This document shows positions 1 to 64,000 of a stretch of DNA of 64,000 nt, in pieces (position 1 is the first letter of the stretch; the number at the start of each line of letters is the position of its first letter). The position numbers and the translations under genes are program-made. The notes under the pieces are model-generated. The model searched no databases. It was not told where the DNA came from and worked only from the letters and a program-made list of their open reading frames with translations. The stretch lies in the sequence record ON286975; one strand, given 5' to 3'. The stretch comes from Escherichia phage I29.

Positions 1-373
1 GCTCCCACGATACCAGATCTCCATACGAGGAAATAGGATTACCGTCGATGAGTATGTCCTCTATACCTTCCAGAGGATGATTAGCAAGAACAATGGCACA
101 ATGGAGGGTTCTGTCTCTGTCCTGCTCCAAAAACGCAAGCAGTCCAGACGTGCGTGTCTTCCCATACACTACAGAGCAGGGTGCAGCAGAAGATCTGAGA
201 AGCTTTTGTCTATCTTGCTGACTTCTGTAAGATTTGTTGCCCTCAAAAATCTTATCCAGAGTTCTGGTGGTAACAGTGTTCAGGCTGTCAGCCAGAGCTG
301 CCTTGGATGCGTTCCAGTCATAACTTGAAGATCTTGCAGAAGCAACGATGTTATCAATCATTGCAATTGGCAT
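1..373 (-). CDS. hypothetical protein, 3'-truncated by window edge
   Basis: Own translation of minus strand: ATG at 373..371 overlaps the TAA of the upstream gene; frame stays open for 124 codons (MPIAMIDNIVASARSS...GNPISSYGDLVSWE) to the window edge. Absent from ORF track because there is no stop inside the window. Confidence 0.4.
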   Translation of the reverse strand, partial: MPIAMIDNIVASARSSSYDWNASKAALADSLNTVTTRTLDKIFEGNKSYRSQQDRQKLLRSSAAPCSVVYGKTRTSGLLAFLEQDRDRTLHCAIVLANHPLEGIEDILIDGNPISSYGDLVSWE

Positions 374-798
374 TAATACCTCCAGACATCAACAACGATA
401 GAATCTTTCATGTCGAACATAAAGACCCCTTTATCACCTTTCGCCCAAATCTGGTTGTTCCAGAACACACCAGCGGTGAGCCCGTTCAGACCTTCGAAGA
501 TAACAATATCGCCACGCTGAACCTGTTTAGGAGTATCTAGTCGAGTCATAAAGAGATCAAAAATAGTAGGCAGGTGTGTGGTTTTGAAACGGAGCATGCA
601 CCATCTTTTGCTTTCCAACTCTGTTTTATACGTTCCTTCGAAGTTAGAAAGAAAATCTGTTCCGTATTGGGCATCAACACACTTAGCTGCAAAGGTGCAG
701 CAATCGTGGAATCCCCATTCAAAAGGTATGGTGGCCTCTTCGTCAAACACTCTCCACAATCTTTCTTGCCAATCCACTAAACGAGGGTGTGTGCTCAT
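373..798 (-). CDS. NlpC/P60-like cysteine peptidase domain protein (lambda gpK C-terminal-like), putative tail-associated
   Basis: ORF track 373..810; ATG at 798 overlaps upstream stop (TAATG), whereas the track start at 810 is TTG. Motifs HDCCTFA ... GDIVIFEG ... TAGVFW match the Cys/His pattern of NlpC/P60 peptidases. Confidence 0.45.
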   Translation of the reverse strand: MSTHPRLVDWQERLWRVFDEEATIPFEWGFHDCCTFAAKCVDAQYGTDFLSNFEGTYKTELESKRWCMLRFKTTHLPTIFDLFMTRLDTPKQVQRGDIVIFEGLNGLTAGVFWNNQIWAKGDKGVFMFDMKDSIVVDVWRY

Positions 799-1349
799 TA
801 AACCTCCCAAATGATCGGGCGGCTCGCCACCTGATCCACATATTTAAAAAATCTGTCATTATCGTTTCTTGAGCTGTGGCTTTCCTCCGTGTACCGATAA
901 GGAAAACCTCTTAACCAGCTGTTGAAGATGGAAGAGATGGATATGGACAAAGCACTATTCTCACCTGTCTGAATAGCCATATCTGTTATAAGTCCGTCAA
1001 ACAAGCCATTAGTTGTAACAGGTAGACCATTCTCCATAGCGGTAATGTACAACGTGGCACGACAACCAGAATACTCCGTCTTCAGCAGATCACCCACATA
1101 CTTGGGATCAAACCCGTTTAATGTTGCTACCACAGATCCGAAGTTGGTGGCATCTTTCTCAGACACAGCAGTTAATGTTGCTGATCCACCTATCCCTATA
1201 AAATGTTGCCCCTCAATTACTACAACACCAGTGCCTGAGCACACTCTGACAGTTCCTGTCGGTAGCTCCAGCTTTGCAGCAATTAAGATCTCAACACCAT
1301 CAAGCTCCAGCTTTTCAAGAAATAAATTATCTAATGGCGCTCTGATCAT
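798..1349 (-). CDS. hypothetical tail-region protein
   Basis: ORF track 798..1364; first ATG at 1349 sits 1 nt after upstream TAA (track start is TTG). Co-oriented and tightly packed with tail genes. Confidence 0.45.
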   Translation of the reverse strand: MIRAPLDNLFLEKLELDGVEILIAAKLELPTGTVRVCSGTGVVVIEGQHFIGIGGSATLTAVSEKDATNFGSVVATLNGFDPKYVGDLLKTEYSGCRATLYITAMENGLPVTTNGLFDGLITDMAIQTGENSALSISISSIFNSWLRGFPYRYTEESHSSRNDNDRFFKYVDQVASRPIIWEV

Positions 1350-1350
1350 C

Positions 1351-1941
1351 TTAAAAATCCTCAAAGAAGTTGATAACTATATTATCACCTTTTTGCATAG
1401 CATCGACTTTTTGCTTAATTTTATAAATATCTCTGATATGAAACCTACCCTTCGGAGATTGAGTTATTATCTTCATGGTGTCCCCTGCGGCAATAGGTTT
1501 TCTAAGTCTTGGAGATATGCCTATAACAGCAGACCCAACACCATCACTACGCACTGGAGCTGTTACCACTTTCAACTCATCGTTCACAGATATTTTATCA
1601 CCAGCTCTGGCTATGTCTCTGTTTGGCTCCCACCCGACCGTCTTCAAAAAATCGTCGTTACCAGTAGGCCCAAGGGCGATTGGCTCGTTAGCTGTTACAG
1701 AGTGACCGTAAGTTTTAATAAGAAAGATGTTCCCATCTTTATACACCTGATCAACAAAGCTCTTAAGCTCTAGCAACTGTGACTCGCTGATATTGGAGAC
1801 CGTCAAAGTGCCTTTCCAGTTAGGTGTGGCATAGGTTACTTTTTGCGTTTTACCTGTAAACGGACTTTTAAACGTAACAATATCTGCCAGCAGCTCCAAT
1901 CTAATATCTGGAAGGTATCTAGGCCTTTCCCATAAAAACAT
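1351..1941 (-). CDS. hypothetical tail-region protein
   Basis: 196-aa ORF; ATG at 1941 preceded by GGAGG RBS on the minus strand. Confidence 0.5.
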   Translation of the reverse strand: MFLWERPRYLPDIRLELLADIVTFKSPFTGKTQKVTYATPNWKGTLTVSNISESQLLELKSFVDQVYKDGNIFLIKTYGHSVTANEPIALGPTGNDDFLKTVGWEPNRDIARAGDKISVNDELKVVTAPVRSDGVGSAVIGISPRLRKPIAAGDTMKIITQSPKGRFHIRDIYKIKQKVDAMQKGDNIVINFFEDF

Positions 1942-2002
1942 TGTGCCTCCAGGTTAAACAATCATGATAGTTATTTTACCAGATTTTGAGTTAATACGCA
2001 AT

Positions 2003-2033
2003 ACAAACAAAAAGCCCCCGCCGAAGCGAGGGC
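2003..2033 (-). terminator. intrinsic terminator downstream of long tail fiber gene
   Basis: Minus-strand reading GCCCTCGC-TTCG-GCGGGGGC (8-bp stem, one GU pair) followed by TTTTTGTTTGT. Confidence 0.65.
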
Positions 2034-2040
2034 AAAACAG

Positions 2041-5000
2041 TTACTTCAGTTTCTCTTGCAACCCAGTAACAACCTCTGTCAATTTTTTAACCTGCTCCTC
2101 AAGGGCGGTTATTTTATCGTCCTGTTCCCTGCAAACCTGGACAAGCAAGCCTGTTACAGCTGCATAGTCAACGTTATAGAATCTTTCCTCAGTCATCAGA
2201 GGGGTGCCGTCTTGAGTAGGCCCTGGAACCTCTTTCCTTTGCACGAAAGACCCAACCGCTTCTGGTAATGCTTCCATAACTTCTTGAGCAATTACCCCTG
2301 CGTAAGGCATACCATTCTCTTTTAAAGTATAGGTATAGCCTTTCATCTTCCGGATAGCTTCTACAGCGTTAGGTATGACCTCGATATTATCCTTCAGGTC
2401 ACGGTCAGAACTTTGACTAACAGTGGTGCATTCTACTGCACCATTGACAGCAAAATATCTTGATTTGGCCTCATCTGTCTTGGCCCCGCAATGGAATACC
2501 CAGTTGGAGAGTGTTGAGTTATCACTTATCTGGAACTCAAGCACATTCTTCCGGTCTGCACCATTGCCCCAATAATATAACCTACCTGTATTAGCAGGTA
2601 TGTTGGAACTGTTGCCAACAGTAGCTCCGCCGCCAGTGTGGATTATAAACTCTGGGTCAAGATTCGAACCTTGAGTTTTCAAAGTGATCCCTTTGCCACC
2701 AAGCTGCTGCCAAGGTCCCCATGTGAAAACACTACCTATTGTTGTTCCATAACGCAGGAATTTTTCCCCAAGATATGATACATATTCCTGCACACAGCTC
2801 TCAGGCACGTTGGCGTAATTCCTGTACACAATAAGTGTACCTGCCTGAGCACAAGGGTAGTTTCTCTCCGGAGTGGCCTGAGCATTGGCCTCTTGGTGAT
2901 AAAAACCCTCTCTATCCCCTTTGTAGTCGTTAAGGTCATTAGTTCCCAACCCTTGACCACGGTGCTGAATAACTTTGTTCCACGCTCTGTGGTTTCCCTG
3001 CTCTATGGAACGAGTGTACAGCTGGTCTAAACGACCTGCCATCTGGAAAGCGTAGTTTCCAGAAAAACCAACCGACAACCCTGCTACAACCATGGAACCT
3101 TCAGGTCCGTTGACGTTACCAGCCATTATTTTAGAAGGGTTGTTATTTCCGAACTGGTTGTTCCAGTCTGCACCTGTGTGGCATACAAAACCACCAGGAG
3201 CTGAGAAAGTGCCATCTTTGTTGAAGTTGTAGAATTTGTGAGCAGAACCTACAACATCACGAACAATAACTTGACCAGCCTCTGGAGTAGATCTGAACTC
3301 TGCCTGTCCTTTGAGACCAGCACCATTACCGCATTTAGAGGTAAACGTACCGTTAGTCAGATCCTCTGTCCCATCTGATGCACACTGGAAGCCTGCATTA
3401 GAGAATAACGCCTTTCTAGGACTGCCGTAGCACAAATAGTTAAGACCGTCTGCCCATAGCTCGACTTTTGGCATATTCATTTTGCTCATCACAGCATAGC
3501 GTTCAGCAGTGCCTATATAGTGCCACTGTGTGCCGCCACCAGTGTAGAACCCTGAAGTCCCTTTGAAGTCAACAATAGGTCTGGTGTTGGTATTATTATC
3601 TCCAAGAACAGCAAGATTCAAATCTGCTGACTGGAGAGGTGCAACGAACTTAACACCGTCCTGATTGTCTGTTACAGAGCCAACCTGGTAATCTTGCTCC
3701 CTGGTAAACACCTCGACAACATTTCTACTTGCGTATATGCTGACAGGGAAAGCACGCGCCTCTGCATAGAAAGCAACATATTCTTGTTTACCCCTTGTTG
3801 GAGCAACCATCCCAAGAAGTGCTTTTTCATTCTGGTAGAAATTTACTACCCCGTAGAAAGAGTCTCCTCTGTCTGTCCAACCACCAGTTCTATAGTGACA
3901 CTGTAAGGTCGCACAGTTCATAGGGTCATTTCCAGATGAAGACCTGGTGACTATAGTAATATCTGTACCTGTCGAAGGGGCGTAATACGGATCTGTTCTA
4001 ACGATGATTGGGTAGTATTTCCCATCTTCCATCCCTGCGGTTCTTGGCAGTGTTAAGAAGTCTTTTACACCTGCTGCTATAGGAACTTTGAACAGATTCT
4101 GAGCATCTGCTAAAGTTGTAGCCCCAGTGCCACCTGCGGCTTGAGGTAGAGGTTCCCACTTGGCCTTCCGGTTGTTATAAACACCCCATTCAAGCGTTCC
4201 TTCACCTTGCTCGTCCATACCGCCATCCCAGACAACCATCTTGGCGGCTTTCTTGGACCCCCAGAAGCCTCTTTCTGCCCCTGAACTACGGATCCACTCT
4301 CCAAGTCCCCAGTTTGCCAGCTGACCGTTCAGATCACCAACCTGCATATATTTAGGACAATCTAAGACCCCATCCTCACGGAAGCCTAAATAGCTATGAG
4401 TTTCAGATCCTTTTGCGCCTTTGTGCAGGTGGATTGTCAACCAAGCCTTATTGTCGTTTCTTACCTCAGAGTAGATCCTATACCCATGCTCAAGGACACC
4501 GTCAGCGCCGTATTTATCCCCATGGAGAATACCTGATGGAGACTTAACCTCAGAAGTGCTTTGAGATAGGTAAAGGTGCCCGAAGGTAGGGGTATTTCTA
4601 GACCCGAGACCGATGTGCGATCTAAAGGTATCATCGTTACGAGGTCTGACCATCGGCTGCCATGCAGTCCACTGATTTGTGTTGGCCTGATAGGTTCTCA
4701 AATACCAAACATCTACGTTAGAGAATGGATAGTATTCCTGACGACAACCTGTACCGCCGTTAGCATTGTTCTGCCAGACAATCAAGTGACCAGCACCAGA
4801 ACCTGCAGGGTAACCATTTGCCTCAGTTGCATAAGCAGTCATCGGCTGGTAGTATACACCATCCTGATTACCAGTCAAGTTATTGATATTGAAATTTGGC
4901 TCAAGGGCTGCACGTTGCTTATAGAAAGCACCGATATTGATACGGACTCCAGCGGCATCTCTAGCCCCTGTGCCGCCTTGCTCTATAGCAAGAGGTTGCC

Positions 5001-5841
5001 ACGAAGCTGTTTGTTGGTTCCACATACCCCAACGGCCTGTTGCATCAAGCTGCAAGTACCCTGCCGTATTTAAATCATCTCCAGCACGGATAACTGTTCT
5101 TGTTGGGTTGTTTGCCTCTAGGCGTTTAAATTCATCACGAAGTGCTATTCTTTTCGTTGTTGCTACACCGTTGGTTACTGCAATGGTGTACATGGCTCCG
5201 GTGGTAGCGCCACGGAAAATACCATCAACAGTTGTAGTATCACGACGAGATACCACACCGTTCAGAAATTTTTCACCAGCTGCTACAGAAGGGTAGTTGG
5301 TAGTTCTTCCCTCTTCAATAACTGCAGGGCCAACAAAGTTATCAAGGTGAATAACATCGCCTACAGTGTGCACTGTACCAAAATCTACACGCTGTGCAAG
5401 TGCTTTGGCATCGTTAGCTGTCTGAACAGTAACATCCATTACATCCTGGACAGACTGCCCTTCGGCTGTCATGATCATAGATGCGCCAATGGTAGATTCC
5501 AGCTCCTCCCTTAAGGACGGGTCAGTATATACCATCCATGCAGCATCAGTGATCCCACCATCGGAGTACGGTGAAGACAGTGCAGGAACAGTGTGCGGAA
5601 ATTCGCCTTTCCAACGTAGGTAGAGGTCTTCCTCTTCGAAGTAGGCAAAATCCATTGGGCCGTTTAACTTACCACCTTCCTTAAAGGAGATTACATGAGA
5701 AACAGTCCCATCAACATGGACAACATCGCCAATTTTTACACGACGGGTCAGGTCTGGTTGTTGAACAACCAGGTAATCATCCTCTGTCACTGCGGTAGTG
5801 GCAGGAAGAGATTCAATTCTGACAACTTTAATATCAGCCAT
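2041..5841 (-). CDS. long tail fiber / receptor-binding protein with C-terminal intramolecular chaperone domain
   Basis: 1266 aa; AGGAG RBS before ATG at 5841. N-terminal ~100 aa paralogous to the 8477..9145 product. C-terminal ~120 aa contains SDRDLKDNIEVIP...KMKGYTY, matching the conserved Ser-Asp-x-x-Leu-Lys autoproteolytic chaperone motif of tail fibers and tailspikes. Confidence 0.8.
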   Translation of the reverse strand: MADIKVVRIESLPATTAVTEDDYLVVQQPDLTRRVKIGDVVHVDGTVSHVISFKEGGKLNGPMDFAYFEEEDLYLRWKGEFPHTVPALSSPYSDGGITDAAWMVYTDPSLREELESTIGASMIMTAEGQSVQDVMDVTVQTANDAKALAQRVDFGTVHTVGDVIHLDNFVGPAVIEEGRTTNYPSVAAGEKFLNGVVSRRDTTTVDGIFRGATTGAMYTIAVTNGVATTKRIALRDEFKRLEANNPTRTVIRAGDDLNTAGYLQLDATGRWGMWNQQTASWQPLAIEQGGTGARDAAGVRINIGAFYKQRAALEPNFNINNLTGNQDGVYYQPMTAYATEANGYPAGSGAGHLIVWQNNANGGTGCRQEYYPFSNVDVWYLRTYQANTNQWTAWQPMVRPRNDDTFRSHIGLGSRNTPTFGHLYLSQSTSEVKSPSGILHGDKYGADGVLEHGYRIYSEVRNDNKAWLTIHLHKGAKGSETHSYLGFREDGVLDCPKYMQVGDLNGQLANWGLGEWIRSSGAERGFWGSKKAAKMVVWDGGMDEQGEGTLEWGVYNNRKAKWEPLPQAAGGTGATTLADAQNLFKVPIAAGVKDFLTLPRTAGMEDGKYYPIIVRTDPYYAPSTGTDITIVTRSSSGNDPMNCATLQCHYRTGGWTDRGDSFYGVVNFYQNEKALLGMVAPTRGKQEYVAFYAEARAFPVSIYASRNVVEVFTREQDYQVGSVTDNQDGVKFVAPLQSADLNLAVLGDNNTNTRPIVDFKGTSGFYTGGGTQWHYIGTAERYAVMSKMNMPKVELWADGLNYLCYGSPRKALFSNAGFQCASDGTEDLTNGTFTSKCGNGAGLKGQAEFRSTPEAGQVIVRDVVGSAHKFYNFNKDGTFSAPGGFVCHTGADWNNQFGNNNPSKIMAGNVNGPEGSMVVAGLSVGFSGNYAFQMAGRLDQLYTRSIEQGNHRAWNKVIQHRGQGLGTNDLNDYKGDREGFYHQEANAQATPERNYPCAQAGTLIVYRNYANVPESCVQEYVSYLGEKFLRYGTTIGSVFTWGPWQQLGGKGITLKTQGSNLDPEFIIHTGGGATVGNSSNIPANTGRLYYWGNGADRKNVLEFQISDNSTLSNWVFHCGAKTDEAKSRYFAVNGAVECTTVSQSSDRDLKDNIEVIPNAVEAIRKMKGYTYTLKENGMPYAGVIAQEVMEALPEAVGSFVQRKEVPGPTQDGTPLMTEERFYNVDYAAVTGLLVQVCREQDDKITALEEQVKKLTEVVTGLQEKLK

Positions 5842-5877
5842 TCTTTCTCCTGAAAGGGGGCAAACAGCCCCCCTATG

Positions 5878-8475
5878 TTAAAGGTACAATCCACGGTATT
5901 GAGCATAAAGGCCCAGACCGCGAAGGATTTCGCCAGAGTGATAGCCAACCGGATCAGAAACTGCCCAGCAGCCGTTTAAAATATTATCCCCATTAATGAA
6001 GTGGTGCTTTTGCAGTAGCTTCACACAGGCTTCCACAACAATATCTATTTGAGGTATTGTCTCTGAATACCCGCACAGACCTAGCCAGCAGCAACCTGCA
6101 AGCCATTCACCTACCACCCACATCCTGTCTCCTCTGTCCTGATAAGAATATCCCCCAGAGGTGTTAAAGTCTGTAGGCAGATTTCCTGAATGAGATGACT
6201 GGAATCTGTTGAGGAACCATGCCCATTTCTGGCAGAACAGGAATAGTCTTTCATCAACAGGTTCTTTATGTTTCTTGAGCTCATATATTGTGCGGCACGC
6301 AGCAACAAAAGATCTTGACTGGAGCTTAGAGTTATCTACCATCTCCCACCAACCAGTCAACCCTTCATTACCTCTTTGCCATACATAACGTGAGGCAACT
6401 GGACCCTCTGTCTTAAATGTATTATTATACCAGACTTGAGCGTCATACAGAAAGCCTATTGTATTTGACAATCTATGGCGATCTATGTTTTCTGCACCCA
6501 TGCAGTAGACTGCTGGGTATTGCATGCCAGGGTAGGGCCAATTTGGCCTTTCCTCTAAGAGATAGTTTTCCTTATCTATCACCTTTCCGGCAGGGAACAC
6601 ACCTGGTGTGTGCCTGTATGCACCTTGCTTGTAGTTTCTGACATAGCAATCACCAACCTTGGCGGTTGATTCTGTCTTGCTTGCCATCCATACGCTAAAC
6701 CAGATTAGATAAGCATCCCTATCTGCAATATAGAATTGCGGCAGTGTGTTGACGCAATATAGATCAAACAAGCCATTACCTATCTGCCTGTCGCTTAGGC
6801 TGAAATCTACAGAGGTGAGTCCCTTAGGATTAGCAAAGAAAGGTTTAATCTCTTCTTCAGTGTGATGAGGTTGTGTCGGATCTAGTTTGAAATCTCCTAG
6901 AGTAAGAGTTTCTGTTATCCATTGTCCATTAGTGGCATATAGATCAGCATACCATAACCACCTGTCTTTGTCAAGAAATTTGACCCTTACCATCTCATCA
7001 TCTGATCGATAAGTTACTGAGTTTAAAGAAATCTCTCTTCCAAAGTTGAAAGTTACTTTGCCTCTTGCTATATTACAACGGGTGAAGTTGTCAGAGTGGT
7101 TGTAAATGTCAGTATCGTACTGCATACTAACACTGGCACCACCGCTCACGGCAATGTTTTCCTCTTTAGGTAAGAGGTACGGATTACCGTCTTTACCAAC
7201 TACCTCTACGAAATCAGTAACCTTGGCAACTATTTCTGTTACCTCTGCCCCTCCAAAAGGAACCCCTATCCTGTACTGTTTTTTGTTATTGTTGCCATCA
7301 TTAAGGATGAAATGTGGCTGGAACAGAACCCCTTCTCCTCCGAAATTCATAACAATTTCAGCATCTCTGCCTATTTTGTATGTAGTCCCTTTTTGAATTA
7401 TTTCGCAAGGCTGGCGTGCGTTCATTCTAAAATTGATATACCCGTCACTGTCTCTGCTCATGACAGGAACTGTTCCTGCAACAAGACAAGTACCGTCTGT
7501 AAACGGTGCCTTAATCAACGTGGTCTTTCTAAACAACTTGTCGTAGGCGTTTATATCACTGAAATTAAGCAACTTGTTGTAAGACTGTTTAAACGCGGTG
7601 TAATACTTTTCCTCACCTGTCAAGGTGTAGAGTTGATAACAAGCGTCACACCACATTTCTTCCCCGTCCAACTCTGGGGCCTGATTATCTGCAACCACGT
7701 TTATAGGATTTACAATTACAGGGGATCCAGCAGGTATCACCGATCCACCCTGCTCTTGAGGTAATCTTACACAATAGGTCACCTTGTGGCTTCCTGTAAC
7801 ACCCTTATCTTGTAATTGGATTGTGCCGAACTCTATAGACGTATGCCCACTGTCGGCTATGCTCCCGTTAGCCCAATAGCGGTTACCATCCCATGCTATG
7901 TACCACTCAACCCACCAACTTAATCCTGATGTTGTCCAATCTGGGTTAGCATCTGTGCCACCGTAAACATCAGAGTCTACAGTGTTTCTTCCTAACACAC
8001 CGTTATACGCTTGGAATGCCTTGTCCAGGTATTCCCCCCATGTCGGAGATCCAGCTGGGATTTTTCCTCTACCGTTGGTAAAAGACACTACCACATCTTT
8101 AAACCCACCGTGTGATGGAACCCCATCTGTGGATAGAGGGTAGTGGGACAATCTTTGCATTTTACTTTCTACGGCATATGCACCCAGAAGATGACTATTG
8201 TAAGCTTCCCAAGCATCTTTTGCCCTATCCAGATAGAAATCGCTTTTCGATGCCCTGTATGCTTCAATGTATCCCAGAATCAACACAGCTTGGGACTCAT
8301 GCATTGCCCAATCGTTATTTATCTTATTACCTGCCCACCCTGCAGCTATAAGACCATCAGGGTTTACTAGCTTATTTTGTGTAGGTGTGTTGGTAATACC
8401 TGTGTTGTTATCGAGGCACTTCCTGTGCCCCTCAATCATCTGAAATACGTTATCAATGTTGTGTTGAATACGCAT
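5878..8475 (-). CDS. putative tailspike-like protein, possible glycan-degrading enzyme
   Basis: 865-aa ORF between two fiber genes; its ATG lies 1 nt after the TAA of the upstream 222-aa anchor-domain protein. No anchor domain of its own. Enzymatic assignment is inference only. Confidence 0.45.
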   Translation of the reverse strand: MRIQHNIDNVFQMIEGHRKCLDNNTGITNTPTQNKLVNPDGLIAAGWAGNKINNDWAMHESQAVLILGYIEAYRASKSDFYLDRAKDAWEAYNSHLLGAYAVESKMQRLSHYPLSTDGVPSHGGFKDVVVSFTNGRGKIPAGSPTWGEYLDKAFQAYNGVLGRNTVDSDVYGGTDANPDWTTSGLSWWVEWYIAWDGNRYWANGSIADSGHTSIEFGTIQLQDKGVTGSHKVTYCVRLPQEQGGSVIPAGSPVIVNPINVVADNQAPELDGEEMWCDACYQLYTLTGEEKYYTAFKQSYNKLLNFSDINAYDKLFRKTTLIKAPFTDGTCLVAGTVPVMSRDSDGYINFRMNARQPCEIIQKGTTYKIGRDAEIVMNFGGEGVLFQPHFILNDGNNNKKQYRIGVPFGGAEVTEIVAKVTDFVEVVGKDGNPYLLPKEENIAVSGGASVSMQYDTDIYNHSDNFTRCNIARGKVTFNFGREISLNSVTYRSDDEMVRVKFLDKDRWLWYADLYATNGQWITETLTLGDFKLDPTQPHHTEEEIKPFFANPKGLTSVDFSLSDRQIGNGLFDLYCVNTLPQFYIADRDAYLIWFSVWMASKTESTAKVGDCYVRNYKQGAYRHTPGVFPAGKVIDKENYLLEERPNWPYPGMQYPAVYCMGAENIDRHRLSNTIGFLYDAQVWYNNTFKTEGPVASRYVWQRGNEGLTGWWEMVDNSKLQSRSFVAACRTIYELKKHKEPVDERLFLFCQKWAWFLNRFQSSHSGNLPTDFNTSGGYSYQDRGDRMWVVGEWLAGCCWLGLCGYSETIPQIDIVVEACVKLLQKHHFINGDNILNGCWAVSDPVGYHSGEILRGLGLYAQYRGLYL

Positions 8476-8476
8476 C

Positions 8477-9145
8477 TTAGATAGCTCCTGCGATAATCAA
8501 TGCCCCGTACCAAGTTAACCCGTTGTCGTAGGTTTCCAACTTGAAAATGTCTGTTGCACCAGCTGTAAATGTTAGGATAGGATCTCTTCCGTAGGACCAT
8601 TTAACATTACCAGGCCAATAGACTTTGTTGCCGCCAGAGGTCTGAGTAATGCATACGGTTATAGTTCTCGCCACCCCTTCAAGACCTTCTGTTTGATTTT
8701 CAAAAGAGATTGTGGTATTTGAAGTTAGTCGAACCTTAAAGGTATCCGCAACTTCAAGATCCATATCAAGCTGACCACCGATAGATCCGTAATCAACTAT
8801 TCTGCCAGAAGAAGTTGCAGCAAGCTCACCAAAAACAGACCAGGCGTTTGCAGACACACCCCCAGCACCCTCTACAGTGGAGTCTGGGAGGATTATTTTA
8901 GGATAATCCCCGTTCCACGTGTAGTAGCGCTTAGTTTCTGGATCATAAGCAAAGTCCTTCTTGCTCTTAAGATAACCACCCTCTGTGAAATAGACTATCT
9001 TAGTAATGCTAAGATCGTTGACAACATCGTCAATCTTAGCCTTTCTTGTCCCATCAGTCTGGTTGACAACCAAGAAGTCATCACTCAGGACTGTTTCTGC
9101 ATCTTCAAGATCTGGAATTGGTATTGTAGGATAAGCTACAGCCAT
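8477..9145 (-). CDS. short tail fiber / adaptor protein with conserved N-terminal anchor domain
   Basis: 222 aa; N-terminus (DDFLVVNQTDGTRKAKIDDVV ... FTEGGYLKSKKDFAY ... WNGDYP) aligns with the N-terminus of the 1266-aa fiber. Confidence 0.55.
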   Translation of the reverse strand: MAVAYPTIPIPDLEDAETVLSDDFLVVNQTDGTRKAKIDDVVNDLSITKIVYFTEGGYLKSKKDFAYDPETKRYYTWNGDYPKIILPDSTVEGAGGVSANAWSVFGELAATSSGRIVDYGSIGGQLDMDLEVADTFKVRLTSNTTISFENQTEGLEGVARTITVCITQTSGGNKVYWPGNVKWSYGRDPILTFTAGATDIFKLETYDNGLTWYGALIIAGAI

Positions 9146-9154
9146 GATTTCTCC

Positions 9155-9871
9155 TTAGTTAACATCAATAGCACGACCAGACTGGTTGGCAATAGCCTCA
9201 TCATTGGAGGTAGCAATAACACCAGAGTATTCGCGCTCATCTGGAGCAAGAGTCCAGGTATTGCGGTTAATGGTTTGTTCTGCCTCGGTCATCAGCAGAT
9301 CTTTATCCTGAGTCAACAGAGAGCCTACAGGGATAGGGTTTTCCATCTCAGGACCAGCATACTGGTTCCACCATGTGGCATCTCCGGTTCTAGGCAATCT
9401 GAAGTTGATCAGGTAGTACAGTTTATTGGCCCACTTAATCCAACCTTCATCATCACAGAGAGAGGTTGTCCCAGAATCAGGCTGTGGGTAGGTAAACTGA
9501 TCAAGACCTACGAAAGCCAGCCTTACAATCTCGTTCTCTTTGGTAACAACCTCAAAGAACGCTTGGTATGTTCTCGATCTTCGATCCATGGTAGACTGGA
9601 AGTTTACGATGTTTAGCACATCCGGCTCTTGTCTTGCCACTTCCATAATCTTGTTATCAAGAACAGTCTTCATGACCTTCTTACTGAGAAAGTCCATATA
9701 AGGGAAGCCAAACAACTCGTCAAAGTACCAGCTCCCCTTCCACGTATTAAACCTCATCCACAAGCGCTGGCGCAGACTTACCTGGTTTGAATCTATCAAC
9801 TCAAGACCTTTGTCTATCGCCAAATCGCCTGTCTGTGGGTCCATCAATATATCACTATAAAGCGTAGCCAT
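9155..9871 (-). CDS. hypothetical baseplate/tail protein
   Basis: 238-aa ORF between spike-like gene and fiber genes; position only. Confidence 0.4.
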   Translation of the reverse strand: MATLYSDILMDPQTGDLAIDKGLELIDSNQVSLRQRLWMRFNTWKGSWYFDELFGFPYMDFLSKKVMKTVLDNKIMEVARQEPDVLNIVNFQSTMDRRSRTYQAFFEVVTKENEIVRLAFVGLDQFTYPQPDSGTTSLCDDEGWIKWANKLYYLINFRLPRTGDATWWNQYAGPEMENPIPVGSLLTQDKDLLMTEAEQTINRNTWTLAPDEREYSGVIATSNDEAIANQSGRAIDVN

Positions 9872-9883
9872 GAAAGCCCTCTA

Positions 9884-10561
9884 TTAGTGCGGTCCACTTG
9901 TCTCGCCATCAGGGCAAGAGTGGGTATGACCTTTATATTCTGCATAGAATGAATCCAAATCCACACCAGCAGCAGTTATAATTCTACCAGATGGGTCTAT
10001 TGTGGCACCATTCATTCTGATATTTCCATCCACAGCAGCTCGCAAATTGGCAGCACCGTTAGTGAAAGAAAACTCCCCGCTGCTGTCGCACCGTAATGTC
10101 CCACCCGGTGTTTGAAGCTCAAAATCTCCAGAAGGTGTCAGTTTAAAATAGACCTTATCATTCCATAACTCTACGTTATCAGGATCGATCTGTAAAGCGT
10201 TTGAGTCTGAATGAACAGAGGTTATTGCCCACCCAGGAAACAGGCCGTGAGTTTGTTGATCGTCGTTATTGTTTTCATTTCTCTCTGAAAACTGCAATCC
10301 TACAACATCACCAGCTTTAATAGGAAGTGTTAACCTTGCCTTTCCACTGTTTGCAGACATCACTTGAATTGGAACGTCATAGATAAGAGGGTATCTCTCC
10401 ACATCTCCATCATCAAACGTGGTTTCAGCTATTGGCTGCACGGCTGCAGAAGGGATACTGTAGTCTACACTGACAACTCTGGCCCTGATACTGGTGTGGT
10501 AGTCCCTCATTATTTTTTCTATAAAGGATCTTACAGCAGCATCTTTCCTATTTATTGCCAT
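9884..10561 (-). CDS. baseplate central spike-like protein (gpV / Mu gp45-like)
   Basis: 225 aa; C-terminal HTHSCPDGETSGPH resembles the His-rich apex of gpV-type spikes; located downstream of tape measure and hub-like genes. Confidence 0.5.
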   Translation of the reverse strand: MAINRKDAAVRSFIEKIMRDYHTSIRARVVSVDYSIPSAAVQPIAETTFDDGDVERYPLIYDVPIQVMSANSGKARLTLPIKAGDVVGLQFSERNENNNDDQQTHGLFPGWAITSVHSDSNALQIDPDNVELWNDKVYFKLTPSGDFELQTPGGTLRCDSSGEFSFTNGAANLRAAVDGNIRMNGATIDPSGRIITAAGVDLDSFYAEYKGHTHSCPDGETSGPH

Positions 10562-11565
10562 TATACCTCCTCAGTTTTGTCAACAACCCCACCGACTGTT
10601 TCCCCAAGGCCAAGCTCTGTGATGTAATCACCTCCTTCTATGGTTCCTTTATGATGCACCGTGATCACCTTATAGAAGCCTGTATATTGCTTGCTTTTAA
10701 GATAAATAGTGGACTCTGGGAGGATAGCTCCGTTAAGGCATGTGGTTACAGTAAGGCCAACATCCTCTCTCGGGTTTTTCTTTTTCTTTTTAGATGTCGA
10801 ACCACCTTTGGCAGCAGCTTTAGCTTTTCGTTTTTTAGCAGGTTCTGGATTTTTAGGGGTAGGAGATCCGTGCATCCCAGACTCTGCACTTATTTCAAAC
10901 ACAGAGTCTTTGAACCTTTTTCCAACCTTGGTCCAATACAAAGCCCCATCCTGAACGCTAAATGTGGAGTTGGTCAGCCTTGCAAACCTGCGGAGGTTCT
11001 CTGCAGTGTTTCCAGAGAAAGCCATAGAGTATTGTAAAGTCTGGTTTCCAAAACCAACAACCCTACCTTTTGGCAAGTTCATATCCTTCAGTAGGTCATT
11101 AAGCACAGAGTTCAGAGGCGTGCCTTTCTGATAAGATCTTGTGCTTTGGCACTTAATGATGTTCTCAGTGCCATCCCCAAAGATGAACTTAGTTTTTCTG
11201 GTAGGGCCTTCCCATCTGTCTTCAACAAACTCCACAGTTCCGGAGAATATCAACTGGTTCTCATTATCATAGCCAGCTTCAAACATAACTGCAAGGGCAT
11301 CAGCCTGATGCATATCCAAGTAGTTAACTGTATCGTCAGACAGGTTGTAAACTGTCACATAACCTTTGTTTGGCTCTTTGGTATTGTCCTTTTGTATGTC
11401 AAACTCTATATTGGCAGCACCAGTGTCCGAGCTAACTTCATAAACTCCGGAATCACTCTCCCCTTTCTTTTCAACAGATTTTGGGATATTGGTTTTTGAT
11501 TTGCCGCCATGTTCTACAGGACGACCAAACAATAATCGCCATGTTCTACGTCTGTACTCTGCCAT
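10561..11565 (-). CDS. baseplate hub-like protein (hypothetical)
   Basis: 334-aa ORF overlapping the spike gene start; Lys-rich internal stretch; assignment by position. Confidence 0.4.
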   Translation of the reverse strand: MAEYRRRTWRLLFGRPVEHGGKSKTNIPKSVEKKGESDSGVYEVSSDTGAANIEFDIQKDNTKEPNKGYVTVYNLSDDTVNYLDMHQADALAVMFEAGYDNENQLIFSGTVEFVEDRWEGPTRKTKFIFGDGTENIIKCQSTRSYQKGTPLNSVLNDLLKDMNLPKGRVVGFGNQTLQYSMAFSGNTAENLRRFARLTNSTFSVQDGALYWTKVGKRFKDSVFEISAESGMHGSPTPKNPEPAKKRKAKAAAKGGSTSKKKKKNPREDVGLTVTTCLNGAILPESTIYLKSKQYTGFYKVITVHHKGTIEGGDYITELGLGETVGGVVDKTEEV

Positions 11566-11945
11566 TATTCTAACCCTTGCTGTTCCTTGTAAAGATCAAC
11601 CGGGGTGCCGTATACAAGTTGTAGCTCAGATCTCGCCCCAAGGTTATATCTTCCAACCCTGCCCCAATATTGATCGTCTTTAAACGACAGCGCCATCAGT
11701 CTACCTTTCGGTAAATCATCTCTGTAATGCAGTCCGTCTAAAATATCTTGACAAGCTGTTACTTTTCTGGTTACTAAAGGACTGTCACCTACTGGACCAA
11801 GAGATAACCACCAGGACTCATCCCTCTCATTCCATTGCATACGCATTTCATACGTTTCATTGTCTAAAACAACACGCATGGTTTGATCAGGAAAGCCGTC
11901 AATGTCCCACACAAAGGTGATTATGCACCAATCTTTAAGCTCCAT
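11565..11945 (-). CDS. hypothetical tail protein
   Basis: 126-aa ORF, start/stop coupled to neighbours. Confidence 0.45.
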   Translation of the reverse strand: MELKDWCIITFVWDIDGFPDQTMRVVLDNETYEMRMQWNERDESWWLSLGPVGDSPLVTRKVTACQDILDGLHYRDDLPKGRLMALSFKDDQYWGRVGRYNLGARSELQLVYGTPVDLYKEQQGLE

Positions 11946-11957
11946 TATACGCTCCCC

Positions 11958-12842
11958 TTATTTCCCGTTAACTTTGTTGTAGTTTCCCTGCTCAGATGGG
12001 ACTATGGTAGAAGGTCTTCCATATTCCTGATAATACCAATCCGCAGCCGATTGGGTAACACCGTTTTCATCTGTCCACATCATAGATTTGTATGGCTGCC
12101 ACTCCTCTGCAGCGTTTGTGGATGCAGTGTCTGCGAATGCTCCTGTGTCCCTCTTGTTACCTACGTTACTACCATTCTTACAGTCGTTGACAGCGCCTTT
12201 TTGTTGGGTCTTGCCTACTTTCTTAGGATTGCTGTATACAGTTGCATTAACAACCTTATTCAAGTAGAATGTGCGGAACTCTGTAAGTTCTACATCAAAC
12301 ACCATTGCAGCGCCTTCACCAACAGACTTGTTGGCAGAAAGACTGGTTATGATGTAGTTCTCAAGAAGTCTCTCCTCGGTAACCAAAGAAACCAACTGGC
12401 GCTTATTAATGATCTCAGTCAAAGCCTCCAGTGCAGCGCCCGGTCGCATAGATGCTGCAGGGTTTTTAGAGTCAGTATTCCTGTCAATGTAGTTTTGCTC
12501 ATAGATTATATGTGGAGATGTATTTACCCTGCCAGTAAAAGAAAATACACCATCTTTAATTACAGCGTGGTCTGACAGGGTAGATTTATCTTCCACCGCA
12601 AACCCAGTCTTATCAACAGAATGTTTGAAAGAGTAATTCTCAACCTGATCGAAGATAATGGCAAGATCGTTAGTAAAGTTTTTACCCTTCATCTCCGTAT
12701 TGCGACCACCATAGTTAAGACCGCTGACAAACATAGTATACTTTACATCGCTTTCAGTTTGCTGCTCTGCCTTTTCAGCCTTTGGAGATTTAACCTCTTG
12801 AGGCTTGTACAGGTCTTTTTCATCAACTATATTGCTTGGCAT
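11958..12842 (-). CDS. hypothetical tail protein (immediately downstream of tape measure)
   Basis: 294-aa ORF; position after tape measure gene. Confidence 0.45.
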   Translation of the reverse strand: MPSNIVDEKDLYKPQEVKSPKAEKAEQQTESDVKYTMFVSGLNYGGRNTEMKGKNFTNDLAIIFDQVENYSFKHSVDKTGFAVEDKSTLSDHAVIKDGVFSFTGRVNTSPHIIYEQNYIDRNTDSKNPAASMRPGAALEALTEIINKRQLVSLVTEERLLENYIITSLSANKSVGEGAAMVFDVELTEFRTFYLNKVVNATVYSNPKKVGKTQQKGAVNDCKNGSNVGNKRDTGAFADTASTNAAEEWQPYKSMMWTDENGVTQSAADWYYQEYGRPSTIVPSEQGNYNKVNGK

Positions 12843-12946
12843 AACCTCTCCAGGACACTCCTATACCATCTAGATATTGTATCATAAAATAGCCGTTTTT
12901 ACAACACCGATAAAATAAAGGGGGCCGGAGCCCCCTGCACAGTTTA

Positions 12947-15283
12947 TTACCAAAGGTCGGTAGACATGAAGTTGATATCTTTATTGTTCTCCCACTCAAG
13001 TTTTGCATCAAATATTTTGTTAAACTCACCCTCATCTATTGAAATCGTGATTTTCCCATCACTGATCTCTAAAGGTAGCATTTCCATAGTTCTTAATTGA
13101 GAAGCAAAACCAGGGCCACCCGGCAACGGAAGAGTCCCGCCCGGTAAGGTGTCCAAAGGATTAACAAACCCGTTACCTCCCGATATGATATCTTTGCGAA
13201 TCATATCGCTGATAGTGTCCAGCTGCTGATTTCTTTCACTTAGTGGGTTGTAACGGTCATTAAATAATTCCCCGGCGCTTAGTATTGTACCGATAATGCC
13301 CAGCTTACCGAGCAGACCAACTTTGCCACCAGGTGTCTTGAGGCCACCCCCACCTTTTCCTGCCGGAGCTCCACCACCAGATCCTTCTGTAGTAGCGGCA
13401 CCCGCTGCTCCGGCTGCACCCCTTAGAGAGTTAAGGAATTTAAAGGTTTTTACAAGCATGGATGCCATGACAAAACCTTTTGTTAGGGCATTGACTACCA
13501 GCATGATGGCAGCAGCAAACCCTGCCCATTTAGCATAGCTAAAGGTGTCATGAAGCTCTTCAGAATATTCCTTCGTCTTAGCTGTTATGAATCCCCATTT
13601 AATCCCCCATTCAAGGAAAAACATGCGGATCTTGACTATGGTGTTGTTTAGTTCACCAACTACCCAGTTAAGGCCTCTCACAAACCCGCTAACAAAATCA
13701 CCAGAGGCATCCCACACAAATTGCAGAGTCTCACCAGTGCGGATTAGTGTATAATAGAACTCTGTTAGTTCGTCGGACCAACGGGTGAACAGTTTCTGAC
13801 GAGTCAGTTCGATGAAGGTTTTCAGTCTGTTTTCTGCCAGCACGTTAGACTTCTGCATTCTTTCATAACCAGCTGCAGATGCCTCGTTCATGTACTTAGC
13901 CACATACTTCATGATCTTGGCTGTTTTAACCTCACCTTTCTTCATCATGTCCATGAACTGATCCATGGAGAGTTCAGAAAGACCAAAAGCCTCTTTGGTG
14001 GCCTTGATAAAAGGTTCGTATGCACCGGGCAATGCTTCAGCAAGTTGTTGCTTCAGTTCTTCGGACATTACTTGTCCCTTGCCAAGCATCTGTTGGATAG
14101 CCATAATACCGCGCTGGTATTTTACCTCATCGGCACCATAAGCAGCAGCATACTGTGAGTATGCAGAAAACAGCTCATGCACTTCCTGATTTGTCATCTG
14201 GTTTTTGGCGTTTACCGACATCTGGGCGTAACCTTGAAGACCAGATTTGAGATCAAAACCAAGACGCATAGCCTCTTGCTGGACAAACGCAACCTCACTG
14301 TTGGCTTTGTTTGGATCTCCAGTAACAGCAGTAAGAGCAGCACTTGCCCCCTCCATCATGTGACCGGATCTGTTAACCGCAGCAAATCCAGAAAAAGCCG
14401 TATACGCAGCTGTTGCATTAATAACAGATCTACGTAAGTCTCTCATGGCATCGCCTAGTGTAAGCGTTTGGCTGGTGGCGCTTTTAAACCCAGACTGCAG
14501 CGCTGACAGGTGGGCGTTAAAGGTTGACTTCTTCATCTCCCCGCGAGCAAACCTGGACTCTAACTCTGAGTATCCTGGTAAGCTTCCACGGAATCCGGCC
14601 CCATACTTGGCAGAAAGTCTTATCGCGGAGTTGTAGAGGTGGGTTCTCCTTGCCTCACGATCCGACATAAGCTTATTATCCATACCAGCTTTACTGTCTC
14701 TTCTTAGCTGTCTATGATAACGATTCATAGCGGCTGTCTGAGCTTTCACAAGGTTAGGGTCGGAAGCCACACCACCCATATTAGGGTTACCGGGGATATA
14801 TTTGAAAGATTTGGCATTAGCCAAAACTCTTGCCTTAGGTGCCTTATAACCACCGTAAGACACTGGTGCAGATTTGGCAGCCTTTTTGGCCTCTTTAGCT
14901 TGCTGCTGGTAGAACTTACGCATCCTAGCCATTTCTGGATTTTTAGCGGTAAGATTACCTACAGCTTGTTTACGTCTCGCATTCTCCCTACGTTCTATTG
15001 CAGCCCTTACTGCAGCCTCTTTCTTGGCCTGTGCTACGCTCTCTCTGTGCAGTTTAGCATTTGCCTGAGATTGCTGTCTGGCAACCCGCTGCATTGTCTG
15101 CTGGGTTTTAACAGCTACCGCCTGCCATCTGCTCATGGGGTTGGCTGAGTTAAAATCTTCGCCCAGTTTCCTGAACTCCCTCCCAATACTGCGAATTTTC
15201 TCTACAGCTTTTTTGTAGGAGGAGTTCTCTATCTCAAAGCCAATCTTGTTGACTGTTGTGGCAACTATTTTGTTTGTAGCCAT
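12947..15283 (-). CDS. tail tape measure protein
   Basis: 778 aa, Ala/Gln/Lys-rich helical sequence with Gly-rich segment (GAAGAAGAATTEGSGGGAPAGKGGGGLKTPGG); located after the chaperone gene pair. Confidence 0.8.
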   Translation of the reverse strand: MATNKIVATTVNKIGFEIENSSYKKAVEKIRSIGREFRKLGEDFNSANPMSRWQAVAVKTQQTMQRVARQQSQANAKLHRESVAQAKKEAAVRAAIERRENARRKQAVGNLTAKNPEMARMRKFYQQQAKEAKKAAKSAPVSYGGYKAPKARVLANAKSFKYIPGNPNMGGVASDPNLVKAQTAAMNRYHRQLRRDSKAGMDNKLMSDREARRTHLYNSAIRLSAKYGAGFRGSLPGYSELESRFARGEMKKSTFNAHLSALQSGFKSATSQTLTLGDAMRDLRRSVINATAAYTAFSGFAAVNRSGHMMEGASAALTAVTGDPNKANSEVAFVQQEAMRLGFDLKSGLQGYAQMSVNAKNQMTNQEVHELFSAYSQYAAAYGADEVKYQRGIMAIQQMLGKGQVMSEELKQQLAEALPGAYEPFIKATKEAFGLSELSMDQFMDMMKKGEVKTAKIMKYVAKYMNEASAAGYERMQKSNVLAENRLKTFIELTRQKLFTRWSDELTEFYYTLIRTGETLQFVWDASGDFVSGFVRGLNWVVGELNNTIVKIRMFFLEWGIKWGFITAKTKEYSEELHDTFSYAKWAGFAAAIMLVVNALTKGFVMASMLVKTFKFLNSLRGAAGAAGAATTEGSGGGAPAGKGGGGLKTPGGKVGLLGKLGIIGTILSAGELFNDRYNPLSERNQQLDTISDMIRKDIISGGNGFVNPLDTLPGGTLPLPGGPGFASQLRTMEMLPLEISDGKITISIDEGEFNKIFDAKLEWENNKDINFMSTDLW

Positions 15284-15337
15284 GGTTTCCTCATAATAAA
15301 AAGGGCCAGATCCCAGAAAAGGAATCCGGCCCTTAGA

Positions 15338-15586
15338 TTATCCTCTCCTGCGCTTAGCTTTCGCAGCAGCTGCGGCAGCCTTCTGCTCCCGCTCCATTTC
15401 CCTGTTTTGGACGGTATCTAGGAATTCTTCGATATCAAGATACTCACAGAGCTTCAGGAAATACGCCATATCTGCAAGATTTAGCGATTCAAAATTTTCC
15501 CCTTTGAAATTCTTGAGCACCCTGCACCAAAGAAAGTCGAACCAGTTGAGTGAACTGTTCTTGGCTGCCCACTCACTGGCCCTCAC
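15338..15586 (-). CDS. tail assembly chaperone, downstream frame (possible frameshift extension)
   Basis: 82-aa ORF with GTG start at 15586; its frame is open upstream across the stop of 15598..16071 (own translation ...DSGRAGISKVV-MRA...), the usual G/GT arrangement before a tape measure gene. Confidence 0.35.
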   Translation of the reverse strand: MRASEWAAKNSSLNWFDFLWCRVLKNFKGENFESLNLADMAYFLKLCEYLDIEEFLDTVQNREMEREQKAAAAAAKAKRRRG

Positions 15587-15597
15587 AACAACCTTAC

Positions 15598-16071
15598 TTA
15601 TTCCTGCTCTTCCGGAGTCTGATCCAGGTTGTTCACCTGCTGAATCATACCCATCTGCTGTAACATCTCCAGAAGGCTTCCTAAACCGTCTTGTGTGAAA
15701 AAACAGCCGTAGTTAACCTCCAGAACCTTACCTGCCAGCTTAATCATCTCCAGCAGATGCCCTGCAAACACAACATCCGGGTTAAGCTTATCCACACCAT
15801 CTACGGTAATATCTTCGAACAAGATTTTAAATAACTCTTCAATAGAATTATCATCAAGTTCTTGGAACAGGTAAGCCAGAGCAGTAGGAAGGACCTCTGC
15901 CATATTCTGACCACCAGAGATAATAGATCCACCGATAGCACCTAGCGGGACAGCCACAATCTTACCGATTTTAGGCATGTTTTTCATTGCTTTCATCGGT
16001 CCCCAGTGGGTGATCACAAAGTTGTGCCCTGCTAAATCAATCTCTGTTGTAGGTCTAAAGTTTATAGCCAT
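15598..16071 (-). CDS. tail assembly chaperone (gpG-like)
   Basis: 157-aa acidic ORF directly upstream of the tape measure gene; RBS AAGGATG upstream of the ATG. Confidence 0.45.
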   Translation of the reverse strand: MAINFRPTTEIDLAGHNFVITHWGPMKAMKNMPKIGKIVAVPLGAIGGSIISGGQNMAEVLPTALAYLFQELDDNSIEELFKILFEDITVDGVDKLNPDVVFAGHLLEMIKLAGKVLEVNYGCFFTQDGLGSLLEMLQQMGMIQQVNNLDQTPEEQE

Positions 16072-16114
16072 TTTATAGCATCCTTATTAGTCATGTTGTG
16101 CACCATATTTGTGT

Positions 16115-16143
16115 ATTTTACCATGATTATGGTGCATTGTCAA
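16115..16143 (-). promoter_or_regulatory. sigma70-like promoter (TTGACA-17-TAAAAT) upstream of chaperone/tape-measure genes
   Basis: Minus-strand reading TTGACAatgcaccataatcatggTAAAAT. Confidence 0.5.
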
Positions 16144-16180
16144 TTTAACCTTTCAAGCAATTCAAGAACGTGTGTCAAAA

Positions 16181-16212
16181 CCATAAAAGCAAAAAGCCCC
16201 ACCCTAAGGTGA
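16181..16212 (-). terminator. intrinsic terminator after tube-like gene
   Basis: Minus-strand AGCCTCACC-TTAG-GGTGGGGCT (9-bp stem) followed by TTTTTGCTTTT. Confidence 0.65.
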
Positions 16213-16233
16213 GGCTTATGCTAAAATGTGCCC

Positions 16234-16707
16234 TTAGATAATACCTGCAAGACCTGCGAGGCCAGTGAGAGCACCAGTAATGTTATCACGGTTGAGCCAT
16301 GCATCCAGAATACCGATATCCCAGTCCAGTTGACCTACTTCGGTTCCGTAAGTCAGGTCAGGCTGTTTCTGGATCCAACCGATTGTGGAAATACCAGGGC
16401 CCTGGCTACCTTCCAGCAGAACCGGGAAGAATACCAGGCCAGTAATAGATGCCTGTTTCTGCCAGTCAGAAAGGTAAGCGTTCCATACAGAAGTGTTCTG
16501 CAAAGACACAGTCATAACACCAGATTGGTTACGGGACAGAGCTGCAGACATTTCACCATCCACACCAACGTGAGGATAAATGTTGTCTTCGTTTCTTGAA
16601 ACAACAATCTTGGTGTCAGCAGCGAAGCCAGTGACACGCTGCTGCATCAGATACAGTTTGACCTTTTTAGGGTCATACGCATAAGGAGTTAAAATTTGAG
16701 TTTCCAT
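16234..16707 (-). CDS. tail tube-like protein
   Basis: 157-aa ORF between the 458-aa sheath-like gene and the chaperone pair; assignment by gene order. Confidence 0.4.
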   Translation of the reverse strand: METQILTPYAYDPKKVKLYLMQQRVTGFAADTKIVVSRNEDNIYPHVGVDGEMSAALSRNQSGVMTVSLQNTSVWNAYLSDWQKQASITGLVFFPVLLEGSQGPGISTIGWIQKQPDLTYGTEVGQLDWDIGILDAWLNRDNITGALTGLAGLAGII

Positions 16708-16717
16708 CTAGGCTTCC

Positions 16718-18094
16718 TTATTCAGTCATTGCAACAGCATTGGTGGATTTAGAACCAACTTTGTCCAGAAGGACGTTGATCCGGATACGAACGAAGTGCA
16801 GGGCGTTGTTATACACCAGTTCTACTTTCACACCTTCCAGAACACGAGCAGCCAACTGATTGGTTGGGATTTCTGCACGTTTAGGAACTGTGATGATCGG
16901 GTCGTAGAACACATTGTTGTCTTCGTCAAAACCTGTCAGGATCGCGCCATTCTTAATGCCAGTATTGATCGGGTTGTTCATCAGAACAGACTTGATAACC
17001 GGAAGATCATCATCAGACATCTTCATGCTTAAACCCATGTTGGAGCGACGATGCATGTACCCAAACATAGATTCTTCAGATCTGAACTTGATCCAGTGTG
17101 CAAAACGAATAGCGTCTGCATACTGACCTGAAGCACACTTACCTTCCCAGAAAGCGCCAACACCGTTAATCATTCTGTAGAAGTTAACGTGGTTTTCCCA
17201 AATAGCCATACGCTGAGTTAAAGTCAGAGACGGTGCAATCACACCTGGCATCTGTTTTAAGTGCAAGCTGTCGCCGTAAGACGGATCGTTGGATGCCATA
17301 GCACCTATGATACCACCCTCCGGGAAGTCCTTATCTGCACGAGGATCGTACATGCCGACACTGTCATATTGTGCAGATTTCAGTTTGGTGGCGATGTTAT
17401 TATCTTTACCAGTCACATCTTCTGCAGTAGAGTAGACATGCAGCTTGTAGTTAGCCTGAGCCCACTTAGCACATGCTTCAATGTCGGTGTGGTCTTCATG
17501 GCACAGGAAGTACCAATTGTCACGCTCAGCATTGATCTTATCAACTACTGTAGAAGGTTTTTCAGCATTGGCGATATTTTTGATTGTATAGTTACCAGTA
17601 TGGTAACCAACAGTACAGTCACCAGTGATGGTGATAACACCATCAGCAGCCTCTACAGTGATATCGTCCAAGTTATCATCTGCTTCGATTTTAGTCTTCA
17701 TTGACTCTGCAATCTGAGTTGCAGCTGTTCCACCAGAGATAGGGACTATCAAAGAGGTATTGTAGCTACCTTTTGCAATAGTCATTACGACATCGGTATC
17801 AGCTGCGGCAGCAATACCTTTAAAATCTACAGTGGTCTTTTCTTTGGCCTGTCTGCCGATCATAACGTATTGTGGAGGGAATACACCACCAAAAGCTTTT
17901 GCTGCAAACTCATACGCTGCAGAGCCTTGTGCGAAACCATCTTCCACCATCTGATCCAGCTCTGCATATACGCGAGCTCGCTCAGTAAAGTTGTTGTGGA
18001 TAGCGATGAACAGGGGAGTTTCGAAACCTACAGTGTCAATAGGCTGGGTTCCGAGGTTAACTGTAACATCTACCACTTTATCTAAATATGGCAT
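16718..18094 (-). CDS. major tail protein, sheath-like
   Basis: 458-aa ORF followed by tube-size ORF, chaperones, tape measure and gpV-like spike, which fits a contractile-tail order; it could alternatively be a siphovirus major tail protein. Confidence 0.45.
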   Translation of the reverse strand: MPYLDKVVDVTVNLGTQPIDTVGFETPLFIAIHNNFTERARVYAELDQMVEDGFAQGSAAYEFAAKAFGGVFPPQYVMIGRQAKEKTTVDFKGIAAAADTDVVMTIAKGSYNTSLIVPISGGTAATQIAESMKTKIEADDNLDDITVEAADGVITITGDCTVGYHTGNYTIKNIANAEKPSTVVDKINAERDNWYFLCHEDHTDIEACAKWAQANYKLHVYSTAEDVTGKDNNIATKLKSAQYDSVGMYDPRADKDFPEGGIIGAMASNDPSYGDSLHLKQMPGVIAPSLTLTQRMAIWENHVNFYRMINGVGAFWEGKCASGQYADAIRFAHWIKFRSEESMFGYMHRRSNMGLSMKMSDDDLPVIKSVLMNNPINTGIKNGAILTGFDEDNNVFYDPIITVPKRAEIPTNQLAARVLEGVKVELVYNNALHFVRIRINVLLDKVGSKSTNAVAMTE

Positions 18095-18166
18095 TTGTTT
18101 CCTCTTAATATCTGTGCACGGATATCAAACACGCAGTGTAATCATTACACTACACAATTATAACGA

Positions 18167-18718
18167 TTACTGACCACTGTCTGTAACCGCTTTACCAGAA
18201 TTGGGTGAAGGGAAGTGTGTGGTTATTTCAGCCTTAATTCCCTGAAGATCCTCAAAAGCCCCAATGTCTGTTTCAACAAACCTTACGTTAAATGTCAGCA
18301 TCACAGTGGCTCTATTTTCATACGTCTGCTTATTCAACGGCACTCTTTGAGGTGAGATTGTTGAATTGTTAGAGTAGGCAAAGCACGATCCCAGAGGGAA
18401 ATACTTGTCATAAAACATTGGAAGGTTTATTGCTTGCAATACTCTGCTAAGTGCAGCATATGCCCTGCCACGATAAGCTGTTAACAGATAAGTAACAGTG
18501 TAGCTGTGGGTGACGTAAGCATTACCCTCCGCATCTTGAAACTCATTATCTTCCCAAGTGGTGGGATTGATCGCCAAGGTTTGTAAGAGTACAAACTCAC
18601 CTTCCGGCTTCGGTATGGTAGAGCTTTCTGCCAGAACTACAGTTCTTCCTGTGGCAACCTTGACAAGCTTAGCAATGGTTGTTTCAAGATCAGAAAAAAC
18701 TTTTTCGAAAGCTTCCAT
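18167..18718 (-). CDS. hypothetical head-tail joining/tail completion protein
   Basis: 183-aa ORF; position between head and tail genes. Confidence 0.4.
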   Translation of the reverse strand: MEAFEKVFSDLETTIAKLVKVATGRTVVLAESSTIPKPEGEFVLLQTLAINPTTWEDNEFQDAEGNAYVTHSYTVTYLLTAYRGRAYAALSRVLQAINLPMFYDKYFPLGSCFAYSNNSTISPQRVPLNKQTYENRATVMLTFNVRFVETDIGAFEDLQGIKAEITTHFPSPNSGKAVTDSGQ

Positions 18719-19143
18719 CAGTTTTCTCCTTCAGGCTCTTCTACCACAAAAAATCTATATCTCCCACCACCAGAGGTAACATATGCATCGCATTTTAAAA
18801 CAGTAAACCATTTCAAGTCACCACGGATGTCAGGCAGCTGAATTTGGTCAGCCATTGCATATGTTCCTTCGTCCGGACTATACAACTTGGTTGAGGAGTA
18901 AACTGTAAAAGCCTCGTACTGTCTGTCACCTTCAGGGTTTATTTGAGAGGAGTAATCTTTAGCTGCCCTTCCTGTCAACGGCTGCACAACACACTCTAAG
19001 ACATCAAACTCTTCATACTCAAGTTCTAACCCCTCGTTGGCAAAAGGGCCACCAACTGTTTTGTTATACACTCTGTGGCGACCTTTGAATGTTTTACGAG
19101 GTATTAGTCTGTTCTTTCCTATCAGCTTATAACCTGCTGCCAC
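18718..19143 (-). CDS. hypothetical head-tail protein
   Basis: 141-aa ORF overlapping neighbour by 1 nt. Confidence 0.4.
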   Translation of the reverse strand: MAAGYKLIGKNRLIPRKTFKGRHRVYNKTVGGPFANEGLELEYEEFDVLECVVQPLTGRAAKDYSSQINPEGDRQYEAFTVYSSTKLYSPDEGTYAMADQIQLPDIRGDLKWFTVLKCDAYVTSGGGRYRFFVVEEPEGEN

Positions 19144-19159
19144 TCAACCCCCTTATTTT

Positions 19160-19630
19160 TTACTGTCCGATTTTAAAGGTTGCAGATTCAAGCAGCACAT
19201 CGTAATGCCGCATAGCCTCGTTGAAGCCTTTCTCTTGTGCCCACTGCTCGCTAACAGTAGGATTACTAAACTGCCCAGCCTCAATAACAAACTGGATAGC
19301 TTTGGCCCCTGTGTCCCCCATCTGCTTAAGAATAGCCTCTGCACTTGATCCTCTAGCCATAGCTCTCAACAATTTTTCTGTCAAGGTCTGTAGTTGAGTG
19401 CTGTGAAATGCAAAGGCTGTCTCCATGAAATTGCGAACAGGCAGCCCGTTCCAACCGAAGTTGTGAATGGCTGCCAATGTTGCCATATTTAAGCCTGACG
19501 GGTGAGGTTCATCATAAAAGCCGTAGGTTATTGTTTTACTTTCAAGTCTCACAAGTTCTTTGTAGAAGCTATCTAAACGCTTTAGGTTGAACCTTGTTTG
19601 ACATTTAACCTTTAGCATTATATCCCTCAC
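19160..19630 (-). CDS. hypothetical head-tail connector protein
   Basis: 156-aa ORF; position. Confidence 0.4.
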   Translation of the reverse strand: MRDIMLKVKCQTRFNLKRLDSFYKELVRLESKTITYGFYDEPHPSGLNMATLAAIHNFGWNGLPVRNFMETAFAFHSTQLQTLTEKLLRAMARGSSAEAILKQMGDTGAKAIQFVIEAGQFSNPTVSEQWAQEKGFNEAMRHYDVLLESATFKIGQ

Positions 19631-19671
19631 TAATGTATTTTACCACAAAGATACATCAAAAGCAACAATTT

Positions 19672-20292
19672 TTAAAAACTGCGTTTGCGTCTTGGGTGGC
19701 GGGGAGGTTGGTTATTTAGACCACTGATAGGTGTAATACCCTGGACATCGAACGGCCCGTTGCTGTTTTCATTAAATTTAACCCGAATTCCTTCATCTAC
19801 ACGAACACCACCAATGATAATCATTCTGCTGTAAGCATCTAGCTCAGAATCTACATAGTCTGGGTGTGCCAGCAGCCAATCAAGGAAATCTTTCCATTGG
19901 GCGTAGGAAGATCCACCACGAATCTCTATGGTCTCATCACCTATTTTTTCCAGACGGGAAGTTATACTTGCATTACCGCTGGACACTTCCTGCATCATCA
20001 GCCACCGCACAAGCTGCACAAGCACATTGTACTTAAGCAGGGGCAGCTTATCAGGATCTGCCGGATAATTTAGTTTCAACTTCTCCATGTCAAGGAATGT
20101 TTTAATTACCTCATCAGGGAGGGTTTCCTCATCAACATTGCCAAGCAACAACCTCATAATATTAATAAGAGGTTGGTCTGGATCAGGTTCCGGAGGTACA
20201 GGATCTTCTTTTGGTGGTTCTTCTGGGGTATCGACTACACCATCATGGTTAGGCGGGGACGGGATAATCTCTTCATCTTCATACCATGCCAT
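19672..20292 (-). CDS. hypothetical head-tail protein
   Basis: ORF track 19672..20349 begins with TTG; ATG at 20292 (MAWYEDEE...) has a GAGG RBS and avoids overlap. Confidence 0.4.
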   Translation of the reverse strand: MAWYEDEEIIPSPPNHDGVVDTPEEPPKEDPVPPEPDPDQPLINIMRLLLGNVDEETLPDEVIKTFLDMEKLKLNYPADPDKLPLLKYNVLVQLVRWLMMQEVSSGNASITSRLEKIGDETIEIRGGSSYAQWKDFLDWLLAHPDYVDSELDAYSRMIIIGGVRVDEGIRVKFNENSNGPFDVQGITPISGLNNQPPRHPRRKRSF

Positions 20293-20351
20293 TTGAAAAT
20301 ACCTCGTAAAAATAAAGCCCCATTCCTGATTTGGAAGGGGCCTTAACAAAA

Positions 20352-21197
20352 TTATGCCAGTGCAGCCTCAAAATCTTTCATCATATTTTGGAAAGTTTTT
20401 GCCTTACTTAAGGTAACACCGTGCTCTTTGGCGAAGGTTTGGAGTGCATCTTTTGAACCACTTTTGTCATCTTCGTTGTTAAGAGCTGCGGCCTGCTGCA
20501 GTATGGCATCAATATCACTGCGAGAAGATCTTGATTCTTGTGCCTGTTCAGGATCCTGCTCAGTACCTCCCGGTGCAGCCGGATCTGGGGATTCTTCACC
20601 GTCACCACCAGGTTCAGTAGGACCTACAGGCAGCTCCGGTTCTGGTTCAGGCGGTGGAGCTATCGTAGAAACCAGTCCAAGATTTACAACCTGAGAACGT
20701 TTCTTAGGCCACTCAATGGTGAAAGTTTGGGTATCTTCTTCATAAACAATGTTGCATTGCTCATCGTTTATGGTCACTTTTTTAGGCATCCCTACAGGGT
20801 CCCATAGATGGCCCTCTGCCACGGAAACTTGGAAAGCAGCATCTACCTCTTTAAACACTGACGGGGTGAGGGTGATATTGACATCCCCGCTTTGCAGTGT
20901 TAAAGTGCTTTCATCAAGGTTCTCTGTGAAGAACAGAAGAATAACACCCATACGGATAGTTGAAATACCAGTATCAATTGGCAGGCCTGTATGTTTTGCA
21001 ATCTTCTCGAAGAAGTCTACAATCGTTCTACATGGATAGTGAACACTGCCAATAACGAATTCTGTTGGTGGCAGCAGAGCTGATAAACCAACATTGATTT
21101 CTTGATTGTATTGTGCTAAAAATTGATAAAAACTTAATTGATTGTTGAAAACTCTTAATAGAGGATCATACTCAACTGGATATACAGCTCTCTTCAC
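20352..21197 (-). CDS. hypothetical head protein with Pro/Glu-rich linker
   Basis: 281-aa ORF, GTG start with AGGAG RBS; internal PPPEPEPELPVGPTEPGG low-complexity linker. Confidence 0.4.
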   Translation of the reverse strand: MKRAVYPVEYDPLLRVFNNQLSFYQFLAQYNQEINVGLSALLPPTEFVIGSVHYPCRTIVDFFEKIAKHTGLPIDTGISTIRMGVILLFFTENLDESTLTLQSGDVNITLTPSVFKEVDAAFQVSVAEGHLWDPVGMPKKVTINDEQCNIVYEEDTQTFTIEWPKKRSQVVNLGLVSTIAPPPEPEPELPVGPTEPGGDGEESPDPAAPGGTEQDPEQAQESRSSRSDIDAILQQAAALNNEDDKSGSKDALQTFAKEHGVTLSKAKTFQNMMKDFEAALA

Positions 21198-21223
21198 GGG
21201 ACACTCCTGTTAAACCCTAATAA

Positions 21224-21254
21224 ATAAAAAGGGGAGGGGAGAACCCCCTCCCCA
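21224..21254 (-). terminator. intrinsic terminator immediately after major capsid gene
   Basis: Minus-strand GGGGAGGGGG-TTCT-CCCCTCCCC followed by TTTTTATTT. Confidence 0.7.
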
Positions 21255-21277
21255 TATGGGATGAATCACCTTAGTGA

Positions 21278-22288
21278 TTAGCCACCGTTTTTCAGAGTTA
21301 CTTTAACAACCAGCTCTGGGCGGGTGTTAACTGCCAGCATAGAAGTTTCAGATTCAATCTTCTCTTCACGCAGGTATGCAGAGTGTTTATACCACATATA
21401 CAGTTCCTGTGCTGGGGTATTTGCTTCGTTAACATCGTCTGCCGGAGCAAAGTGCAGCTGGAACATCTGATCAATACCCATCGGCAGAATGCGAGCTTCT
21501 TTCTTAGGAATATTGCCAGAGATATCTTCGATAAAGGTGATACCTTTATGCTCAAACACACGGTATACGCTGTCTTGACCGCCAGCACCCAGACGGCGAC
21601 GCAGAGGTTCCTGAGCAGAGCCGTAATAGGTGTATGCCAGTTCTACCAGCGGGTGATGGGTAATAGCACTGAAGAACTCTGGTGAGCACAGGGCTACAAT
21701 ACGATAGCCAGCTGCATTATCACCAGCTTGCAGTGCGATGTGCAGACGAGCTTCTTCCAGAACCTCCATAGGATCCTGATCTGCTTTTGCAGGGTCAATT
21801 TCAACAGATTTCTGAGACACACCCCACAGAGTGTAGTAATCATACTGACAGGTGGTGTCACCAGGTGCATAGGATTTACCCAGAATAGCCTGGAACAGCG
21901 CTTTCTCACGCAGTGCTTCATGAGAAACACGGATACGGCGAACAACGCGGGTTACTACGTCCTGAACAGTTTTCGGAGCATCAGGAGTGAAGTAACGACG
22001 GAAGTTCTGAACATCTGCGGCAGTGATGCCTTTGTCCAGAGGGAAGAACGGGATGTTCAGGTTTTTAACCTGAGCACGTTCACTACCAACGTAGTTACGC
22101 TCACCACCACGACGGCGTGCCGGAATGTCGGTTACAACTTCATCAACACGTTCGATCTGAGCAATTGTTGAGGTGCCGAGACGAGTTTCGAACAGATCCA
22201 TACCAGTAATCAGGCGGAATTGACGCGGAACAAGGTCCAGAGTAGCACCTAAATCAACAATGCCAAATTCATCTTTACGAGTAATCAT
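21278..22288 (-). CDS. major capsid protein
   Basis: 336-aa ORF downstream of scaffold and decoration-like genes and followed by a strong terminator; size and position typical for a major capsid protein. Confidence 0.6.
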   Translation of the reverse strand: MITRKDEFGIVDLGATLDLVPRQFRLITGMDLFETRLGTSTIAQIERVDEVVTDIPARRRGGERNYVGSERAQVKNLNIPFFPLDKGITAADVQNFRRYFTPDAPKTVQDVVTRVVRRIRVSHEALREKALFQAILGKSYAPGDTTCQYDYYTLWGVSQKSVEIDPAKADQDPMEVLEEARLHIALQAGDNAAGYRIVALCSPEFFSAITHHPLVELAYTYYGSAQEPLRRRLGAGGQDSVYRVFEHKGITFIEDISGNIPKKEARILPMGIDQMFQLHFAPADDVNEANTPAQELYMWYKHSAYLREEKIESETSMLAVNTRPELVVKVTLKNGG

Positions 22289-22336
22289 TTATTTCTCCAA
22301 AATAAAACTTAAATATTTTCCCGAACAATTTAGGGC

Positions 22337-22726
22337 TTACTCTTCACCAAGAGTCTGGACCTGAACCTTGTTGCCCAGAGCCTCAAGCTTGTCTAACACA
22401 GCCTGTTCTGCTTTAGCGCCACCAGTTGCCAGCAATTTATCCTTGGCAAAAGTAACACCACGCACAGCAACAACCAGTTTATATTTCTTTGTGCCAAGAG
22501 GTTCAGCGATATGTACTTTACCAGCAGAGTCTGGAATTAAAGCACGATCCACCAGAACGCCGTAGGCGTCTGAACCGTCCTGATTAGCAATGCTGCCATC
22601 TTTGGTCACAACCGTGCCAGCATGATGGTGCTCTGTCAGTGTAATTTCCATCTCTTTAAAATTGTAGCCAGCATCGCTAGAATCAACTTTGCCGAGCACG
22701 ATATCAGAATATTGAGCGGTAATCAT
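22337..22726 (-). CDS. head decoration-like protein (hypothetical)
   Basis: 129-aa ORF between scaffold and capsid genes. Confidence 0.35.
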   Translation of the reverse strand: MITAQYSDIVLGKVDSSDAGYNFKEMEITLTEHHHAGTVVTKDGSIANQDGSDAYGVLVDRALIPDSAGKVHIAEPLGTKKYKLVVAVRGVTFAKDKLLATGGAKAEQAVLDKLEALGNKVQVQTLGEE

Positions 22727-22746
22727 TTATTTCCCCCGTTAATGTC

Positions 22747-23724
22747 TTATTTGTTAGATTCTGCACGTGCACGAGCAAGTGCTTTTGCAACGTTTTCAGC
22801 AAGAATTTCTTCTGCGGATTTTGCAATATCATCCACAACAGGTTCGCCATCATTACCATGTTCAGTGGTGGCAAACTCTTCTTTGGTTTTATGAACCTCT
22901 GCTTCCAGCTCTTCAATTTTTGCTTGAGCTTTCTCCAGCATAGCTACGATAGGTTCGTTAGCTTTTTCCAGCATGAAGTCAACCAGGGTTGCGTGATCTT
23001 CTTCACCAACAAAGCTTAAAGCTTGAGCCTTAGTCAGCATTTTAGCTTTTTCAACTTCAACCTGGGCCTTGATAATTTCTTCAGCTTTACTCTGGGTTGC
23101 TTTCAGCTCTTCTACTTGCTTCAGCAGATCCAGATACTCTTTAGTTTTGGTTACGTCCACCGGATTCTCCTCGGTATTTGCGGATTTTGCAACATCATCC
23201 ACCTCGGTAGTTTTATCCACCTCAGCAGGTTCCTGTACCGCCTTGATCAGGTTCCCTTCTTTATCGAAGAGATCAGCGGTTACTTGTTCAAAAATCTGTT
23301 GTGTTTTTAACAGACTGTACTGATCTACCACACTAAGCTGCTTGCCTTCTTTTGCAGCTTTATGAATGGTCACGTTATCACAACGCTCTTCCAGCCATGC
23401 AATACAAGACTCTGCGTCAGCTTGCGCCCATTCCCAATCGGGGTGCTCTTTAGCCCAAGCCTCTTCTTCAATCTCAAAACCAAGCATGTGTGCAAGTGCT
23501 TTAGCATCATCATACCACATATCGAAGAAACGACGCAGGTATTCTTCAAAACTAAGCTCCACAGTAACTTGGCGAAGTGCCTTAACAATATCGTCTGTTA
23601 ACTGCTCCGGCTTAAGATCACTCTTCATCAAAAGAGATACAGGTCTGTTGTTAGCGCTATAGCCTTGCGCCTTATGGCACAGGGCGATCCCCTTCTCTTT
23701 AATAGTAATCGTTTTTTCAGACAT
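22747..23724 (-). CDS. scaffolding protein
   Basis: 325 aa, acidic, Ala/Glu/Lys-rich with coiled-coil character; located between portal region and capsid gene. Confidence 0.55.
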   Translation of the reverse strand: MSEKTITIKEKGIALCHKAQGYSANNRPVSLLMKSDLKPEQLTDDIVKALRQVTVELSFEEYLRRFFDMWYDDAKALAHMLGFEIEEEAWAKEHPDWEWAQADAESCIAWLEERCDNVTIHKAAKEGKQLSVVDQYSLLKTQQIFEQVTADLFDKEGNLIKAVQEPAEVDKTTEVDDVAKSANTEENPVDVTKTKEYLDLLKQVEELKATQSKAEEIIKAQVEVEKAKMLTKAQALSFVGEEDHATLVDFMLEKANEPIVAMLEKAQAKIEELEAEVHKTKEEFATTEHGNDGEPVVDDIAKSAEEILAENVAKALARARAESNK

Positions 23725-24155
23725 TATTCATTGCCCTCTTCTACAACACTGATCCCGAAGTTTACGTTGGTAATTTCACCAGTTTCTTCATCAACATTAC
23801 CTGTTGCCTGAATGCTTAGGCCACCGACAATGCCAGCCTTCTTAGCTTCCCATAGTTCAGGATTATTGTATTTAACTTTAGCAACCCAAGAGCCAGCCTT
23901 GATGACCTGCTCAGTGCCAATTACTACAACATCAAACTCTTCTTGAATCCACGTCTTTTCAATAGTGAAAGCATCTGTAGAGGTCAAGTGGAAAAGGTTT
24001 TCAGAAACTAGGCCTGCAGCGTATGCTGCGTCCCAGTTATCTTTAGCCTTTTTGATGGTGTCTTTACTCATCCACTCACCGTGAGCATCTTTAGTGTCAG
24101 GCTCGTAGATGATTTCGTAGGAAATCATTTCTTCCTGTGGCATCTTATTCCCCAT
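23724..24155 (-). CDS. hypothetical head morphogenesis protein (start uncertain)
   Basis: ORF track 23724..24299 overlaps the portal 3' end by 89 nt; internal ATGs at 24155/24143/24128 are more plausible starts. Confidence 0.35.
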   Translation of the reverse strand: MGNKMPQEEMISYEIIYEPDTKDAHGEWMSKDTIKKAKDNWDAAYAAGLVSENLFHLTSTDAFTIEKTWIQEEFDVVVIGTEQVIKAGSWVAKVKYNNPELWEAKKAGIVGGLSIQATGNVDEETGEITNVNFGISVVEEGNE

Positions 24156-24210
24156 GTGGATTATTTTATCACGCCAAAGGAGGTTTTGCAACCCCCTGTG
24201 TTGATAATTT

Positions 24211-25767
24211 TTAATTTTCCATGTTGGATATGGAATTATCTCTGGTTGATGATATCTTAGAAGTGCCGTTGCCAGTGGATCCTGCAGCCATTCCATCACC
24301 AGCTCTACTGATGTCCTGGCCCAAGAGCTTCATCAGCTCTTCCTGATCCATGTCCTCGTCAAATCTTTCATCAAACCCGCCTACTTCAAGAATCTTATTA
24401 ATTACTGCAGGAGTTTTTGGCAAGTAACCTACAGCACCGATCCTCTGGACAAACTTGGAGAAGCTCTCCATATCCACTTCTTCAATCAGACCAGGTTTCA
24501 GTTTAGGCATATCATCATCTTCAAGGATGATACCATTCAATGCCAGAAGCTGTGGAATAAGATCCTTATTGAAGGCTTCAGTGATAATATCTATATCACG
24601 CTGAACAAAATGACCATGGATAGACTGTTTTGACTCAGACAGAGAGAAGGATCCAACGTTATCGTTACCGAGGTTAATAAAGCCAGCACCGAAACGGTCA
24701 AGAATCGCCTTCTTACGGGCATCAATCAAATCTTTAGTGGAATACTGCTTACCCATACCGTCAACCCCCTTCAGGGTCATGGAGTAAAGCTCTTTACCAG
24801 ACTTATCTCTATCAGACGGAAGTATAAAGAAACTTTGCTCACCACTATGGGCGTTTGCTGCGTCAAGCATAAGGTCTGCAACCATTCTCCCTTCCATTGA
24901 ATTCGGGTCAATGCTGGCCTTGTTCAAAATATTGGAAGGAATTTTCAGCTCAAGCACACCACCAAGGTCTTTGGAACAGCCAACAACCTCAAGGTTTTCA
25001 ATCAGAACTTTCTCACGGAAAGATCTGTAGCAACCTATCATAGGTGACACACCTGCAGGGTTAGATTCTGTTCCTGACAGGGTCATGAGCATAAGCTTTT
25101 TAGCAGGGATGAAAATTTCAGGCTCATTAAAGCCTTTTGAAGGCATTGCAGCAAGAGGTCCAGCCCAGCGTGCATTCTGAGTGTTTAGAAATGCATTAGG
25201 TGACTGATAAATACCTGTCAGTGTTCTGCTATTCTTATCAAAAACAAACGGCTCTGATCTGGACAGGCTGGCCTGAGGCCGGAATGCAATTTTATCGATA
25301 AGAAGCATCCCGGCATATTTACCTTCTTTCTCTCTGCGGTATACTTTCTCAAACAGTGAAAAACCATACTCGTTAAAGGTAGCTGCGCTTCTTGCAATAT
25401 CTCGAAGAGTTTGTTGGTTTGCCAAATTACGCAAAGAATACTCTATAAGCTCGGCAGCTTTCTTAGAGTCTTCACTTTTAACATTATAAAGGATCTTAAA
25501 ATCATTGAATGCTTTCGTGATGAAAACATATTTTGTATCTAAGGCAGTAGCAACTGTGGAATCACATTTCATAGTCTCCACTGTGGCAATCAGCTGAGGC
25601 CAACGCAATTCCTCAACCATCATAGATTGCGATTCTGCCATAATTTGGGAAAGTGCGCCAGAACCGATCTCACTCATACGAACATTATGAGTTGGTGCGC
25701 CTGCGTTCCCAGATTTATTCACAGTTTTGGCTGTGGCGTTGTGTTTCCTGCGGTTCTTTTTGGACAC
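24211..25767 (-). CDS. portal protein
   Basis: 518-aa ORF immediately downstream of large terminase; size and acidic C-terminus typical of portals. Confidence 0.7.
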   Translation of the reverse strand: MSKKNRRKHNATAKTVNKSGNAGAPTHNVRMSEIGSGALSQIMAESQSMMVEELRWPQLIATVETMKCDSTVATALDTKYVFITKAFNDFKILYNVKSEDSKKAAELIEYSLRNLANQQTLRDIARSAATFNEYGFSLFEKVYRREKEGKYAGMLLIDKIAFRPQASLSRSEPFVFDKNSRTLTGIYQSPNAFLNTQNARWAGPLAAMPSKGFNEPEIFIPAKKLMLMTLSGTESNPAGVSPMIGCYRSFREKVLIENLEVVGCSKDLGGVLELKIPSNILNKASIDPNSMEGRMVADLMLDAANAHSGEQSFFILPSDRDKSGKELYSMTLKGVDGMGKQYSTKDLIDARKKAILDRFGAGFINLGNDNVGSFSLSESKQSIHGHFVQRDIDIITEAFNKDLIPQLLALNGIILEDDDMPKLKPGLIEEVDMESFSKFVQRIGAVGYLPKTPAVINKILEVGGFDERFDEDMDQEELMKLLGQDISRAGDGMAAGSTGNGTSKISSTRDNSISNMEN

Positions 25768-25782
25768 AAGCTTTACCCCTCA

Positions 25783-25817
25783 AAACAGTATAACAAAATA
25801 GCCCTCGTCAGAGGGCT
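25783..25817 (-). terminator. hairpin with T-rich tail after terminase gene (weak terminator or attenuator)
   Basis: AGCCCTC-loop-GAGGGCT 7-bp stem; minus-strand downstream sequence ATTTTGTTATACTGTTTT. Confidence 0.4.
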
Positions 25818-25867
25818 AGTATCTCCAATTACTTTATTGTACCACATCTAATTAAGATTGGCAACAC

Positions 25868-27415
25868 TTAGATAAAACGCTTGAACATAGAAGGTGATGA
25901 GATTGATGGAATCACACAAGGAAGTGCTACCTCCTCTTTCTCTAGGAAATTAATCGCAGAAGCTACACAGTCGGCCCAGTCGTCTTTTCTGTTAAATGTT
26001 GATCTTTCCCCGTTGAATTTTTCAAGTTCAGTCAGAAATGCTTCCAGAGTATCAGGATGGAAACTGGATTTTACAATCCTCACCATTCCTTGTTGGGCAA
26101 GATTGGCAAAAGGTGAGAACCTTGTCAGTTTAGACTTGTTGGAAGGCATTGGGTCTTCTTCAACCCTGAACCCTTCGGCAAGCAAGGATCTGGAGGAGGT
26201 TAAGAACTCACTCTTACCTGCCTGCCCTGGGTCCACAGAGAAGACGATTATGCAATCATCACCATCGAACTGCGCCTGTTTCCTGATGATCACATCTCGT
26301 TCACCAGCCTTTTTACAGAACTTGCCTTCCAGACCTGTGGAATACCTCCCGTCATCCACGTTCTCAGGACAATAATCACCGGACAGGTAATAAAAGCCGT
26401 CGCTATCTTTACTTACCTTAATACTGGCAGTAAAGTCAGGAAATTTATTACCGGAAGTTCTCTCGGTTCCTGCCTTATCCCATGCCCTGCAAGATACTGA
26501 CCCAAGAGGTACTCTATCGGCATCACGAAGGAAAGATCTTTGAAAATAGTTTGCACCCTCAGGCTTTGCAAACCAGTTACCATGGAGAAGCTGAGCTTTT
26601 TCCAGCTCTGGTAGACCTTCGAGGAAAGCAAGGTATTCTGGGTTGTCTCTCAAACAGACAGGATTATCGAATATTGTTGCGCCTATGAACGAGAATGACA
26701 ACGGTCTTGGCTTGATCTCTACGCCAAGTCCGTTAACCGTGGTGTATTTCTCTATCAACTCTTCTTTAGAGTCTCCCCAGATAAATTCACCGTCGCGTCG
26801 GATAAAATATCTTTTCTTACCGCATTTCTCCGGATCTGGATACCCTTCATCGTCCAACCACCATCTAACCAGTTTGGCAAGCATGTGTTCTGAATCGGGG
26901 TTACAGCTGATAACCATTCTTGATGGATACTTTGACTGAGATCGCAGACGAGACATCAGATAGTCTATCTGCTCCCATTCGAACTGCGTGCCCTCATCGA
27001 AGCAAACCATGGTGTACTCAAGCCCCTGATGGTTAAGCTTATCTTGTACATACTCCATATGGCAGTATTTTACAACAGCTCCCTTTTTGCTTCTATCCCA
27101 CTTACCAGTGTTCGGATCAAACCGTGGAAAAATGAACTTATGATCCTTCTCTCTGAACTTTGGCTTAATGTTTTCAGGCAGATCACTGTAAATAGCTACT
27201 GCTTTAGGCCATAGTCCACCCTCACCTTCCAACTGTGGGGTTGTTCTTCGGAACATAACCACAGAGCTGTGGGGGTCATCAATAATTTTAAGTGGCATCA
27301 ACTGCAAGAGGAACGACTTGCCAGACCCTGCGGCACCGCCGATTACCAAAATATCTGCATCGTTTTCTAGGATCATCTTCTGCTTTTCAGAACACGGTCC
27401 GTAAATCTTAGACAT
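25868..27415 (-). CDS. terminase large subunit
   Basis: 515 aa; Walker A GGAAGSGKS near N-terminus, Walker B-like VCFDEG, nuclease-type C-terminal half. Confidence 0.85.
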   Translation of the reverse strand: MSKIYGPCSEKQKMILENDADILVIGGAAGSGKSFLLQLMPLKIIDDPHSSVVMFRRTTPQLEGEGGLWPKAVAIYSDLPENIKPKFREKDHKFIFPRFDPNTGKWDRSKKGAVVKYCHMEYVQDKLNHQGLEYTMVCFDEGTQFEWEQIDYLMSRLRSQSKYPSRMVISCNPDSEHMLAKLVRWWLDDEGYPDPEKCGKKRYFIRRDGEFIWGDSKEELIEKYTTVNGLGVEIKPRPLSFSFIGATIFDNPVCLRDNPEYLAFLEGLPELEKAQLLHGNWFAKPEGANYFQRSFLRDADRVPLGSVSCRAWDKAGTERTSGNKFPDFTASIKVSKDSDGFYYLSGDYCPENVDDGRYSTGLEGKFCKKAGERDVIIRKQAQFDGDDCIIVFSVDPGQAGKSEFLTSSRSLLAEGFRVEEDPMPSNKSKLTRFSPFANLAQQGMVRIVKSSFHPDTLEAFLTELEKFNGERSTFNRKDDWADCVASAINFLEKEEVALPCVIPSISSPSMFKRFI

Positions 27416-27702
27416 TAACCTCTCTCCTTTGGAAACAGTGTTCTAATATAGTCTTGCAAAATGATCAATTTAGCTCTATCATTGCTACAAGACAGATTAT
27501 TATCCCTCATAATGCCAGAATTCACTGCATCTGGCGCACCTTTCTTCAAAGGCATAGCTTTAGCAGGTGGTTTCATGGCACCTTCCGGGGGTTTAACAAT
27601 CAACCTTCCTACATCCGGAGGGTCAATCTTGTATTCTCTCTCAACGCTGGTTGCACACCCACATAATAACAAGCACACAATAAACAGTGTAGCAACTCTC
27701 AT
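27415..27702 (-). CDS. o-spanin-like outer membrane lipoprotein (Rz1-like)
   Basis: 95 aa; signal peptide with Cys-containing lipobox-like LLLCGCATS; Pro-rich mature region; ends ...ERG as lambda Rz1 does; overlaps upstream i-spanin-like gene by 4 nt. Confidence 0.6.
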   Translation of the reverse strand: MRVATLFIVCLLLCGCATSVEREYKIDPPDVGRLIVKPPEGAMKPPAKAMPLKKGAPDAVNSGIMRDNNLSCSNDRAKLIILQDYIRTLFPKERG

Positions 27703-28097
27703 CTACCCTCCTGATTAATACTCTCATTATAAATATCTATAAGCTGATCAGGGAGTGTTGACTTCTTACCCTCAGGTGACTGGAGGTAAATAATCTGCTT
27801 TTCTTTACCTGCCTTCTCAGCCATATTTAATTTATCCTGTAGATCAGAAAGGGATTTTTCAAGGTTTTTAACCTCCTCTGCGTGGCCCATTTTAATTTTG
27901 TCGGCCTGCTTTTGTTGCTGATCAAGGATCCGTTCCCACTTTAACTCTGTTGCTGACACACCTTCTTGGTAGGCATCATTAAGCTTAGAGTTAAACCAAT
28001 ACACGGCCCCAAGATAAGCTGTACCTATCGCAGCTGCAAAAACTAAACCTTTTATGATCCATCTATACCTGCTCAGCCATGTTAAAACTGAAATCAT
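27699..28097 (-). CDS. i-spanin-like protein (Rz-like)
   Basis: 132 aa; N-terminal transmembrane segment (WIIKGLVFAAAIGTAYLGAVYWF) followed by charged coiled-coil-like region. Confidence 0.55.
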   Translation of the reverse strand: MISVLTWLSRYRWIIKGLVFAAAIGTAYLGAVYWFNSKLNDAYQEGVSATELKWERILDQQQKQADKIKMGHAEEVKNLEKSLSDLQDKLNMAEKAGKEKQIIYLQSPEGKKSTLPDQLIDIYNESINQEGR

Positions 28098-28113
28098 TTT
28101 AAGGCTCCAGAAA

Positions 28114-28148
28114 CGAAAAAACCCCGCAGCTATACAGCTAACGGGGCG
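28114..28148 (-). terminator. hairpin plus T-tract (terminator) upstream of spanin genes
   Basis: Minus-strand CCCCG...CGGGG stem enclosing AGCTGTATAGCT, followed by TTTTTTCGTTTCT. Confidence 0.45.
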
Positions 28149-28202
28149 GGTTAAAATTGAGTAACCTAAATAGATCGAAACTAACTAAAAGGAGACTAAT
28201 AC

Positions 28203-28472
28203 TTATCGAGGCACTCGGTGGATGATTCTAACAGTAACTGCATTTTCATTCATCAAGTATGCATCTACATCTCTGTAAATATAAAACTTCTGCTCACTAT
28301 CAACAACACAAGCTACCGCCCCTTCAGAGTTGTCTTCAAAAAAGACCACCACTGCATCGCAGCTGAGTTCATGATATGACTCTCGAAGATTTACAGCCAG
28401 AGGATTGAAATCGTCACGAAAATCTACGGTATGGGTTGGATTTACACGCTCTACAATTTTAAGTGTATACAT
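28203..28472 (-). CDS. hypothetical protein
   Basis: ORF track 28203..28562 would overlap tRNA-Pro; internal ATG at 28472 (MYTLKIVERV...) has an AAGGAAC RBS. Confidence 0.4.
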   Translation of the reverse strand: MYTLKIVERVNPTHTVDFRDDFNPLAVNLRESYHELSCDAVVVFFEDNSEGAVACVVDSEQKFYIYRDVDAYLMNENAVTVRIIHRVPR

Positions 28473-28518
28473 TTTAAAGGTTCCTTTTGTTTGTATATGT
28501 TTAAAGTATAACTGAAAG

Positions 28519-28595
28519 TGGTCTCCACGGAGTGATTCGAACACTCGACCTCCTGATCCCAAATCAGGCGCTCTACCAAGCTGAGCTACGCGGAG
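28519..28595 (-). tRNA. tRNA-Pro (anticodon UGG)
   Basis: Hand-folded: acceptor CTCCGCG/CGTGGAG (C1-G72), anticodon stem CCTGA/TCAGG, loop TTTGGGA, T-arm GAGTG-TTCGAAT-CACTC, encoded CCA. Confidence 0.8.
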
Positions 28596-28606
28596 TATTT
28601 ATTATT

Positions 28607-28681
28607 TGGTGGCCCTGGGTGGAATTGAACCACCGTCTGGCGATTATGAGTCGCTTGCTTGAACCTTCCAGCTACAGGGCC
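28607..28681 (-). tRNA. tRNA-Met or Ile2 (anticodon CAU)
   Basis: Hand-folded: acceptor GGCCCTG/CAGGGCC, anticodon loop CTCATAA, T-arm GGTGG-TTCAATT-CCACC, encoded CCA. Confidence 0.75.
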
Positions 28682-28682
28682 A

Positions 28683-28758
28683 TGGTGCTGATGGCAGGAC
28701 TTGAACCTGCAACCTATTGATTACAAATCAATTGCACTACCAATTGTGCTACATCAGC
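28683..28758 (-). tRNA. tRNA-Thr (anticodon UGU)
   Basis: Hand-folded: acceptor GCTGATG/CATCAGC, D-stem GCAC/GTGC, anticodon stem ATTGA/TCAAT, loop TTTGTAA, T-arm GCAGG-TTCAAGT-CCTGC, CCA. Confidence 0.8.
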
Positions 28759-28763
28759 AAAAA

Positions 28764-28862
28764 GGTGCTAGGTGATGGAATCGAACCACCTATGTATTCA
28801 ACGACTACCTCGTCTATTTTCAGGATTAAAAATCCTCGCCCTTGCCAAAGGGCTTACCTAGC
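28764..28862 (-). ncRNA. atypical tRNA-like element (possible pseudo-tRNA or small stable RNA); anticodon not assignable
   Basis: 7/7 complementary acceptor ends GCTAGGT/ACCTAGC, D-arm GCCC-TTTGGCAA-GGGC and T-arm GGTGG-TTCGATT-CCATC, but the 46-nt middle has no canonical anticodon arm and contains a tight AGGATT-TTT-AATCCT hairpin; 3' end is ACC-T rather than CCA. Confidence 0.35.
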
Positions 28863-28960
28863 TCAGTATGTTGACCATGTTGCTAGTCGGCGATGACGAC
28901 TGTAACATTTGATAATCCGGTTCTGCTTCCGGCTTTCGCTTAATTACAAGGTCAACAATA

Positions 28961-29051
28961 TGGCTGAGGGTAATGGAATCGAACCATCATCAAGTCATCC
29001 TCAACGGGACGGTTTTCAAGACCGCTTGAGCACCATTGCTCCCTACCCTCA
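28961..29051 (-). tRNA. tRNA-Ser (anticodon UGA), type II with long variable arm
   Basis: Hand-folded: acceptor TGAGGGT/ACCCTCA, anticodon stem GCGGT/ACCGT, loop CTTGAAA, long variable arm, T-arm GATGG-TTCGATT-CCATT, discriminator G, CCA. Confidence 0.7.
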
Positions 29052-29165
29052 TTTATAAACAATACTGATAATGACACTGATTTTCGAGCAGTTAGTGACT
29101 AGTATAAACGACGATAAATATCAATGCCATTATCTGTATGATTTATGCATTTAAAACTATAAATT

Positions 29166-29252
29166 TGGTGGGGAGTGGTGGAGTCGAACCACCCGAGTCG
29201 CAATGACAATAGATTTACAGTCTACACCGCTACCCCTACGGGATAACTCCCC
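29166..29252 (-). tRNA. tRNA-Tyr (anticodon GUA), type II
   Basis: Acceptor GGGGAGT/ACTCCCC, anticodon loop CTGTAAA and variable arm TGTCATTGCGACTCG closely resemble bacterial tRNA-Tyr; T-arm GGTGG-TTCGACT-CCACC, CCA. Confidence 0.8.
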
Positions 29253-29256
29253 AATT

Positions 29257-29331
29257 TGGCACCCCGTACTGGACTCGAACCAGTGTCAACGGCTTAGAAG
29301 GCCGCTGCTTTATCCACTAAGCTAACAGGGC
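29257..29331 (-). tRNA. tRNA-Arg (anticodon UCU)
   Basis: D-arm TTAGCTTAGTGGATAAAGC, anticodon stem-loop GCGGC-CTTCTAA-GCCGT, T-arm ACTGG-TTCGAGT-CCAGT, CCA; resembles bacterial tRNA-Arg(UCU). Confidence 0.75.
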
Positions 29332-29389
29332 ACTGGGTGGCTTTCTTTTACACCTTAGCCGCCAGAAAAGGTGGGAGACCATGTTTACA

Positions 29390-29419
29390 ATATTACACTG
29401 TTAAGCAAAGTTTGTCAAG
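29390..29419 (-). promoter_or_regulatory. sigma70-like promoter (TTGACA-18-TAATAT) upstream of tRNA cluster
   Basis: Minus-strand reading cTTGACAaactttgcttaacagtgTAATATtg, about 60 nt upstream of the first tRNA. Confidence 0.5.
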
Positions 29420-29427
29420 AAAATATT

Positions 29428-29766
29428 TTAGCTATTGCTAACAGGTTGTATTTCTGTGGTAAATGGCATAAAAGGTGCTGGTTTTTCAGCCTCTTCTACT
29501 ACCACCTCTTCCTCTTCACCAAACATCTCATCATATTCTTCCTGCATTCGGTCTGCCTTATCAAGAACATACTCTGCAATGCTTTGACGAATATTTTGTT
29601 TGGTTTTCGGGTCCAACATCAGCTCTCTTAAAACTTTGTGAGCTTCTGGAACCATCGCTATAAAAGATTCCTTCATATCAAGGATGTTCTTCTCTAGCTG
29701 AATGGCGTTGGACTCCTCTTTCAGAGGTCTGCCTCTACGGCGACGCTTTTTAGTTGTATCCGCCAT
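29428..29766 (-). CDS. small DNA-binding-like protein with AT-hook-type motif and acidic C-terminus
   Basis: ORF track 29428..29886; ATG at 29766 has a GGAGGAAAC RBS and sits downstream of the promoter at 29795..29823. N-terminus MADTTKKRRRRGRPLKEE contains an RGRP core; C-terminus is Glu-rich. Confidence 0.45.
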   Translation of the reverse strand: MADTTKKRRRRGRPLKEESNAIQLEKNILDMKESFIAMVPEAHKVLRELMLDPKTKQNIRQSIAEYVLDKADRMQEEYDEMFGEEEEVVVEEAEKPAPFMPFTTEIQPVSNS

Positions 29767-29794
29767 GTTTCCTCCATTATCACGTGATAGGTGG

Positions 29795-29823
29795 ATTTTA
29801 TCATAGCAAATACTGATTGTCAA
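29795..29823 (-). promoter_or_regulatory. sigma70-like promoter (TTGACA-17-TAAAAT)
   Basis: Minus-strand reading cTTGACAatcagtatttgctatgaTAAAATcc; same TTGACAAT...TAAAAT pattern as the promoter at 16115..16143. Confidence 0.55.
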
Positions 29824-30110
29824 GTTCGCCGCAGGGTGGTATTCCCTGCGACTTGTCCAGCGTCCTGGACCAGAAAGACCCAACAAGTGGGTTACCAGAG
29901 CCCATTACCGCACTTTGGCTCGACCTTATTACAGGTTGGCTGGGGTCACATCGTCATGTGCTGGCTGCCCCTACCATTTTAAGTGTGGTGCACTATCAAG
30001 CCCTCTAAGGGGAACTCAGCCTTCTCCGAACCCTGTTTCAAAGCATCCGGAGATAAAGCCATCAAATTCATCTTTAAATTGGATATTCATCATGATACAC
30101 GAAAACAACC

Positions 30111-30353
30111 TCATTGTAAAGCACAAATAAATAAAACATACTTAATTTGTTTGTTATCAGGCTCAGGGTAGAAGTAGAAGATCTTGCTATCACCGATCTG
30201 AACACCACCATCCCAACAGCATAGCCCATAACCCGTATTCATACAAGCTAAGTCGTTGGCAAAATCTATTGCATCATCCAGTGCACGAAATTCACCTTCA
30301 TCTTCTAAATAATCCTCATTCATGGAACGAAAAACGAGCTTAACCTTAAACAT
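30111..30353 (-). CDS. hypothetical protein
   Basis: 80-aa acidic ORF. Confidence 0.35.
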   Translation of the reverse strand: MFKVKLVFRSMNEDYLEDEGEFRALDDAIDFANDLACMNTGYGLCCWDGGVQIGDSKIFYFYPEPDNKQIKYVLFICALQ

Positions 30354-30429
30354 AGCATTACCTGTAGACCTCGTAAGTTAAAATTGCATCACATCATATT
30401 GCAGATCTTATCAGGTAACACTATTTTTG

Positions 30430-30639
30430 TCAACAGATTCCGGCCTTATCCTTCCTGTCTGCGTATTCTTTAATCGCAACCTCATCTGCATTAGTGACCA
30501 GGTCTTCAAAGTAACTCTCAAGCTCCTCGTCAATGTCAGGAGACCAGCTCTTTTTCCTGTCAGTGTGAATTGCAGACTTGTTGAACTTATTACAGTTCTT
30601 TGCTACCGGGTTGTTCATTAAGCGCTCCTCAGCGTTCAT
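30430..30639 (-). CDS. hypothetical protein
   Basis: 69-aa ORF overlapping the stop of the upstream gene. Confidence 0.3.
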   Translation of the reverse strand: MNAEERLMNNPVAKNCNKFNKSAIHTDRKKSWSPDIDEELESYFEDLVTNADEVAIKEYADRKDKAGIC

Positions 30640-31207
30640 AGTAAATCTTATTTAACATTACCTCATCCTTTGCAGAAAGGATATCAAGATATGCATCACC
30701 AAATCTTCCTGCAACAACCTCTGCATGATACATCACTTCGTTAACATCGTCAAGAGTGATAACCGGATGACCATATCTTTCTGAATATTGTCTCAGGGTG
30801 CGATGTAACGAGTCGTCATCATATGCAGACTTTTTAATATCACAAACACGACGAATAGCCTTGATGTCGAAAAAACCTGTGCGATACCACCCAAGAAAAA
30901 GGTTTCGTGCAGTGTCAACATCTACATTGATACCATCAAGAACCTTATCTACAAGATAGCTGTCATCCTTTGGACCAGCGTCCTTAGTGCGAATGTAGTT
31001 GCCATCTTTTCCAGGCGACATCTCCTTCTCATCCCCAACCTGCATGCCATCATTTGGCGGTGTTAGCCACTTATCCGGATGCTTACGATCACGAGCGTTA
31101 GAATGATTACGCTGGAAACCGGGCTTCCACTTGAAAGTTTTCTCCATCTGTTCTTCATTCTGATAACGTTTTGCAATCTTTTCACGGTCATCTTTGCGTG
31201 AACCCAT
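30629..31207 (-). CDS. hypothetical protein
   Basis: 192-aa ORF; first gene leftward of the iteron-containing intergenic region. Confidence 0.45.
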   Translation of the reverse strand: MGSRKDDREKIAKRYQNEEQMEKTFKWKPGFQRNHSNARDRKHPDKWLTPPNDGMQVGDEKEMSPGKDGNYIRTKDAGPKDDSYLVDKVLDGINVDVDTARNLFLGWYRTGFFDIKAIRRVCDIKKSAYDDDSLHRTLRQYSERYGHPVITLDDVNEVMYHAEVVAGRFGDAYLDILSAKDEVMLNKIYYER

Positions 31208-31711
31208 AGCTGCCTCCTCTTCAAGTTATAGAAAAACTAACTGTATCGCTTTGTAACGAGCTTTTCTATCAAACTGGTGCGATTGCATTACCTGGTATAG
31301 TTTATATAGCTGTGGAGCGATTTAGGGGCCTTCTTGTCAGTTTCCACACATAAACTTCATCCAAGCTCGCGCGGGAGACTCTCAACCGACTCCTTACGGC
31401 GCTGGCAAGCTTTCGTCGGTGGTCCACATCAGTGCTCGGCCTTTGGCCTGCGCTATCGCTTCGCTCCCACACATGTTAACAGACCTGTATGTATGAACTT
31501 CTGTTATTGTGTGCACCAAAGAGGCCCGGCATCTCGCCCCTCGTAGGCGAGTGCCAATGAAGGGCCGACACTGCCCATAGTAAGTAATAAATTTAAAACA
31601 TGGTACTTAGGATCTAGTATATTCTACATAAGTTAAGTATATGTACTTAGTACCATAAGTACTAGATCTTTTATTTTTTTATTATTTAGTTATTTTAGTT
31701 ATATTCTTTAT

Positions 31712-31820
31712 GTGTCCGTATCACGGACAGCTAGTGTCCGTATTACGGGCAGATGTGTCCGCGTGACGGACAGTAGTGTCCGTATCACGGACAGTTAATA
31801 GTATCCGTTCCATGGCGAAC
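31712..31820. repeat. array of four tandem ~21-bp direct repeats (iteron/operator-like), each with internal inverted repeat, plus one degenerate copy
   Basis: GTGTCCGTATCACGGACAG at 31712-31730 and 31776-31794 (identical), GTGTCCGTATTACGGGCAG at 31734-31752, GTGTCCGCGTGACGGACAG at 31755-31773, degenerate copy about 31800-31820; spacing 22/21/21 bp; each unit contains GTCCG...CGGAC. Confidence 0.8.
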
Positions 31821-31868
31821 ATAAAACATACGAATCCTTATAGTACAGATATTTAAGTTTTTACTGGT

Positions 31869-32219
31869 CTAACCAGTTGTTGACATCCGAATAACTTCTT
31901 CTGGTGGCAAAACTTTGGAAAATGTGCATCTTTTACCTCTCCCTTGTGTGGATGTTTCAACCACTCCTGCACATTCTAAAGTTTTAACGCACGCTGCTGC
32001 TTTTGTTTTCTTTATCCCAACATCTGCTGCAATTTTCCTTGTGCTTGGTGTGAAGCGTGAATTTCCTCCAAGCTTATACCAGTTGTGCAGGTAGCAGTAT
32101 ACGATCTTGTCATACAAGTCAAGAACAACAACCTCCCCAGTTGTGTCATTCAAAACTTTTGACATAGATAGTATTTCAAGGGGGACTTTAAGATATAGCA
32201 GCTTATCCCCATCTTTCAT
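31869..32219 (-). CDS. hypothetical protein, possible helix-turn-helix DNA-binding protein
   Basis: 116-aa ORF; segment STRKIAADVGIKKTKAAACVKTL has helix-turn-helix character (inference); 3' end abuts the iteron array. Confidence 0.35.
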   Translation of the reverse strand: MKDGDKLLYLKVPLEILSMSKVLNDTTGEVVVLDLYDKIVYCYLHNWYKLGGNSRFTPSTRKIAADVGIKKTKAAACVKTLECAGVVETSTQGRGKRCTFSKVLPPEEVIRMSTTG

Positions 32220-32266
32220 ATCTCCTGATTCTCCTTGTGTGGCAATTTTCTTTAAAATAGCAGGGA

Positions 32267-32821
32267 TTACTCCCTGCTGTCAATATCAAAACTCATTGCA
32301 ATACGGTATGCCTCTTCTAATGGTAAGAGTCTCCCCCACACATCCCAACCGACATCAAGCTGCCTGCCAAACAACTGTTGTGTGGTTCCGTGAGCATGAC
32401 CGAACAGTTGGACTGATCCGTGAGGCTTTCTGTTCCACTTTGCAAACTGGTAATGGCTCATACAGATCAAATTCTTGTTGTGGCGAAGCTCGTAATAATC
32501 TACAACCTCATGACCGAACTCTTTCATAATTCTGACAGTCGTCCTTGTGTCATGGTTGCCACGAACAAGAATAATATGTCCGTTCAACATATTTAGAATA
32601 TCTGGAAGTAAGTTGTTGATATTCTTATCATTAGTGCACGCAATATCTCCCAAGTGGAACACAGTGTCTGCAGGTGACACAACAGAGTTCCACTTGGCGA
32701 TGATTCCCGCATTCATACTGTCAAGATTGTGATCATACTGAGATCTGTGTTTTTGACATGAATCAAACTCCATGACCCGCTGGTGGAGAAAGTGTGTGTC
32801 GCTTGTTACAAAGTATTTCAT
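32267..32821 (-). CDS. calcineurin-like metallophosphoesterase (candidate RNA 2',3'-end phosphatase)
   Basis: ORF track 32267..32926; ATG at 32821 (MKYFVTSDTHF...) has a GAGGAA RBS. Motifs SDTHF, GDI, GNHD, GHAHG match binuclear metallophosphoesterases. Confidence 0.7.
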   Translation of the reverse strand: MKYFVTSDTHFLHQRVMEFDSCQKHRSQYDHNLDSMNAGIIAKWNSVVSPADTVFHLGDIACTNDKNINNLLPDILNMLNGHIILVRGNHDTRTTVRIMKEFGHEVVDYYELRHNKNLICMSHYQFAKWNRKPHGSVQLFGHAHGTTQQLFGRQLDVGWDVWGRLLPLEEAYRIAMSFDIDSRE

Positions 32822-32828
32822 ACATTCC

Positions 32829-33239
32829 TCATTTAAGTTTAATGCAGTTTTTAAGCTGGCGTTCCATACGATCCACAACCTTGTCTGGAACATCATGAAT
32901 GCTTTTATTACCGTGGCGGTTTTCAACCACGATCACGGTATAACTATACCCATGACTGATTGCCATGTCAACATATTCCTGCACATGTTTTTCTTTTGTA
33001 AACGTATTACTTACCACGATACGGTCGTATCCCATACGCATCATATCTTCTACGTTATCTTTGCACCATTTTGCTGCGAGTGTTACTTTACTTGCATCCC
33101 AGTTGTAATTGCCGTCATCGTCATACCAGAACATGTCGTTCTCAAAATGTGGATACAGACCCTCTAAAGATAGCGCATTTGCCAGTGTTGATTTGCCAGA
33201 CCCTGGTAGACCACGCACGATATATAGCATTTTAGACAT
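32829..33239 (-). CDS. P-loop kinase, polynucleotide kinase-like
   Basis: ORF track 32829..33296; ATG at 33239 (MSKMLYIVRGLPGSGKST...) has a GGAGGG RBS; Walker A GLPGSGKST at the N-terminus as in polynucleotide 5'-kinase domains; adjacent to phosphoesterase and RNA ligase-like genes. Confidence 0.55.
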   Translation of the reverse strand: MSKMLYIVRGLPGSGKSTLANALSLEGLYPHFENDMFWYDDDGNYNWDASKVTLAAKWCKDNVEDMMRMGYDRIVVSNTFTKEKHVQEYVDMAISHGYSYTVIVVENRHGNKSIHDVPDKVVDRMERQLKNCIKLK

Positions 33240-33339
33240 AGTGACCCTCCGTTTTAATTTCAACGGTAGTATACCTGACTGTTTTGTTAATTTCAAGTGT
33301 TGACACTAGGTTATTTGTGTGGCAGGATAGACTGACAAA

Positions 33340-34275
33340 ATGACAAATGAGGAACGTATGATGAAGTATTTTAATGCAGACGACCTAGTTGACAAAGGTC
33401 TTGTAACCAGTAGGTATTACCCAGATCTCGGGTTAAAGATCTATAAATATGCTAGAAAAGTATTTTACAACAATTTATGGCATTTGTCCCCTCGTTTACT
33501 GGAGTGCCGAGGCATTGTTGTAGGTAATGAAGGAAATGTTGTGGCATGGCCCTTCACAAAAGTGTTTAACTTGGGAGAAAACTCCACCAACCTGCCTGAC
33601 AATAAGCTTGTGACTGCGGTAGAGAAAAAGAACGGATTCCTTGGTGTGGTATCATCTCATAAAGGTGACCTATTGTTCTCAACAACCGGGTCTCTTGATT
33701 CTCCATATTGTAACCTTGCAAAGGAAACCATCCAAGAGCAATGTGGTAATTTAGATCTTATCAAGAAGGTTATGGGCAATGAAAACATGACATTCATGTT
33801 TGAAATTTGTCACCCTTCAGATCCGCATATTGTTCAAGAAGACCATGGCGCATATTTGATAGGTTGCAGATATAATGATTCTGGAATAATGCTACCAGAA
33901 GCAGCTTTAGATGGGATTGCCAAATACCTTGGTGCAAAACGTCCTCACACTGTGCGTGAAATCCCGTTCAGCTATGCAAAAGAATTAGCTGCAGAAACAA
34001 GGGGCGAAGGGTATATGATCCGTAAGCCTTACTACCCTTATGACCTGCAGCTGAAGATCAAGTCTCCATACTATTTGGCACGGAAGGCCGTAATGAGGGG
34101 TAAAGCTTGGAAGATTTGGGATGATGATATCTTTAAACGTATTGACGAAGAGTTTTATGGCATGGTAAACTTCATTCGTAGCAATTACACAGAAGATGTG
34201 TGGAACTGCCTCCTGGAGCAGGAACGCCGTGAGATACTTGATTGCTATTTTCACAACGAGGACTATATGCAATGA
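33340..34275 (+). CDS. RNA ligase-like nucleotidyltransferase
   Basis: 311 aa; covalent nucleotidyltransferase motif I-like VEKKNGFLG (KxNG); distinct from the DNA ligase at 36746; divergent from the kinase/phosphatase pair. Confidence 0.5.
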   Translation: MTNEERMMKYFNADDLVDKGLVTSRYYPDLGLKIYKYARKVFYNNLWHLSPRLLECRGIVVGNEGNVVAWPFTKVFNLGENSTNLPDNKLVTAVEKKNGFLGVVSSHKGDLLFSTTGSLDSPYCNLAKETIQEQCGNLDLIKKVMGNENMTFMFEICHPSDPHIVQEDHGAYLIGCRYNDSGIMLPEAALDGIAKYLGAKRPHTVREIPFSYAKELAAETRGEGYMIRKPYYPYDLQLKIKSPYYLARKAVMRGKAWKIWDDDIFKRIDEEFYGMVNFIRSNYTEDVWNCLLEQERREILDCYFHNEDYMQ

Positions 34276-34622
34276 AGAAGTTGATTGTGTGGCTAGATGA
34301 CTTGAGAGATCCGTCAAATTACGGAATCCAAGATGCTCTTTGGCTGAAGAACTCTTCTGAGTTCATGGATTTTATTAACGATAATAGAAAGCTCTACAGG
34401 CGCGTTTCTGAGTGGCATTTTGACAATGATCTAGGTGAAGTGCTTGAAGGGTACGACTGCTTCTCTGCGCTAGAGGAGAAACTTGTATTCGGAAAGCCAC
34501 CACTTATTGACAACGTGATTATTTTCGTGCATACTTCTAATCCATCGGCAGCTCGTAAATTTATGCTTGCTGCTGACTCATTCAAGAAGTTTGGAATAGA
34601 GATTAAACAAAACATCTACTGA
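34272..34622 (+). CDS. hypothetical protein, receiver (CheY-fold)-like residue pattern
   Basis: ORF track 34242..34622; ATG at 34272 overlaps the RNA ligase stop (ATGA). Pattern LIVWLDD ... HFDNDLG ... IFVHTSNP ... AARKF recalls the acidic/Thr/Lys positions of receiver domains (inference). Confidence 0.4.
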   Translation: MKKLIVWLDDLRDPSNYGIQDALWLKNSSEFMDFINDNRKLYRRVSEWHFDNDLGEVLEGYDCFSALEEKLVFGKPPLIDNVIIFVHTSNPSAARKFMLAADSFKKFGIEIKQNIY

Positions 34623-34630
34623 GGACACTT

Positions 34631-35392
34631 ATGCGACGACTGATTATTATCTCCGGTGCTGGTTTGAGCGCTGAATCTGGTATTCCCACTTTCCGATCTG
34701 GTAGCACTGCAATGTGGGAGAATTTCAGCATCGATGAGGTGTGCAACATCCACACCTTTGCCAAGAACTACTATAAGGTGCATGACTTTTACAATGCACG
34801 TCGTGTAGCTCTGGGCAGTGTTGATCCTAACCTTGCACATCTTCGGATCGCTGAGTGGTATTCCCGCTGGTCTGGTCGTGTGATCAACCTTACTACCAAT
34901 GTAGATGATTTGCTGGAGCGTGCTGGTGTAAAACATGAAGATATTTTACATGTCCACGGGTATTTGCCTGAAATCACCTACGAAGATGCTGAAGGTAATG
35001 ATGTAATTAAAAATATCGGATACACGGAGGTAGATACAGGCAAGTATACCTGGGTTAAGCCCAATGTAGTGTTCTTCGGTGAGGTTGCTCCTAAGTATAC
35101 AGACATGTATGACCTGTTGACATCTCTCACAAGCAATGATATGGTGATCCTGGTAGGTTGTTCTAACACAGTTATTAATTTTAACTGGGAATTGTTTCCT
35201 GCTACTTGTAAAGGCACAAAACTGCTGATTGTAAACAAGTATGATTCGCAGAGTGCAGATGGAAGTGGCATTTCACGTAGCGACCTTTATCAATATGAGG
35301 ATCGCGGGATCCCTGTATGGTTTAACGGTGCTGTTGACGCTTTCTCTGATAAAGCATTTATTGAAACTGTAGAAAACTTTATGGAACTTTAA
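34631..35392 (+). CDS. Sir2-family NAD-dependent deacylase/ADP-ribosyltransferase-like protein (zinc-ribbon-less)
   Basis: 253 aa; N-terminal GAGLSAESGIPTFRSG matches the Sir2 NAD-binding signature, with later HVHG; the canonical tetracysteine zinc module is not evident. Confidence 0.75.
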   Translation: MRRLIIISGAGLSAESGIPTFRSGSTAMWENFSIDEVCNIHTFAKNYYKVHDFYNARRVALGSVDPNLAHLRIAEWYSRWSGRVINLTTNVDDLLERAGVKHEDILHVHGYLPEITYEDAEGNDVIKNIGYTEVDTGKYTWVKPNVVFFGEVAPKYTDMYDLLTSLTSNDMVILVGCSNTVINFNWELFPATCKGTKLLIVNKYDSQSADGSGISRSDLYQYEDRGIPVWFNGAVDAFSDKAFIETVENFMEL

Positions 35393-35405
35393 AAGGAGAC
35401 CTTTA

Positions 35406-36119
35406 ATGCTGAATACTAAACTGATCGACAACCTGGAAAAACTGTCCCAGCCTGAAAACTACCTTTGGTCTGCCAACTGGGTGGAAAACTGGAACCGTGT
35501 GGCAGCTAAAGTGAAAAAATCATACACACCATTCGAATTACAGCTTAGCTTCATTGAGGAAGAGTTCAATGAGGTTTTGGAAGAGCTGGAGAAAGGTGAT
35601 GGTGGAGATCACCTGCTAAAAGAGGCCTGCGATCTTCACGTTGTCACAAGTTATGCAGCTTATCTTGTTAATGATAACCACGAAAAGTGGTCAAACCTGT
35701 TTGATAATCCGCGAGGTCTTAAGTTCAAGATCGGTGAGTTCTATGATACACTGATCGCTGCGAAAAACACATCCAAGCAAAGAGCGTCAGCTTACCGACT
35801 AGCGGAGTTATCAACAGCTTTGCTGTTCCAGCTTAGCGGGGATGTGTGTGGGATGATGCGGAAGGTTCTAAAATCTAATGACAGTAAGTTTGCACGGATC
35901 AACCATCTACGGCATTCACACGGTGCCAGTGCAGATATGCCTGCTGAACAACTCATCGAGTTGGAGATTAAAGATCTTGAGCGTCGTTTTGGTGGTCGCT
36001 ACGAAGGTTTCGTTGCTAAAGAGGAGTTCTACAACGGCAATAAAGTTATTATATTCCTTGACAGTAAAGGTAAGATTATGAAGCCTTCGAGCTTCAAGGA
36101 TGTAACAGAGTATATTTAA
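35406..36119 (+). CDS. hypothetical protein, possible MazG-like NTP pyrophosphohydrolase
   Basis: 237 aa; EEEFNEVLEELEKGD ... LLKEACDLH resembles the EExxE...D metal-binding motif of MazG-like enzymes (weak). Confidence 0.35.
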   Translation: MLNTKLIDNLEKLSQPENYLWSANWVENWNRVAAKVKKSYTPFELQLSFIEEEFNEVLEELEKGDGGDHLLKEACDLHVVTSYAAYLVNDNHEKWSNLFDNPRGLKFKIGEFYDTLIAAKNTSKQRASAYRLAELSTALLFQLSGDVCGMMRKVLKSNDSKFARINHLRHSHGASADMPAEQLIELEIKDLERRFGGRYEGFVAKEEFYNGNKVIIFLDSKGKIMKPSSFKDVTEYI

Positions 36120-36124
36120 CAACA

Positions 36125-36150
36125 TAGCCGGGATTACCCGGCTTTACTTA
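36125..36150 (+). terminator. hairpin terminator after 35406..36119
   Basis: AGCCGGG-ATTA-CCCGGCT 7-bp stem followed by TTTACTTATTAT. Confidence 0.5.
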
Positions 36151-36181
36151 TTATGGAAAGTATGCAGTGAGGTAGTCAGTT

Positions 36182-36490
36182 ATGTACAAGCATTCCAGAG
36201 ATCTTGAAAAAGATGCTGTGTTTGGCGACCAGATGAAGGAGCTGATCAAACTTATTGGTAGAATGGAAGATAAGTTTGACACTAAAATCTACATCGATAG
36301 CAAGGTCTTCAACCACAAAATATGGACAAATGTGTGTGTTGGGCTACATGGTGATAAAGATATTGTAAATTTGGTTGTAATAAAGTTCATAGTGTGGCAG
36401 AATAGGACTATACGTTATTACGACCCACACTTACTTGTTTATCCTATAAAAGACCTACTACAGAAGGAGGACTGCAATGCCGTTATTTAA
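36182..36490 (+). CDS. hypothetical protein
   Basis: 102-aa ORF. Confidence 0.4.
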   Translation: MYKHSRDLEKDAVFGDQMKELIKLIGRMEDKFDTKIYIDSKVFNHKIWTNVCVGLHGDKDIVNLVVIKFIVWQNRTIRYYDPHLLVYPIKDLLQKEDCNAVI

Positions 36491-36746
36491 TCTTGCTAAA
36501 CCTGTAGAAGCACATCAGTTTGACGGAAGCTCTTCATCAGTATCTGATCTGCAACGGTGGATTGATACAGGTGTGTTTACATCGTCACCTGTTCGGACCA
36601 GAGATCTTCGTCGCATGTGTGAGCTTGTCGAGCCTTTTGGTAACCTTGTCTTGTACCAGGGAGATTGGCTAGTTGACTTTATGGGAGACTGGTTGGTAAT
36701 GAGTAAAGAAGAGATGTTTAAAATTTTTAAGGAAGAGGCCGAGTAA
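36477..36746 (+). CDS. hypothetical protein
   Basis: 89-aa ORF overlapping neighbours at both ends. Confidence 0.4.
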   Translation: MPLFNLAKPVEAHQFDGSSSSVSDLQRWIDTGVFTSSPVRTRDLRRMCELVEPFGNLVLYQGDWLVDFMGDWLVMSKEEMFKIFKEEAE

Positions 36747-38029
36747 TGCATCAGATCAAAACAACACTGTACGCACTGAATAAAGATGGCAGCTACCAAC
36801 AGTGGAAAGTATTCACGGATGGTGATAAGGTTATCGTAGAGTTTGGCAAGCTTGATGGTAAACTGCAGTACAAAGAGACGGTATGCACACCTAAGAACGT
36901 AGGTCGTGCCAACGAGACTACAGCTGAGCAACAGGCCGAGCTTGAGGCTATCAGCAAGTGGGAAAAACAAGTCCGTCTGGGGTATGTTGAAAACATGGAA
37001 GATTGCGAGCAGGGTGTTGATCTTTTACCCATGCTGGTGCATGACTACCTGAAGCGTGGCAAGGCACTTAAATTACCTTGCTGGATCTTGCGTAAGTTAG
37101 ATGGCCTTCGTCTGCTTGTTGTTTTCCAAAATGGTGAGCCTAAATTTATTTCCCGTGGTAATAAGTCCTACCCTATTCAAGGAAAGCTTTTAGAGCAACT
37201 TCGTTCTTTCCATTCTACCACTGGGATTAAACAACTTGATGGGGAACTATACATTCATGGTCTTCCTTTGCAGAAAATAGTGTCTCTTGCTAAACGGTGG
37301 CGCACACAGGAAGAGATTCAGGCCGAGATCGATAAAGACTATGAGGCAGATAAAAAACGCCGTCATGCAGCAATTAAGGCAGGTTTATCAACATACAAAA
37401 ACTTCAACAAGGTAGATATTCCTGTCGATGTTGAGCCTGTTCGTGATGATTTGCGTTACGGTGGGTACTGTAGCTACGATCTGGAGTATCACATTTTTGA
37501 TATTCCTAGCGACAAGGTGTGGTGGGATCCAGAAACAGAGTCTGGACGCTGCAAGGATCTTATGGATGCAGAGGATACCGTTACCACTCTGATGCTTGAC
37601 CATATCAAGGTTGTTGACGCAGAGCTTGCGTACACAGTTGATCATTGCGAAGAATCTGTTGGTATATTCATGTCCGAAGGATATGAAGGTACTATCATGC
37701 GTAATTTCTGCGGTAAATACGAGTACGGTCAGCGAACATCTGAAGCATTGAAATGGAAAAAGTTCAACGACGCAGAGGTGAAAGTTATTGACGTTGAGAA
37801 AGATAAGAATGATGAAGGTGTTCTTATCTGTGTTGACAAGGAAGGTGTTATTGTTAAAATGAAGATGAAAGGCACGCACGAGGAGCGTAGCTATGACAGG
37901 ATGCAGGAAATGATCGGCAAGTTTGTCACCTTCAAATATCAATCAAGGACAGAAGACAACAACTACCAATTCCCTGTCGGTATCTGCGTCCGAAATGTTG
38001 ACCCAGACACTTGGGAGGTTCTGGAATGA
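36746..38029 (+). CDS. ATP-dependent DNA ligase
   Basis: 427 aa; motif I KLDGLR (KxDGxR) at about residue 118. Confidence 0.65.
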   Translation: MHQIKTTLYALNKDGSYQQWKVFTDGDKVIVEFGKLDGKLQYKETVCTPKNVGRANETTAEQQAELEAISKWEKQVRLGYVENMEDCEQGVDLLPMLVHDYLKRGKALKLPCWILRKLDGLRLLVVFQNGEPKFISRGNKSYPIQGKLLEQLRSFHSTTGIKQLDGELYIHGLPLQKIVSLAKRWRTQEEIQAEIDKDYEADKKRRHAAIKAGLSTYKNFNKVDIPVDVEPVRDDLRYGGYCSYDLEYHIFDIPSDKVWWDPETESGRCKDLMDAEDTVTTLMLDHIKVVDAELAYTVDHCEESVGIFMSEGYEGTIMRNFCGKYEYGQRTSEALKWKKFNDAEVKVIDVEKDKNDEGVLICVDKEGVIVKMKMKGTHEERSYDRMQEMIGKFVTFKYQSRTEDNNYQFPVGICVRNVDPDTWEVLE

Positions 38030-38153
38030 TGTAGGAAGGTTTAGTAGGTAACGGTAGCCAATCGAATGATGGTTTTTCAATTGGCACCTACATAACCACA
38101 CTGTGTAGTGTTGTTGATCTGGTTAGTTATGAGTAAACTGGAGAGTATGAAAA

Positions 38154-38624
38154 ATGAAACTTGATAAAAATGTTCAACGAAAAGCTTTCTTGGATATGAT
38201 CGCATATTCAGAAGGCACAGATAATGGTAGACAACCCACCAAGGATCGGGGCTATGATGTCATAGTTGGTGGCAAGCTGTTTAGCGATTACAGCAAGCAT
38301 CCAGGTGTGTACGTTAAGCTAAATGCTAAACTTACCTCCTCCGCTGCTGGGCGTTACCAGGTTTTGGAGAAGTTTGCTAAACACTACATGGAACAGTTAG
38401 GATTGCCAGATTTTGGCCCTGCCAGTCAGGACAAGATTGCGTTGCAACTGATCCGTGAGTGCAAGGCTCTCGCCGACATTGACGAAGGGCGTATCCACGA
38501 GGCTATCCATAAATGCCGTTCCCGCTGGGCTTCGTTACCTGGTGCTGGATATGGTCAGCATGAACAGAAGATTGAGAAGTTGATCGAGGTGTTTAAAAAG
38601 GCAGGCGGTGTTGTCCTTGATTGA
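38154..38624 (+). CDS. endolysin, lambda R-like lytic transglycosylase
   Basis: 156 aa; near-colinear similarity to lambda R as recalled: QRKAFLDMIAYSEGTDNGRQ ... GYDVIVGG ... AAGRYQ ... WASLPGAGYGQHEQ. Confidence 0.85.
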   Translation: MKLDKNVQRKAFLDMIAYSEGTDNGRQPTKDRGYDVIVGGKLFSDYSKHPGVYVKLNAKLTSSAAGRYQVLEKFAKHYMEQLGLPDFGPASQDKIALQLIRECKALADIDEGRIHEAIHKCRSRWASLPGAGYGQHEQKIEKLIEVFKKAGGVVLD

Positions 38625-38687
38625 TCATTGACATAACCACACGGACGTGGTATTGTTGCCTCATAGAATGTTCGAAAGGGTTTAACC

Positions 38688-38894
38688 ATGAAAGATTTTC
38701 TGTTGGCAATTTTGTTCATGGCAGCATGTCTGGCCTGTGGTGTCGTGTTTGCAGGTGAAACAGCGTATCTTGTCGATGTATATCGGGACAATGGTAAACG
38801 TATTTGCCTTTATGAGACAAGCCAAGGTGAGCTCTACGAGCTTGTGAAACAAGGCGAGGCTGGATCTTGTCCTCGCACCCATTTCTTTGAATGA
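38688..38894 (+). CDS. small secreted/membrane protein (signal peptide, Cys-containing)
   Basis: 68 aa; hydrophobic N-terminus FLLAILFMAACLACGVVFAG; immediately downstream of endolysin. Confidence 0.4.
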   Translation: MKDFLLAILFMAACLACGVVFAGETAYLVDVYRDNGKRICLYETSQGELYELVKQGEAGSCPRTHFFE

Positions 38895-38903
38895 GGAGAA
38901 TAC

Positions 38904-39368
38904 GTGGAAGACGGACGTTTAATGAAGTCTGAACGCAGGCTTATTGTGCAACTGATCCCAGAAACAGCTTGGTATAATAACCTACGAAACGCTGTGAAGA
39001 AGAGTGAGTGGGATAAGATCCGTAAGAAGTGCTACAGAGAAGCCAACTACACTTGTGAGGTGTGCGGAGGTAAAGGCAGCAAACATCCAGTGGAGTGTCA
39101 TGAACTTTACACTTTCGAAGAGGGAGTGATCCGGCTTGTCGGACTGATAGCGTTGTGCCCAGATTGTCACACATCTGTGCATCCTGGGTTAGCAAATATC
39201 CGTGGAAAGTATGCTCAGGCAGTTAATCAGTTGGCTAAGGTGAATAAGATCACCAAGGGTATGGCAGAGGCCTATTACCGAGACTGCTTTGCAGAGTGGC
39301 GTGAGCTTAGTAAAGTTCCAGAATGGAAGACTGACTTTTCGTGGATAGAAGGTTACCTTGATGGCTAA
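38904..39368 (+). CDS. HNH-like zinc-binding nuclease (putative)
   Basis: 154 aa; CEVCGG ... ECHE ... CPDCH...VH Cys/His pattern. Confidence 0.45.
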   Translation: MEDGRLMKSERRLIVQLIPETAWYNNLRNAVKKSEWDKIRKKCYREANYTCEVCGGKGSKHPVECHELYTFEEGVIRLVGLIALCPDCHTSVHPGLANIRGKYAQAVNQLAKVNKITKGMAEAYYRDCFAEWRELSKVPEWKTDFSWIEGYLDG

Positions 39369-39651
39369 GAAACCTGCAAAAGAGAAATTTGATAAGACAG
39401 CTTTTGTATTCGATACACCTCTGGACGATATCATCAGAGGTATGCAAGCCTTGTATCGGAAGTCTGAATCTGAGCAGTTGTCGGAATCAGAGCTTTACTG
39501 GTTGGGTTGGTGGGAGCTTAATCTACCTAAAGCTGAAAGCTCTGATCTAAAAACCGTTAAAACGTGTGCCCAAGAAAATGCTGCACTTGGAATTTACCAC
39601 AAAAGAAAAAGATCAACAAAAAGCTCTCCAAGAAAGACTAAAAAGTCTTGA
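39358..39651 (+). CDS. hypothetical protein
   Basis: 97-aa ORF, basic C-terminus. Confidence 0.35.
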   Translation: MMAKKPAKEKFDKTAFVFDTPLDDIIRGMQALYRKSESEQLSESELYWLGWWELNLPKAESSDLKTVKTCAQENAALGIYHKRKRSTKSSPRKTKKS

Positions 39652-39677
39652 CAAATGAGTCTCTGATCTGATATTAT
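39648..39677 (+). promoter_or_regulatory. sigma70-like promoter (TTGACA-18-TATTAT)
   Basis: TTGACA at 39648-39653, TATTAT at 39672-39677; downstream AGGAGAACTAGGT-ATG start of 39711 gene. Confidence 0.5.
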
Positions 39678-39710
39678 CAGTTAACTATTTATTAACTAGG
39701 AGAACTAGGT

Positions 39711-40019
39711 ATGCTTAAAATTTTTATTGTTGAAGATAAAGATATCGTCCAGTTGTATGCAAATGAGAATCACAAAGGTATGATTCTGAAGAAGGCAAGC
39801 AACCTTCATGAAAACACAATTCAACCTGGCGATGTAATTAAGATCTGTGGCTATCTGATACCAGACTCCTTGATGAAAATAACCCACCACTGGGGGTCTA
39901 ATCCGTTCCTTTTTGAAAAGTATTGGGATGTTGAGTCACTTATTGCAGAAAGTGATGATGCATTTCATTACAGCATCCAACCATCTTGCAGAGTAACTAA
40001 CAGGAGGGGCTTTGAGTAG
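39711..40019 (+). CDS. hypothetical protein
   Basis: 102-aa ORF with RBS. Confidence 0.4.
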   Translation: MLKIFIVEDKDIVQLYANENHKGMILKKASNLHENTIQPGDVIKICGYLIPDSLMKITHHWGSNPFLFEKYWDVESLIAESDDAFHYSIQPSCRVTNRRGFE

Positions 40020-41151
40020 AGAATATCCACTTATTGAATCTGTAGATTGTCTTGCTGATCTTCTCGAACCTGACGCTATAGTTTATTATGACTTCGACCA
40101 GGTTGCATATCAAGCTGCGGCAAGTTGTGAAAAAAGGACAATTGAGGTAACACACAAAGCCTCCGGACGCAAGAAGATGTTTAAAACACGAACAGAGTTC
40201 TGGGGGCGGCAGAAGAACACCGTTGGTGGTTGGTTAAAAGCTGAGAATACCAACCGTGAAGCCGCATGTAAAAAGGCTGGAAAGGAGTTTATTCCGTGGA
40301 CACGCGAAGATTTCGATGTCTTGGATATCCAAACCCCTGATCCTGTAGAGAACTGCTTACACACAATTAAGTGTAAAGCTAATGCAGTTCTTAACTATCT
40401 AGGTATTCCGGAAGAGCGATGTGTCGGGGTGTTGGGAGGCACAGGTAACTTCAGACTAGATCTTCCAATGCCGGAAAGATACAAGGCCAACCGTAACAAT
40501 ACTCTTCGACCACTGCTGCTTGGAGATGCAAGACAGTATCTACAAAAGCAGTATAATGCTCAAGTGATCAACGGTATCGAGGCTGACGACTGGTTAGCTA
40601 TTCAGCAATTTGAAGGTTGGAACCACTACCAAAAAACAGGTAAGTTCAACAAGTTTATTATCTCTATTGATAAGGACCAAAGAACACTACCTGGGCTTGT
40701 GTTCGATCCCATGCGAAACGATAAGGGGGATTTTGTAAGGGAAACCCCTATGCTGATCGATAACGGTATGGGGAACATCTTCATGAAGCCTAATGGAGAG
40801 GTTGGTGGTTACGGAATGCTGTTCTTCGGATACCAAATGCTGTGTGGTGACTCTGCTGACAACATTAAGCCGTATCAAGGACTTATCGGTAAGGGTAAGT
40901 TCGGGGATGCCTCAGCATTCTACCTACTGTCTCAGTGCAGCACTCCAAAGGAGATGTGGGTGGCTATTATTGATCAGTACAAGAAGTGGTTCCCGAAAGG
41001 TGTTGTTAAGTATACTGACTTCAATGGTGTTGATCGTAGAATTTCCGTAGGTCAATGGATGAGTATAATTTTTGACTGTTTGTATATGAAGCGAACATTC
41101 AATGATCAAACAAAACTTGTTAACGTTCTTAGAAATGTTGGAGCAATTTGA
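40012..41151 (+). CDS. 5'-3' exonuclease / flap endonuclease (RNase H-like, FEN family)
   Basis: 379 aa; H3TH-type motif LCGDSADNIKPYQGL. Confidence 0.6.
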   Translation: MSREYPLIESVDCLADLLEPDAIVYYDFDQVAYQAAASCEKRTIEVTHKASGRKKMFKTRTEFWGRQKNTVGGWLKAENTNREAACKKAGKEFIPWTREDFDVLDIQTPDPVENCLHTIKCKANAVLNYLGIPEERCVGVLGGTGNFRLDLPMPERYKANRNNTLRPLLLGDARQYLQKQYNAQVINGIEADDWLAIQQFEGWNHYQKTGKFNKFIISIDKDQRTLPGLVFDPMRNDKGDFVRETPMLIDNGMGNIFMKPNGEVGGYGMLFFGYQMLCGDSADNIKPYQGLIGKGKFGDASAFYLLSQCSTPKEMWVAIIDQYKKWFPKGVVKYTDFNGVDRRISVGQWMSIIFDCLYMKRTFNDQTKLVNVLRNVGAI

Positions 41152-41483
41152 TGACTAAAAATTCTGTAGATAATGCAATTATGGAAGCTGTTTTTGAGGA
41201 TGATCATACAACAGGGACCATTAAAACAAAAAATACATTTATTGTTGCCACAGGTATGTGGCGGTTGTATGAAGATGACACTATTTCATACATCCTGTAC
41301 ACGGATGATTACGCAGATGACCGTGTATGGTCTGCTGTTTTAAAAGAGGATTGTGAGCTGATTGAGGGCGAGCGGTTATGCATGTTCACCAGTGTGGAAA
41401 CAGATGTTAAGCTTTGCTCTCTCGTCCTGTTCAAAGATAAGGCTTATGCTCCTGATGAAGGAGAGGAGGATGAGGAAGCATGA
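41148..41483 (+). CDS. hypothetical acidic protein
   Basis: 111-aa ORF, Glu/Asp-rich C-terminus. Confidence 0.4.
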   Translation: MMTKNSVDNAIMEAVFEDDHTTGTIKTKNTFIVATGMWRLYEDDTISYILYTDDYADDRVWSAVLKEDCELIEGERLCMFTSVETDVKLCSLVLFKDKAYAPDEGEEDEEA

Positions 41484-42109
41484 GAGAGCGTCTATTATCC
41501 ATAGACCAGTCGTTGACACACACAGCTTGCGTTGTATGGGACGATGGAAAGCCTGTTCACAAGGTTGTGTTACGAACTCAAAGCTCATCTGCAAAAGAGA
41601 AGAAACCAGGGACGGTTTCTTTTGCAACAGCTGCTGAGCGTATTGACTGGATCTGCAAACAGGTCAGATATTATATCCACACGCACCACGTTGACACCGT
41701 GGTTATGGAAGGGCTTTCCTTTGGATCACGCGGGGATGCCACACGTGAACTGGCTGGGTTGTTTTACGGTCTCGAAGTTATGCTTTGGGATGCTTTAGCT
41801 GATTGTGAAAATGACGGCCTGTTTAAGGTTCACACAGTGACACCAACAACTGCCAAAAAGTTTGCTCGTAGTCATCTTCCTGAGGAACTTGCTTTTGAGG
41901 AGAAGAAAAAGCTTGACAAAAGGACAGGTAAAGAGCATACTGTGAAGAAACCTGTTACGATGGATAAAAAGTTGATGGTTAAGGCCTGCGAAGTATCTGA
42001 ACCTGGGTTCCTAGATGGGATCAATTTGGTACAAGGTAAGGCCGATCTTGCAGATGCTTATTGGATAGGCAGGGCGCATCTGGAGGGATTATCGCAAAGC
42101 GTAAAATAA
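41480..42109 (+). CDS. RuvC-like Holliday junction resolvase (putative)
   Basis: 209 aa; N-terminal LSIDQSLTHTACVVWDDG and C-terminal DAYWIGRA resemble RuvC-fold catalytic segments (inference). Confidence 0.5.
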   Translation: MRERLLSIDQSLTHTACVVWDDGKPVHKVVLRTQSSSAKEKKPGTVSFATAAERIDWICKQVRYYIHTHHVDTVVMEGLSFGSRGDATRELAGLFYGLEVMLWDALADCENDGLFKVHTVTPTTAKKFARSHLPEELAFEEKKKLDKRTGKEHTVKKPVTMDKKLMVKACEVSEPGFLDGINLVQGKADLADAYWIGRAHLEGLSQSVK

Positions 42110-42666
42110 GAAAGAAAGCTGTCAAAGCTCCCGTTCATAACGGGTGGTTAAAAGATTCTAAGGACATAGCCAACTTTCGAAAAGAATTGTCAGAGGAGCA
42201 GGATGGTCTTGATCCAATCTTGTGCGAGCCACTTCGTAAGCCTTGTTTAGATCATGATCATCTGACTGGTCGTTGCAGGGGTGTTTTGTCTCAATGCACT
42301 AATACCTTTGAGGGGTATGTGCTTAAATACTGGATGAAATACTGTAACGAGTATACAGATTGCAGTTTATCAGAGGCGTTGCGCCGGATGGCTGACTATT
42401 TGGAGAAAGACTACAGCGACTTCCCGCTCCACAAAAACTACAGAGATGATATGACAAAGTTCTTGAGGAGATGCTCTAAAGCTACGATCATTGCACGAGC
42501 AGAATCAGATCTCAATCTTGTCATTAATCCGGAGTGCACCAAGCATGAGGCTATTGAGTTCTACATGCAGGAGTTTATAAAGAAAACTGAGGAGAGAGAT
42601 TTCTATGGGGATGAAAAAGGTATTCAATCCTTGCGACTCAGTCCTGATCAGGATGAAATACCGTAA
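42061..42666 (+). CDS. endonuclease VII-like (T4 gp49 family) HNH nuclease
   Basis: 201 aa; CLDHDHLTGRCRGVLSQCTN matches the DHDHxTGxxRGxLCxxCN signature. Track start is TTG and overlaps the RuvC-like gene by 49 nt, so the true start is uncertain. Confidence 0.6.
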   Translation: MDRQGASGGIIAKRKIRKKAVKAPVHNGWLKDSKDIANFRKELSEEQDGLDPILCEPLRKPCLDHDHLTGRCRGVLSQCTNTFEGYVLKYWMKYCNEYTDCSLSEALRRMADYLEKDYSDFPLHKNYRDDMTKFLRRCSKATIIARAESDLNLVINPECTKHEAIEFYMQEFIKKTEERDFYGDEKGIQSLRLSPDQDEIP

Positions 42667-42826
42667 CTGGAAAGGTGTTGTTGCAGATCGCTGCGTTACT
42701 GAGCCTAATTTATGGTTTGGCTCTACAGAGTATCATAAAGAAGAGCAGTGGTTGATGCGTGCCTTCGATGTAGACAAGGGCGAATATCGTGACTTCGCTT
42801 TAAAAGACATTCTTCAGTTTTACTAA
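42605..42826 (+). CDS. hypothetical protein (start uncertain)
   Basis: 73-aa ORF overlapping the endonuclease VII-like gene; internal ATG at 42653 is an alternative start. Confidence 0.3.
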   Translation: MGMKKVFNPCDSVLIRMKYRNWKGVVADRCVTEPNLWFGSTEYHKEEQWLMRAFDVDKGEYRDFALKDILQFY

Positions 42827-42838
42827 GGAATCTTAACG

Positions 42839-43822
42839 ATGATGACAAAGTTAACTCTTGAGCAAATTTTAACACTAAAGCAACAGGGATACACTAATAG
42901 ACAAATTGCTCGTGAATTTTTAGGCCGTGAGTCACGTGAGAGCTGGATCCGACTACAGCTTAAACGTGCACAAGAGAATATGTCAGAGATTGTAGGAGAA
43001 GCAACGGAGCGCTTCCTTGAAGAGCACAAAGGCGCTAAAGTTTGGGTGTATGATACAGAGACATCCCCAACAAACGGCTGGTTCTTTGGGCACTATAAGA
43101 CCAACATTCAAACCTGTGGTATTGAAGTTATGCCTTATATGCTAACTTTCGCAGGTAAGTGGTTAGACAGCCCTAGTGTGGTTGACTGCGCTCTTCCCGA
43201 TTACAAAATGTGGGATGAGGATATTCACAATGATCTCGAATTGATTCAGGATTTGTGGTATTATCTGGATAAATGCGATGTCGCAGTAGCCCACAATTCA
43301 GGTTTTGACTGCGGGTGGGCCAACCAACGATTTGCATTTCACGGGTTGCCTCCAACAAGCCCCTACAAAGAGGTTGACACCCTTAAAATGATCAAGAAGG
43401 CATTCCGTTTGAATGCAAACACTTTGGAGTATGCATGCAAATACTTCCAACTGGCCAGACAGAAACTGATTGATCACACATTTGAAATGTGGATCAAGTG
43501 TGTCCATGGCGATCTTGAGGCATTTAAACAGATGCGGGAGTATAATGTTGGTGATATCCTGTCTCTGGAAGGACTGTATTTGCTGGCTCGCCCGTTTGCT
43601 AAGCAGCACCCAAACATGTCATTGTACTACCAGGACGAGGAGCCAAAGGTTCGTTGCCCACGCTGTGGTGGAGAACACCTTCACGAGGAAGAAGCTTTGG
43701 CATATACTCAGCTGAGTGCATTTAAAACATACCGCTGCGAAGGTTGTGGATCTGTTGTTCGTGACCGTAACAACATCCGTACCAGAGAAGAAATGAAAAA
43801 CACCCTGATTCAGATAATCTAA
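42839..43822 (+). CDS. DEDDh-type 3'-5' exonuclease (DnaQ-like) with N-terminal HTH-like segment
   Basis: 327 aa; Exo I VWVYDTETS, Exo II AHNSGFDCGW, Exo III YNVGDI; C-terminal CxxC...CxxC. Confidence 0.65.
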   Translation: MMTKLTLEQILTLKQQGYTNRQIAREFLGRESRESWIRLQLKRAQENMSEIVGEATERFLEEHKGAKVWVYDTETSPTNGWFFGHYKTNIQTCGIEVMPYMLTFAGKWLDSPSVVDCALPDYKMWDEDIHNDLELIQDLWYYLDKCDVAVAHNSGFDCGWANQRFAFHGLPPTSPYKEVDTLKMIKKAFRLNANTLEYACKYFQLARQKLIDHTFEMWIKCVHGDLEAFKQMREYNVGDILSLEGLYLLARPFAKQHPNMSLYYQDEEPKVRCPRCGGEHLHEEEALAYTQLSAFKTYRCEGCGSVVRDRNNIRTREEMKNTLIQII

Positions 43823-43837
43823 CAATTATAGGGAGGC

Positions 43838-44686
43838 TTGCGCCTCCCTTTTCCTTTTGGAGGCACTTTGAGCAAGAAAGAGTCCAACGACAAATATTAC
43901 ACAAACCCTGAGTATGCAGAATATCTTGTTGGTAAAGTAAAAGATAAGTATGGAAATTGTGCATACGTTGAGCCTTCTGCTGGAAGAGGTTCTTTTTCAA
44001 AACTATTTTCAGAGATACTGTCGTACGATTTAGTACCAGATCCTGAATTTGAAGGGCCAACACCGTGCATTCAGGCAAACTTCTTGGAGGTGCACCCCAA
44101 GGCAGATGTCTTCATAGGTAACCCACCATTTGGCAAGAATTCATCTTTAGCTTGCAAATTCTTCAACCATTGTGCATCATTGCTAGAGCTTGGAGGGGCC
44201 ATAGCCTTCATCTTGCCACGGACATTTGAAAAAATATTTTTTGCAAACAAATTGGACATGTCGATGCACCTTGTCTACAGCGAAAGGTGCCCTAAGAATT
44301 CGTTTTTACTTAATGGCAAACCTTATGACGTGCCGTGTGTTTTCCAAATTTGGGAGAAAAAGGCGTGTAATAGGGATCCTGTAGAGATTGGAGAGAATAA
44401 GTTATTTTCTTTTAGCACTCCAGATGACTACGACTTCTGTGTAAGACGTGTTGGGTATAATGCTGGAAAAGTATTGGGGGATGATGACCCAAAATCTGAA
44501 GAATCGACATATTTCATAAAATCTTTAGTTGACGGTGTTGACAGAGTGTTTTCTGAATGCTATTCTTCTTTTCAAGAAGAAGCAGGTAAGACTGCCGGAA
44601 TGAAGAGTATAGGCAAGAAAGAACTACAATACATTTTGGAGACCAGGTATGATCAAAAGCATAGACTTGACCAAAGAACTCACTGA
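43838..44686 (+). CDS. DNA amino-methyltransferase (N6-adenine or N4-cytosine), orphan
   Basis: 282 aa; motif I VEPSAGRGSF and motif IV GNPPFG. Confidence 0.7.
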   Translation: MRLPFPFGGTLSKKESNDKYYTNPEYAEYLVGKVKDKYGNCAYVEPSAGRGSFSKLFSEILSYDLVPDPEFEGPTPCIQANFLEVHPKADVFIGNPPFGKNSSLACKFFNHCASLLELGGAIAFILPRTFEKIFFANKLDMSMHLVYSERCPKNSFLLNGKPYDVPCVFQIWEKKACNRDPVEIGENKLFSFSTPDDYDFCVRRVGYNAGKVLGDDDPKSEESTYFIKSLVDGVDRVFSECYSSFQEEAGKTAGMKSIGKKELQYILETRYDQKHRLDQRTH

Positions 44687-45107
44687 TGCGAAAGCTTTTG
44701 GTGAGACAGCGGTACAAAGGGGGCAGGCAATGGGACTGGCACTACCTTTCGTCTTAAAAGAGCACTTTACAGATTTTCAACTTATCAAGGGCGATAAGGG
44801 AATGCTTATCCTGGAGCATAAGTTGAGTAAGAAACGCTATAAAGTTGTTTTTAATTCTAAAGCTCCAACAAAACTGGGATTCAGAACTTACAATCTTAAC
44901 CCATCCTACACTAAGGGTGTTGGAAGGGTAGAACAACAGCATTTCAGTGCCAGAGCTTCTTTAGCCCCTTTGATGCTAAATTTCTCAGGGGTGGCTTTAG
45001 GATACCTTGATAAGAAAAGAGTTCTTCATGTCCGTTTCACAGACTTTGTAACGCTTTTAGCTAACAACGAGGTTGATGAAAAGGGACGTGTAAAAACAAA
45101 CTTCTAA
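44649..45107 (+). CDS. hypothetical protein (start uncertain)
   Basis: 152-aa ORF overlapping methyltransferase end by 38 nt. Confidence 0.35.
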   Translation: MIKSIDLTKELTDAKAFGETAVQRGQAMGLALPFVLKEHFTDFQLIKGDKGMLILEHKLSKKRYKVVFNSKAPTKLGFRTYNLNPSYTKGVGRVEQQHFSARASLAPLMLNFSGVALGYLDKKRVLHVRFTDFVTLLANNEVDEKGRVKTNF

Positions 45108-45122
45108 TAACGCATAATATGA

Positions 45123-45326
45123 TTGGAGACCACAATGACACTAAAGTTAACAATTCCAGACAGCTTTTCAGAAAACTTTATCCCAGAAATGATGAGTAAG
45201 ATGCGATCATTGCTTGATCAGATTGAGGAGGCTGTTTGGGAAGACGATGCTGTAGTGGCTAACGAGCTGGTAGATAAGTGTAAAAGTATTATTGATGCAG
45301 TTGAAGAATACCACGGAGGTTTTTGA
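45123..45326 (+). CDS. hypothetical protein
   Basis: 67-aa acidic ORF. Confidence 0.35.
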   Translation: METTMTLKLTIPDSFSENFIPEMMSKMRSLLDQIEEAVWEDDAVVANELVDKCKSIIDAVEEYHGGF

Positions 45327-45940
45327 TGGATATTATTGTTCTTAACGCCCCACCCAGCAGTGGTAAGGATCACATTGCAGATCTCTTGTTGGAAGCTATT
45401 CCTAACTCACACCACCGTGAGGTTAAGGAGATGCTCTTCAGTGTGGCAATTAAGGCAGCTGGTGTAACTCCTCAACTCTGGAATGCCCTTTATGACCGCC
45501 ACTACAAAGAAGAGCCTTGCCCTTTCTTAATGATAGACGGCAAGCATGTTTCTCCGCGAGAATGGATGATCCATTGTAGTGAAAATCTGATTAAACCTAT
45601 CTTTGGTGAAGATGCTTTCGGTAAAGCCGCAGTCACATCTTTGAAGAAAGATTTCCCTGAAGGTAAAGGGGTTATTGTTTACTCCGATGGGGGATTCAAA
45701 GAGGAGCTGGCATGCCTTAGTGAGTACGCATACAGTACAGGTGGAGATCTGTTGTTGTTCCGTATTCACCGTGTAGGATATGACTGGGGAAATGATTCCA
45801 GAACCTACCTAAGTCTGGAAAAGAACGGAATAAAAGGGGTTGAGTTTGATGTTGTAAACCCTGAAGGTGCACCTTGGGAGTGTGCATCGGAGATTGTGTG
45901 CAAGTATATTGATGCTAAAGAGGCCCAAGAAGAATGTTAA
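45323..45940 (+). CDS. deoxynucleoside monophosphate kinase-like P-loop protein
   Basis: 205 aa; N-terminal IIVLNAPPSSGKDH resembles the phage dNMP kinase P-loop. Confidence 0.45.
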   Translation: MMDIIVLNAPPSSGKDHIADLLLEAIPNSHHREVKEMLFSVAIKAAGVTPQLWNALYDRHYKEEPCPFLMIDGKHVSPREWMIHCSENLIKPIFGEDAFGKAAVTSLKKDFPEGKGVIVYSDGGFKEELACLSEYAYSTGGDLLLFRIHRVGYDWGNDSRTYLSLEKNGIKGVEFDVVNPEGAPWECASEIVCKYIDAKEAQEEC

Positions 45941-46527
45941 TCGGAATTGATGTAGATCTGACACTGGTAGATTCAGGAACAGCATGGTGGGAGTGGTTGG
46001 AGCGTTTGTATGGTCCAGCCAGTAAGACAGTCGCTAAACCTTCTAATGGGTTAATGTATTACGATCTGTCAAAGTATTGGCCTGATCGCCCCAAAGAAAA
46101 CATCATAGGGCCTTTTGATTTCTGGAGTGACCCGTTCCTTTACGACTTTCTTAAGCCTGAAGAGGGGGCTATTGAGGTTATGAAAGATTTGGTGGCTCGT
46201 GGTCACAAGCTTGCGTTTATCTCGGTATGCAAGAAAGGTCACCTTGCATCTAAATCAAGGTTCTTAAAGCGTTGGACCAGTGATTTTATGGATCTGGACG
46301 ATCACACCCAGGGCCACGGATTCTACGCCACACATTTCAAAGGGAATGTGGCTGTAGATGTTATAATTGACGACAGGCATGAATACCTGAACCAATTCGC
46401 TTCACGACCTGAAGTTATTAAAATCCTAAAAGATACGCCTTATGAGCAATTCGAGGAGTTAAAGGTCAGTATTGACTATACCGCCAATAGCTGGTATAAA
46501 ATAGGAAAGTTTTTAGAAGGTATTTGA
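45934..46527 (+). CDS. HAD-superfamily phosphatase, 5'(3')-deoxyribonucleotidase-like
   Basis: 197 aa; motif I GIDVDLTLVDS (DxDxT) and later VIIDDR. Confidence 0.55.
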   Translation: MLIGIDVDLTLVDSGTAWWEWLERLYGPASKTVAKPSNGLMYYDLSKYWPDRPKENIIGPFDFWSDPFLYDFLKPEEGAIEVMKDLVARGHKLAFISVCKKGHLASKSRFLKRWTSDFMDLDDHTQGHGFYATHFKGNVAVDVIIDDRHEYLNQFASRPEVIKILKDTPYEQFEELKVSIDYTANSWYKIGKFLEGI

Positions 46528-46528
46528 A

Positions 46529-46729
46529 ATGGGCAGATGTTCTAAAGGTGGCGATCCTGTAGTCAGATACGGAGACTGGCTAGAGGTATATAATCTGGAG
46601 GGAAAGCTAGTGTATGCTTCCAGGATCACCCAGGATATGTGCTCTGATATGTTTAACAGGTACCTTGCATTTAAGGCCAACATAAACCCAGACGAAATTT
46701 CCAAAATTAAAACAAGGAGAGCTAAATAA
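46529..46729 (+). CDS. hypothetical protein
   Basis: 66-aa ORF. Confidence 0.35.
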   Translation: MGRCSKGGDPVVRYGDWLEVYNLEGKLVYASRITQDMCSDMFNRYLAFKANINPDEISKIKTRRAK

Positions 46730-47712
46730 TGCTAAAACTGTGCACTGCAAAGATTATTGCTGACAGCATTTCCGAGAAAGGTAAGCGTATAACCACTTTT
46801 GAGCTAGAGTATCCTAGAATCATTCACTCTGAACTCATGACACACCGAGTTTTCAGCAGAAACGCCATGTCCTCTCGTGCAGTACCTGTTAACAAAATGC
46901 TGCAGCAGGTTGTGGAAAATCCTGCAATGCCAGTTCGTTTTGGTGTAAACCAGCGAGGTATGGAGGATGGTGGCGATCACGATCAGAAGATCCGTGTAGA
47001 GTATACTGATCTTGAGTTCTCTCCTGAAGAGTTCTGGAAAGAAGCTGCCAAAAATGCAGCCTGGCATGCAGAGAAGTTCGCACTTGCTGGTTACCATAAG
47101 CAAGTATGTAACCGCTTAGTGGAGCCTTTTCAGCGCATGAAAACAGTTGTAACAAGCACCGAGTGGAATAATTTTTTCCACCTCCGTTGCTGGCACGATG
47201 CGGATCCTACGATTCAGATGTTGGCTAATTGTATGTGGGAGGCTCTTGGGAATAGCACTCCTGAAATCCTTAAACCGGGTCAATGGCACACCCCATATGT
47301 AGAGCACGTTTATTTGGACGGAGAGTTTAACTACGCTGTGCGTGACACAGAAGGAAAGCTCTGCATTCTCGATACTAAAGAAGCTCTGTCTATCAGTGCT
47401 AGTTGCTGTGCACAAGTATCTTATCGAAATATTGACAGCACGTTTGAAAAGGCAGACAGTGTGGCTAAAAAATTGATTGGTGGGGATCGTATTCATGCAA
47501 GCCCTTACGAGCACCAGGCAACACCTATGGATCACGATAACGCAATGGAACGTTTAAACTACTACCTGTCTTCATGTGAAATCACACAAGACATCAGTAC
47601 TTGGCAGGAAGGTGTAACCCATCAAGACCGTGATGGTAAATTCTGGTCTGCCAACTTTTGTGGGTGGGTTCAGCACAGACAACTGCTTAATAACCACTTC
47701 GTGAAAGGTTAA
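46729..47712 (+). CDS. thyX: flavin-dependent thymidylate synthase ThyX
   Basis: 327 aa; ThyX signature THRVFSRNAMSSRA (RHRxxSxxxxSxR). Confidence 0.85.
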   Translation: MLKLCTAKIIADSISEKGKRITTFELEYPRIIHSELMTHRVFSRNAMSSRAVPVNKMLQQVVENPAMPVRFGVNQRGMEDGGDHDQKIRVEYTDLEFSPEEFWKEAAKNAAWHAEKFALAGYHKQVCNRLVEPFQRMKTVVTSTEWNNFFHLRCWHDADPTIQMLANCMWEALGNSTPEILKPGQWHTPYVEHVYLDGEFNYAVRDTEGKLCILDTKEALSISASCCAQVSYRNIDSTFEKADSVAKKLIGGDRIHASPYEHQATPMDHDNAMERLNYYLSSCEITQDISTWQEGVTHQDRDGKFWSANFCGWVQHRQLLNNHFVKG

Positions 47713-47713
47713 T

Positions 47714-47738
47714 CCTATCACAGCGATAGGTAACTTTT
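47714..47738 (+). terminator. hairpin after thyX (weak terminator)
   Basis: CCTATC-ACAGC-GATAGG followed by TAACTTTTGTG. Confidence 0.35.
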
Positions 47739-47741
47739 GTG

Positions 47742-47770
47742 TTGACTAATAGTATCAGATAATCTATAAT
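47742..47770 (+). promoter_or_regulatory. sigma70-like promoter (TTGACT-17-TATAAT)
   Basis: TTGACT 47742-47747, 17-bp spacer, TATAAT 47765-47770; followed by GGCTCAC-TTTGTTA-GTGAGCC hairpin at 47774-47794. Confidence 0.6.
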
Positions 47771-47810
47771 AATGGCTCACTTTGTTAGTGAGCCAGAAAT
47801 GGAGACAGAT

Positions 47811-48272
47811 ATGAGTAATGTTATGATTCCTAAAAAGACATTTATTTCAGTTACTTTGGATTTCCTATCTACCGTTCCCGGGTTTAACGTTCGCACACGA
47901 AACGGTCTCCGAGCTGCACTCTTTGCCGTAGGGTTCGATTTAAAAAGTATTGATGTTCTTCGTGGAAAAAACGTTCGATGCAAAAATAAGCCAACACATT
48001 ATCGAAAGGCAGATGTATTTGCTGGTGTCATGCGTGCAGACTTTAGATATCCGCAAATGTATAACGGTGTAGATATTTTAGATGTAGATAAAGCACCCGG
48101 TGAGGCAATGCTTGTTCAAGATCTTCCGTATGATATCCCTGTAGAGGATCGTGTTAATGTAAGAAAGTATACAAAACAATCTGAAAAGGCTGAAGATATT
48201 CATATTGTTGATGAACCTTTCAATTTTGAAGATCTGCATCGCCTGGAAAAATTATTCGGTATTGAAAGCTAA
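47811..48272 (+). CDS. hypothetical protein
   Basis: ORF track 47772..48272; the ATG at 47772 lies inside the -10 region, so ATG at 47811 (MSNVMIPKK...) with GGAGA RBS is the likely start. Confidence 0.4.
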   Translation: MSNVMIPKKTFISVTLDFLSTVPGFNVRTRNGLRAALFAVGFDLKSIDVLRGKNVRCKNKPTHYRKADVFAGVMRADFRYPQMYNGVDILDVDKAPGEAMLVQDLPYDIPVEDRVNVRKYTKQSEKAEDIHIVDEPFNFEDLHRLEKLFGIES

Positions 48273-48285
48273 GGTGGTGAAGATG

Positions 48286-48513
48286 AGTCATAACTCCAAG
48301 TGGAAGGATCTTGGTTTTGCAAGCCGGGCAGAGTATGTTGGTTGGCTTTGGTTCAATGGCCTGACAAACGATATTAAAATGTATGATGATGTCTATTATG
48401 ACGAGTATACAGGTAAAATTATAAATATCTCTGTAGAAGAGGATACTTTTATCCAGCAAGATACTGATACCTGCCTTGATAAATACGTTAGTGAAGTGGA
48501 GGAAGCAAATTGA
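48286..48513 (+). CDS. hypothetical protein
   Basis: ORF track 48205..48513; internal ATG at 48286 (MSHNSKWKDLG...) avoids the overlap. Confidence 0.35.
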   Translation, partial: SHNSKWKDLGFASRAEYVGWLWFNGLTNDIKMYDDVYYDEYTGKIINISVEEDTFIQQDTDTCLDKYVSEVEEAN

Positions 48514-50825
48514 TCACCAAGGTAATTAAAAGCAACGGATGTGAAGTGGCATTCGATCCAGAACGTTTAAATAAGGCAGCTATTTTCGGTGACGACGGTA
48601 ACGGCAATTGGTCACACATTGCACTGGATGCATACAAACGACTGTATGATGGATGTACAACCAAAGAAGTTAACCAAGCTATCATAGACTCCTGTGTTAG
48701 CCGTAAAGACGAAGCACATTCCCGTATGGCTGGTCGTGTTCTTATTGGTCAGATTTATAAAGAGGCTTTTGGAGGGTTTACAAAGATCCCTTCCTTACCA
48801 TCATTTTACAATACCATGGTTGAGAAAGGGTATTGGGAGGATATGGGCTATAGCTTTACCGAGCTAAACACTTTAGACGCTGTTATTGACCACAGTAAAG
48901 ATCTCGGTTATGGCTATGCAGTCCTTAAACAGTTTCGCGACAAATACGGGATCAAGGATACTCTTAAAGACACCCTGTTTGAATCTCCCCAGATGATGTT
49001 TATGGGGATAGCAATGGCTGTCATGAAGAATATGCCGAAAGAACGTCGTATCAACGATGTTGTAAAATTGTACACTTATCTGTCCGACTTAAAGATCAAT
49101 GCCCCGACACCGTACTTAAACGGGCTGCGCACAGGTAAGACAGGGTATGCATCTTGTTGTGTAATAAAAGCTGACGATACAGCAAAATCTATTGGTGTGG
49201 CACGTGAAGTTGCGTACACAATGACGGTTAACCAAGCAGGTATCGGCTACTATTTATCATCAAGATCTGCAGGCGATGGTGTTCGTGGTAACACTATTAA
49301 ACATATGGGTAAGATTCCATATTATCGAGGTATTGATGCTGGGGTTAAGGAGAACAGACAACAATCACGTGGCGGTTCTGCAACAGTATCATTCCTTGCA
49401 CTGGACCCGCAGATTGATGAGCTAATCCGTTTGAGAAACCCTATGACTGTTGCTTCAAAAAGAATCAACACCATGGACTACTCCATCGGTATTAATAGGT
49501 CGTTTATCAACCGTGTGGCTAAGAATTTGGATTGGATGCTTGTTTCTTATAAGCACGCGCCTCAACTGCATGAGGGTATCTTCACCATGTCTATGGAGGA
49601 GTTTGATGCAGAGGTTGATCGTATCGCTAAAGATGACAGTATTCCTAAAACATGGATCCGAGCTAGAGATCTTGCTGTTGAGCTGATCACGCAGCGTACC
49701 GAGGTGGGAAGACTGTACGTATACTGGACAGATGAGATGAATAGACATACACCTTTTAAAGATGTGATCTATTCAAGTAACCTGTGTGCAGAAATAGCTC
49801 TCCCGACAAAAGGCTATTCAGATATGCGTAATATCTTCAAGCACGATGTTGATGATGGCGAAGTTGCATTGTGCTTCCTGTCATCTCTTGTAGCTGGAAG
49901 GGTTACCCCAGAGGAGTATGAGGATGTTGCATACTACACGGTGCTTATGATTGACAATGTTATGGAAATCATGACATATCCGTATGAAAATATGGAAAGC
50001 ACAGTTAAAAAACGCAGATCCATCGGGGTTGGCCTTACCAATGTTGCACATTTTATTGCCAGCCACAAGGTTACTTACGGATCTCCTGAAAGTAAACAGC
50101 TCGTTCACGATCTTGCAGAACTTCACAGCTACAGCTTGCATAAGGCAAGTTTACGGTTGGCAAAAGAGCGTGGTGTCTGCGAGTGGATGCATAAAACAAA
50201 ATATCCAGAAGGTTGGTTACCAATCGACACCTACAACAAAGAGGTCGATAGCGTGGTGAAAGATCCTTCTCTTAAACAGGATTGGGAAGGGTTACGTAAA
50301 GAAATCATTGAAAATGGTGGGCTACGTAATAGCGTTCTTGAAGCATATATGCCTAATGAAAGCTCTTCGCTGGCAACAAACACCACTAACGGGGTTTATC
50401 CTGTCCGTGAGCACATTATCTTTAAAAAGTCGCCACAAGGGCAGGTGCTGTTTATCGTTCCTGACTATGATGAGTTGAAAGAGTATTACACCTCGGCTTG
50501 GGACGTTGATACTAACGACATGATCGATATGTATGCTGTAATTCAAAAATTCACAGGTCAGGCAATCAGCGCGGATTTATACATAGACTACACCAAGTTG
50601 AAAGATGGTAAAATTTCAATGAAGGAGCAGTTAGGGTACCTTATCCGTGCCACTAAATTCGGGATGAAGACATGGTATTATTTAAACTCTAGGGTTGGTG
50701 CTGGTGACTCCTTGGCAGAGGAACTTCATGCCAAGAAACAGGCTGAAGATGAAACCAGAAAGAACTATCCTTTGATTGCAGATAGTTCAGTTGAAGATCC
50801 GTATTGCGAAAGCTGTGCACTATAA
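48510..50825 (+). CDS. nrdA: ribonucleotide reductase class Ia large subunit
   Basis: 771 aa; N-terminal ATP-cone (VIKSNGCEVAFDPERL), active-site SNLCAEI, C-terminal CESCAL. Confidence 0.9.
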   Translation: MITKVIKSNGCEVAFDPERLNKAAIFGDDGNGNWSHIALDAYKRLYDGCTTKEVNQAIIDSCVSRKDEAHSRMAGRVLIGQIYKEAFGGFTKIPSLPSFYNTMVEKGYWEDMGYSFTELNTLDAVIDHSKDLGYGYAVLKQFRDKYGIKDTLKDTLFESPQMMFMGIAMAVMKNMPKERRINDVVKLYTYLSDLKINAPTPYLNGLRTGKTGYASCCVIKADDTAKSIGVAREVAYTMTVNQAGIGYYLSSRSAGDGVRGNTIKHMGKIPYYRGIDAGVKENRQQSRGGSATVSFLALDPQIDELIRLRNPMTVASKRINTMDYSIGINRSFINRVAKNLDWMLVSYKHAPQLHEGIFTMSMEEFDAEVDRIAKDDSIPKTWIRARDLAVELITQRTEVGRLYVYWTDEMNRHTPFKDVIYSSNLCAEIALPTKGYSDMRNIFKHDVDDGEVALCFLSSLVAGRVTPEEYEDVAYYTVLMIDNVMEIMTYPYENMESTVKKRRSIGVGLTNVAHFIASHKVTYGSPESKQLVHDLAELHSYSLHKASLRLAKERGVCEWMHKTKYPEGWLPIDTYNKEVDSVVKDPSLKQDWEGLRKEIIENGGLRNSVLEAYMPNESSSLATNTTNGVYPVREHIIFKKSPQGQVLFIVPDYDELKEYYTSAWDVDTNDMIDMYAVIQKFTGQAISADLYIDYTKLKDGKISMKEQLGYLIRATKFGMKTWYYLNSRVGAGDSLAEELHAKKQAEDETRKNYPLIADSSVEDPYCESCAL

Positions 50826-50832
50826 TTTTAAA

Positions 50833-50851
50833 GGGGCTTCGGCCCCATTTT
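50833..50851 (+). terminator. GC hairpin with TTCG tetraloop between nrdA and nrdB (attenuator or RNA stabiliser)
   Basis: GGGGC-TTCG-GCCCC followed by ATTTTAG; lies in the 38-nt nrdA-nrdB gap. Confidence 0.4.
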
Positions 50852-50863
50852 AGAGGTAGAATA

Positions 50864-51952
50864 ATGGCTGTATTTAATGCTGAGAACACCGCTCATAAAA
50901 CTGGTGACTATCCGCTGTTTCTGGGACAGCAAATGGGTATGTACGACTCTATCAACAAAAAATATCCACAACTGTTTGAACTATACAAAAAACAAAAAGA
51001 GCAAGATTGGGCAGAGGATGAAGTGGATTTGTCGCAATCTATTTCAGATTTTGTAACATGCTCAAAGTCAACTTATGACGTGATGGTACAGACCTTGATG
51101 TGGCAATGGGAGGCTGATAGCGTTGCGGCAAGATCGATCATCTGCCTCTTTTCACCATTCATCACTAATAGTGAGCTTTTCACTCTATTGATGAAACAGT
51201 CAGAGATTGAAGTTCTTCACGCACTAACTTACTCAGAGATTGTTAGACAATGCCTCCCCAATGCCCGTGAGATTATAGAAGAGATTCAGGAAAACCAAAA
51301 CGTTCTGAGCAGATCCGGCGTTATTGTCAAATACATGCAAGAGCTTGAGGTTATTGGTGCAAAATACCGCCTGGATCCTTCTAGTGTTGAAGAAGATATT
51401 GTGCGGAAATGCATTCTTAGAGCGCTTTTTGCACTTTTAGCCCTGGAAAGTATTGAGTTTATTGCAAGTTTTGCATGCACTTTCGCAGTAGCTGAACAGG
51501 GTATTTTTGTTCAGGTGGCGCAGCTTGTTCAAAAAATCATGCTTGACGAAATGCTACATTCGAAAGGTGATTTTGCCATCATTGATATCTTGCTTAACGA
51601 TCCCGCATGGGAGAAAAGCTTCCTGGAGATAAAAGGGGAGTTAAAAGAGATTCTTGATGAAGTACGAACCAAAGAGTACGGTTGGAGTGACTATATTTTC
51701 AGCGAAGGAAGAGCGATTATAGGTCTTAACTCACCGTTGCTTAAAGAATGGGTTGACTATAACTGCTCACCGATTTATGATTACTACGACATCGACAAAG
51801 ACTTTGTGCCGCCAACAAAGGACCCGCTACCGTTTATGCAGGTGTGGATGAAACCTTCATTGCAACAGACGGCGAACCAAGAAATGTCGAACACTGACTA
51901 CCGCGTCAACACAACTGTTAACGACGCTGAAGAAGAAATTTGGGAGTTTTAA
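50864..51952 (+). CDS. nrdB: ribonucleotide reductase class Ia small subunit
   Basis: ORF track 50804..51952; ATG at 50864 (MAVFNAENTAHK...) follows the hairpin and an AGAGGTAGA RBS; helical di-iron type protein, adjacent to nrdA. Confidence 0.85.
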   Translation: MAVFNAENTAHKTGDYPLFLGQQMGMYDSINKKYPQLFELYKKQKEQDWAEDEVDLSQSISDFVTCSKSTYDVMVQTLMWQWEADSVAARSIICLFSPFITNSELFTLLMKQSEIEVLHALTYSEIVRQCLPNAREIIEEIQENQNVLSRSGVIVKYMQELEVIGAKYRLDPSSVEEDIVRKCILRALFALLALESIEFIASFACTFAVAEQGIFVQVAQLVQKIMLDEMLHSKGDFAIIDILLNDPAWEKSFLEIKGELKEILDEVRTKEYGWSDYIFSEGRAIIGLNSPLLKEWVDYNCSPIYDYYDIDKDFVPPTKDPLPFMQVWMKPSLQQTANQEMSNTDYRVNTTVNDAEEEIWEF

Positions 51953-51955
51953 TAT

Positions 51956-52234
51956 ATGAGCTGCGAAAAATCTTTTTTCATCATCATTTACGGTAAGGAT
52001 AACTGCCCACATTGTGTCAGAGCAAAAGAATTTGCAATCAGCAAAGGTCTGCCTTTTGTATATAAGACACTTGGCGAGGGCTACACAAAAGAAGAGCTTA
52101 TTGAGAAGTGTAGTCCAATCGTCCCCCGAACGTTGCCGCAGATCTTCTTAGAAAGCGATCTTGACAGTATCCATATAGGCGGTGCCGACGATTTCATCTC
52201 TTTTGTTAAGAATGGTTTTGGAGAGAAAAAGTGA
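51956..52234 (+). CDS. glutaredoxin/NrdH-like redoxin
   Basis: 92 aa; CPHC active site (IIYGKDNCPHCVRAKEF). Confidence 0.7.
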   Translation: MSCEKSFFIIIYGKDNCPHCVRAKEFAISKGLPFVYKTLGEGYTKEELIEKCSPIVPRTLPQIFLESDLDSIHIGGADDFISFVKNGFGEKK

Positions 52235-54369
52235 AAGTTGTAAAACGGGACGGTAGAGAAGAGTTCTATAACGGAATTAAGGTGATCAAGGCGGCAGAGT
52301 CCGCCTTACTTGAGTCTGGACATACTGAAGAAGAAGCTTACCGGATCGCTTGTGCGGTTAATGAAGTTGTTGCTAACAATCTGCCAACCGACCAGTGCAC
52401 GATCTCTGTAAAAAATATCCATATCCTTGTTGAAGATGCTCTTATGGATATGGGTTTAAAATGTGCAGCCAGAGAATACATCCAGTATAGACAGACAAGA
52501 GATAATAACAGAGAGGCAGGTGGAAAACTGCTTGCAGATATTAGTGGCTTCTTGGATCGAACTTGTGATGAATTTACAAAAGAAAACGCAAATAAGCCCA
52601 CTAATCATGTACACACTCATCGTGACCTGCTTGCAGGCATCCTTAGCAAACACCTTGCATCAACACAGATCCTGCCAGACCGTGTCTCCGAAGAGCACAA
52701 TAAAGGCTTCATCCATGTGCATGATCTTGACTACTTGATCAGTCCGTTAACAAACTGTTGTTTGGTAAATTATCCAGATATGCTGGAAAACGGATTCAAC
52801 ATTGGTAACGCCCATGTCAGTAAGCCGAAGTCAATAGGGGTTGCAACAACAATCCTTAGCCAAATCTCCAGTGCGGTAGCTAGTGCTCAATATGGTGGTC
52901 AGACTATGAGCCATATTGATCATTATCTGGCACAGTATGCTGAAGCGACCTATGAGAAGAACCTTAAATTTTGCCAGGAACATTGGTTGCCAGATGCTGA
53001 GACCGTTGCAATGCAAATGACAGATAAAGACGTGTTTGACAGCATGCAGACTTTGCTCTATCAAATCAATACGTTAACCTCTGTCAACGGGCAAACTCCA
53101 TTCATCACATTAAGTTTAGGACTGGATACCTCGGTCTTTGGTAGAATGATTACCAAAAATTACTTGAAAGTCCACAAAATGGGTCTTGGTGAAGAACGGA
53201 TCACACCTGTGTTCCCTAAAGTGCTGTTCTTCCTAGAAGAGGGTGTCAACATGAGCCCTAGAGATCCTAACTATGATTTGAAACGATTAGCTCTGGAATG
53301 CTGTGCAGAACGTATCTATCCTGACTTCGTATCTGTACCACTAAATAGAAAAGTGACAGGCTCGACAGATGGCAAAGTAACGAGCATGGGTTGCCGGAGT
53401 TTTCTTAGCAAATACAATGACTTGGAAACAGGCGAGGAGAAATACCTTGGCAGATTTAACTTAGGCGTTGTTAGCCTTAACCTGCCAATGATTGCGGCAA
53501 AAGCTAAGACGGAAGGTGTTGATTTCTTTGCAGTTCTTGACGAATACTTAGATCTTGCATACGAGGCTCACCTTGTAAGGGTTAACCGTCTAAAAGGAAC
53601 AAAGGCAGGGCAGAACCCCATCATGTGGTGTGAAGGCGCTCTTGCTCGCCTGGATCCTGAAGAAAGTATTGATAAACTCTTCTATGACGGGTACGCTTCC
53701 ATCAGCATTGGGTACATTGGTGTGTATGAAACCTGTCAGATTTTGGGCAGAGAAGGTGACAAGGCTTTAGCTCTTGGAATCCTTCAGCACATGAGAGATG
53801 CTTGTGAGCGATACAAGAAGGAAAGTAGACTAGCATTTAGCTTGTACGGCACTCCTTCTGAGAGTCTATGCTATAAAGCTGCAACCTGTCTGGATCGTGA
53901 ATATCCAGAAGTGTTAAAGCACGAGCATGAATATCTCACCAACAGTTTCCATCAGCCAGTATGGATCAATAGCTCTCCTTTTGATAAGTGGGAGTATGAG
54001 GAAGGTTTTGCTATGATCTCCTCCGGTGGCAACATCGGATACGTAGAGACACCTAACCTGAAAAACAACCTTGATGCTTTAGAGGCTCTTGTTGACTTCG
54101 GGTATAAACACATTATGTATTTTGGTATTAACCAACCTGTGGATAAATGTCTCAAGTGTGGTTTCTCTGGTGAGTTCAGTGCAACAGCTAAAGGGTTCTG
54201 CTGCCCTGCGTGCGGATGCCACGATGAACAATATATCTCAGTGATCCGAAGAGTGTCTGGCTATCTCTCCAGCCCGAACAGTAGGCCGTATAACACAGGT
54301 AAACAAGCAGAGGTTATCGAACGTGTTAAACATGTTGGGAATGTAGACTGTTGTCCGTTGAGTAAATAA
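52231..54369 (+). CDS. nrdD: anaerobic ribonucleoside-triphosphate reductase
   Basis: 712 aa; N-terminal ATP-cone, C-terminal Zn-ribbon CLKCGFSG...CCPACGCHD and glycyl-radical-type RVSGY. Confidence 0.85.
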   Translation: MKVVKRDGREEFYNGIKVIKAAESALLESGHTEEEAYRIACAVNEVVANNLPTDQCTISVKNIHILVEDALMDMGLKCAAREYIQYRQTRDNNREAGGKLLADISGFLDRTCDEFTKENANKPTNHVHTHRDLLAGILSKHLASTQILPDRVSEEHNKGFIHVHDLDYLISPLTNCCLVNYPDMLENGFNIGNAHVSKPKSIGVATTILSQISSAVASAQYGGQTMSHIDHYLAQYAEATYEKNLKFCQEHWLPDAETVAMQMTDKDVFDSMQTLLYQINTLTSVNGQTPFITLSLGLDTSVFGRMITKNYLKVHKMGLGEERITPVFPKVLFFLEEGVNMSPRDPNYDLKRLALECCAERIYPDFVSVPLNRKVTGSTDGKVTSMGCRSFLSKYNDLETGEEKYLGRFNLGVVSLNLPMIAAKAKTEGVDFFAVLDEYLDLAYEAHLVRVNRLKGTKAGQNPIMWCEGALARLDPEESIDKLFYDGYASISIGYIGVYETCQILGREGDKALALGILQHMRDACERYKKESRLAFSLYGTPSESLCYKAATCLDREYPEVLKHEHEYLTNSFHQPVWINSSPFDKWEYEEGFAMISSGGNIGYVETPNLKNNLDALEALVDFGYKHIMYFGINQPVDKCLKCGFSGEFSATAKGFCCPACGCHDEQYISVIRRVSGYLSSPNSRPYNTGKQAEVIERVKHVGNVDCCPLSK

Positions 54370-54380
54370 GGAAAGAGGTG

Positions 54381-54419
54381 GAGAGCAAGGATGCTCTCAT
54401 TTTTTTTTTTTTTGTTTTT
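54381..54419 (+). terminator. strong intrinsic terminator after nrdD
   Basis: GAGAGCA-AGGA-TGCTCTC 7-bp stem followed by a run of about 20 T. Confidence 0.75.
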
Positions 54420-54420
54420 A

Positions 54421-54449
54421 TTGACTTCTATTCCTCTTTTCTATAGTAT
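54421..54449 (+). promoter_or_regulatory. sigma70-like promoter (TTGACT-17-TAGTAT)
   Basis: TTGACT 54421-54426, TAGTAT 54444-54449, upstream of 54488 gene. Confidence 0.4.
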
Positions 54450-54487
54450 GCAATATAAAGTGAATAGCGGAAGGGTCTGGTCTGGTA

Positions 54488-55420
54488 ATGAGAAGACTAA
54501 CAACCGAAGAGTTTATAGAAAAAGCTCAGACTATACATGGTGACAAATATGATTACTTCAAAGTGGAGTATAAAAACAACAAGACACCTGTGTGTATAAT
54601 TTGTCCTGAGCACGGTGAGTTCTGGCAAACCCCTGTGGCACATGCTTTCAAGAATCATGGTTGTCCAAGGTGTGGTGGGTCAGCGAAAAAGAACACTGAA
54701 GAGTTCATAAAAGAGGCTATGGCTGTTCATGGGGACAAGTACGATTACTCATTAGTCAAATATGCGAACATGAGAACGCCTGTAAAAATTGTTTGCCCTG
54801 AACACGGTGTGTTTGAACAATACCCTGAAAACCACTTATACCAAAGAAACGGCTGCCCAGAGTGCTATGACTTAAGACGTGGGCAAAGTCAAGCGTTAAC
54901 CCATAAGGAGCATGCTGCAATTATCCACAAAGCCAACCCAGACATAGAAATATTAGAGAAAATTGCCAATGATAACACAAAAGTGCAATGTAGGTGCAAA
55001 ATTTGTGGGTATAAGTGGTCTGCTAAACCTAATAACCTAAAAAGTGGTCGTGGCTGCTGTAAATGCGCACAAAATGGATTCTTATCTCATGAGTACGGTA
55101 AACTCTACATTATGGTTGATGACTTAGAAGTGCCAACACTTATGAAAATCGGTGTATGCGTTAAAATGCACAGGAGGAAAAATGAGGTGCTTAACAGTGC
55201 TCGTAAATCTGGCGCAGGTGTCCACACTCTTCACGTAGTAAAAACATGGAGCGGATCAACTCAAAACATGGTAGATTTAGAAAAATCTGTGCATAAGGCC
55301 TTGAGCAAGTATAAAATAAACTTTCCTGTAAAATTTGACGGTAGCACTGAGTTTTTCTACTACAGGCCTGAAGTGTTTGACACGGTAGAAGAGGTATACA
55401 AGAAGATTTGTGGTAAATGA
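54488..55420 (+). CDS. homing-endonuclease-like protein (repeated Zn-finger modules plus T5orf172/GIY-YIG-like C-terminal domain)
   Basis: 310 aa; three repeats of HGDKYDY..V.Y.N..TPV.I.CPEHG.F.Q.P..H....GCP.C; C-terminal GKLYIMVDD...KIGVCVK...VHTLHVV...GSTEFF. Inserted between nrdD and nrdG with own terminator/promoter. Confidence 0.45.
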   Translation: MRRLTTEEFIEKAQTIHGDKYDYFKVEYKNNKTPVCIICPEHGEFWQTPVAHAFKNHGCPRCGGSAKKNTEEFIKEAMAVHGDKYDYSLVKYANMRTPVKIVCPEHGVFEQYPENHLYQRNGCPECYDLRRGQSQALTHKEHAAIIHKANPDIEILEKIANDNTKVQCRCKICGYKWSAKPNNLKSGRGCCKCAQNGFLSHEYGKLYIMVDDLEVPTLMKIGVCVKMHRRKNEVLNSARKSGAGVHTLHVVKTWSGSTQNMVDLEKSVHKALSKYKINFPVKFDGSTEFFYYRPEVFDTVEEVYKKICGK

Positions 55421-55472
55421 TTGTAGAAAGATATGCATATCTTAAACATGCTATTAACTAAGGAGGTGCAGT

Positions 55473-55589
55473 ATGTCATCAGGTATTTATAAAATTTGCA
55501 AGTGCGGCTGTAGTTGCAATCTTCGTTGGTGCAAGGCACTAGACGATTTTATTTGGCATTGCCCTAAATGTGATGCGGAGTATCTATGA
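55473..55589 (+). CDS. 38-aa Cys-rich micro-protein (zinc-ribbon-like), translationally coupled to nrdG
   Basis: Own translation MSSGIYKICKCGCSCNLRWCKALDDFIWHCPKCDAEYL; AAGGAGGT RBS 5 nt upstream; stop TGA overlaps nrdG ATG (ATGA). Below the ORF-track size cutoff. Confidence 0.45.
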   Translation: MSSGIYKICKCGCSCNLRWCKALDDFIWHCPKCDAEYL

Positions 55590-56059
55590 ACATTGTCGGA
55601 TACACAGAAATATCTTACACCGAAGGGCCAGGTATTAGAACTGCCTTGTGGGTATCTGGGTGCCCACACGCTTGCCCTGGTTGCTTTAATCAGGCATTTT
55701 GGTCAAAAGATAAGGGGAGGGAGTTCACTGAAGAAGACTTGCAAAAAATCTTGTCAGATTTAGATAACCCGTCTGTGTGCGGTATCTCTCTGCTGGGTGG
55801 AGAACCCTTAGCATACTATAATGAGCCAGATATTATTAGCCTGATGGAGAAAATTAAGGAAAAATTTGGTGACAAGAAAACTATTCTTGTATATACTGGG
55901 TTCACATTTGACCATATCTCTAGTGATGTTCTTAAACTGGCTGATATCATCATTGACGGTAAGTATGTAAAAGATTTACCAACCAAGAAACCGTTCCGAG
56001 GCAGTGATAACCAAAGAATGTTTAAAAAAGTATCAGGCGGTTGGGTTCAGGTAGACTAG
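55586..56059 (+). CDS. nrdG: anaerobic ribonucleotide reductase activating protein (radical SAM)
   Basis: 157 aa; radical-SAM cysteine motif CPHACPGC near N-terminus. Confidence 0.85.
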   Translation: MNIVGYTEISYTEGPGIRTALWVSGCPHACPGCFNQAFWSKDKGREFTEEDLQKILSDLDNPSVCGISLLGGEPLAYYNEPDIISLMEKIKEKFGDKKTILVYTGFTFDHISSDVLKLADIIIDGKYVKDLPTKKPFRGSDNQRMFKKVSGGWVQVD

Positions 56060-56062
56060 TTG

Positions 56063-56092
56063 TTGACAAAGCTTTGTTTAGATAGGTATAAT
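56063..56092 (+). promoter_or_regulatory. sigma70-like promoter (TTGACA-18-TATAAT)
   Basis: gTTGACAaagctttgtttagataggTATAATtatcg. Confidence 0.6.
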
Positions 56093-56123
56093 TATCGTAA
56101 AATGAAAGTAGAGGAGGTGCCAA

Positions 56124-56237
56124 ATGGCTAAAAAAGCCTTGAAGAAGGCGTACAAGAAAGAGATTGCGCTTGAGCTTAAGAAAAAACACAAGCGTGAAAA
56201 GAAACATCATGGAGATGAAGAGGGGGTGCAACAGTGA
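56124..56237 (+). CDS. 37-aa Lys-rich basic micro-protein (hypothetical)
   Basis: Own translation MAKKALKKAYKKEIALELKKKHKREKKHHGDEEGVQQ; GAGGAGGTG RBS; stop overlaps GTG start of next ORF. Confidence 0.3.
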   Translation: MAKKALKKAYKKEIALELKKKHKREKKHHGDEEGVQQ

Positions 56238-56584
56238 CACAAGAACGTATCGATTTGGCTAATAAGTTTGTAGATCTCATTTTGCCACGGTTAGTTACTC
56301 AACATGCAGATGCTATTTCTACTAATCTTGATGGCTTACGCCTAATGCTGAATCGCACAGATGACCCTCGTATTCGGGCTGATTTAGAAGCCTCTGCCAA
56401 CAAACTGGAAAAGTTCTTGCAAGTAGACACGCAAGAAGCCTTGCACAAGATTATGGTGGAAGGTTTCTCTAAAGAATTTACCATTAAAGAGCTTAAGGAG
56501 CTGATCCACCAAGAAGAGATGAATATCCGAGTTCAGGCTGTTGCAAGCAGCATGGAAGCGGCTATTGAAAAACTGTTGCAGTAA
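56234..56584 (+). CDS. hypothetical protein
   Basis: 116-aa ORF (GTG start). Confidence 0.4.
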   Translation: MTQERIDLANKFVDLILPRLVTQHADAISTNLDGLRLMLNRTDDPRIRADLEASANKLEKFLQVDTQEALHKIMVEGFSKEFTIKELKELIHQEEMNIRVQAVASSMEAAIEKLLQ

Positions 56585-56622
56585 AAGTACTTGGCACATC
56601 TCAATCTGAAAGGAGTCCCAAC

Positions 56623-57411
56623 ATGGGTCGAGCTAAAGAAACAAAACGCATGCGTGATGAAGCTAGAGAGGCTCGCAAATCTGATCGCTTGCGTAAGGCT
56701 GCTGAGAAATTTGCTGACGAAAGAGAGCACACCGCTCCAGCTCTCCGACCAATGAATAAGAAGCAGCAAAAGTATCTTGATTATCTAGGGTCACGTAAGA
56801 TTATTATTGTAAACGGTGTGTTTGGATCCGGTAAGACATTTATGGCATCTGCATATGCAGGTGATCTTCTGCGTAAGAACGAGATTGATAAGATCATTGT
56901 TGCACGTCCTTACGTCCAGACAGGAAAGACTTCAGGATTTAAACCCGGAAATGCAATTCAGAAACTGTGGCCCTATCTTCGAAGCATGATGGACACGATT
57001 TGTCGTCGTGTTGGCAAAGGTGCTTTTGCCGCAATGCTGGGAGACGGTCAGAACAGTCGTATCGAGATTTGTGAGGTTGAAAGCATTCGTGGTCGTAGTT
57101 TCGATGAGCGATGCTTTGTCCTGATTGACGAGGCACAGCAAACTAACCCTGAAGAAATGTTGTCAATTATCACAAGGATCTCTGATCAAGCCACCCTTGT
57201 AATTATGGGTGATAATAGCCAACGTGACATCCCTGGTAAATCTGGCCTTGCGTGGGTGACGGATTTCTTTACTCGTCATCCAGATCCTGAGGTTGGAATG
57301 ATCAGCTTTGATAGTCCAGACGATGTCGTTCGTTCCGGGTTGGGCCGTCAGATCGCACTCAATCTTATTGAGGATCGTGCAAATCATATTTGGACCCCTG
57401 TTTCCGAGTAA
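56623..57411 (+). CDS. phoH: PhoH-like ATPase
   Basis: 262 aa; Walker A VNGVFGSGKTF and conserved PhoH core (LIDEAQQ, IMGDNSQRD). Confidence 0.8.
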   Translation: MGRAKETKRMRDEAREARKSDRLRKAAEKFADEREHTAPALRPMNKKQQKYLDYLGSRKIIIVNGVFGSGKTFMASAYAGDLLRKNEIDKIIVARPYVQTGKTSGFKPGNAIQKLWPYLRSMMDTICRRVGKGAFAAMLGDGQNSRIEICEVESIRGRSFDERCFVLIDEAQQTNPEEMLSIITRISDQATLVIMGDNSQRDIPGKSGLAWVTDFFTRHPDPEVGMISFDSPDDVVRSGLGRQIALNLIEDRANHIWTPVSE

Positions 57412-57416
57412 TACAG

Positions 57417-57437
57417 AAGGGTGGTTATTCCACCCTT
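57417..57437 (+). terminator. hairpin after phoH (weak terminator)
   Basis: AAGGGTGG-TTATT-CCACCCTT 8-bp stem; downstream sequence is A-rich, so efficiency is doubtful. Confidence 0.35.
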
Positions 57438-57455
57438 AAATATCTAAAACAGTTG

Positions 57456-57484
57456 TTGACAAATAGGTAAGCTTTAGATATTAT
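57456..57484 (+). promoter_or_regulatory. sigma70-like promoter (TTGACA-17-TATTAT)
   Basis: gTTGACAaataggtaagctttagaTATTATcgg; shares the GTTGTTGACAAA -35 context with the promoter at 56063. Confidence 0.55.
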
Positions 57485-57512
57485 TATCGGACAAAACAGA
57501 GAGAAGGACAGT

Positions 57513-57824
57513 ATGGCTACAATACAAGAGAAACTGAATAAAATATACTGCCTGTTTGTCTATAACGGCGAGACAATTTTGGCAAATAAAGGATCCAAGA
57601 ATGTGTGGACCAAGGACAGCGGTGGTAATATAATTAACTTAGCGTTGCTACGTGAGCGCCGACACAGATTCTTTATCGAGTCTCGAATTATTGAAAGCAG
57701 CACTTGCTACAGAACAGGCGATAAAGTAATTGTTGACAATGATACGTGGTATGTGGTAGATTGGCAATCATTGAGTTGTGATGCTTCTGACAATCGTAAG
57801 TACTCCATAGTGATTGCTAAATAA
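57513..57824 (+). CDS. hypothetical protein
   Basis: 103-aa ORF. Confidence 0.4.
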   Translation: MATIQEKLNKIYCLFVYNGETILANKGSKNVWTKDSGGNIINLALLRERRHRFFIESRIIESSTCYRTGDKVIVDNDTWYVVDWQSLSCDASDNRKYSIVIAK

Positions 57825-57884
57825 AGGTAAATGTGAATCAGGTTTAAATAAATAGCTTTCAACTTCCAATATTAAGGATTTCTC

Positions 57885-58934
57885 ATGAATTTAACACCTC
57901 GCAGCACCATGGTACACGGCATGAAAGAAAAACAGAACGGTTTCGAACCTATGAGTAATAAAATGTTTGGTATGCCGGGCGGTATCATGGAAACATACAG
58001 CTACCCAACACCTGTTGTTGACCACGTTCTTTATATCGACGATTTGGAGGACCTGCAGGATCATATGTCTCGTCTGCAGACGATCCGTATGGCTCAGCCG
58101 GAAGAAAGCATTCGTGTGATCATCAATAGCCCTGGTGGTTGCGTGCACATTGCAATGGCTTATCTGCAGGCATTCCGCGAGTCTCAGGCAAGCGTTGTTG
58201 CACATGCTGAAGGGATGTGCTGCTCTGCTGGAACAATCTTATGGCTTGGTTGCAAAGAACGTACTGTGGCTCCGGACACAGAATTTATGTTCCACTACTA
58301 TCAAGGTGGCACTTATGGTAACGGTGTTAACATGAATACTCAGGTCAGCTACTGGAAAAAACGTTTTGAACACCTGATCGAAAAATACTACGGTGGGGTG
58401 CTGACAGAAGATGAGATCGCATCCATCACAGCTGGTGGCGAAGTGTGGTTGGACGGAGAAGAGTTGGCAGCACGCACTGGAGCTATTATTCTGGATGAAG
58501 GCAACATACAACGCATCCAGAACGGACAAAAACCGAAAAAGCTTCTGGCAAAAGGTGATGAAGAAGGCGTGTTAGGTGAAGCAGGTCTTCCGGAGATTCA
58601 TCAGTGCACATCTTTAGATGAGTTAGTTCATGCTGTTGAATCTGCAAAAGCGGGTGGTTCGAAAGGTGATGTTCACACTGTGTTCCTGAATCTGCAGATG
58701 GAAAGTGGCGAGACCGTCCGAATTGCCCTGGGTGAGATTACTTCAGAAGATCTGCAGAGATTCTCTGTCGTTGAACTTCAGGATATTCTGTCTCAATTGA
58801 AGACTACTCTGAACGGCGGTGAAGAGGTTAAGGTGAAAGATAAGACTCGCAAGCGTCTTGTGGACAATATTATTAAAACAGCAAAAGAGCTCAATGAAAA
58901 AATCCTGGGTGCAGGAATTGTCGAAGAAGCTTAA
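57885..58934 (+). CDS. ClpP-family (S14-like) serine protease homolog
   Basis: 349 aa; ClpP-like blocks VIINSPGG, AEGMCCSAGTIL (Ser) and FMFHYYQGG (His); long C-terminal extension; true start may be a downstream Met. Confidence 0.7.
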   Translation: MNLTPRSTMVHGMKEKQNGFEPMSNKMFGMPGGIMETYSYPTPVVDHVLYIDDLEDLQDHMSRLQTIRMAQPEESIRVIINSPGGCVHIAMAYLQAFRESQASVVAHAEGMCCSAGTILWLGCKERTVAPDTEFMFHYYQGGTYGNGVNMNTQVSYWKKRFEHLIEKYYGGVLTEDEIASITAGGEVWLDGEELAARTGAIILDEGNIQRIQNGQKPKKLLAKGDEEGVLGEAGLPEIHQCTSLDELVHAVESAKAGGSKGDVHTVFLNLQMESGETVRIALGEITSEDLQRFSVVELQDILSQLKTTLNGGEEVKVKDKTRKRLVDNIIKTAKELNEKILGAGIVEEA

Positions 58935-58947
58935 ACATTAATTCTAA

Positions 58948-58968
58948 AGCCCTCTTCGGAGGGCTTTT
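58948..58968 (+). terminator. intrinsic terminator after ClpP-like gene
   Basis: AGCCCTC-TTCG-GAGGGCT followed by TTTT. Confidence 0.6.
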
Positions 58969-58985
58969 ATGATCTGGAGATTTGC

Positions 58986-59519
58986 ATGACTTGTGCTAGA
59001 AAACCTGATGAACAACGTAACGCCTACGATGAGTATGTGACACCGGAGTGGTGTGCAGAAGGGCTGTATGACCTTATTCCGTTCCCAGAAGACTGGACCT
59101 ACTTAGAGCCTTGCAGGAATAGTGCCTCAGGTGTGTTCTACTCCCGTATGCCGTTAGGATCTGCATGGGGAGAAATCCAAGAAGGTGTTGACTATCTGAA
59201 TACAGAATACAACCATGTTGACTGTATTATCACCAACCCGCCGTACAGCCTGGCTCGTGAGTTTGTGGACAAGGCGTTGAAAGATGCCGACGTAGTTATT
59301 ATGCTTTTGCGTCTTAATTTTCTGGAAAGCAAGGCCAGATTTGAATGGTGGCTTGATAATGCACCTACCACTGTGATCACAATATCTAAGCGTCCGTCAT
59401 TCCAATCTAATGGTAGAACGGATGGGCAGGCATATGCATATTTTGTGTGGGATAAGAAAAACCGTTTAGACTTGCCGCCATTTATGTGGTTGGCACCCCC
59501 AGAGGTAGACCTGAAATGA
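58986..59519 (+). CDS. small DNA amino-methyltransferase (NPPY type)
   Basis: 177 aa; LEPCRNSASG (motif I-like) and ITNPPYS (motif IV). Confidence 0.55.
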   Translation: MTCARKPDEQRNAYDEYVTPEWCAEGLYDLIPFPEDWTYLEPCRNSASGVFYSRMPLGSAWGEIQEGVDYLNTEYNHVDCIITNPPYSLAREFVDKALKDADVVIMLLRLNFLESKARFEWWLDNAPTTVITISKRPSFQSNGRTDGQAYAYFVWDKKNRLDLPPFMWLAPPEVDLK

Positions 59520-59800
59520 AAATGAGTGCTAAGGACAAATTACACCAGTTAGCGCTAAAACGTCCTGTAACGCTCCCTGACGAGCTTAACTCCATTTATG
59601 ATGCGATTGTAGGGGAGATACAAAATAAAGCGTTAGCAGGCTTTCTGGGATGCGGATTTTCGATAAATCTACCGTCGCATCTCTCAGATTACTTCCCGCA
59701 CATTGTTGGAGATTTAAGGGCAGGAGGTTTGCAGGTAGATGTTGTCGGCATCTCTCCAGAGAAAAATAACACGGTTGCCTACTTGACAGTAACCTGGTAG
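59516..59800 (+). CDS. hypothetical protein
   Basis: ORF track 59486..59800; ATG at 59516 overlaps the methyltransferase stop (ATGA). Confidence 0.35.
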   Translation: MKMSAKDKLHQLALKRPVTLPDELNSIYDAIVGEIQNKALAGFLGCGFSINLPSHLSDYFPHIVGDLRAGGLQVDVVGISPEKNNTVAYLTVTW

Positions 59801-59807
59801 TTGTGTA

Positions 59808-60074
59808 TTGTTGTTCTCAACAAGGGGGTCATTTATGTACAAGTCATTCTCAATTTACTCAAGACAGGCGAAACACTACACAGAGATCCTGATTACTCAG
59901 AAAAAATCTGTAGAAGGTGAGTGGGAATATCACCATAAAATGTTGCGTCCAGATTGGGTTTTTGATAGACTTATTGCCATGATCCCTCTTGGGGAAGTAT
60001 ACCCTCTGACAGCCCATCGCGATGCTTGGGATTTAATTGATTACATAGATTCATTTAAGGAGCCTAGATTATGA
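59808..60074 (+). CDS. hypothetical protein
   Basis: 88-aa ORF. Confidence 0.35.
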   Translation: MLFSTRGSFMYKSFSIYSRQAKHYTEILITQKKSVEGEWEYHHKMLRPDWVFDRLIAMIPLGEVYPLTAHRDAWDLIDYIDSFKEPRL

Positions 60075-60472
60075 AGATTGAGATTACTAAAGAAGGTAAG
60101 AAAGTGTCCGGCAACTATGCAACAGTAATTCGGGATTTAATGTTTGAAGCCACCAAGATAGGTACATCTAAAGTTGGTCAAACTGTTAGTGTGAAAAGTA
60201 ATATCGCCACAGGAGAGAAGGTATTCATTGTGGTCAAAGGGCAGGATCCTGTGGAAGGAACAGTGGGCCGAGGAGGTTACCTGTGCATTTCTGAAGAGCC
60301 TCGTATGCTAGTGGCTGACTCCGCTACTATAGGTGGGAAACGTGTGTGCGAGGCGGATGAGGTAATGATTATCCAGCCTGTTGACCCAGATGATCCAGCA
60401 ACTTGGGTGGTAGGAAATGAAATCTTCTCTTTAGAAGAGTTATCCTTCCCAGCCCCGCGCTCTGTTCAGTAA
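60071..60472 (+). CDS. hypothetical protein
   Basis: 133-aa ORF, ATGA overlap with upstream ORF. Confidence 0.4.
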   Translation: MKIEITKEGKKVSGNYATVIRDLMFEATKIGTSKVGQTVSVKSNIATGEKVFIVVKGQDPVEGTVGRGGYLCISEEPRMLVADSATIGGKRVCEADEVMIIQPVDPDDPATWVVGNEIFSLEELSFPAPRSVQ

Positions 60473-60511
60473 TAATTTATCTTACCAGGGACGGTAGAAG
60501 CAGGAGGTAGC

Positions 60512-60745
60512 ATGAAAGTTAAATTTCTTACAGATTTAGGGTACCCTTCCTTGGTTGACTGTGTTGGTAAAATTGTGGAAGCAAAACGGCTATCTGCAAA
60601 CGAGAATGTTGTCCTGGTTAAAGGGAAGGATTTACTAGCTGCAGGTGCAGAGTCTGGCAGGATCTCTCCTGATTATATGTATTACCTATCTTTAAGTAAT
60701 CTGCCAGAGCGAGGCGGTAAAGGCCTTGAAGTTGTGGAGGAGTGA
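60512..60745 (+). CDS. hypothetical protein
   Basis: 77-aa ORF. Confidence 0.35.
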   Translation: MKVKFLTDLGYPSLVDCVGKIVEAKRLSANENVVLVKGKDLLAAGAESGRISPDYMYYLSLSNLPERGGKGLEVVEE

Positions 60746-61275
60746 CAGGTATGCTTCTGATTAACTGGGAAGACCTCTATGGGGACAAAGACCCTGTTGC
60801 GTTTGTTGATCGTAGGTGGAGATACACTGAAGAACAACTGGCGGCAAAAAATTTAACTGCAAAACGCAGAAAGATCATCCAGTGCAAGTACAAATACGCA
60901 CAGTTTGCTGCAAAAGTGTCTCCACAAATCGAGAGCTTTGTGCTTAAATTGTATGACGAGTACCTCAAATTCAAATTGGATTTTGTACAGGTGTACCGTG
61001 CACAGGTACGACCAGATACCAACATATGTAGATGGAAGGTTGTTTGTGACGGTAAAGATTTGCCGCTCAGCTTGACAATTGAGTGGCGTTATGGGTATCA
61101 TGAGTGTGGTCTGTATGATATTTGGGATGTCATTGTAGATCCTGCTAAGCATCTGAACACAGAGGAGCTGGAATATATCAATAAGGTTATTCTCGATATG
61201 TTTTTCAGCTACACCCATGAAAACTCTGAGAAAGAACGGGATAATTTTCTTGACACCCTCAGCTGCCATTTGTAG
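60742..61275 (+). CDS. hypothetical protein
   Basis: 177-aa ORF. Confidence 0.4.
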   Translation: MTGMLLINWEDLYGDKDPVAFVDRRWRYTEEQLAAKNLTAKRRKIIQCKYKYAQFAAKVSPQIESFVLKLYDEYLKFKLDFVQVYRAQVRPDTNICRWKVVCDGKDLPLSLTIEWRYGYHECGLYDIWDVIVDPAKHLNTEELEYINKVILDMFFSYTHENSEKERDNFLDTLSCHL

Positions 61276-61305
61276 TATACAATTTAACCTACAAAGGGAG
61301 GACCA

Positions 61306-61542
61306 ATGAGTATAAATGTTGTGCTAATAGGTTACCTGGTAATGTCCGTTATAACAGCGGTATTCTTGACAGGTGTATGCATCGTGTCCAGACGAAGGGT
61401 GAAGTTTGATGATTTTATCACCATCATCACTGCTGCACCTTTTTGGCCTGTTGTTATCTTCATCGTGATAATGTGCCTGGTTGATTACTACAAGAATATC
61501 CGTAAGGAGAAAAAGGAGGGTAGGGATGGAGACCGCACCTAA
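61306..61542 (+). CDS. small membrane protein with two predicted TM segments (holin-like topology)
   Basis: 78 aa; two hydrophobic stretches (VLIGYLVMSVITAVFLTGVCIV and ITAAPFWPVVIFIVIMCLV) and a charged C-terminus. Confidence 0.4.
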   Translation: MSINVVLIGYLVMSVITAVFLTGVCIVSRRRVKFDDFITIITAAPFWPVVIFIVIMCLVDYYKNIRKEKKEGRDGDRT

Positions 61543-61678
61543 AACTGTTTATACTGTTCTTAAAGAGATTGCGTTCTACGCAGATCTTAGTCAGGCACCT
61601 TTATGGGAAAAGAACATGTATTTAAAATGGTGCGTTAATTTAGGGAGACCTTCCAGTGTTTCAAGCCATGTTTATTGA
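61526..61678 (+). CDS. hypothetical small protein
   Basis: ORF track 61481..61678; ATG at 61526 (METAPKTVYTV...) has a GGAGGG RBS. Confidence 0.3.
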   Translation: METAPKTVYTVLKEIAFYADLSQAPLWEKNMYLKWCVNLGRPSSVSSHVY

Positions 61679-61743
61679 GATGCTATCTGGGGTATTGTTA
61701 CTGGTAGCCATCTTAGGTGGTGCAGTTCTGATGTATAACTATC

Positions 61744-61947
61744 TTGAAAAAGGAGACAGTAATGGCAAAAAATAAATCTTTAGAGCAGGCTGAAAACCTT
61801 CTCCACGAGCTGGTAAAGGAGTGGAAAGTCGAATACTCAGATTTTAATGCACGAGAGGGTGAAGATTATTGGCCTACGGAGCGCTCCGAGGGTGAATGGT
61901 ATCAAGATTTTATAGAGTGGTTATATCAGACGTGCGATGAGGGGTGA
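61744..61947 (+). CDS. hypothetical protein
   Basis: 67-aa ORF. Confidence 0.35.
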   Translation: MKKETVMAKNKSLEQAENLLHELVKEWKVEYSDFNAREGEDYWPTERSEGEWYQDFIEWLYQTCDEG

Positions 61948-62414
61948 CGATGTTTGTTAAATATGTAAAAACGTGCCTCAACAGCCTTGGCAGAGAGCAT
62001 TGGTACACCTTGCTTGAAAAAGGAGAAATTTTAACAAAATCTGGAAAGATAACTTTGATACCTCTTGATAGTAAAGGTAAAGACCCGTCACGACTTGTTA
62101 TAGATGATTACGTTACAGGTGTGACGTTCGAGGTCTCTGTGGAGAGGTTAATACGCAGAGCTGGCGGCCCTTATGACCGAAGAGAGTATGTTTTCGATTC
62201 CGTTACAGAGATGGGGGAGCATCCGTCTTTAATGTTCAGGATGGTAATCAGAGATATGAGGTCATCTATAGATAGGATCGTAAAGGACATTAAGGAACCT
62301 TTTAGAGTAAAAGTTAAGAAGTTTTTCGATTCTAAGATTAACATACTCGCCGTTGCACTAGGTGTAGTTCAACTTCTGTTAATTTTGCACTATTTTGAAC
62401 TGTTGTTTAAGTAG
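61944..62414 (+). CDS. hypothetical protein
   Basis: 156-aa ORF; hydrophobic C-terminus. Confidence 0.4.
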   Translation: MTMFVKYVKTCLNSLGREHWYTLLEKGEILTKSGKITLIPLDSKGKDPSRLVIDDYVTGVTFEVSVERLIRRAGGPYDRREYVFDSVTEMGEHPSLMFRMVIRDMRSSIDRIVKDIKEPFRVKVKKFFDSKINILAVALGVVQLLLILHYFELLFK

Positions 62415-62474
62415 TGTGCAACAAGGCACAAAGGATGTGCCATAATTAAACAAATTAAGAAAGAGGTAGAGAGA

Positions 62475-62822
62475 ATGTCAAAGATTAAATCGATATTAAT
62501 GTGGGTAGCTGTTGTGGCTTTTGTAGGATACTGGACTTGGGAAACTGAATTAAAAGATATCGGATATACCAGTCTTGAGAGCAAGGCGTGCATTGGCATA
62601 ACCGATGCATTCAGGCAAAATGCTATGGATCACGAATGTGTCGATGCAGATATAGATGAGAAACTGTCTAAGGACAAGGATTTTTACCATGGTCATGCCT
62701 TGCTTGATAGTGGTGACACTGTAGAATTCTGGTCGTGGTTCCGTGAAGATGGAACAATAAAGACAGCAGTAAAGATTTCCAACAAAGAGTTAATGCTGTT
62801 GCAGCAGAAGGAGGTGCAATGA
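62475..62822 (+). CDS. hypothetical protein with N-terminal TM/signal segment
   Basis: 115 aa; N-terminal SILMWVAVVAFVGYWTW. Confidence 0.4.
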   Translation: MSKIKSILMWVAVVAFVGYWTWETELKDIGYTSLESKACIGITDAFRQNAMDHECVDADIDEKLSKDKDFYHGHALLDSGDTVEFWSWFREDGTIKTAVKISNKELMLLQQKEVQ

Positions 62823-63106
62823 TTTGGATATCCTACACTGATGGCACCATGCTGTATACTGCAGGTACCAGATATGAAGTTCAGGAGAACGATAAAAAAT
62901 TTATCGTAAAAACATTTGACAAGGACGACAACCTTTTGCTAGAATTGACTTACAAAGTTGGAGAGGTATCCAATATCCAGTTGGATTGTGGTCATAAAGA
63001 TAATCCACTCAAAAAACCTGGAGTAGGTAAGGCTTCAGAAGAACGTCTGTCTCGTATTGCAGAAAGCGTTTCTCCCCAAAAATCTAAGAAGAGGACTAGA
63101 AAATGA
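62819..63106 (+). CDS. hypothetical protein
   Basis: 95-aa ORF. Confidence 0.35.
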   Translation: MIWISYTDGTMLYTAGTRYEVQENDKKFIVKTFDKDDNLLLELTYKVGEVSNIQLDCGHKDNPLKKPGVGKASEERLSRIAESVSPQKSKKRTRK

Positions 63107-63297
63107 AAAACTTACGTTTTAACACTTATTACTACAACACATTGAATGATTTGTATTATATTGTTCGAAGTAAAAGTCCTGAAACAGTCCTATTCTGCCG
63201 CGAACCTTTCAAAGGGGAGGAAGTAGAGTCTGAGATGAATGTTAGCCAGATCACCTCTTTGTTGCTCTCAGGCGCAATGGAAGAAGCAATATTCTAA
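63103..63297 (+). CDS. hypothetical protein
   Basis: 64-aa ORF. Confidence 0.3.
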   Translation: MKNLRFNTYYYNTLNDLYYIVRSKSPETVLFCREPFKGEEVESEMNVSQITSLLLSGAMEEAIF

Positions 63298-63315
63298 ACC
63301 AGGCGGGAGGGTTTT

Positions 63316-63501
63316 ATGAAGCACTATTGCCTGTCTGGTAGAATGGGTGCAGATTGTGATTGGGTTTTCTTAAAACTTGTCAGCATTCGAGAGTTCATCC
63401 CAGAGGAAGAGCAAGAAAGCGAGCTGATGTCATGGATCAACCATTACGGTAACACTTTTCGGCATGTTAAGGTGGAAGAGTTGCCAAGCGAGGCTGATTG
63501 A
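63316..63501 (+). CDS. hypothetical protein
   Basis: 61-aa ORF. Confidence 0.3.
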   Translation: MKHYCLSGRMGADCDWVFLKLVSIREFIPEEEQESELMSWINHYGNTFRHVKVEELPSEAD

Positions 63502-63596
63502 CTATGATTGCATCAATATTAACGTTTATGGGTGGCGTGGCATTCGGATTCATTGTTTGCCTGTTTATAGTGATTATGTCTATGCGAGGCTGAATT

Positions 63597-63893
63597 ATGA
63601 AACTTTTTGAGTGGTTTAAAAAGTTTAAATATAAAGCTGTAGCCATCGTGCCGTGGTCCATTCAGTGGGTTGATGAAGGTGGTCTACCAATACCTGGTGA
63701 CAAAGATACTGGGTACTGGATTATGATGGAGAACGGGTTTGGAAAGCGAAAGTATACGTGCACAAACTCTACTCGATCTGCACTTAATAGAGTGCCTGGT
63801 TACAAACTTATGGTTGTGTGGAAAATGTCAGGTGTGCCTCCAGCTAATGCTCAATTTCTTACTGACAATCCGACCACGGTGGAGGGAGATTGA
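63597..63893 (+). CDS. hypothetical protein
   Basis: 98-aa ORF. Confidence 0.35.
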   Translation: MKLFEWFKKFKYKAVAIVPWSIQWVDEGGLPIPGDKDTGYWIMMENGFGKRKYTCTNSTRSALNRVPGYKLMVVWKMSGVPPANAQFLTDNPTTVEGD

Positions 63894-63895
63894 TA

Positions 63896-64000
63896 ATGAA
63901 AAAGATTAACAGTGGTGAAGTTGAGTTTAAACTTGTCGGGAAAGGCACTTACTGGGAAGTTCGTCAAAAGGTATATTTGTTCGGTCTTATTCCCTATTGG
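63896..64000 (+). CDS. hypothetical protein, 3'-truncated by window edge
   Basis: ATG at 63896 preceded by GGAGGGAGA RBS; open to window end (MKKINSGEVEFKLVGKGTYWEVRQKVYLFGLIPYW). Confidence 0.3.
   Translation, partial: MKKINSGEVEFKLVGKGTYWEVRQKVYLFGLIPYW

Follow-up and report, generated by a model that had tools for sequence, protein, structure and literature searches.

A standalone cyclic-phosphate processing receiver-like protein (cREC) predicted between the RNA ligase and Sir2 genes of Escherichia phage I29

Introduction

In the genome of Escherichia phage I29 (sequence record ON286975) a small open reading frame with the residue pattern of a receiver domain, but without any output domain, lies between the genes for an RNA ligase and a Sir2-family protein, and the question is what a receiver-like protein would do in such a position. 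We addressed this in a 64,000-nucleotide stretch of the I29 sequence, referred to here as the window. A 4-kb region is 99.7% identical in Escherichia phages A6-1, MaxTheCat (Bas57), EduardKellenberger and AlexBoehm, and 121 phage records match this region at 90% identity or more; the window is almost certainly part of an rV5-like Vequintavirus genome.

A divergent receiver domain was found by Iyer, Anantharaman, Krishnan, Burroughs and Aravind (Viruses 2021, PMC7824862), who named it cRec and reported that it is never tied to histidine kinases and occurs alongside RNA-ligase and NAD/ADP-ribose genes; the role they suggested for it is the processing of cADPr or 2',3'-cyclic ends. A subsequent paper (Iyer et al., Viruses 2022, PMC9503650, section 3.7.3) describes a neighbourhood of type 2, for which Escherichia phage V5 is the prototype, containing a sirtuin, a T4-like ligase, cREC, a nucleotide kinase, MazG and sometimes a calcineurin-like phosphoesterase. 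In that proposal the sirtuin acts in a KptA-like manner on 2'-phosphates, and cREC opens a cyclic phosphate or processes ADPr>P (PMC9503650). The same paper reports cREC-Nudix fusions as frequent, offers an NAD-derived substrate as an alternative role, and calls cREC experimentally uncharacterised; we found no biochemical work on any cREC protein in the literature, including after the 2022 paper.

The family and its gene cluster are already known computationally, and a functional prediction has also been published. The I29 locus has the same HMM match, fold and conserved Asp as the published V5 neighbourhood, likewise has no histidine kinase among the seven neighbouring proteins scanned, and differs in nothing essential. 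A receiver-like gene between an RNA ligase and Sir2 was regarded as unexpected in the sequence-only reading of this DNA, but it is not, because the PF20274 cluster of phage V5 is in print (PMC9503650). What we add is a structure model predicted with confidence, a map of residues across the family, the absence of the canonical receiver Lys, and the finding that the ligase/Sir2 adjacency is lineage-specific.

The cREC gene and its family

The gene occupies positions 34272..34622 on the + strand and is predicted to encode a 116-aa standalone cyclic-phosphate processing receiver-like protein beginning MKKLIVWLDDLRDPSNYG. Its ATG (34272-34274) shares bases with the TGA (34273-34275) that closes the 311-aa ligase ORF upstream (33340..34275, + strand), and the ATGA overlap of ligase stop and cREC start (34272..34275, + strand) that had been claimed is borne out by the sequence. 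A GAGGA motif at 34258..34262 (+ strand), within the end of the ligase gene and 9 nt before the cREC ATG, resembles a Shine-Dalgarno sequence and may function as one.

The ligase/cREC ATGA is kept in loci L001, L002, L004, L007, L008 and L009, with GTGA in L011. However, an ATGA overlap is also seen where the ORF upstream of cREC is small and unrelated to the ligase (L003, L005 and L026), and in L016 and L017 cREC overlaps an unrelated small upstream ORF via a TTG start (TTGA). Counting ORFs of 60 aa or more, the window has about nine such overlaps. Since the same overlap recurs with unrelated upstream ORFs and some nine times in the window, it points to tight operon packing and not to a ligase-specific device, and ligase-specific translational coupling was rejected; the overlap is probably generic gene packing with coupled translation. 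Co-expression with the ligase, also claimed earlier, is supported, albeit through an overlap of a kind that is generic in the window.

The protein matches PF20274 (cREC_REC, 'Cyclic-phosphate processing Receiver domain') with 53.4 bits (E=4.3e-14) over profile positions 2-83 of 88, the gathering score being 27 bits. We identified 55 close homologs (E down to 4e-67), and PF20274 is carried by 54 of them, the exception being a 63-aa fragment. A profile search yielded 1345 family clusters at 50% identity and a wider search at least 7710 clusters at 90% identity, and there are 357 phage records with a match, mostly from phages of Escherichia, Klebsiella, Proteus, Salmonella and Cronobacter. With conservation this deep and wide, a spurious ORF was rejected. 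Most family members are standalone proteins of 100-130 aa. The gene product is thus, with near certainty, a standalone cREC (PF20274), a divergent receiver-fold domain without an output domain.

Searches against NCBIfam, PADLOC and anti-defence families gave no match for cREC, and a PDB sequence search with the family profile gave nothing significant (best E=0.17). A narrow-alignment search of bacterial genomes recovered nothing but remote cellular homologs and one contaminant contig of 354 bp.

In the GenBank records of near-identical phages that we inspected, the homologs are named 'hypothetical protein'; elsewhere the gene is mislabelled as 'sensor kinase protein' or 'RNA ligase and tail attachment protein', and some homologs are called 'CheY-like'.

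Predicted fold and conserved residues

An AlphaFold2 model of cREC, built from an input alignment of 35 sequences, has a pLDDT of 90.5 and a pTM of 0.85. It contains five strands (residues 4-8, 23-25, 45-51, 82-88 and 109-115) and helices at 14-17, 28-35, 41-44, 60-71, 91-98 and 101-105, and helix 5 is absent. The predicted fold is that of a receiver. Foldseek ranked receivers first, although weakly (E about 0.01), and the closest predicted viral structures are the proteins called 'Cyclic-phosphate processing Receiver domain-containing' in UniProt. Comparison of the family profile with E. coli CheY by hhalign gave no signal (probability 0.2), and no match to PF00072 (Response_reg) was seen at E<=0.1; together with the PDB sequence search, this means that only structure reveals the link to receivers.

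We mapped conservation in a sample of 122 diverse family members. Near-invariant positions are D9, D10, R12, P14, W24, D51, [H/N]52, D53, L54, G55, G60, E68, H87, [T/S]88, N90 and P91; D9, D10 and D51 are present in 120-122 of the 122 members, and D53 in 119. Conservation is concentrated on three active-site loops, consisting of D9, D10, R12 and P14, of D51 to G55, and of H87, [T/S]88, N90 and P91. In the model, from whose secondary-structure positions alone the residue geometry is taken, D9 and D10 follow strand 1, D51 ends strand 3, and T88 ends strand 4, with T88-S89-N90-P91 coming after that strand.

The five active-site residues of receivers are a DD pair, a D, a T/S and a K after strand 5, and the D+2 and T+2 positions contact the attacking and leaving groups (PMC12632262). 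In cREC, D53 takes the D+2 position, forming a HAD-like DxD, and N90 takes T+2. The sequence-only reading had proposed a CheY-type receiver fold without an output domain, which agrees with both the predicted fold and the family-invariant DD, D and T/S; structure prediction and fold search gave a receiver-like fold and not an unrelated one. Of the residues on which that reading drew, the DD, the central Asp and the T/S-N-P stand, whereas the later Lys does not: K96 lies in helix 4 and not after strand 5, varies between K, R and N across the family, and shows invariance only within the close subfamily. After strand 5 (109-115) there is no conserved Lys, and roughly half of the family has gaps in the C-terminal region.

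These features bear directly on whether cREC is a canonical response-regulator receiver plugged into host histidine-kinase signalling. Its structural similarity to receivers is in favour of this, as are the 'sensor kinase protein' and 'CheY-like' labels that some depositors have given to homologs. However, cREC shares only its scaffold with two-component receivers such as CheY and Spo0F (PF00072) and is not a member of that group; it lacks the conserved Lys, a sequence-level match (by PF00072 or hhalign against CheY), a kinase partner among the scanned neighbours and, in the model, helix 5, and it has the additional invariant residues R12, D53, H87 and N90. The published account (PMC7824862) finds the family in no case tied to a histidine kinase, and we found neither a histidine kinase nor an Hpt protein among the seven neighbouring proteins scanned. 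The missing Lys, the lack of a PF00072 match and the lack of a nearby histidine kinase argue that cREC is not a canonical two-component receiver; this candidate was rejected, the reading is largely refuted, and we regard it as extremely improbable.

The many extra invariant residues in the pocket suggest instead, as judged from the conservation map, an enzyme with a defined substrate. HAD enzymes are one point of comparison; the geometry of their active sites resembles that of receivers. The HAD signature of DxDx(T/V) at the end of strand 1 with a cap/squiggle-flap was not found in cREC.

A non-catalytic role should also be considered, in which cREC is a pseudo-receiver that serves as a small adaptor or phospho-switch, binding and regulating the ligase, Sir2 or the kinase, with D51 possibly phosphorylated by a small-molecule donor. 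There is ample precedent for single-domain receivers that serve as adaptors, the DD/D/T pocket of the receiver fold is intact, and the overlap with the ligase gene would favour co-ordinated, near-equal synthesis of the two proteins, as for partners. The overlap is, however, generic gene packing; no histidine kinase or Hpt is encoded by the scanned neighbours; the extra invariant residues crowd the active-site loops and do not form a surface patch; and with no helix 5 in the model the usual alpha4-beta5-alpha5 output face would be incomplete. The gene also persists with different neighbours, and in the absence of the Rnl1-type ligase and the kinase (see below). The absence of helix 5 from the model and the centring of conservation on the pocket make a regulatory pseudo-receiver less likely, and we consider it quite doubtful.

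Genes surrounding cREC in the window

The upstream gene (33340..34275, + strand) encodes an Rnl1-type (T4 RnlA-like) ATP-dependent RNA ligase (PF09511, E=1.1e-14; PHROG 562, E=7e-66); GenBank relatives place its start at 33358 or 33361, and in MaxTheCat it is labelled 'RNA ligase'. Eight nucleotides past cREC begins the gene for a Sir2-family NAD+-utilising protein (34631..35392, + strand; PF02146, E=6.9e-28; PHROG 2162, E=1.5e-108), the translation of which shows GAGxS, TxNxD and HG motifs; no CxxC zinc motifs are visible in the Sir2 sequence. The final gene of this + strand run starts 13 nt after Sir2 and codes for a candidate MazG-like nucleotide pyrophosphohydrolase (35406..36119, + strand). 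This matches PHROG 671 ('nucleotide pyrophosphohydrolase', E=1.9e-21) and, weakly, PRA-PH (E=0.08), and its homolog in Klebsiella phage 05F01 matches PRA-PH at E=1.6e-4.

The MazG-like gene is followed by a G+C-rich hairpin, AGCCGGG-ATTA-CCCGGCT, with a T-rich tail (36126..36143, + strand), which matches a terminator-like consensus and likely marks the end of the ligase-cREC-Sir2-MazG transcription unit. With this hairpin and tail at their end, the four genes look like a single transcription unit, an early-type operon in which cREC is the second gene. A scan for promoters performed at chance level, with 18 sites against 17.1 expected.

Transcribed divergently from the ligase gene, and about 100 bp from it, is a gene for a 136-aa P-loop protein consisting of a kinase domain only (32829..33239, - strand; AAA_33, E=1.8e-10; PHROG 2071 and PHROG 505, 'polynucleotide kinase'). 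It is annotated as a polynucleotide kinase in MaxTheCat and is a candidate polynucleotide 5'-kinase. Next to it is a gene for a calcineurin-like metallophosphoesterase (32267..32821, - strand; Metallophos_2, E=1.8e-6; Metallophos, E=6e-6), a candidate 2'/3'-phosphatase or cyclic phosphodiesterase. Seven phage tRNA genes (28519..29331, - strand), identified by ARAGORN and Rfam, lie about 5 kb upstream and could possibly be clients of a repair module.

According to their Pfam and PHROG matches, all of the cREC neighbours here are RNA-end or NAD enzymes, and two kinds of substrate have to be weighed. On the RNA side, an Rnl1-type ligase and a candidate polynucleotide 5'-kinase are encoded together, as in T4-type heal-and-seal systems. 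On the other side, the position of cREC, with Sir2 as the next gene downstream and the MazG-like gene as the one after that, would fit with an action on NAD-derived small molecules and not on RNA ends. In this scenario cREC would linearise the ADP-ribose 1'',2''-cyclic phosphate formed when a Tpt1/KptA-like Sir2 uses NAD+ to remove a junction 2'-phosphate, or, alternatively, would destroy immune signals of the cyclic ADP-ribose type, and MazG-like or Nudix pyrophosphatases would then degrade the product. ADP-ribose 1'',2''-cyclic phosphate is the main rival substrate, but a Sir2 that acts as an RNA 2'-phosphotransferase is itself hypothetical.

Gene neighbourhoods in other phages

To see which of these associations are kept, arrangements were determined by tblastn of the window proteins against 26 related loci. 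In Vequintavirus (the window, L001, L002 and L007) the order is that of the window. A group with 51-62% cREC identity (L004 and L008-L013) has a phosphoesterase gene followed at some remove by Rnl1-cREC-kinase-x-Sir2-DNA ligase-MazG. In the phi92- and phAPEC8-like phages (L016, L017, L024 and L025) the order is cREC-x-phosphoesterase-Rnl1-kinase, and in the 05F01-like phages (L003, L005, L014 and L018) it is cREC-x-phosphoesterase only. In both Vequintavirus and the 62%-identity group, Rnl1 directly precedes cREC and the two genes overlap at stop and start; the overlap is kept at 62% cREC identity in L008, L009 and L011, as well as in L004 (51%). Conservation next to the ligase and Sir2, on which the earlier claim of a linked gene depended, is therefore seen in two phage groups, but strict adjacency is lineage-specific and confined to phages of Vequintavirinae type. 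Of the close neighbours of cREC, the metallophosphoesterase is the most persistent, lying within about 2.5 kb of it in every scorable locus of Vequintavirinae or Stephanstirmvirinae type.

The whole genome of Klebsiella phage 05F01 lacks both an Rnl1-type ligase and a homolog of the kinase; cREC, the phosphoesterase and MazG are retained, Sir2 lies at a distance of 28 kb, and an RNA ligase of the PF09414 type at 88 kb. Within the phi92/phAPEC8 group, phage KKE7M has its Sir2 about 33 kb from cREC. A T5-like Providencia phage has cREC within a tRNA gene cluster, and in an unrelated metagenomic phage (L028) a single small gene separates cREC from that for a microbial PARG, with an NMNAT-like nucleotidyltransferase gene nearby. 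Christiangramia chromosomes carry cREC after an AAA ATPase and facing a WYL regulator. In related phages, NAPRTase and PRPP-synthetase-like genes are found 3-7 kb away.

Several of these contexts favour an NAD-derived substrate, in particular the PARG and NMNAT-like genes near the L028 cREC, the retention in 05F01 of cREC, Sir2 and MazG without Rnl1 and the kinase, the NAPRTase and PRPP-synthetase-like genes, and the frequent cREC-Nudix fusions of the literature (PMC9503650). However, none of our ten longer family members has a second Pfam domain, and so this fusion was not reproduced; neither PADLOC nor the anti-defence families gave a match; and in Stephanstirmvirinae-type phages Sir2 is 28-33 kb from cREC while the phosphoesterase, and the ligase where present, are close. 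Taken together, action on NAD-derived small molecules seems to us rather unlikely. A related reading is that cREC is a stand-alone counter-defence hydrolase of NAD-derived or cyclic-phosphate immune messengers (cyclic ADP-ribose isomers, Appr>p) and not an RNA-end healer. This would explain both the persistence of cREC without a neighbouring ligase or kinase and the PARG and NMNAT neighbours in unrelated phages, but we think it improbable.

Discussion

We tentatively propose, giving it somewhat less than an even chance, that cREC works as an Asp-based phosphoesterase on 2',3'-cyclic phosphate ends, opening them during heal-and-seal repair of tRNA. It would then be an enzyme and not a signalling switch. 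The acidic pocket inherited from receivers would provide D9 and D10 to hold Mg2+ and D51 as the candidate nucleophile, augmented by the family-invariant R12, D53, H87 and N90, and would attack the strained five-membered cyclic phosphate. The presumed substrate is the 2',3'-cyclic phosphate end that remains on a tRNA once a host anticodon nuclease has cut it.

T4 Pnkp heals 2',3'-cyclic phosphate by means of an Asp nucleophile in its DxDxT HAD domain. The end-healing half represented by that phosphatase domain is missing from the kinase here, and cREC would supply it. Repair may proceed in four steps, with cREC opening the ring, the metallophosphoesterase removing the resulting monoester (or a 2'-phosphate being left for NAD+-dependent removal by Sir2), the kinase phosphorylating the 5'-OH, and Rnl1 sealing the break. 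We favour the 2',3'-cyclic tRNA end as substrate because the kinase is without the DxDxT HAD phosphatase half, because cREC has an Asp-x-Asp pocket of similar geometry, and because cREC is repeatedly found in the company of ligase, kinase, phosphoesterase and tRNA genes.

The parallels to the T4 Pnkp and Rnl1 system, which heals and seals tRNA in response to PrrC, are considerable. Both have a kinase, an Rnl1-type ligase and tRNAs of the phage's own, and in both there is an Asp-x-Asp phosphoesterase for the 3' end, for which cREC is the candidate here. Unlike T4 Pnkp, the kinase here is not fused to a HAD phosphatase; the I29 locus additionally has Sir2 and MazG-like genes, and healing would be split between cREC and the calcineurin-like phosphoesterase. 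The chemistry proposed, opening of a 2',3'-cyclic phosphate or of Appr>p, is also analogous to that of the 2H phosphoesterases and of fungal and plant Trl1-CPD with Tpt1, and the likeness to the latter may extend to later NAD+-dependent removal of the 2'-phosphate, although Sir2 in place of Tpt1/KptA is only a hypothesis. The fold of the 2H phosphoesterases is unrelated to that of cREC, in which His52 is present in about half of the family and is Asn in the I29 protein.

Four points weigh against an RNA-end substrate. The phosphoesterase of Clostridium thermocellum Pnkp heals cyclic ends, and the metallophosphoesterase here could do so alone, making cREC redundant in this role. Phage 05F01 retains cREC without an Rnl1-type ligase or kinase homolog, the PARG and NMNAT-like neighbours in an unrelated phage point to ADP-ribose chemistry, and synteny within one phage lineage partly reflects inheritance and is not independent evidence.

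As discovery this analysis adds little, because the family and its neighbourhood are already in print; a simple gain in annotation would come from giving the correct name, cREC (PF20274), to the 357 phage records with a match. tRNA-cleaving host defences form a class that continues to grow, and phages counter them with repair modules. A cREC that proves to open cyclic phosphates would be the first enzyme built on a receiver fold to use RNA or nucleotides as substrates, and would clarify the role of phage sirtuins in RNA repair.

Sir2 and NAD-salvage genes

The phage Sir2 encoded next to cREC, the standalone receiver-like protein (window 34631-35392), retains the GAGxS, TxNxD and HG motifs, although its sequence contains no CxxC pairs, and judging from the sequence it therefore appears to be without the usual zinc-binding module. 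Sir2 homologs are present in 975 phage records, many of them from T5-like phages. In relatives, NAPRTase-like and PRPP-synthetase-like genes, a pair for NAD salvage or reconstitution, lie near the cREC block, 3-7 kb upstream of cREC and on the opposite strand. Among the loci with cREC homologs, the pair is found at L003 (376-3107), L005 (1-2165), L009-L013, L016-L018 and L025; neither gene was detected across the whole 64-kb window.

Cellular homologs of cREC

Christiangramia chromosomes carry a conserved block in which a cREC homolog is accompanied by DUF2779 and an AAA ATPase (locus L033, 2279-7262; also L036), adjoining a divergent WYL-WCX regulator. This block looks like an uncharacterised conflict system.

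Names and source labels in public records

We note that cREC homologs are wrongly named in public records. These include nepoznato_23 of Escherichia phage nepoznato (locus L024, 5992-6348), five further rows among the phage records matching cREC (H48, H53, H54, H58 and H63) and the top match among predicted viral structures. Several Phapecoctavirus and Justusliebigvirus genomes label cREC as a 'putative RNA ligase and tail attachment protein', a name apparently transferred from the adjoining gene, and in Proteus phage records the homologs are labelled 'sensor kinase protein'.

Approximately 18-25 unannotated 'Campylobacter phage' records (e.g. MG065653.1 and MG065635.1) list Campylobacter jejuni as the host, yet over the cREC region they share 88-100% identity with vequintaviruses of E. 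coli; the host label looks questionable. A 354 bp contig from the bacterial draft assembly of Dyella japonica DSM 16301 (L030; NZ_JPLA01000145.1) encodes a cREC fragment 97% identical to that of the window; in all likelihood, vequintavirus DNA contaminated this assembly.

A putative homing endonuclease and a tRNA with an apparent insertion

Downstream of the endolysin gene, and separated from it by one small ORF, is an ORF (38904-39368, plus strand) whose counterpart in phage MaxTheCat is annotated as a 'putative homing endonuclease'; the ORF is possibly a mobile element that inserted here.

Within the tRNA cluster, one gene (28766-28862, minus strand) has a length of 97-99 nt, scores 35.5 bits with the Rfam tRNA model, and is called by ARAGORN with a 4-base anticodon. 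Its counterpart in a near-identical phage is annotated as tRNA-Lys(AAA), and the window's tRNA seems to have an insertion of ∼25 nt in the variable region, beside a UUU-type anticodon loop. Because tRNA-Lys is a classic target of anticodon nucleases, there may be a connection between this tRNA and the repair module.

Follow-up and report, generated by a model that had tools for sequence, protein, structure and literature searches.

The gene on the plus strand at positions 34631–35392 of the 64,000-nucleotide stretch of Escherichia phage I29 (sequence record ON286975) that was analysed here, hereafter the window, almost certainly encodes a genuine sirtuin. The protein is a member of PHROG 2162, a clade specific to phages that derives from the class III (CobB/SIRT5-like) sirtuins and has lost the cysteine ligands of the zinc site throughout, while the three-stranded sheet of the small domain is, in the predicted structure, kept. 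The gene is the third of a compact co-directional unit, in which it is predicted to be co-transcribed with genes for a T4 Rnl1-type RNA ligase, a cREC protein and a MazG-like enzyme. Following Iyer et al. (2022), we tentatively suggest that the sirtuin provides the NAD+-consuming step of phage tRNA repair against host anticodon nucleases, in the manner of KptA. Although held with less than even confidence, such KptA-like action is the likeliest single mechanism, and a plain lysine deacylase is its main rival.

The gene, its family and its neighbourhood were already known, and a mechanistic prediction for the neighbourhood was published in 2022. What is new here is a small increment that does not appear in that paper (PMC9503650), namely the loss of the zinc cysteines throughout the clade with the sheet kept, the replacement of the Gln of the TQN(I/V)D motif (Thr in the protein studied here), an invariant Cys38, an acidic isoelectric point, and lineages in which the repair module and the sirtuin are uncoupled.

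Sequence and predicted structure of the sirtuin

The open reading frame begins with ATG, and a GAGGA Shine-Dalgarno sequence lies 6 nt upstream, overlapping the stop codon of the preceding gene. A preliminary description, made from the letters of the sequence, had seen in the product a phage Sir2 homolog with the canonical NAD-binding signature and an HG motif. This is borne out: Pfam SIR2 (PF02146) matches at E=6.9e-28 (98.2 bits, cut-off 24) over profile positions 1–178 of 180, with GAGLSAESGIPTFR at residues 9–22, HG at 109–110 and FGE at 149–151, and the 'Sir2' family PHROG 2162 matches at E=1.5e-108. The best sequence matches in the PDB are E. coli CobB (1s5p, E=3e-21), SIRT5 and Sir2Af1. 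The conserved catalytic residues are present in the alignment to the SIR2 profile, and G9-A-G11, S16, F21-R22, N90, D92 and H109-G110, together with F148-F149-x-E151, G176-x-S178, N202, Y54 and R57, are invariant over 64–120 clade members. Judged by its sequence and predicted structure, the protein is folded and looks catalytically competent.

A single deviation is found in the NAD motifs, where the Gln before Asn (xQNxD) is Thr89 in the phage sirtuin; throughout the clade the Gln of TQN(I/V)D is replaced by Thr, Ala or Ser. The invariant Cys38 aligns with the Ala of 'EDVATP' in CobB and of 'QDLATP' in SIRT5, which we take to be A76 and A86, respectively, residues that line the acyl pocket. 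The clade-invariant Y54 and R57 form a Tyr-x-x-Arg pair within FYNARR, aligned with FYNARR in CobB and FYHYRR in SIRT5; in class III sirtuins this pair binds anionic acyl groups. The clade is acidic, with a median pI of 5.14 (range 4.58–6.05, n=119).

Sirtuins carry a CxxC...CxxC arrangement between HG and FGE, where the aligned residues of E. coli CobB read C...CxCC. The preliminary description had reported that a tetracysteine is absent, and indeed the phage protein has three scattered cysteines (C38, C177 and C193), none of them between HG and FGE. Across 120 homologues of at least 46% identity no Cys column is conserved at 111–142, save for a lone Cys142 in 47 of the 120, and the zinc cysteines are likewise absent from the distant members of Vibrio phage nt-1, Yersinia phage fHe-Yen9-03 and Escherichia phage SHEFM2K. 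The further statement that the protein lacks the zinc-ribbon module stands for the cysteine ligands and fails for the sheet. The spacer between HG and K-P-x-V-V-F-F-G-E is 32 residues long, about equal to that of CobB, and in an AlphaFold2 model computed from a 64-sequence alignment (pLDDT 89.2, pTM 0.88) the small domain contains strands at 110–118, 124–128 and 142–146 within a block of pLDDT 94–96. Since a spacer of this length and a confidently predicted three-stranded sheet are found even where the Cys ligands are missing, the module itself appears to be kept, and its deletion is ruled out. In place of the metal, the conserved aromatics Y131 and W141, together with G130, probably form a small hydrophobic core. 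SIR2 proteins of acetic acid bacteria that lack the zinc cysteines, described in an in-silico paper, are a loose precedent; the Sir2La preprint, also consulted in the search for precedents, is silent on zinc-less canonical sirtuins.

The predicted structure is a Sir2 Rossmann fold. In a Foldseek search of the PDB the best 50 matches are all sirtuins, led by CobB (E=1.4e-18, TM 0.75/0.83) and followed by Sir2Af1 and SIRT5, an order that places the fold in class III. CobB and SIRT5 (1s5p, 6rxj, 3riy) share with the phage protein the Rossmann and small-domain fold and the motifs GAGxSxxSGIxxFR, N, D, HG, FGE and GxS; unlike them, it has no zinc ligands, has Thr for the TQNID Gln and Cys38 for Ala, is only 24–27% identical to them, and is phage-borne within an RNA-repair operon. 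It is not a CobB orthologue, as its NCBIfam scores (104 bits against 320 for NF040867 and 122.6 against 243 for NF001753) reach about half the cut-off or less.

The preliminary description had also pointed to the Sir2 domains that serve as NADase effectors in bacterial defence, a likeness that does not hold up: there is no PADLOC match (E<=0.01), the SIR2_2 score, 13.2 bits, falls short of the cut-off of 24.5, and the protein is a canonical class III member by sequence and fold. The defence NADases (ThsA, DSR1/2, SIR2-HerA, SPARSA; SIR2_2) belong to the same superfamily and are also without a Cys4 zinc ribbon, but unlike them the phage sirtuin has no sensor or effector partner domains and is encoded by a lytic phage.

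Gene neighbourhood

The features of the window that bear on the sirtuin are as follows.

28519–29331, minus strand: tRNA cluster (Pro, Met/Ile, Thr, Lys-UUU, Ser, Tyr, Arg-UCU), from ARAGORN, Rfam and the GenBank annotation
32267–32821, minus strand: calcineurin-like metallophosphoesterase (Metallophos_2 1.8e-6, Metallophos 5.9e-6; annotated phosphoesterase)
32829–33239, minus strand: polynucleotide 5'-kinase (P-loop, AAA_33; Pfam AAA_33 1.7e-10; annotated polynucleotide kinase)
33340–34275 (annotated start 33358), plus strand: T4 Rnl1-type RNA ligase (Pfam RNA_lig_T4_1 1.1e-14; annotated RNA ligase)
34272–34622, plus strand: cREC (cyclic-phosphate processing receiver domain), 116 aa (cREC_REC PF20274 4.3e-14; phrog_1479 8e-34)
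34631–35392, plus strand: sirtuin (bas56_0207), 253 aa, class III-like, zinc cysteines absent, catalytic residues intact
35406–36119, plus strand: MazG-like nucleotide pyrophosphohydrolase, 237 aa (phrog_671 1.9e-21)
36126–36143, both strands: GC-rich hairpin of 7 bp (6 GC), from a terminator-like scan, directly 3' of the MazG-like reading frame
36746–38029, plus strand: ATP-dependent DNA ligase (Pfam DNA_ligase_A_M, OB_2)

The preliminary description had placed the gene next to RNA repair genes, and this is correct, the neighbours being Rnl1, cREC, kinase and metallophosphoesterase. The ATG of cREC overlaps the stop codon of Rnl1 (ATGA), 8 nt separate the end of cREC from the start of the sirtuin gene, and 13 nt separate the sirtuin stop codon from the start of the MazG-like gene, which has the ribosome-binding site AAGGAG; the hairpin at 36126–36143 is probably the terminator that closes this Rnl1-cREC-Sir2-MazG unit. 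The kinase and metallophosphoesterase genes are divergent from the unit, and the latter encodes a candidate 2',3'-end-healing phosphoesterase. A sigma-70 promoter scan of the module gave 19 hits against 14.1 ± 3.8 in shuffled sequence, which is not above expectation. The Pfam scan of the MazG-like reading frame gave no match; in such loci the pyrophosphatase is assigned to the MazG superfamily (Iyer et al., 2022; PMC9503650). Among the neighbours scanned none has a Macro domain, and in the inspected parts of the record of Escherichia phage AlexBoehm no NAMPT or other NAD-salvage gene is annotated near the module.

This neighbourhood was described, with phage V5 as the prototype, by Iyer, Burroughs, Anantharaman and Aravind (2022, Viruses 14:1977; PMC9503650). 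Section 3.7.3 of their paper defines configuration 2 (Escherichia phage V5/Proteus phage Mydo) of sirtuin-centred RNA-repair systems, which combines the sirtuin with cREC, a T4-like RNA ligase, a MazG-superfamily pyrophosphatase and a nucleotide kinase; a calcineurin-like phosphoesterase is optional. The present locus comes from the same phage group (Vequintavirus) and has the same six genes, here within 32267–36119, so that the sirtuin studied here is a member of this configuration. They predicted that the sirtuin is a KptA/Tpt1-like, NAD-dependent remover of the 2'-phosphate of RNA, and that its partner enzymes act either in opening the cyclic phosphate or in processing ADPr>P, the by-product (PMC9503650). 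The function had been called unknown in the preliminary description, which is accurate as regards experiment, our literature search having found no experiments that address the sirtuins of phages, of T5 or of Vequintavirus, or the equivalence of sirtuin and Tpt1; it overlooks that the family is annotated and that a specific role in tRNA-repair counter-defence had already been proposed (PMC9503650).

Distribution and context across phage lineages

Positions 34000–36200 of the window are 100% identical to Escherichia phage AlexBoehm (Bas56, MZ501048.1; Vequintavirus, rV5-like), in which bas56_0207 is annotated 'sirtuin domain NAD-dependent deacetylase'. Beyond AlexBoehm there are 119 more near-identical records, and the sirtuin gene is annotated in 120 near-identical records. 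Searches with tblastn matched the family in 1011 deposited phage records, among them T5, Seunavirus PVP-SE1, Phapecoctavirus, KVP40-like Vibrio phages and several jumbo phages; the T5 member is gene T5.102, labelled Sir2 in the T5 RefSeq record.

The genes that accompany the sirtuin were surveyed with probe proteins in a local census of 64 loci, supplemented by Pfam and PHROG scans. Vequintavirinae-like loci have Rnl1, kinase, metallophosphoesterase, a MazG-like protein, DNA ligase and usually cREC, and in Seunavirus PVP-SE1 the order is phosphoesterase...Rnl1-cREC-kinase-Sir2-DNA ligase; a DNA ligase near Sir2 recurs in the Vequintavirinae-like loci and in two other lineages. In the T5-like loci (about 35) and in Erwinia phage KEY there is no nearby ligase, and Sir2 is adjoined by DUF7415 proteins and by HAD_SAK_2, the 'Swiss Army Knife RNA repair' HAD phosphatase. 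In the jumbo phage SHEFM2K the sirtuin is followed by a Nudt16-like Nudix protein and then by cREC, while in the jumbo phage fHe-Yen9-03 a Nudix-cREC fusion lies beside Sir2, with NadM and NAMPT just upstream. The NAD-salvage genes NAMPT and NadM adjoin Sir2 in some lineages, which is consistent with real consumption of NAD.

The association loosens elsewhere. A Phapecoctavirus-like contig has cREC, metallophosphoesterase, ligase and MazG-like genes clustered about 32 kb from Sir2, which is there paired with a phrog_9509 protein. Neither phrog_9509 nor phrog_11748, which lies directly upstream of Sir2 in T5 and KEY, has a Pfam assignment. Other lineages have only NAMPT, DNA ligase or uncharacterised proteins beside Sir2, and in several lineages of the census no recognisable repair neighbour adjoins it. 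The link of Sir2 to the processing of RNA ends or ADP-ribose phosphates is therefore recurrent but not universal. The recurrence of predicted RNA-end and ADP-ribose-phosphate enzymes as non-homologous partners is the strongest argument for a functional link, and it is to be read with the 'RNA repair' labels of cREC and HAD_SAK being computational predictions by one research group, the authors of the 2022 proposal. A cREC-anchored scan of viral contigs for KptA in the slot of Sir2 saw none, among only 10 loci, 8 of which come from lineages already examined.

Proposed mechanism and alternatives

Under the KptA-like model, anticodon nucleases would leave cut tRNA ends with a 2',3'-cyclic phosphate and a 5'-OH. 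The cyclic phosphate would be opened by cREC and/or the metallophosphoesterase, the 5' end would be phosphorylated by the kinase, and Rnl1 would seal the break. The sirtuin would then remove the residual 2'-phosphate by transferring the ADP-ribose of NAD+ onto it: an oxygen of the substrate would attack the nicotinamide ribose at C1', and the ribose 2'-OH, activated by His, would in turn attack the electrophilic centre, yielding nicotinamide and ADP-ribose 1'',2''-cyclic phosphate. This by-product might be linearised by cREC and then cleaved by the MazG or Nudix partner. The Tyr54/Arg57 pair could bind phosphate and is a plausible starting point for recognition. In deacylation by sirtuins the substrate oxygen likewise attacks C1', after which the His-activated 2'-OH attacks the electrophilic centre, and Tpt1 takes the same two steps with an oxygen of the 2'-phosphate and the 2''-OH of ADP-ribose; these parallels make KptA-like chemistry plausible. 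The resemblance to KptA/Tpt1 (PF01885) lies in the proposed reaction, hypothetical for the sirtuin, in which NAD+ is used to release the 2'-phosphate of an RNA as ADP-ribose 1'',2''-cyclic phosphate, and in company, as RNA ligases and cyclic phosphodiesterases accompany both enzymes (PMC9503650). KptA/Tpt1 has an ADP-ribosyltransferase fold, as against the Rossmann-type fold of the sirtuin, and the two are without sequence or structural homology. Homology to the Tpt1 fold is accordingly rejected, since only sirtuin families and folds match the phage protein, and any relation between them is one of functional analogy.

The KptA-like model is favoured by the recurring end-processing partners, the anatomy of the operon, the absence of a Macro partner among the neighbours scanned, the NAD-salvage genes beside Sir2 in some lineages, and the prediction already published for the same neighbourhood. 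Several observations weigh against it. The FGE loop, the Y-x-x-R pair and every other hallmark of a normal lysine deacylase are kept, so nothing in the sequence requires RNA as the substrate; the acidic pI of the clade is unexpected for an enzyme that grips RNA; and the linkage of Sir2 to repair genes is not universal. Furthermore, T4 Pnkp/Rnl1 completes repair without a 2'-phosphate step, and the kinase, metallophosphoesterase and Rnl1 of the present locus could finish repair in the same style. As in T4, an Rnl1-type ligase and a 5'-kinase are found together, here adjoining the sirtuin, presumably for the reversal of anticodon-nuclease damage; unlike T4 Pnkp, the kinase has no fused HAD phosphatase and end healing would be split among the metallophosphoesterase and cREC, and neither a sirtuin nor a MazG component is present in T4. 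If the KptA-like model is true, the chemistry of sirtuins reaches beyond protein deacylation into RNA repair, T5 and rV5 carry an NAD-dependent counter-defence against tRNA-cutting immunity, and NAD-depleting defences, phage NAD salvage and tRNA repair become linked.

The stricter claim that the sirtuin is a true RNA 2'-phosphotransferase, the first with a nucleic-acid phosphate, in place of an acyl-lysine, as its physiological acceptor and a non-homologous replacement of Tpt1/KptA, seems to us rather unlikely. The loss of the zinc site, the change of Gln to Thr and Cys38 would then be adaptations to the new substrate, and the phage would run a repair of the yeast and plant style, in which a junction bearing a 2'-phosphate is made and the phosphate is then removed at the expense of NAD. 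Confirmation would validate the 2022 prediction rather than originate the idea.

The main rival is that the protein is an ordinary NAD+-dependent protein lysine deacylase (a CobB-like deacetylase or desuccinylase) acting on phage or host proteins, which might, for instance, strip acyl groups from the catalytic lysines of the neighbouring nucleotidyl-transferases (the RNA and DNA ligases) or from those of translation factors, or might reset the host acylome; we consider this possible, if doubtful. Its nearest relatives in sequence and fold, CobB, Sir2Af1 and SIRT5, are deacylases, the catalytic residues and the class III Tyr/Arg pair for the acyl carboxylate are all invariant, and an acidic protein suits basic, lysine-rich substrates. 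Sir2 also repeatedly adjoins ligases, whose active sites use lysine-AMP, and acetyl-CoA synthetase is activated when CobB removes the acetyl group from its catalytic lysine. Against such a role, the NCBIfam CobB models score far below cut-off, the clade-wide changes in the pocket and at the NAD-binding positions (the TQN(I/V)D Gln and Cys38) point to altered handling of the substrate, no target is known, and the conserved coupling to cREC, Nudix/MazG and HAD proteins, which resemble by-product processors, is left unexplained. A plain deacylase would be a naturally zinc-free canonical sirtuin, useful for understanding the purpose of the zinc module.

It is also conceivable, at a clearly lower probability, that the sirtuin acts on NAD+ or ADP-ribose metabolites, cleaving NAD+ itself, an NAD-derived signal, or an NAD-capped or ADP-ribosylated nucleic-acid end, with cREC, Nudix/MazG and HAD enzymes degrading the product to AMP and ribose phosphate for salvage or for the destruction of an ADP-ribose immune signal, RNA ligation being incidental. 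Across lineages the partners of the sirtuin are cREC and a pyrophosphatase, which is MazG in this locus and a Nudt16-like Nudix protein in jumbo phages, and not the ligase, and in T5, KEY, L063 and jumbo phages Sir2 lies among genes of nucleotide metabolism and NAD salvage (Nrd, PhoH, NAMPT, NadM). Canonical sirtuins, however, have negligible free NADase activity without an acceptor, the features of defence-type SIR2 proteins are absent, a phage would gain little from depleting the NAD that it also salvages, and the Rnl1-cREC-Sir2 translational coupling in the window points to RNA ends.

Least probable among these alternatives, and in our view distinctly improbable, is a SirTM-like mono-ADP-ribosyltransferase that would serve takeover by modifying a protein or nucleic acid of the host. 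Some sirtuins (SirTM, SIRT4/6) do ADP-ribosylate proteins, but the best matches of the phage protein are class III deacylases rather than class M, no virion-packaging or early-gene signature is seen, and no Macro or other reversing partner occurs among the neighbours scanned; class M itself is rejected on the missing Macro-domain operon partner (Rnl1, cREC, MazG-like, kinase and metallophosphoesterase scanned). Phages commonly ADP-ribosylate host machinery, as with Alt, ModA and ModB of T4 (reviewed in PMC9503650), which speaks for the idea.

As a matter of context, the tRNA cluster lies 3 kb upstream of the metallophosphoesterase gene (32267) and may offer the phage a complementary way to cope with tRNA cleavage.

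Genes beside the sirtuin in other phages

NAD-salvage genes adjoin or neighbour the phage sirtuin in several lineages, including the Yersinia jumbo phage fHe-Yen9-03 and also PVP-SE1, at the following positions in the extracted loci:

6057-7487 of L063, another Sir2 lineage: NAMPT, upstream of Sir2 at a distance of about 470 nt; no ORF was detected in the gap
792-3966 of L068, the Yersinia jumbo phage: NadM and NAMPT, upstream of Sir2
1-2476 of L004, PVP-SE1: NAMPT and PRPP synthetase, about 6 kb upstream of Sir2

No NAD-salvage genes are annotated near the sirtuin of the Vequintavirus AlexBoehm (MZ501048) in the parts of the record inspected.

Further proteins precede the sirtuin in other lineages. 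In every Phapecoctavirus-type locus seen (L005, L036, L038, L039, L042 and L043), a 157-aa phrog_9509 protein (7522-7992 in L005 and about 7471-8007 in L036) lies immediately before the sirtuin, where it occupies the place of cREC or HAD_SAK. A Pfam scan of this protein gave no match, and we regard it as a candidate lineage-specific partner of the sirtuin. Proteins of a different family, phrog_11748, likewise without a match in a Pfam scan, precede Sir2 in T5 and in Erwinia phage KEY:

7340-7717 of the T5 locus (L002): T5.100, just upstream of Sir2, with the small T5.101 gene between
7652-8005 of the KEY locus (L003): key_050, directly upstream of Sir2 and overlapping its start

Downstream of the T5 Sir2, the gene for HAD_SAK_2, a predicted RNA repair phosphatase, is followed by a pair that is kept across T5-like loci:

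9651-10478 of the T5 locus: T5.106 and T5.107, tandem paralogues with two DUF7415 repeats each

A repair-type cluster without the sirtuin

A related set of genes is found apart from Sir2 in a Phapecoctavirus-like contig (L077):

5971-10981 of IMGVR_UViG_3300014004_000001: cREC, metallophosphoesterase, ATP-dependent 'DNA' ligase and MazG-like genes

As this cluster contains neither Sir2 nor Rnl1, and the sirtuin of the same phage lies about 32 kb away, the module may serve the ATP-dependent ligase of the cluster, whose substrate may be either a DNA nick or RNA.

tRNA genes upstream of the repair module

Two tRNA genes lie in the cluster upstream of the repair module of the window:

28766-28862, minus strand: tRNA-Lys, anticodon UUU, anticodon loop UUUUUAA
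28961-29051, minus strand: tRNA-Ser (UGA), called by ARAGORN and not annotated in MZ501048

Where the variable arm belongs, the tRNA-Lys gene has an insert of 26 nt, in which the segments GACGA and UCGUU are able to pair. The gene is about 3.4 kb away from the repair module. It is listed in GenBank as tRNA-Lys of 97 nt, is returned by ARAGORN as a 99-nt 'tRNA-???', and scores 35.5 bits against the Rfam tRNA model. The variable arm of Lys tRNAs is rarely long, and tRNA-Lys is the classic target of anticodon nucleases. For the tRNA-Ser interval, the only Rfam match was to tRNA-Sec, below threshold (37.9 bits versus 47).

Other genes and database records

Two other features of the window were noted:

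38904-39368, plus strand: putative HNH homing endonuclease, between endolysin and the downstream genes
about 52446-54613: class III anaerobic ribonucleotide reductase gene

The former has no Pfam match at E<=0.01; its identity as a homing endonuclease is taken from the annotation of MZ501048. The latter (108829-110996 in the AlexBoehm record) is annotated in MZ501048 as a two-piece join, suggesting that the gene is interrupted by an intron or another element.

Three GenBank records labelled Campylobacter phages C12, C14 and C15 (MG065635, MG065653 and MG065654) encode sirtuins 99-100% identical to those of E. coli Vequintaviruses, with DNA about 96% identical over 2.2 kb; these records probably describe phages of E. 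coli, or carry a wrong host label.

Follow-up and report, generated by a model that had tools for sequence, protein, structure and literature searches.

Tandem genes for a RuvC-like and an endonuclease VII-like nuclease in an rV5-like Escherichia phage, and the probable start of the second cistron

The locus described here lies in a stretch of 64,000 nucleotides of Escherichia phage I29 (ON286975), which is called the window below, and it raises the question of whether a single operon encodes two different junction-resolving nucleases and, if so, where translation of the second one begins. An earlier note had proposed a RuvC-like gene followed by an endonuclease VII-like (Endo VII) gene, overlapping by 49 nt, and had named division of labour or recent acquisition as possible reasons for the pair. 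Both open reading frames were present on the + strand as claimed, one from 41480 to 42109 (ATG, 209 aa) and one from 42061 to 42666 (TTG, 201 aa). Our main reading, to which we give a probability of about 0.65, is that the pair consists of two intact and different structure-specific nucleases within an ancestral seven-cistron operon, with Endo VII most likely translated from ATC 42091 behind a Shine-Dalgarno (SD) sequence at 42082-42086.

The operon and its two resolvase-like proteins

The window was 99.4% identical to Vequintavirus navn, which places it in an rV5-like Vequintavirus. The nuclease operon consists of seven cistrons on the + strand for replication and recombination nucleases, of which the RuvC-like gene is the fourth and the Endo VII gene the fifth. 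Upstream of it, a consensus scan gave a candidate sigma-70-like promoter by pattern match (TTGACA-18-TATTAT with an extended TG, 11/12; 39648-39677, + strand). The first cistron (39711-40019) encodes a small protein of phrog_14449, labelled 'transposase' or 'transposase-like'. It is followed by a FEN/T5 D15-like 5'-3' exonuclease (40012-41151; phrog_107, PHROG E=2.6e-71), annotated in relatives as exodeoxyribonuclease, and by a small conserved ORF of unknown function (41148-41483; phrog_7583), the stop of which shares the sequence ATGA with the RuvC ATG. Downstream of the pair lie a small conserved ORF with weak WYL/SH3-like similarity (42605-42826; phrog_3715), which overlaps the Endo VII gene at its non-conserved 3' tail, and a DnaQ-like 3'-5' exonuclease with a C-terminal zinc ribbon as the last cistron (42839-43822; PHROG 403, E=2e-110). 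An alternative annotation of the phrog_3715 ORF starts at ATG 42653. An intrinsic-terminator-like hairpin of 8 bp, 6 of them GC, followed by a T-run (43830-43849, + strand) marks the end of the operon.

The operon was syntenic across the Vequintavirinae, the Stephanstirmvirinae and related Vibrio and Aeromonas phages, and the pair kept its neighbours in all subfamilies examined, even where protein identity had fallen to about 30%. Of the 35 loci L001-L035, 33 (all but L023 and L035) had a RuvC-like gene within 3 kb of the Endo VII gene; of the 54 loci L036-L089, none did. The RuvC-like gene is present in 302 records, from ~300 phage genomes. Because of this synteny, recent acquisition of the pair was rejected. 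By gene order and homology the operon is ancestral to the Vequintavirinae and their relatives, and the pair is an old, conserved and previously annotated feature of the phage family; some GenBank records already name both RuvC and Endo VII.

Structural evidence and evidence from homologues of homologues were needed for the RuvC-like protein, because direct sequence matching was uninformative: direct searches of PDB, Pfam and NCBIfam gave no useful match, with no Pfam match even at E<=1, and the family profile reached D. radiodurans RuvC among PDB sequences weakly, at just E=0.12. The protein matched PHROG 159 (E=6.7e-39), and 4 of 21 of its homologues matched the Pfam RuvC family PF02075 (best E=1.8e-6). 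Its AF2 model (pLDDT 92, pTM 0.88) showed an RNase H-like fold with RuvC topology, and in Foldseek the top 11 PDB matches were all RuvC resolvases (E 1e-7 to 1e-4, TMt 0.68-0.76), including RuvC of T. thermophilus (E=1.3e-7, TMt 0.72), D. radiodurans, P. aeruginosa, phage bIL67 and E. coli. With the known RuvC resolvases (4ep4/4ld0, T. thermophilus; 1hjr, E. coli; 4ktw, Lactococcus phage bIL67; PF02075) the protein has fold, topology and acidic residues in common, with TM scores of 0.69-0.76 when normalised to the target, whereas sequence identity to them is just 13-17% and an inserted beta-hairpin and helix of ~45 residues (around 131-175), absent from shorter relatives, is added. Of the putative catalytic residues, E77 was invariant and D9, D189 and D192 were present in at least 90% of 27 homologues, within the motifs lsiDQS, vvmEGLSfG and aDlADAy; from motif position, we infer that they correspond to E. 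coli D7, E66, D138 and D141. The last ~8 residues (EGLSQSVK) form a variable tail and carry the translation-initiation region of the next gene. The profile search by which the earlier note had wished the assignment to be judged gave a divided answer, negative in Pfam and positive in PHROG; with the Pfam matches of homologues, the model and the four acidic residues, the assignment holds, and by profile and model 41480-42109 encodes a RuvC-fold resolvase.

The product of the second ORF passed the Pfam check that had been suggested for it, matching PF02945 with 31.6 bits (E=1.5e-7) at a gathering cut-off of 23.6, and also matched PHROG 423 (E=6.4e-37). With phmmer it aligned to T4 Endo VII (1e7d) at E=3e-4 over T4 residues 37-147 of 157, and with its AF2 model (pLDDT 88) Foldseek returned T4 Endo VII alone (E about 1e-6, 152-157 columns, TMt 0.67-0.74), which is the sole significant sequence match and the sole structural match in the PDB. 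Judged from alignments and model, the second ORF encodes a full-length homologue that has the fold of T4 Endo VII (gp49; 1en7, 1e7l, 2qnf; PF02945). Numbered from the ATC, residues 1-18 are a basic N-terminal extension; the beta-beta-alpha-Me core comes next, followed by a helical domain on the C-terminal side, and the tail is disordered. The alignments include the helical domain, which in T4 Endo VII forms the intertwined dimer; dimerisation of the window protein is predicted. The core residues D54, H55, H57, R63, N71 and E74 were invariant in 39 of 39 clade members and are equivalent to T4 D40, H41, H43, R54, N62 and E65, the catalytic roles of which have been described (PMC6083498).

Unlike T4 Endo VII, the window protein has the extra basic extension (~18 residues) and the disordered C-terminal tail, lacks the zinc ligands, and is encoded directly behind a RuvC gene; to our knowledge, T4 has no RuvC gene ahead of its Endo VII gene. 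The motif quoted in the earlier note, DHDHxTGxxRGxLCxxCN, was inexact in this respect, as the window reads DHDHLTGRCRGVLSQCTN, with Ser and Thr at the positions of the T4 zinc-ligand cysteines C58 and C61. Throughout the clade (39/39) the equivalents of C58 were S/G/N/E/Q and those of C61 V/T/I/L, the T4 C23/C26 segment was shortened, and three other Cys positions were merely 54-85% conserved; the Zn(Cys)4 pattern of CX2-4C upstream and CX2C downstream of DHDH was not found in it. The Zn-Cys motif is highly conserved among 313 Endo VII-motif proteins, the T4 mutants C23S and C61S are inactive, and DNA binding by the T4 enzyme needs the zinc site (PMC6083498).

The start of the endonuclease VII cistron

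The statement that the second ORF has only a TTG as a possible start proved right for canonical codons: TTG 42061 (42061-42063) is the lone ATG, GTG or TTG upstream of the conserved part, and the next candidates, TTG 42187 and TTG 42220, fall within the conserved Endo VII domain. The conserved start, however, is most likely ATC 42091. This codon follows the SD sequence GGAGG (42082-42086) after 4 nt, within the final 19 nt of the RuvC gene (stop 42107-42109), and the CDS proposed from it spans 42091-42666 (191 aa). In a comparative alignment of 18 distinct RuvC-adjacent lineages, GGAGG or GGGGG followed by ATC or ATA (ATH) was found in all 18, with GGGGG in two. GGAGG occupied positions -9 to -5 relative to ATC/ATA in 14 of them and GGGGG did so in 2 more; the spacing was 4 nt in 16 lineages, 5 nt in L091 and 6 nt in L026. 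A spacing of 4 nt is short, which counts against the ATC.

Several relatives carry a canonical codon (ATG, GTG or TTG) at the homologous place. L023 and L028 have ATG there, the ATG GCA AAA AGA (MAKR) of L092 aligns with ATC GCA AAG CGT of the window, CR8-type phages have GTG after GGAGG, and Vibrio phage vB_CoeS_P1 has GGAGG with a canonical start, GGGAGGaatATG. KP12, 4MG, pEp_SNUABM_01 and L022 lack any ATG, GTG or TTG in the interval from the in-frame stop upstream to the conserved basic N-terminus, and in L026 the Endo VII frame opens one codon ahead of the ATC (GGAGGTAAGTAATC). Downstream of the RuvC stop, the N-terminal stretch of Endo VII showed purifying selection in the Endo VII frame only, with a ratio of synonymous-only to amino-acid-changing columns of 9:3, compared with 1:10 and 1:10 in the other two frames; for L006 against L024 the ratio was 9:1 in the Endo VII frame versus 0:11. 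An SD, canonical starts at the homologous codon, coding constraint from that codon onwards and the lack of a usable canonical start were thus found together, the pattern expected of a non-canonical AUH start. The window by itself would leave room for an isoleucine conserved within a longer product, because the ATH codon always encodes Ile; this was ruled out through L026, L010 and L034.

The RuvC stop was placed -2 to +16 nt from the ATH codon. TAATC, TAATA and ATAG were frequent arrangements and are analogous to the TAATG and ATGA of coupled cistrons. As the fold of 42040-42140 was no better than that of shuffled sequence (z=0.02), a regulatory RNA hairpin was rejected for this junction. The curated records of the orthologues in Salmonella phage PVP-SE1 (gene 126) and Cronobacter phage GAP31 (GAP31_151) start the Endo VII CDS at an ATC 4 nt past GGAGG, with a 19-nt RuvC overlap, as proposed here for 42091; these ATC starts are known as annotations alone, and the rV5-type records differ in using TTG. 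Our literature searches found no discussion of the rV5 pair or of the ATC start, and the rV5 proteomics paper omits the Endo VII gene.

A start at TTG 42061, giving a 201-aa protein and a 49-nt overlap with RuvC, is unlikely. It is how most Vequintavirus and rV5-type records, including those of the nearest relatives of the window, annotate the gene; FBKp34 has a TTG at the equivalent place, and the presence, 30 nt upstream of the ATC, of this sole canonical codon ahead of the conserved domain counts against the ATC. The 20 nt upstream of the TTG contain no SD, however, and in the RBS-annotated record of LL12 the curators gave RBSs to the neighbours and none to the TTG-started Endo VII. The TTG is a by-product of the conserved Tyr-Trp codons of RuvC (taT TGg), and its equivalent was missing in KP12, 4MG, pEp_SNUABM_01, L022 and L024, with most relatives being without it. 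In L010, with a protein of 90% identity, the frame is closed by a TAG 4 codons after the TTG, between it and the SD, and the residues gained by the longer start (MDRQGASGG) were unconserved as protein. The overlap of 49 nt in the earlier note presupposed this codon, which comparison does not support; it would apply if TTG starts Endo VII, and shrinks to 19 nt with the ATC. From the TTG without an SD, the SD and ATH codon of 18 lineages, the relatives with canonical codons and the purifying selection downstream, it therefore follows that the cistron most likely starts at ATC 42091 and not at TTG 42061.

Competing readings of the locus

One of the two proteins might not act as a junction resolvase in vivo, the RuvC-like protein being an RNase H-type primer remover or the Endo VII-like protein a homing or other HNH-type nuclease. 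The navn and Murica records do name the RuvC-like gene 'RNaseH', and the protein has no direct Pfam RuvC match; homing and restriction enzymes also use the Endo VII catalytic motif (PMC6083498), and the zinc site on which DNA binding by T4 Endo VII depends is missing from the clade. The best structural matches, however, were RuvC and not RNase H, with RNase T no higher than rank 24 (E=2.9e-3), and the four acidic residues are positioned as in RuvC. The Endo VII homologue aligned over its full length, including the C-terminal helical domain, with T4 Endo VII and nothing else, and its gene is syntenic and vertically conserved, unlike a homing gene. We consider it quite improbable that either protein is something other than a resolvase, and cleavage of junctions by both enzymes is predicted from their sequences and models.

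It is very unlikely that the start lies further downstream than the ATC and that the basic N-terminal region (IAKRKIRKKAVKAPV) is an untranslated leader. The candidates for such a start are a GTG in Seunavirus-type relatives and TTG 42187 in the window. Gene callers pick the GTG in KP12, 4MG, Mydo and NINP13076, where AAGGA lies 9-12 nt upstream of it, yet the sequence upstream of those GTGs evolves as coding, in the Endo VII frame only. No canonical start precedes the catalytic core or the conserved Trp in the window, FBKp34 or L022, and the relatives with canonical starts include the basic region. The Seunavirus-type GTG with its AAGGA could yield a second, shorter Endo VII isoform.

Programmed -1 frameshifting near the end of RuvC, producing a RuvC-Endo VII fusion, was considered in view of the reading frames. 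Relative to RuvC, Endo VII is read in the -1 frame at every RuvC-adjacent locus analysed, apart from the Vibrio phage L009 and L021, in which the RuvC-like gene itself is split. Of the six RuvC-adjacent phage-collection loci that were examined first, five keep the Endo VII frame open over the 9-15 codons that precede GGAGG. The SD-like GGAGG could stimulate a shift, as in dnaX, and the RuvC stop of the window reads A AAA TAA. Direct reading of 42040-42109, however, revealed no X XXY YYZ slippery heptamer, and the dnaX-type combination of such a heptamer with an open frame was not found. There is no room for a shift in L026, L010 and L034, whose -1 frame meets a stop 1-3 codons ahead of the SD or ATC; an intervening gene separates RuvC and Endo VII in CR8-type phages, W70 and Aeromonas relatives; and no fused protein occurred among the best 150 of 1715 representatives. 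Among these 150, Endo VII homologues were at most 211 aa long, save one: this sole long match (P0160, 446 aa) has a LAGLIDADG-like insert and not RuvC, and a Rosetta-stone fusion was rejected as well. With closed frames, no slippery site, intervening genes and no fusions, a frameshift fusion is extremely unlikely and was rejected.

Proposed expression and roles of the pair

In E. coli, AUC, AUA and AUU initiate at 1-2% of the AUG level, and infC and pcnB are the only two confirmed cases of non-canonical starts (bioRxiv 10.1101/063800). With the ATC as the start, ribosomes that end RuvC translation, or that are recruited by the strong SD, would initiate inefficiently on AUC. With initiation at about 1-2% of the AUG level, a transcript would therefore give rise to much RuvC-like enzyme, whereas Endo VII, which has a broad specificity and may be harmful, would be made in trace amounts only. 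Translation of Endo VII is probably weak and coupled to that of RuvC, the coupling being suggested by the position of the ATC within the end of the upstream cistron. As in the AUU-initiated infC and pcnB, a codon of the AUH class would keep expression low; unlike them, the codon here is AUC or AUA and sits within the end of another cistron, and IF3-type autoregulation has no support in this case. By analogy with T4 gp49, the RuvC-like enzyme may resolve recombination junctions while Endo VII debranches DNA before packaging. Such a division of labour would fit the long co-retention of both genes with intact catalytic residues.

More tentatively, and at rather less than even odds, the pair may be a hard-wired two-enzyme junction-processing unit, in which a zinc-less Endo VII is made only from the conserved AUC/AUA by ribosomes leaving the RuvC cistron, which would set the ratio of the junction-specific resolvase to the broad-specificity debranching enzyme at very roughly 50-100 to 1. 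If true, this would be a deeply conserved natural case of non-AUG initiation for stoichiometry control in an E. coli phage, and would open a tractable way to the question of what a virus requires two resolvases for. None of these features is a new kind of system. For annotation, most rV5-type Endo VII starts are probably wrong and related genera carry a truncated GTG model, and the ATC model of PVP-SE1 and GAP31 merits propagation to other records. One homologous site that alternates between AUC, AUA, AUG, GUG and UUG offers a natural series for start-codon strength and coupling, and an Endo VII clade without the zinc cluster, kept beside RuvC throughout the history of the family, offers a test of redundant versus specialised resolvases.

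A RuvC-fold gene and its operon

The two overlapping ORFs claimed in the earlier note were both present on the plus strand, at 41480-42109 (ATG, 209 aa) and 42061-42666 (TTG, 201 aa). They lie among seven tightly packed cistrons bounded by a strong sigma-70-like promoter match at 39648-39677 and a terminator hairpin at 43830-43849.

The RuvC-like protein had no match in Pfam, even at E≤1, in NCBIfam or in a direct sequence search of the PDB. The earlier note would have abandoned the RuvC-like assignment on a failed profile search and, taken literally, the empty Pfam result is such a failure. The assignment nevertheless holds on other evidence. PHROG 159 (‘RuvC-like Holliday junction resolvase’) matched the protein with E=6.7e-39, and 4 of its 21 homologues matched Pfam RuvC, with E down to 1.8e-6. 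From 21 homologues AlphaFold2 gave a model (pLDDT 92, pTM 0.88) whose top 11 PDB matches were all RuvC resolvases, including those of D. radiodurans, P. aeruginosa and Lactococcus phage bIL67; T. thermophilus RuvC (4ep4) matched with E=1.3e-7 and TM 0.72 (target-normalised). E. coli RuvC (1hjr) ranked 14th, behind Cas12c and TEFM; RNase H enzymes were absent among the PDB matches listed, and RNase T first appeared at rank 24. D9, E77, D189 and D192 occupy the places of the RuvC acidic tetrad, E77 being invariant and the other three kept in at least 90% of 27 homologues. The first gene is, as judged from sequence and model, of RuvC fold and a predicted resolvase. The navn and Murica records name it ‘RNaseH’, which is too generic because the PHROG, structure and residue evidence points to RuvC.

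The small ORF 3' of the second gene (42605-42826; phrog_3715, weak WYL/SH3-like similarity) would, if read from ATG 42605 (preceded by GAGGAG), share 62 nt with the 3' end of the second gene, a disordered tail that is not conserved; the MiataMamis model starts it at ATG 42653 (42653-42826), with an overlap of 14 nt. Further downstream, navn calls both 43838-44686 and 44649-45107 a ‘putative DNA N6-adenine methyltransferase’. The former has methyltransferase similarity (phrog_799; weak Eco57I/MTS Pfam matches), whereas the latter is phrog_9938, of unassigned function, and has none; its name was probably carried over mistakenly from record to record, because only 43838-44686 resembles a methyltransferase. 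The longest form of 43838-44686 begins at TTG 43838, while database records begin at 43868.

The start codon of the endonuclease VII gene

The main new result concerns where the endonuclease VII (Endo VII) gene starts. TTG 42061, described earlier as the only possible start, is indeed the sole ATG, GTG or TTG 5' of the conserved part of the ORF, but a conserved Shine-Dalgarno sequence (SD) followed by ATC or ATA favours ATC 42091. The TTG was a poor candidate: it lacks an SD, and the LL12 curators, who marked ribosome-binding sites on neighbouring genes, marked none for it. It arises out of conserved RuvC Tyr-Trp codons, has no equivalent in KP12, 4MG, pEp_SNUABM_01 or the homologous loci L022 and L024, and is followed four codons later by TAG in L010, a 137-kb relative with 90% protein identity. 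A frameshifted RuvC-Endo VII product was also rejected, as the frame is closed close upstream in three loci: in L026 it opens just one codon 5' of the ATC (GGAGGTAAGTAATC), and in L010 and L034 three codons 5' of GGAGG. No slippery heptamer was found in the window at 42040-42109, and the top 150 of 1715 representative proteins include no RuvC-Endo VII fusion.

In the window the SD GGAGG lies at 42082-42086 and the ATC at 42091-42093. Each of the 18 distinct RuvC-adjacent lineages aligned had GGAGG, or in two cases GGGGG, ahead of an ATC or ATA codon; the gap is 4 nt in 16 lineages, with L091 (5 nt) and L026 (6 nt) as the exceptions. The codon linking the two varies (I, P, C, F, Y, D, S, A or K), as a spacer would. 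Between the RuvC stop and any canonical start, the ratio of synonymous-only to amino-acid-changing columns was 9:3 across five Seunavirus-type genomes, against 1:10 and 1:10 in the other frames; the comparison of L006 with L024 gave 9:1 versus 0:11. These ratios indicate that the sequence 3' of the ATC/ATA codon is translated. Seunavirus-type phages may in addition make a shorter isoform initiated at GTG. At the homologous codon, locus L092 reads ATG GCA AAA AGA (MAKR...) where the window has ATC GCA AAG CGT (IAKR...), and this ATG start overlaps RuvC too. ATG was also found there in L023 and L028, GTG in CR8-type phages (GGAGG, 6 nt), TTG in Aeromonas phages (AGGAG, 5 nt) and GGGAGGaatATG in Vibrio phage vB_CoeS_P1. 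PVP-SE1 (gene 126, ADP02521.1) and GAP31 (GAP31_151) have curated records in which the CDS begins at the same ATC, with a 19-nt overlap. Endo VII is probably a 191-aa protein starting at ATC 42091 and overlapping the RuvC-like gene by 19 nt; the 49-nt overlap first described applies if TTG 42061 is the start.

The RuvC stop lies -2 to +16 nt from the ATC/ATA codon and in several lineages overlaps it as TAATC, TAATA or ATAG, which parallel the classic TAATG and ATGA motifs of translational coupling. The Endo VII initiation region is carried by the RuvC-like tail EGLSQSVK, which is of variable length and sequence in relatives and falls past the last helix of the model; it is predicted to be free for use as a ribosome-binding site. 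Nothing stood out as RNA structure at the boundary. In E. coli, initiation at AUC, AUA and AUU reaches ∼1-2% of the AUG level, and the only confirmed non-canonical starts are infC and pcnB (bioRxiv 10.1101/063800). The combination of strong SD, weak codon and nearby stop upstream would keep Endo VII output low and tied to RuvC translation, which suggests low-level, RuvC-coupled synthesis. T4 Endo VII cuts many branched and mismatched structures, is required for debranching DNA ahead of packaging, is harmful when over-produced and is under complex translational control; given this breadth, harm and control, holding back the enzyme would make sense. A promoter-like site within the RuvC-like gene (41913-41941; TTGACA-17-CATACT, 10/12, a pattern match only), ∼150 nt 5' of the Endo VII start, could give Endo VII a separate transcript.

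Locus L021 comes from the IMG/VR version of a Raoultella phage Ro1-like genome (145,759 bp). Its RuvC-like gene (2424-3046) is split into two overlapping frames (HMM matches at 2424-2915 and 2738-3046), while GGAGGatatATC 3' of it is intact, as is Endo VII. The split reflects either an error in sequencing or a true pseudogene, and in the latter case it would bear on whether Endo VII expression requires RuvC translation.

An endonuclease VII homologue lacking the canonical zinc site

The Endonuclease_7 assignment was borne out by Pfam PF02945 (31.6 bits, cut-off 23.6) and PHROG 423 (E=6e-37). T4 Endo VII was the only significant phmmer match in the PDB (residues 37-147 of 157 aligned) and the only PDB match of the AlphaFold2 model (pLDDT 88; E ∼1e-6, 152-157 columns, TM 0.67-0.74), the next best having E=0.76. 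The equivalents of T4 D40, H41, H43, R54, N62 and E65 were invariant in 39 clade members. Sequence and model identify the second gene as a full-length T4 Endo VII homologue and putative nuclease. The earlier observation was real, with its overlap set by the choice of start, but the motif DHDHxTGxxRGxLCxxCN was misquoted: the protein reads DHDHLTGRCRGVLSQCTN, and ‘LCxxCN’ of T4 Endo VII is ‘LSQCTN’ in the window, a trait of the entire clade.

The canonical zinc site is absent, with Cys at the C58/C61 positions in 0 of 39 clade members and a shorter C23/C26 segment; three alternative Cys positions are kept in 33, 29 and 21 of the 39. The CX2-4C...CX2C pattern was ‘highly conserved’ according to a survey covering 313 proteins with the Endo VII motif, and the T4 mutants C23S and C61S were inactive (PMC6083498). 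Because the site is so conserved elsewhere and needed in T4, the clade is a real structural variant. Unlike T4 Endo VII, the window's protein has a Lys/Arg-rich N-terminal extension (42091-42144, residues 1-18 from the ATC; IAKRKIRKKAVKAPV), modelled at low confidence, whose character persists throughout the clade, RKKPV being a recurring motif. One idea is that it adds DNA binding that makes up for the absent zinc module. A 446-aa homologue (P0160) is broken up or lengthened by a LAGLIDADG-like segment (Pfam PF14528, E=0.0015), which may be an intein or homing-endonuclease insertion.

Age and distribution of the pair

The region 40000-44700 was 99.4% identical to Escherichia phage navn, and 120 phage records, nearly all Vequintavirus (rV5-like myoviruses with genomes of ∼137 kb), were at least 90% identical to it; the pair therefore belongs to a well-sampled phage family. 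Twenty unannotated MG0656xx ‘Campylobacter phage’ records were ∼98% identical to E. coli vequintaviruses across this region, and their host entry, Campylobacter jejuni, looks doubtful. An E. coli assembly at NCBI encodes a 187-aa protein (N5V81_22020; P0053) that shares 88% identity with the RuvC-like protein across half its length and probably stems from vequintavirus DNA within a bacterial assembly.

The gene order 5'-exonuclease, small ORF, RuvC-like, Endo VII, small ORF, DnaQ-type exonuclease recurred in Vequintavirus, Seunavirus (4MG, PVP-SE1, GAP31), Mydovirus, Henunavirus, KP12, Stephanstirmvirinae (FBKp34) and, at ∼30% protein identity, Vibrio phages; Certrevirus (CR8), W70 and Aeromonas Plateaulakevirus have one additional gene between RuvC-like and Endo VII. 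Such sharing marks the pair as old and contradicts the recent acquisition suggested earlier; the earlier interpretation as a whole was correct in part. The RuvC-like gene was present in 302 phage records. With its family HMM, 33 of the first 35 loci (L001-L035; all except L023 and L035) had a copy no more than 3 kb from Endo VII, against 0 of the remaining 54 (L036-L089). No paper discussing the pair was found in a literature search, and the Pharokka-style records of MiataMamis, PS17B-2 and the K54_rec series already name ‘RuvC-like Holliday junction resolvase’ and ‘endonuclease VII’.

That both genes have long been kept together, their catalytic residues unbroken, speaks against simple redundancy and would be compatible with the division of labour suggested earlier. 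The pair is an ordinary and conserved feature within a known phage family, already annotated in part, and is of moderate interest for two variant details: an AUC start that is probable, with coupling, and an Endo VII lacking the zinc site.
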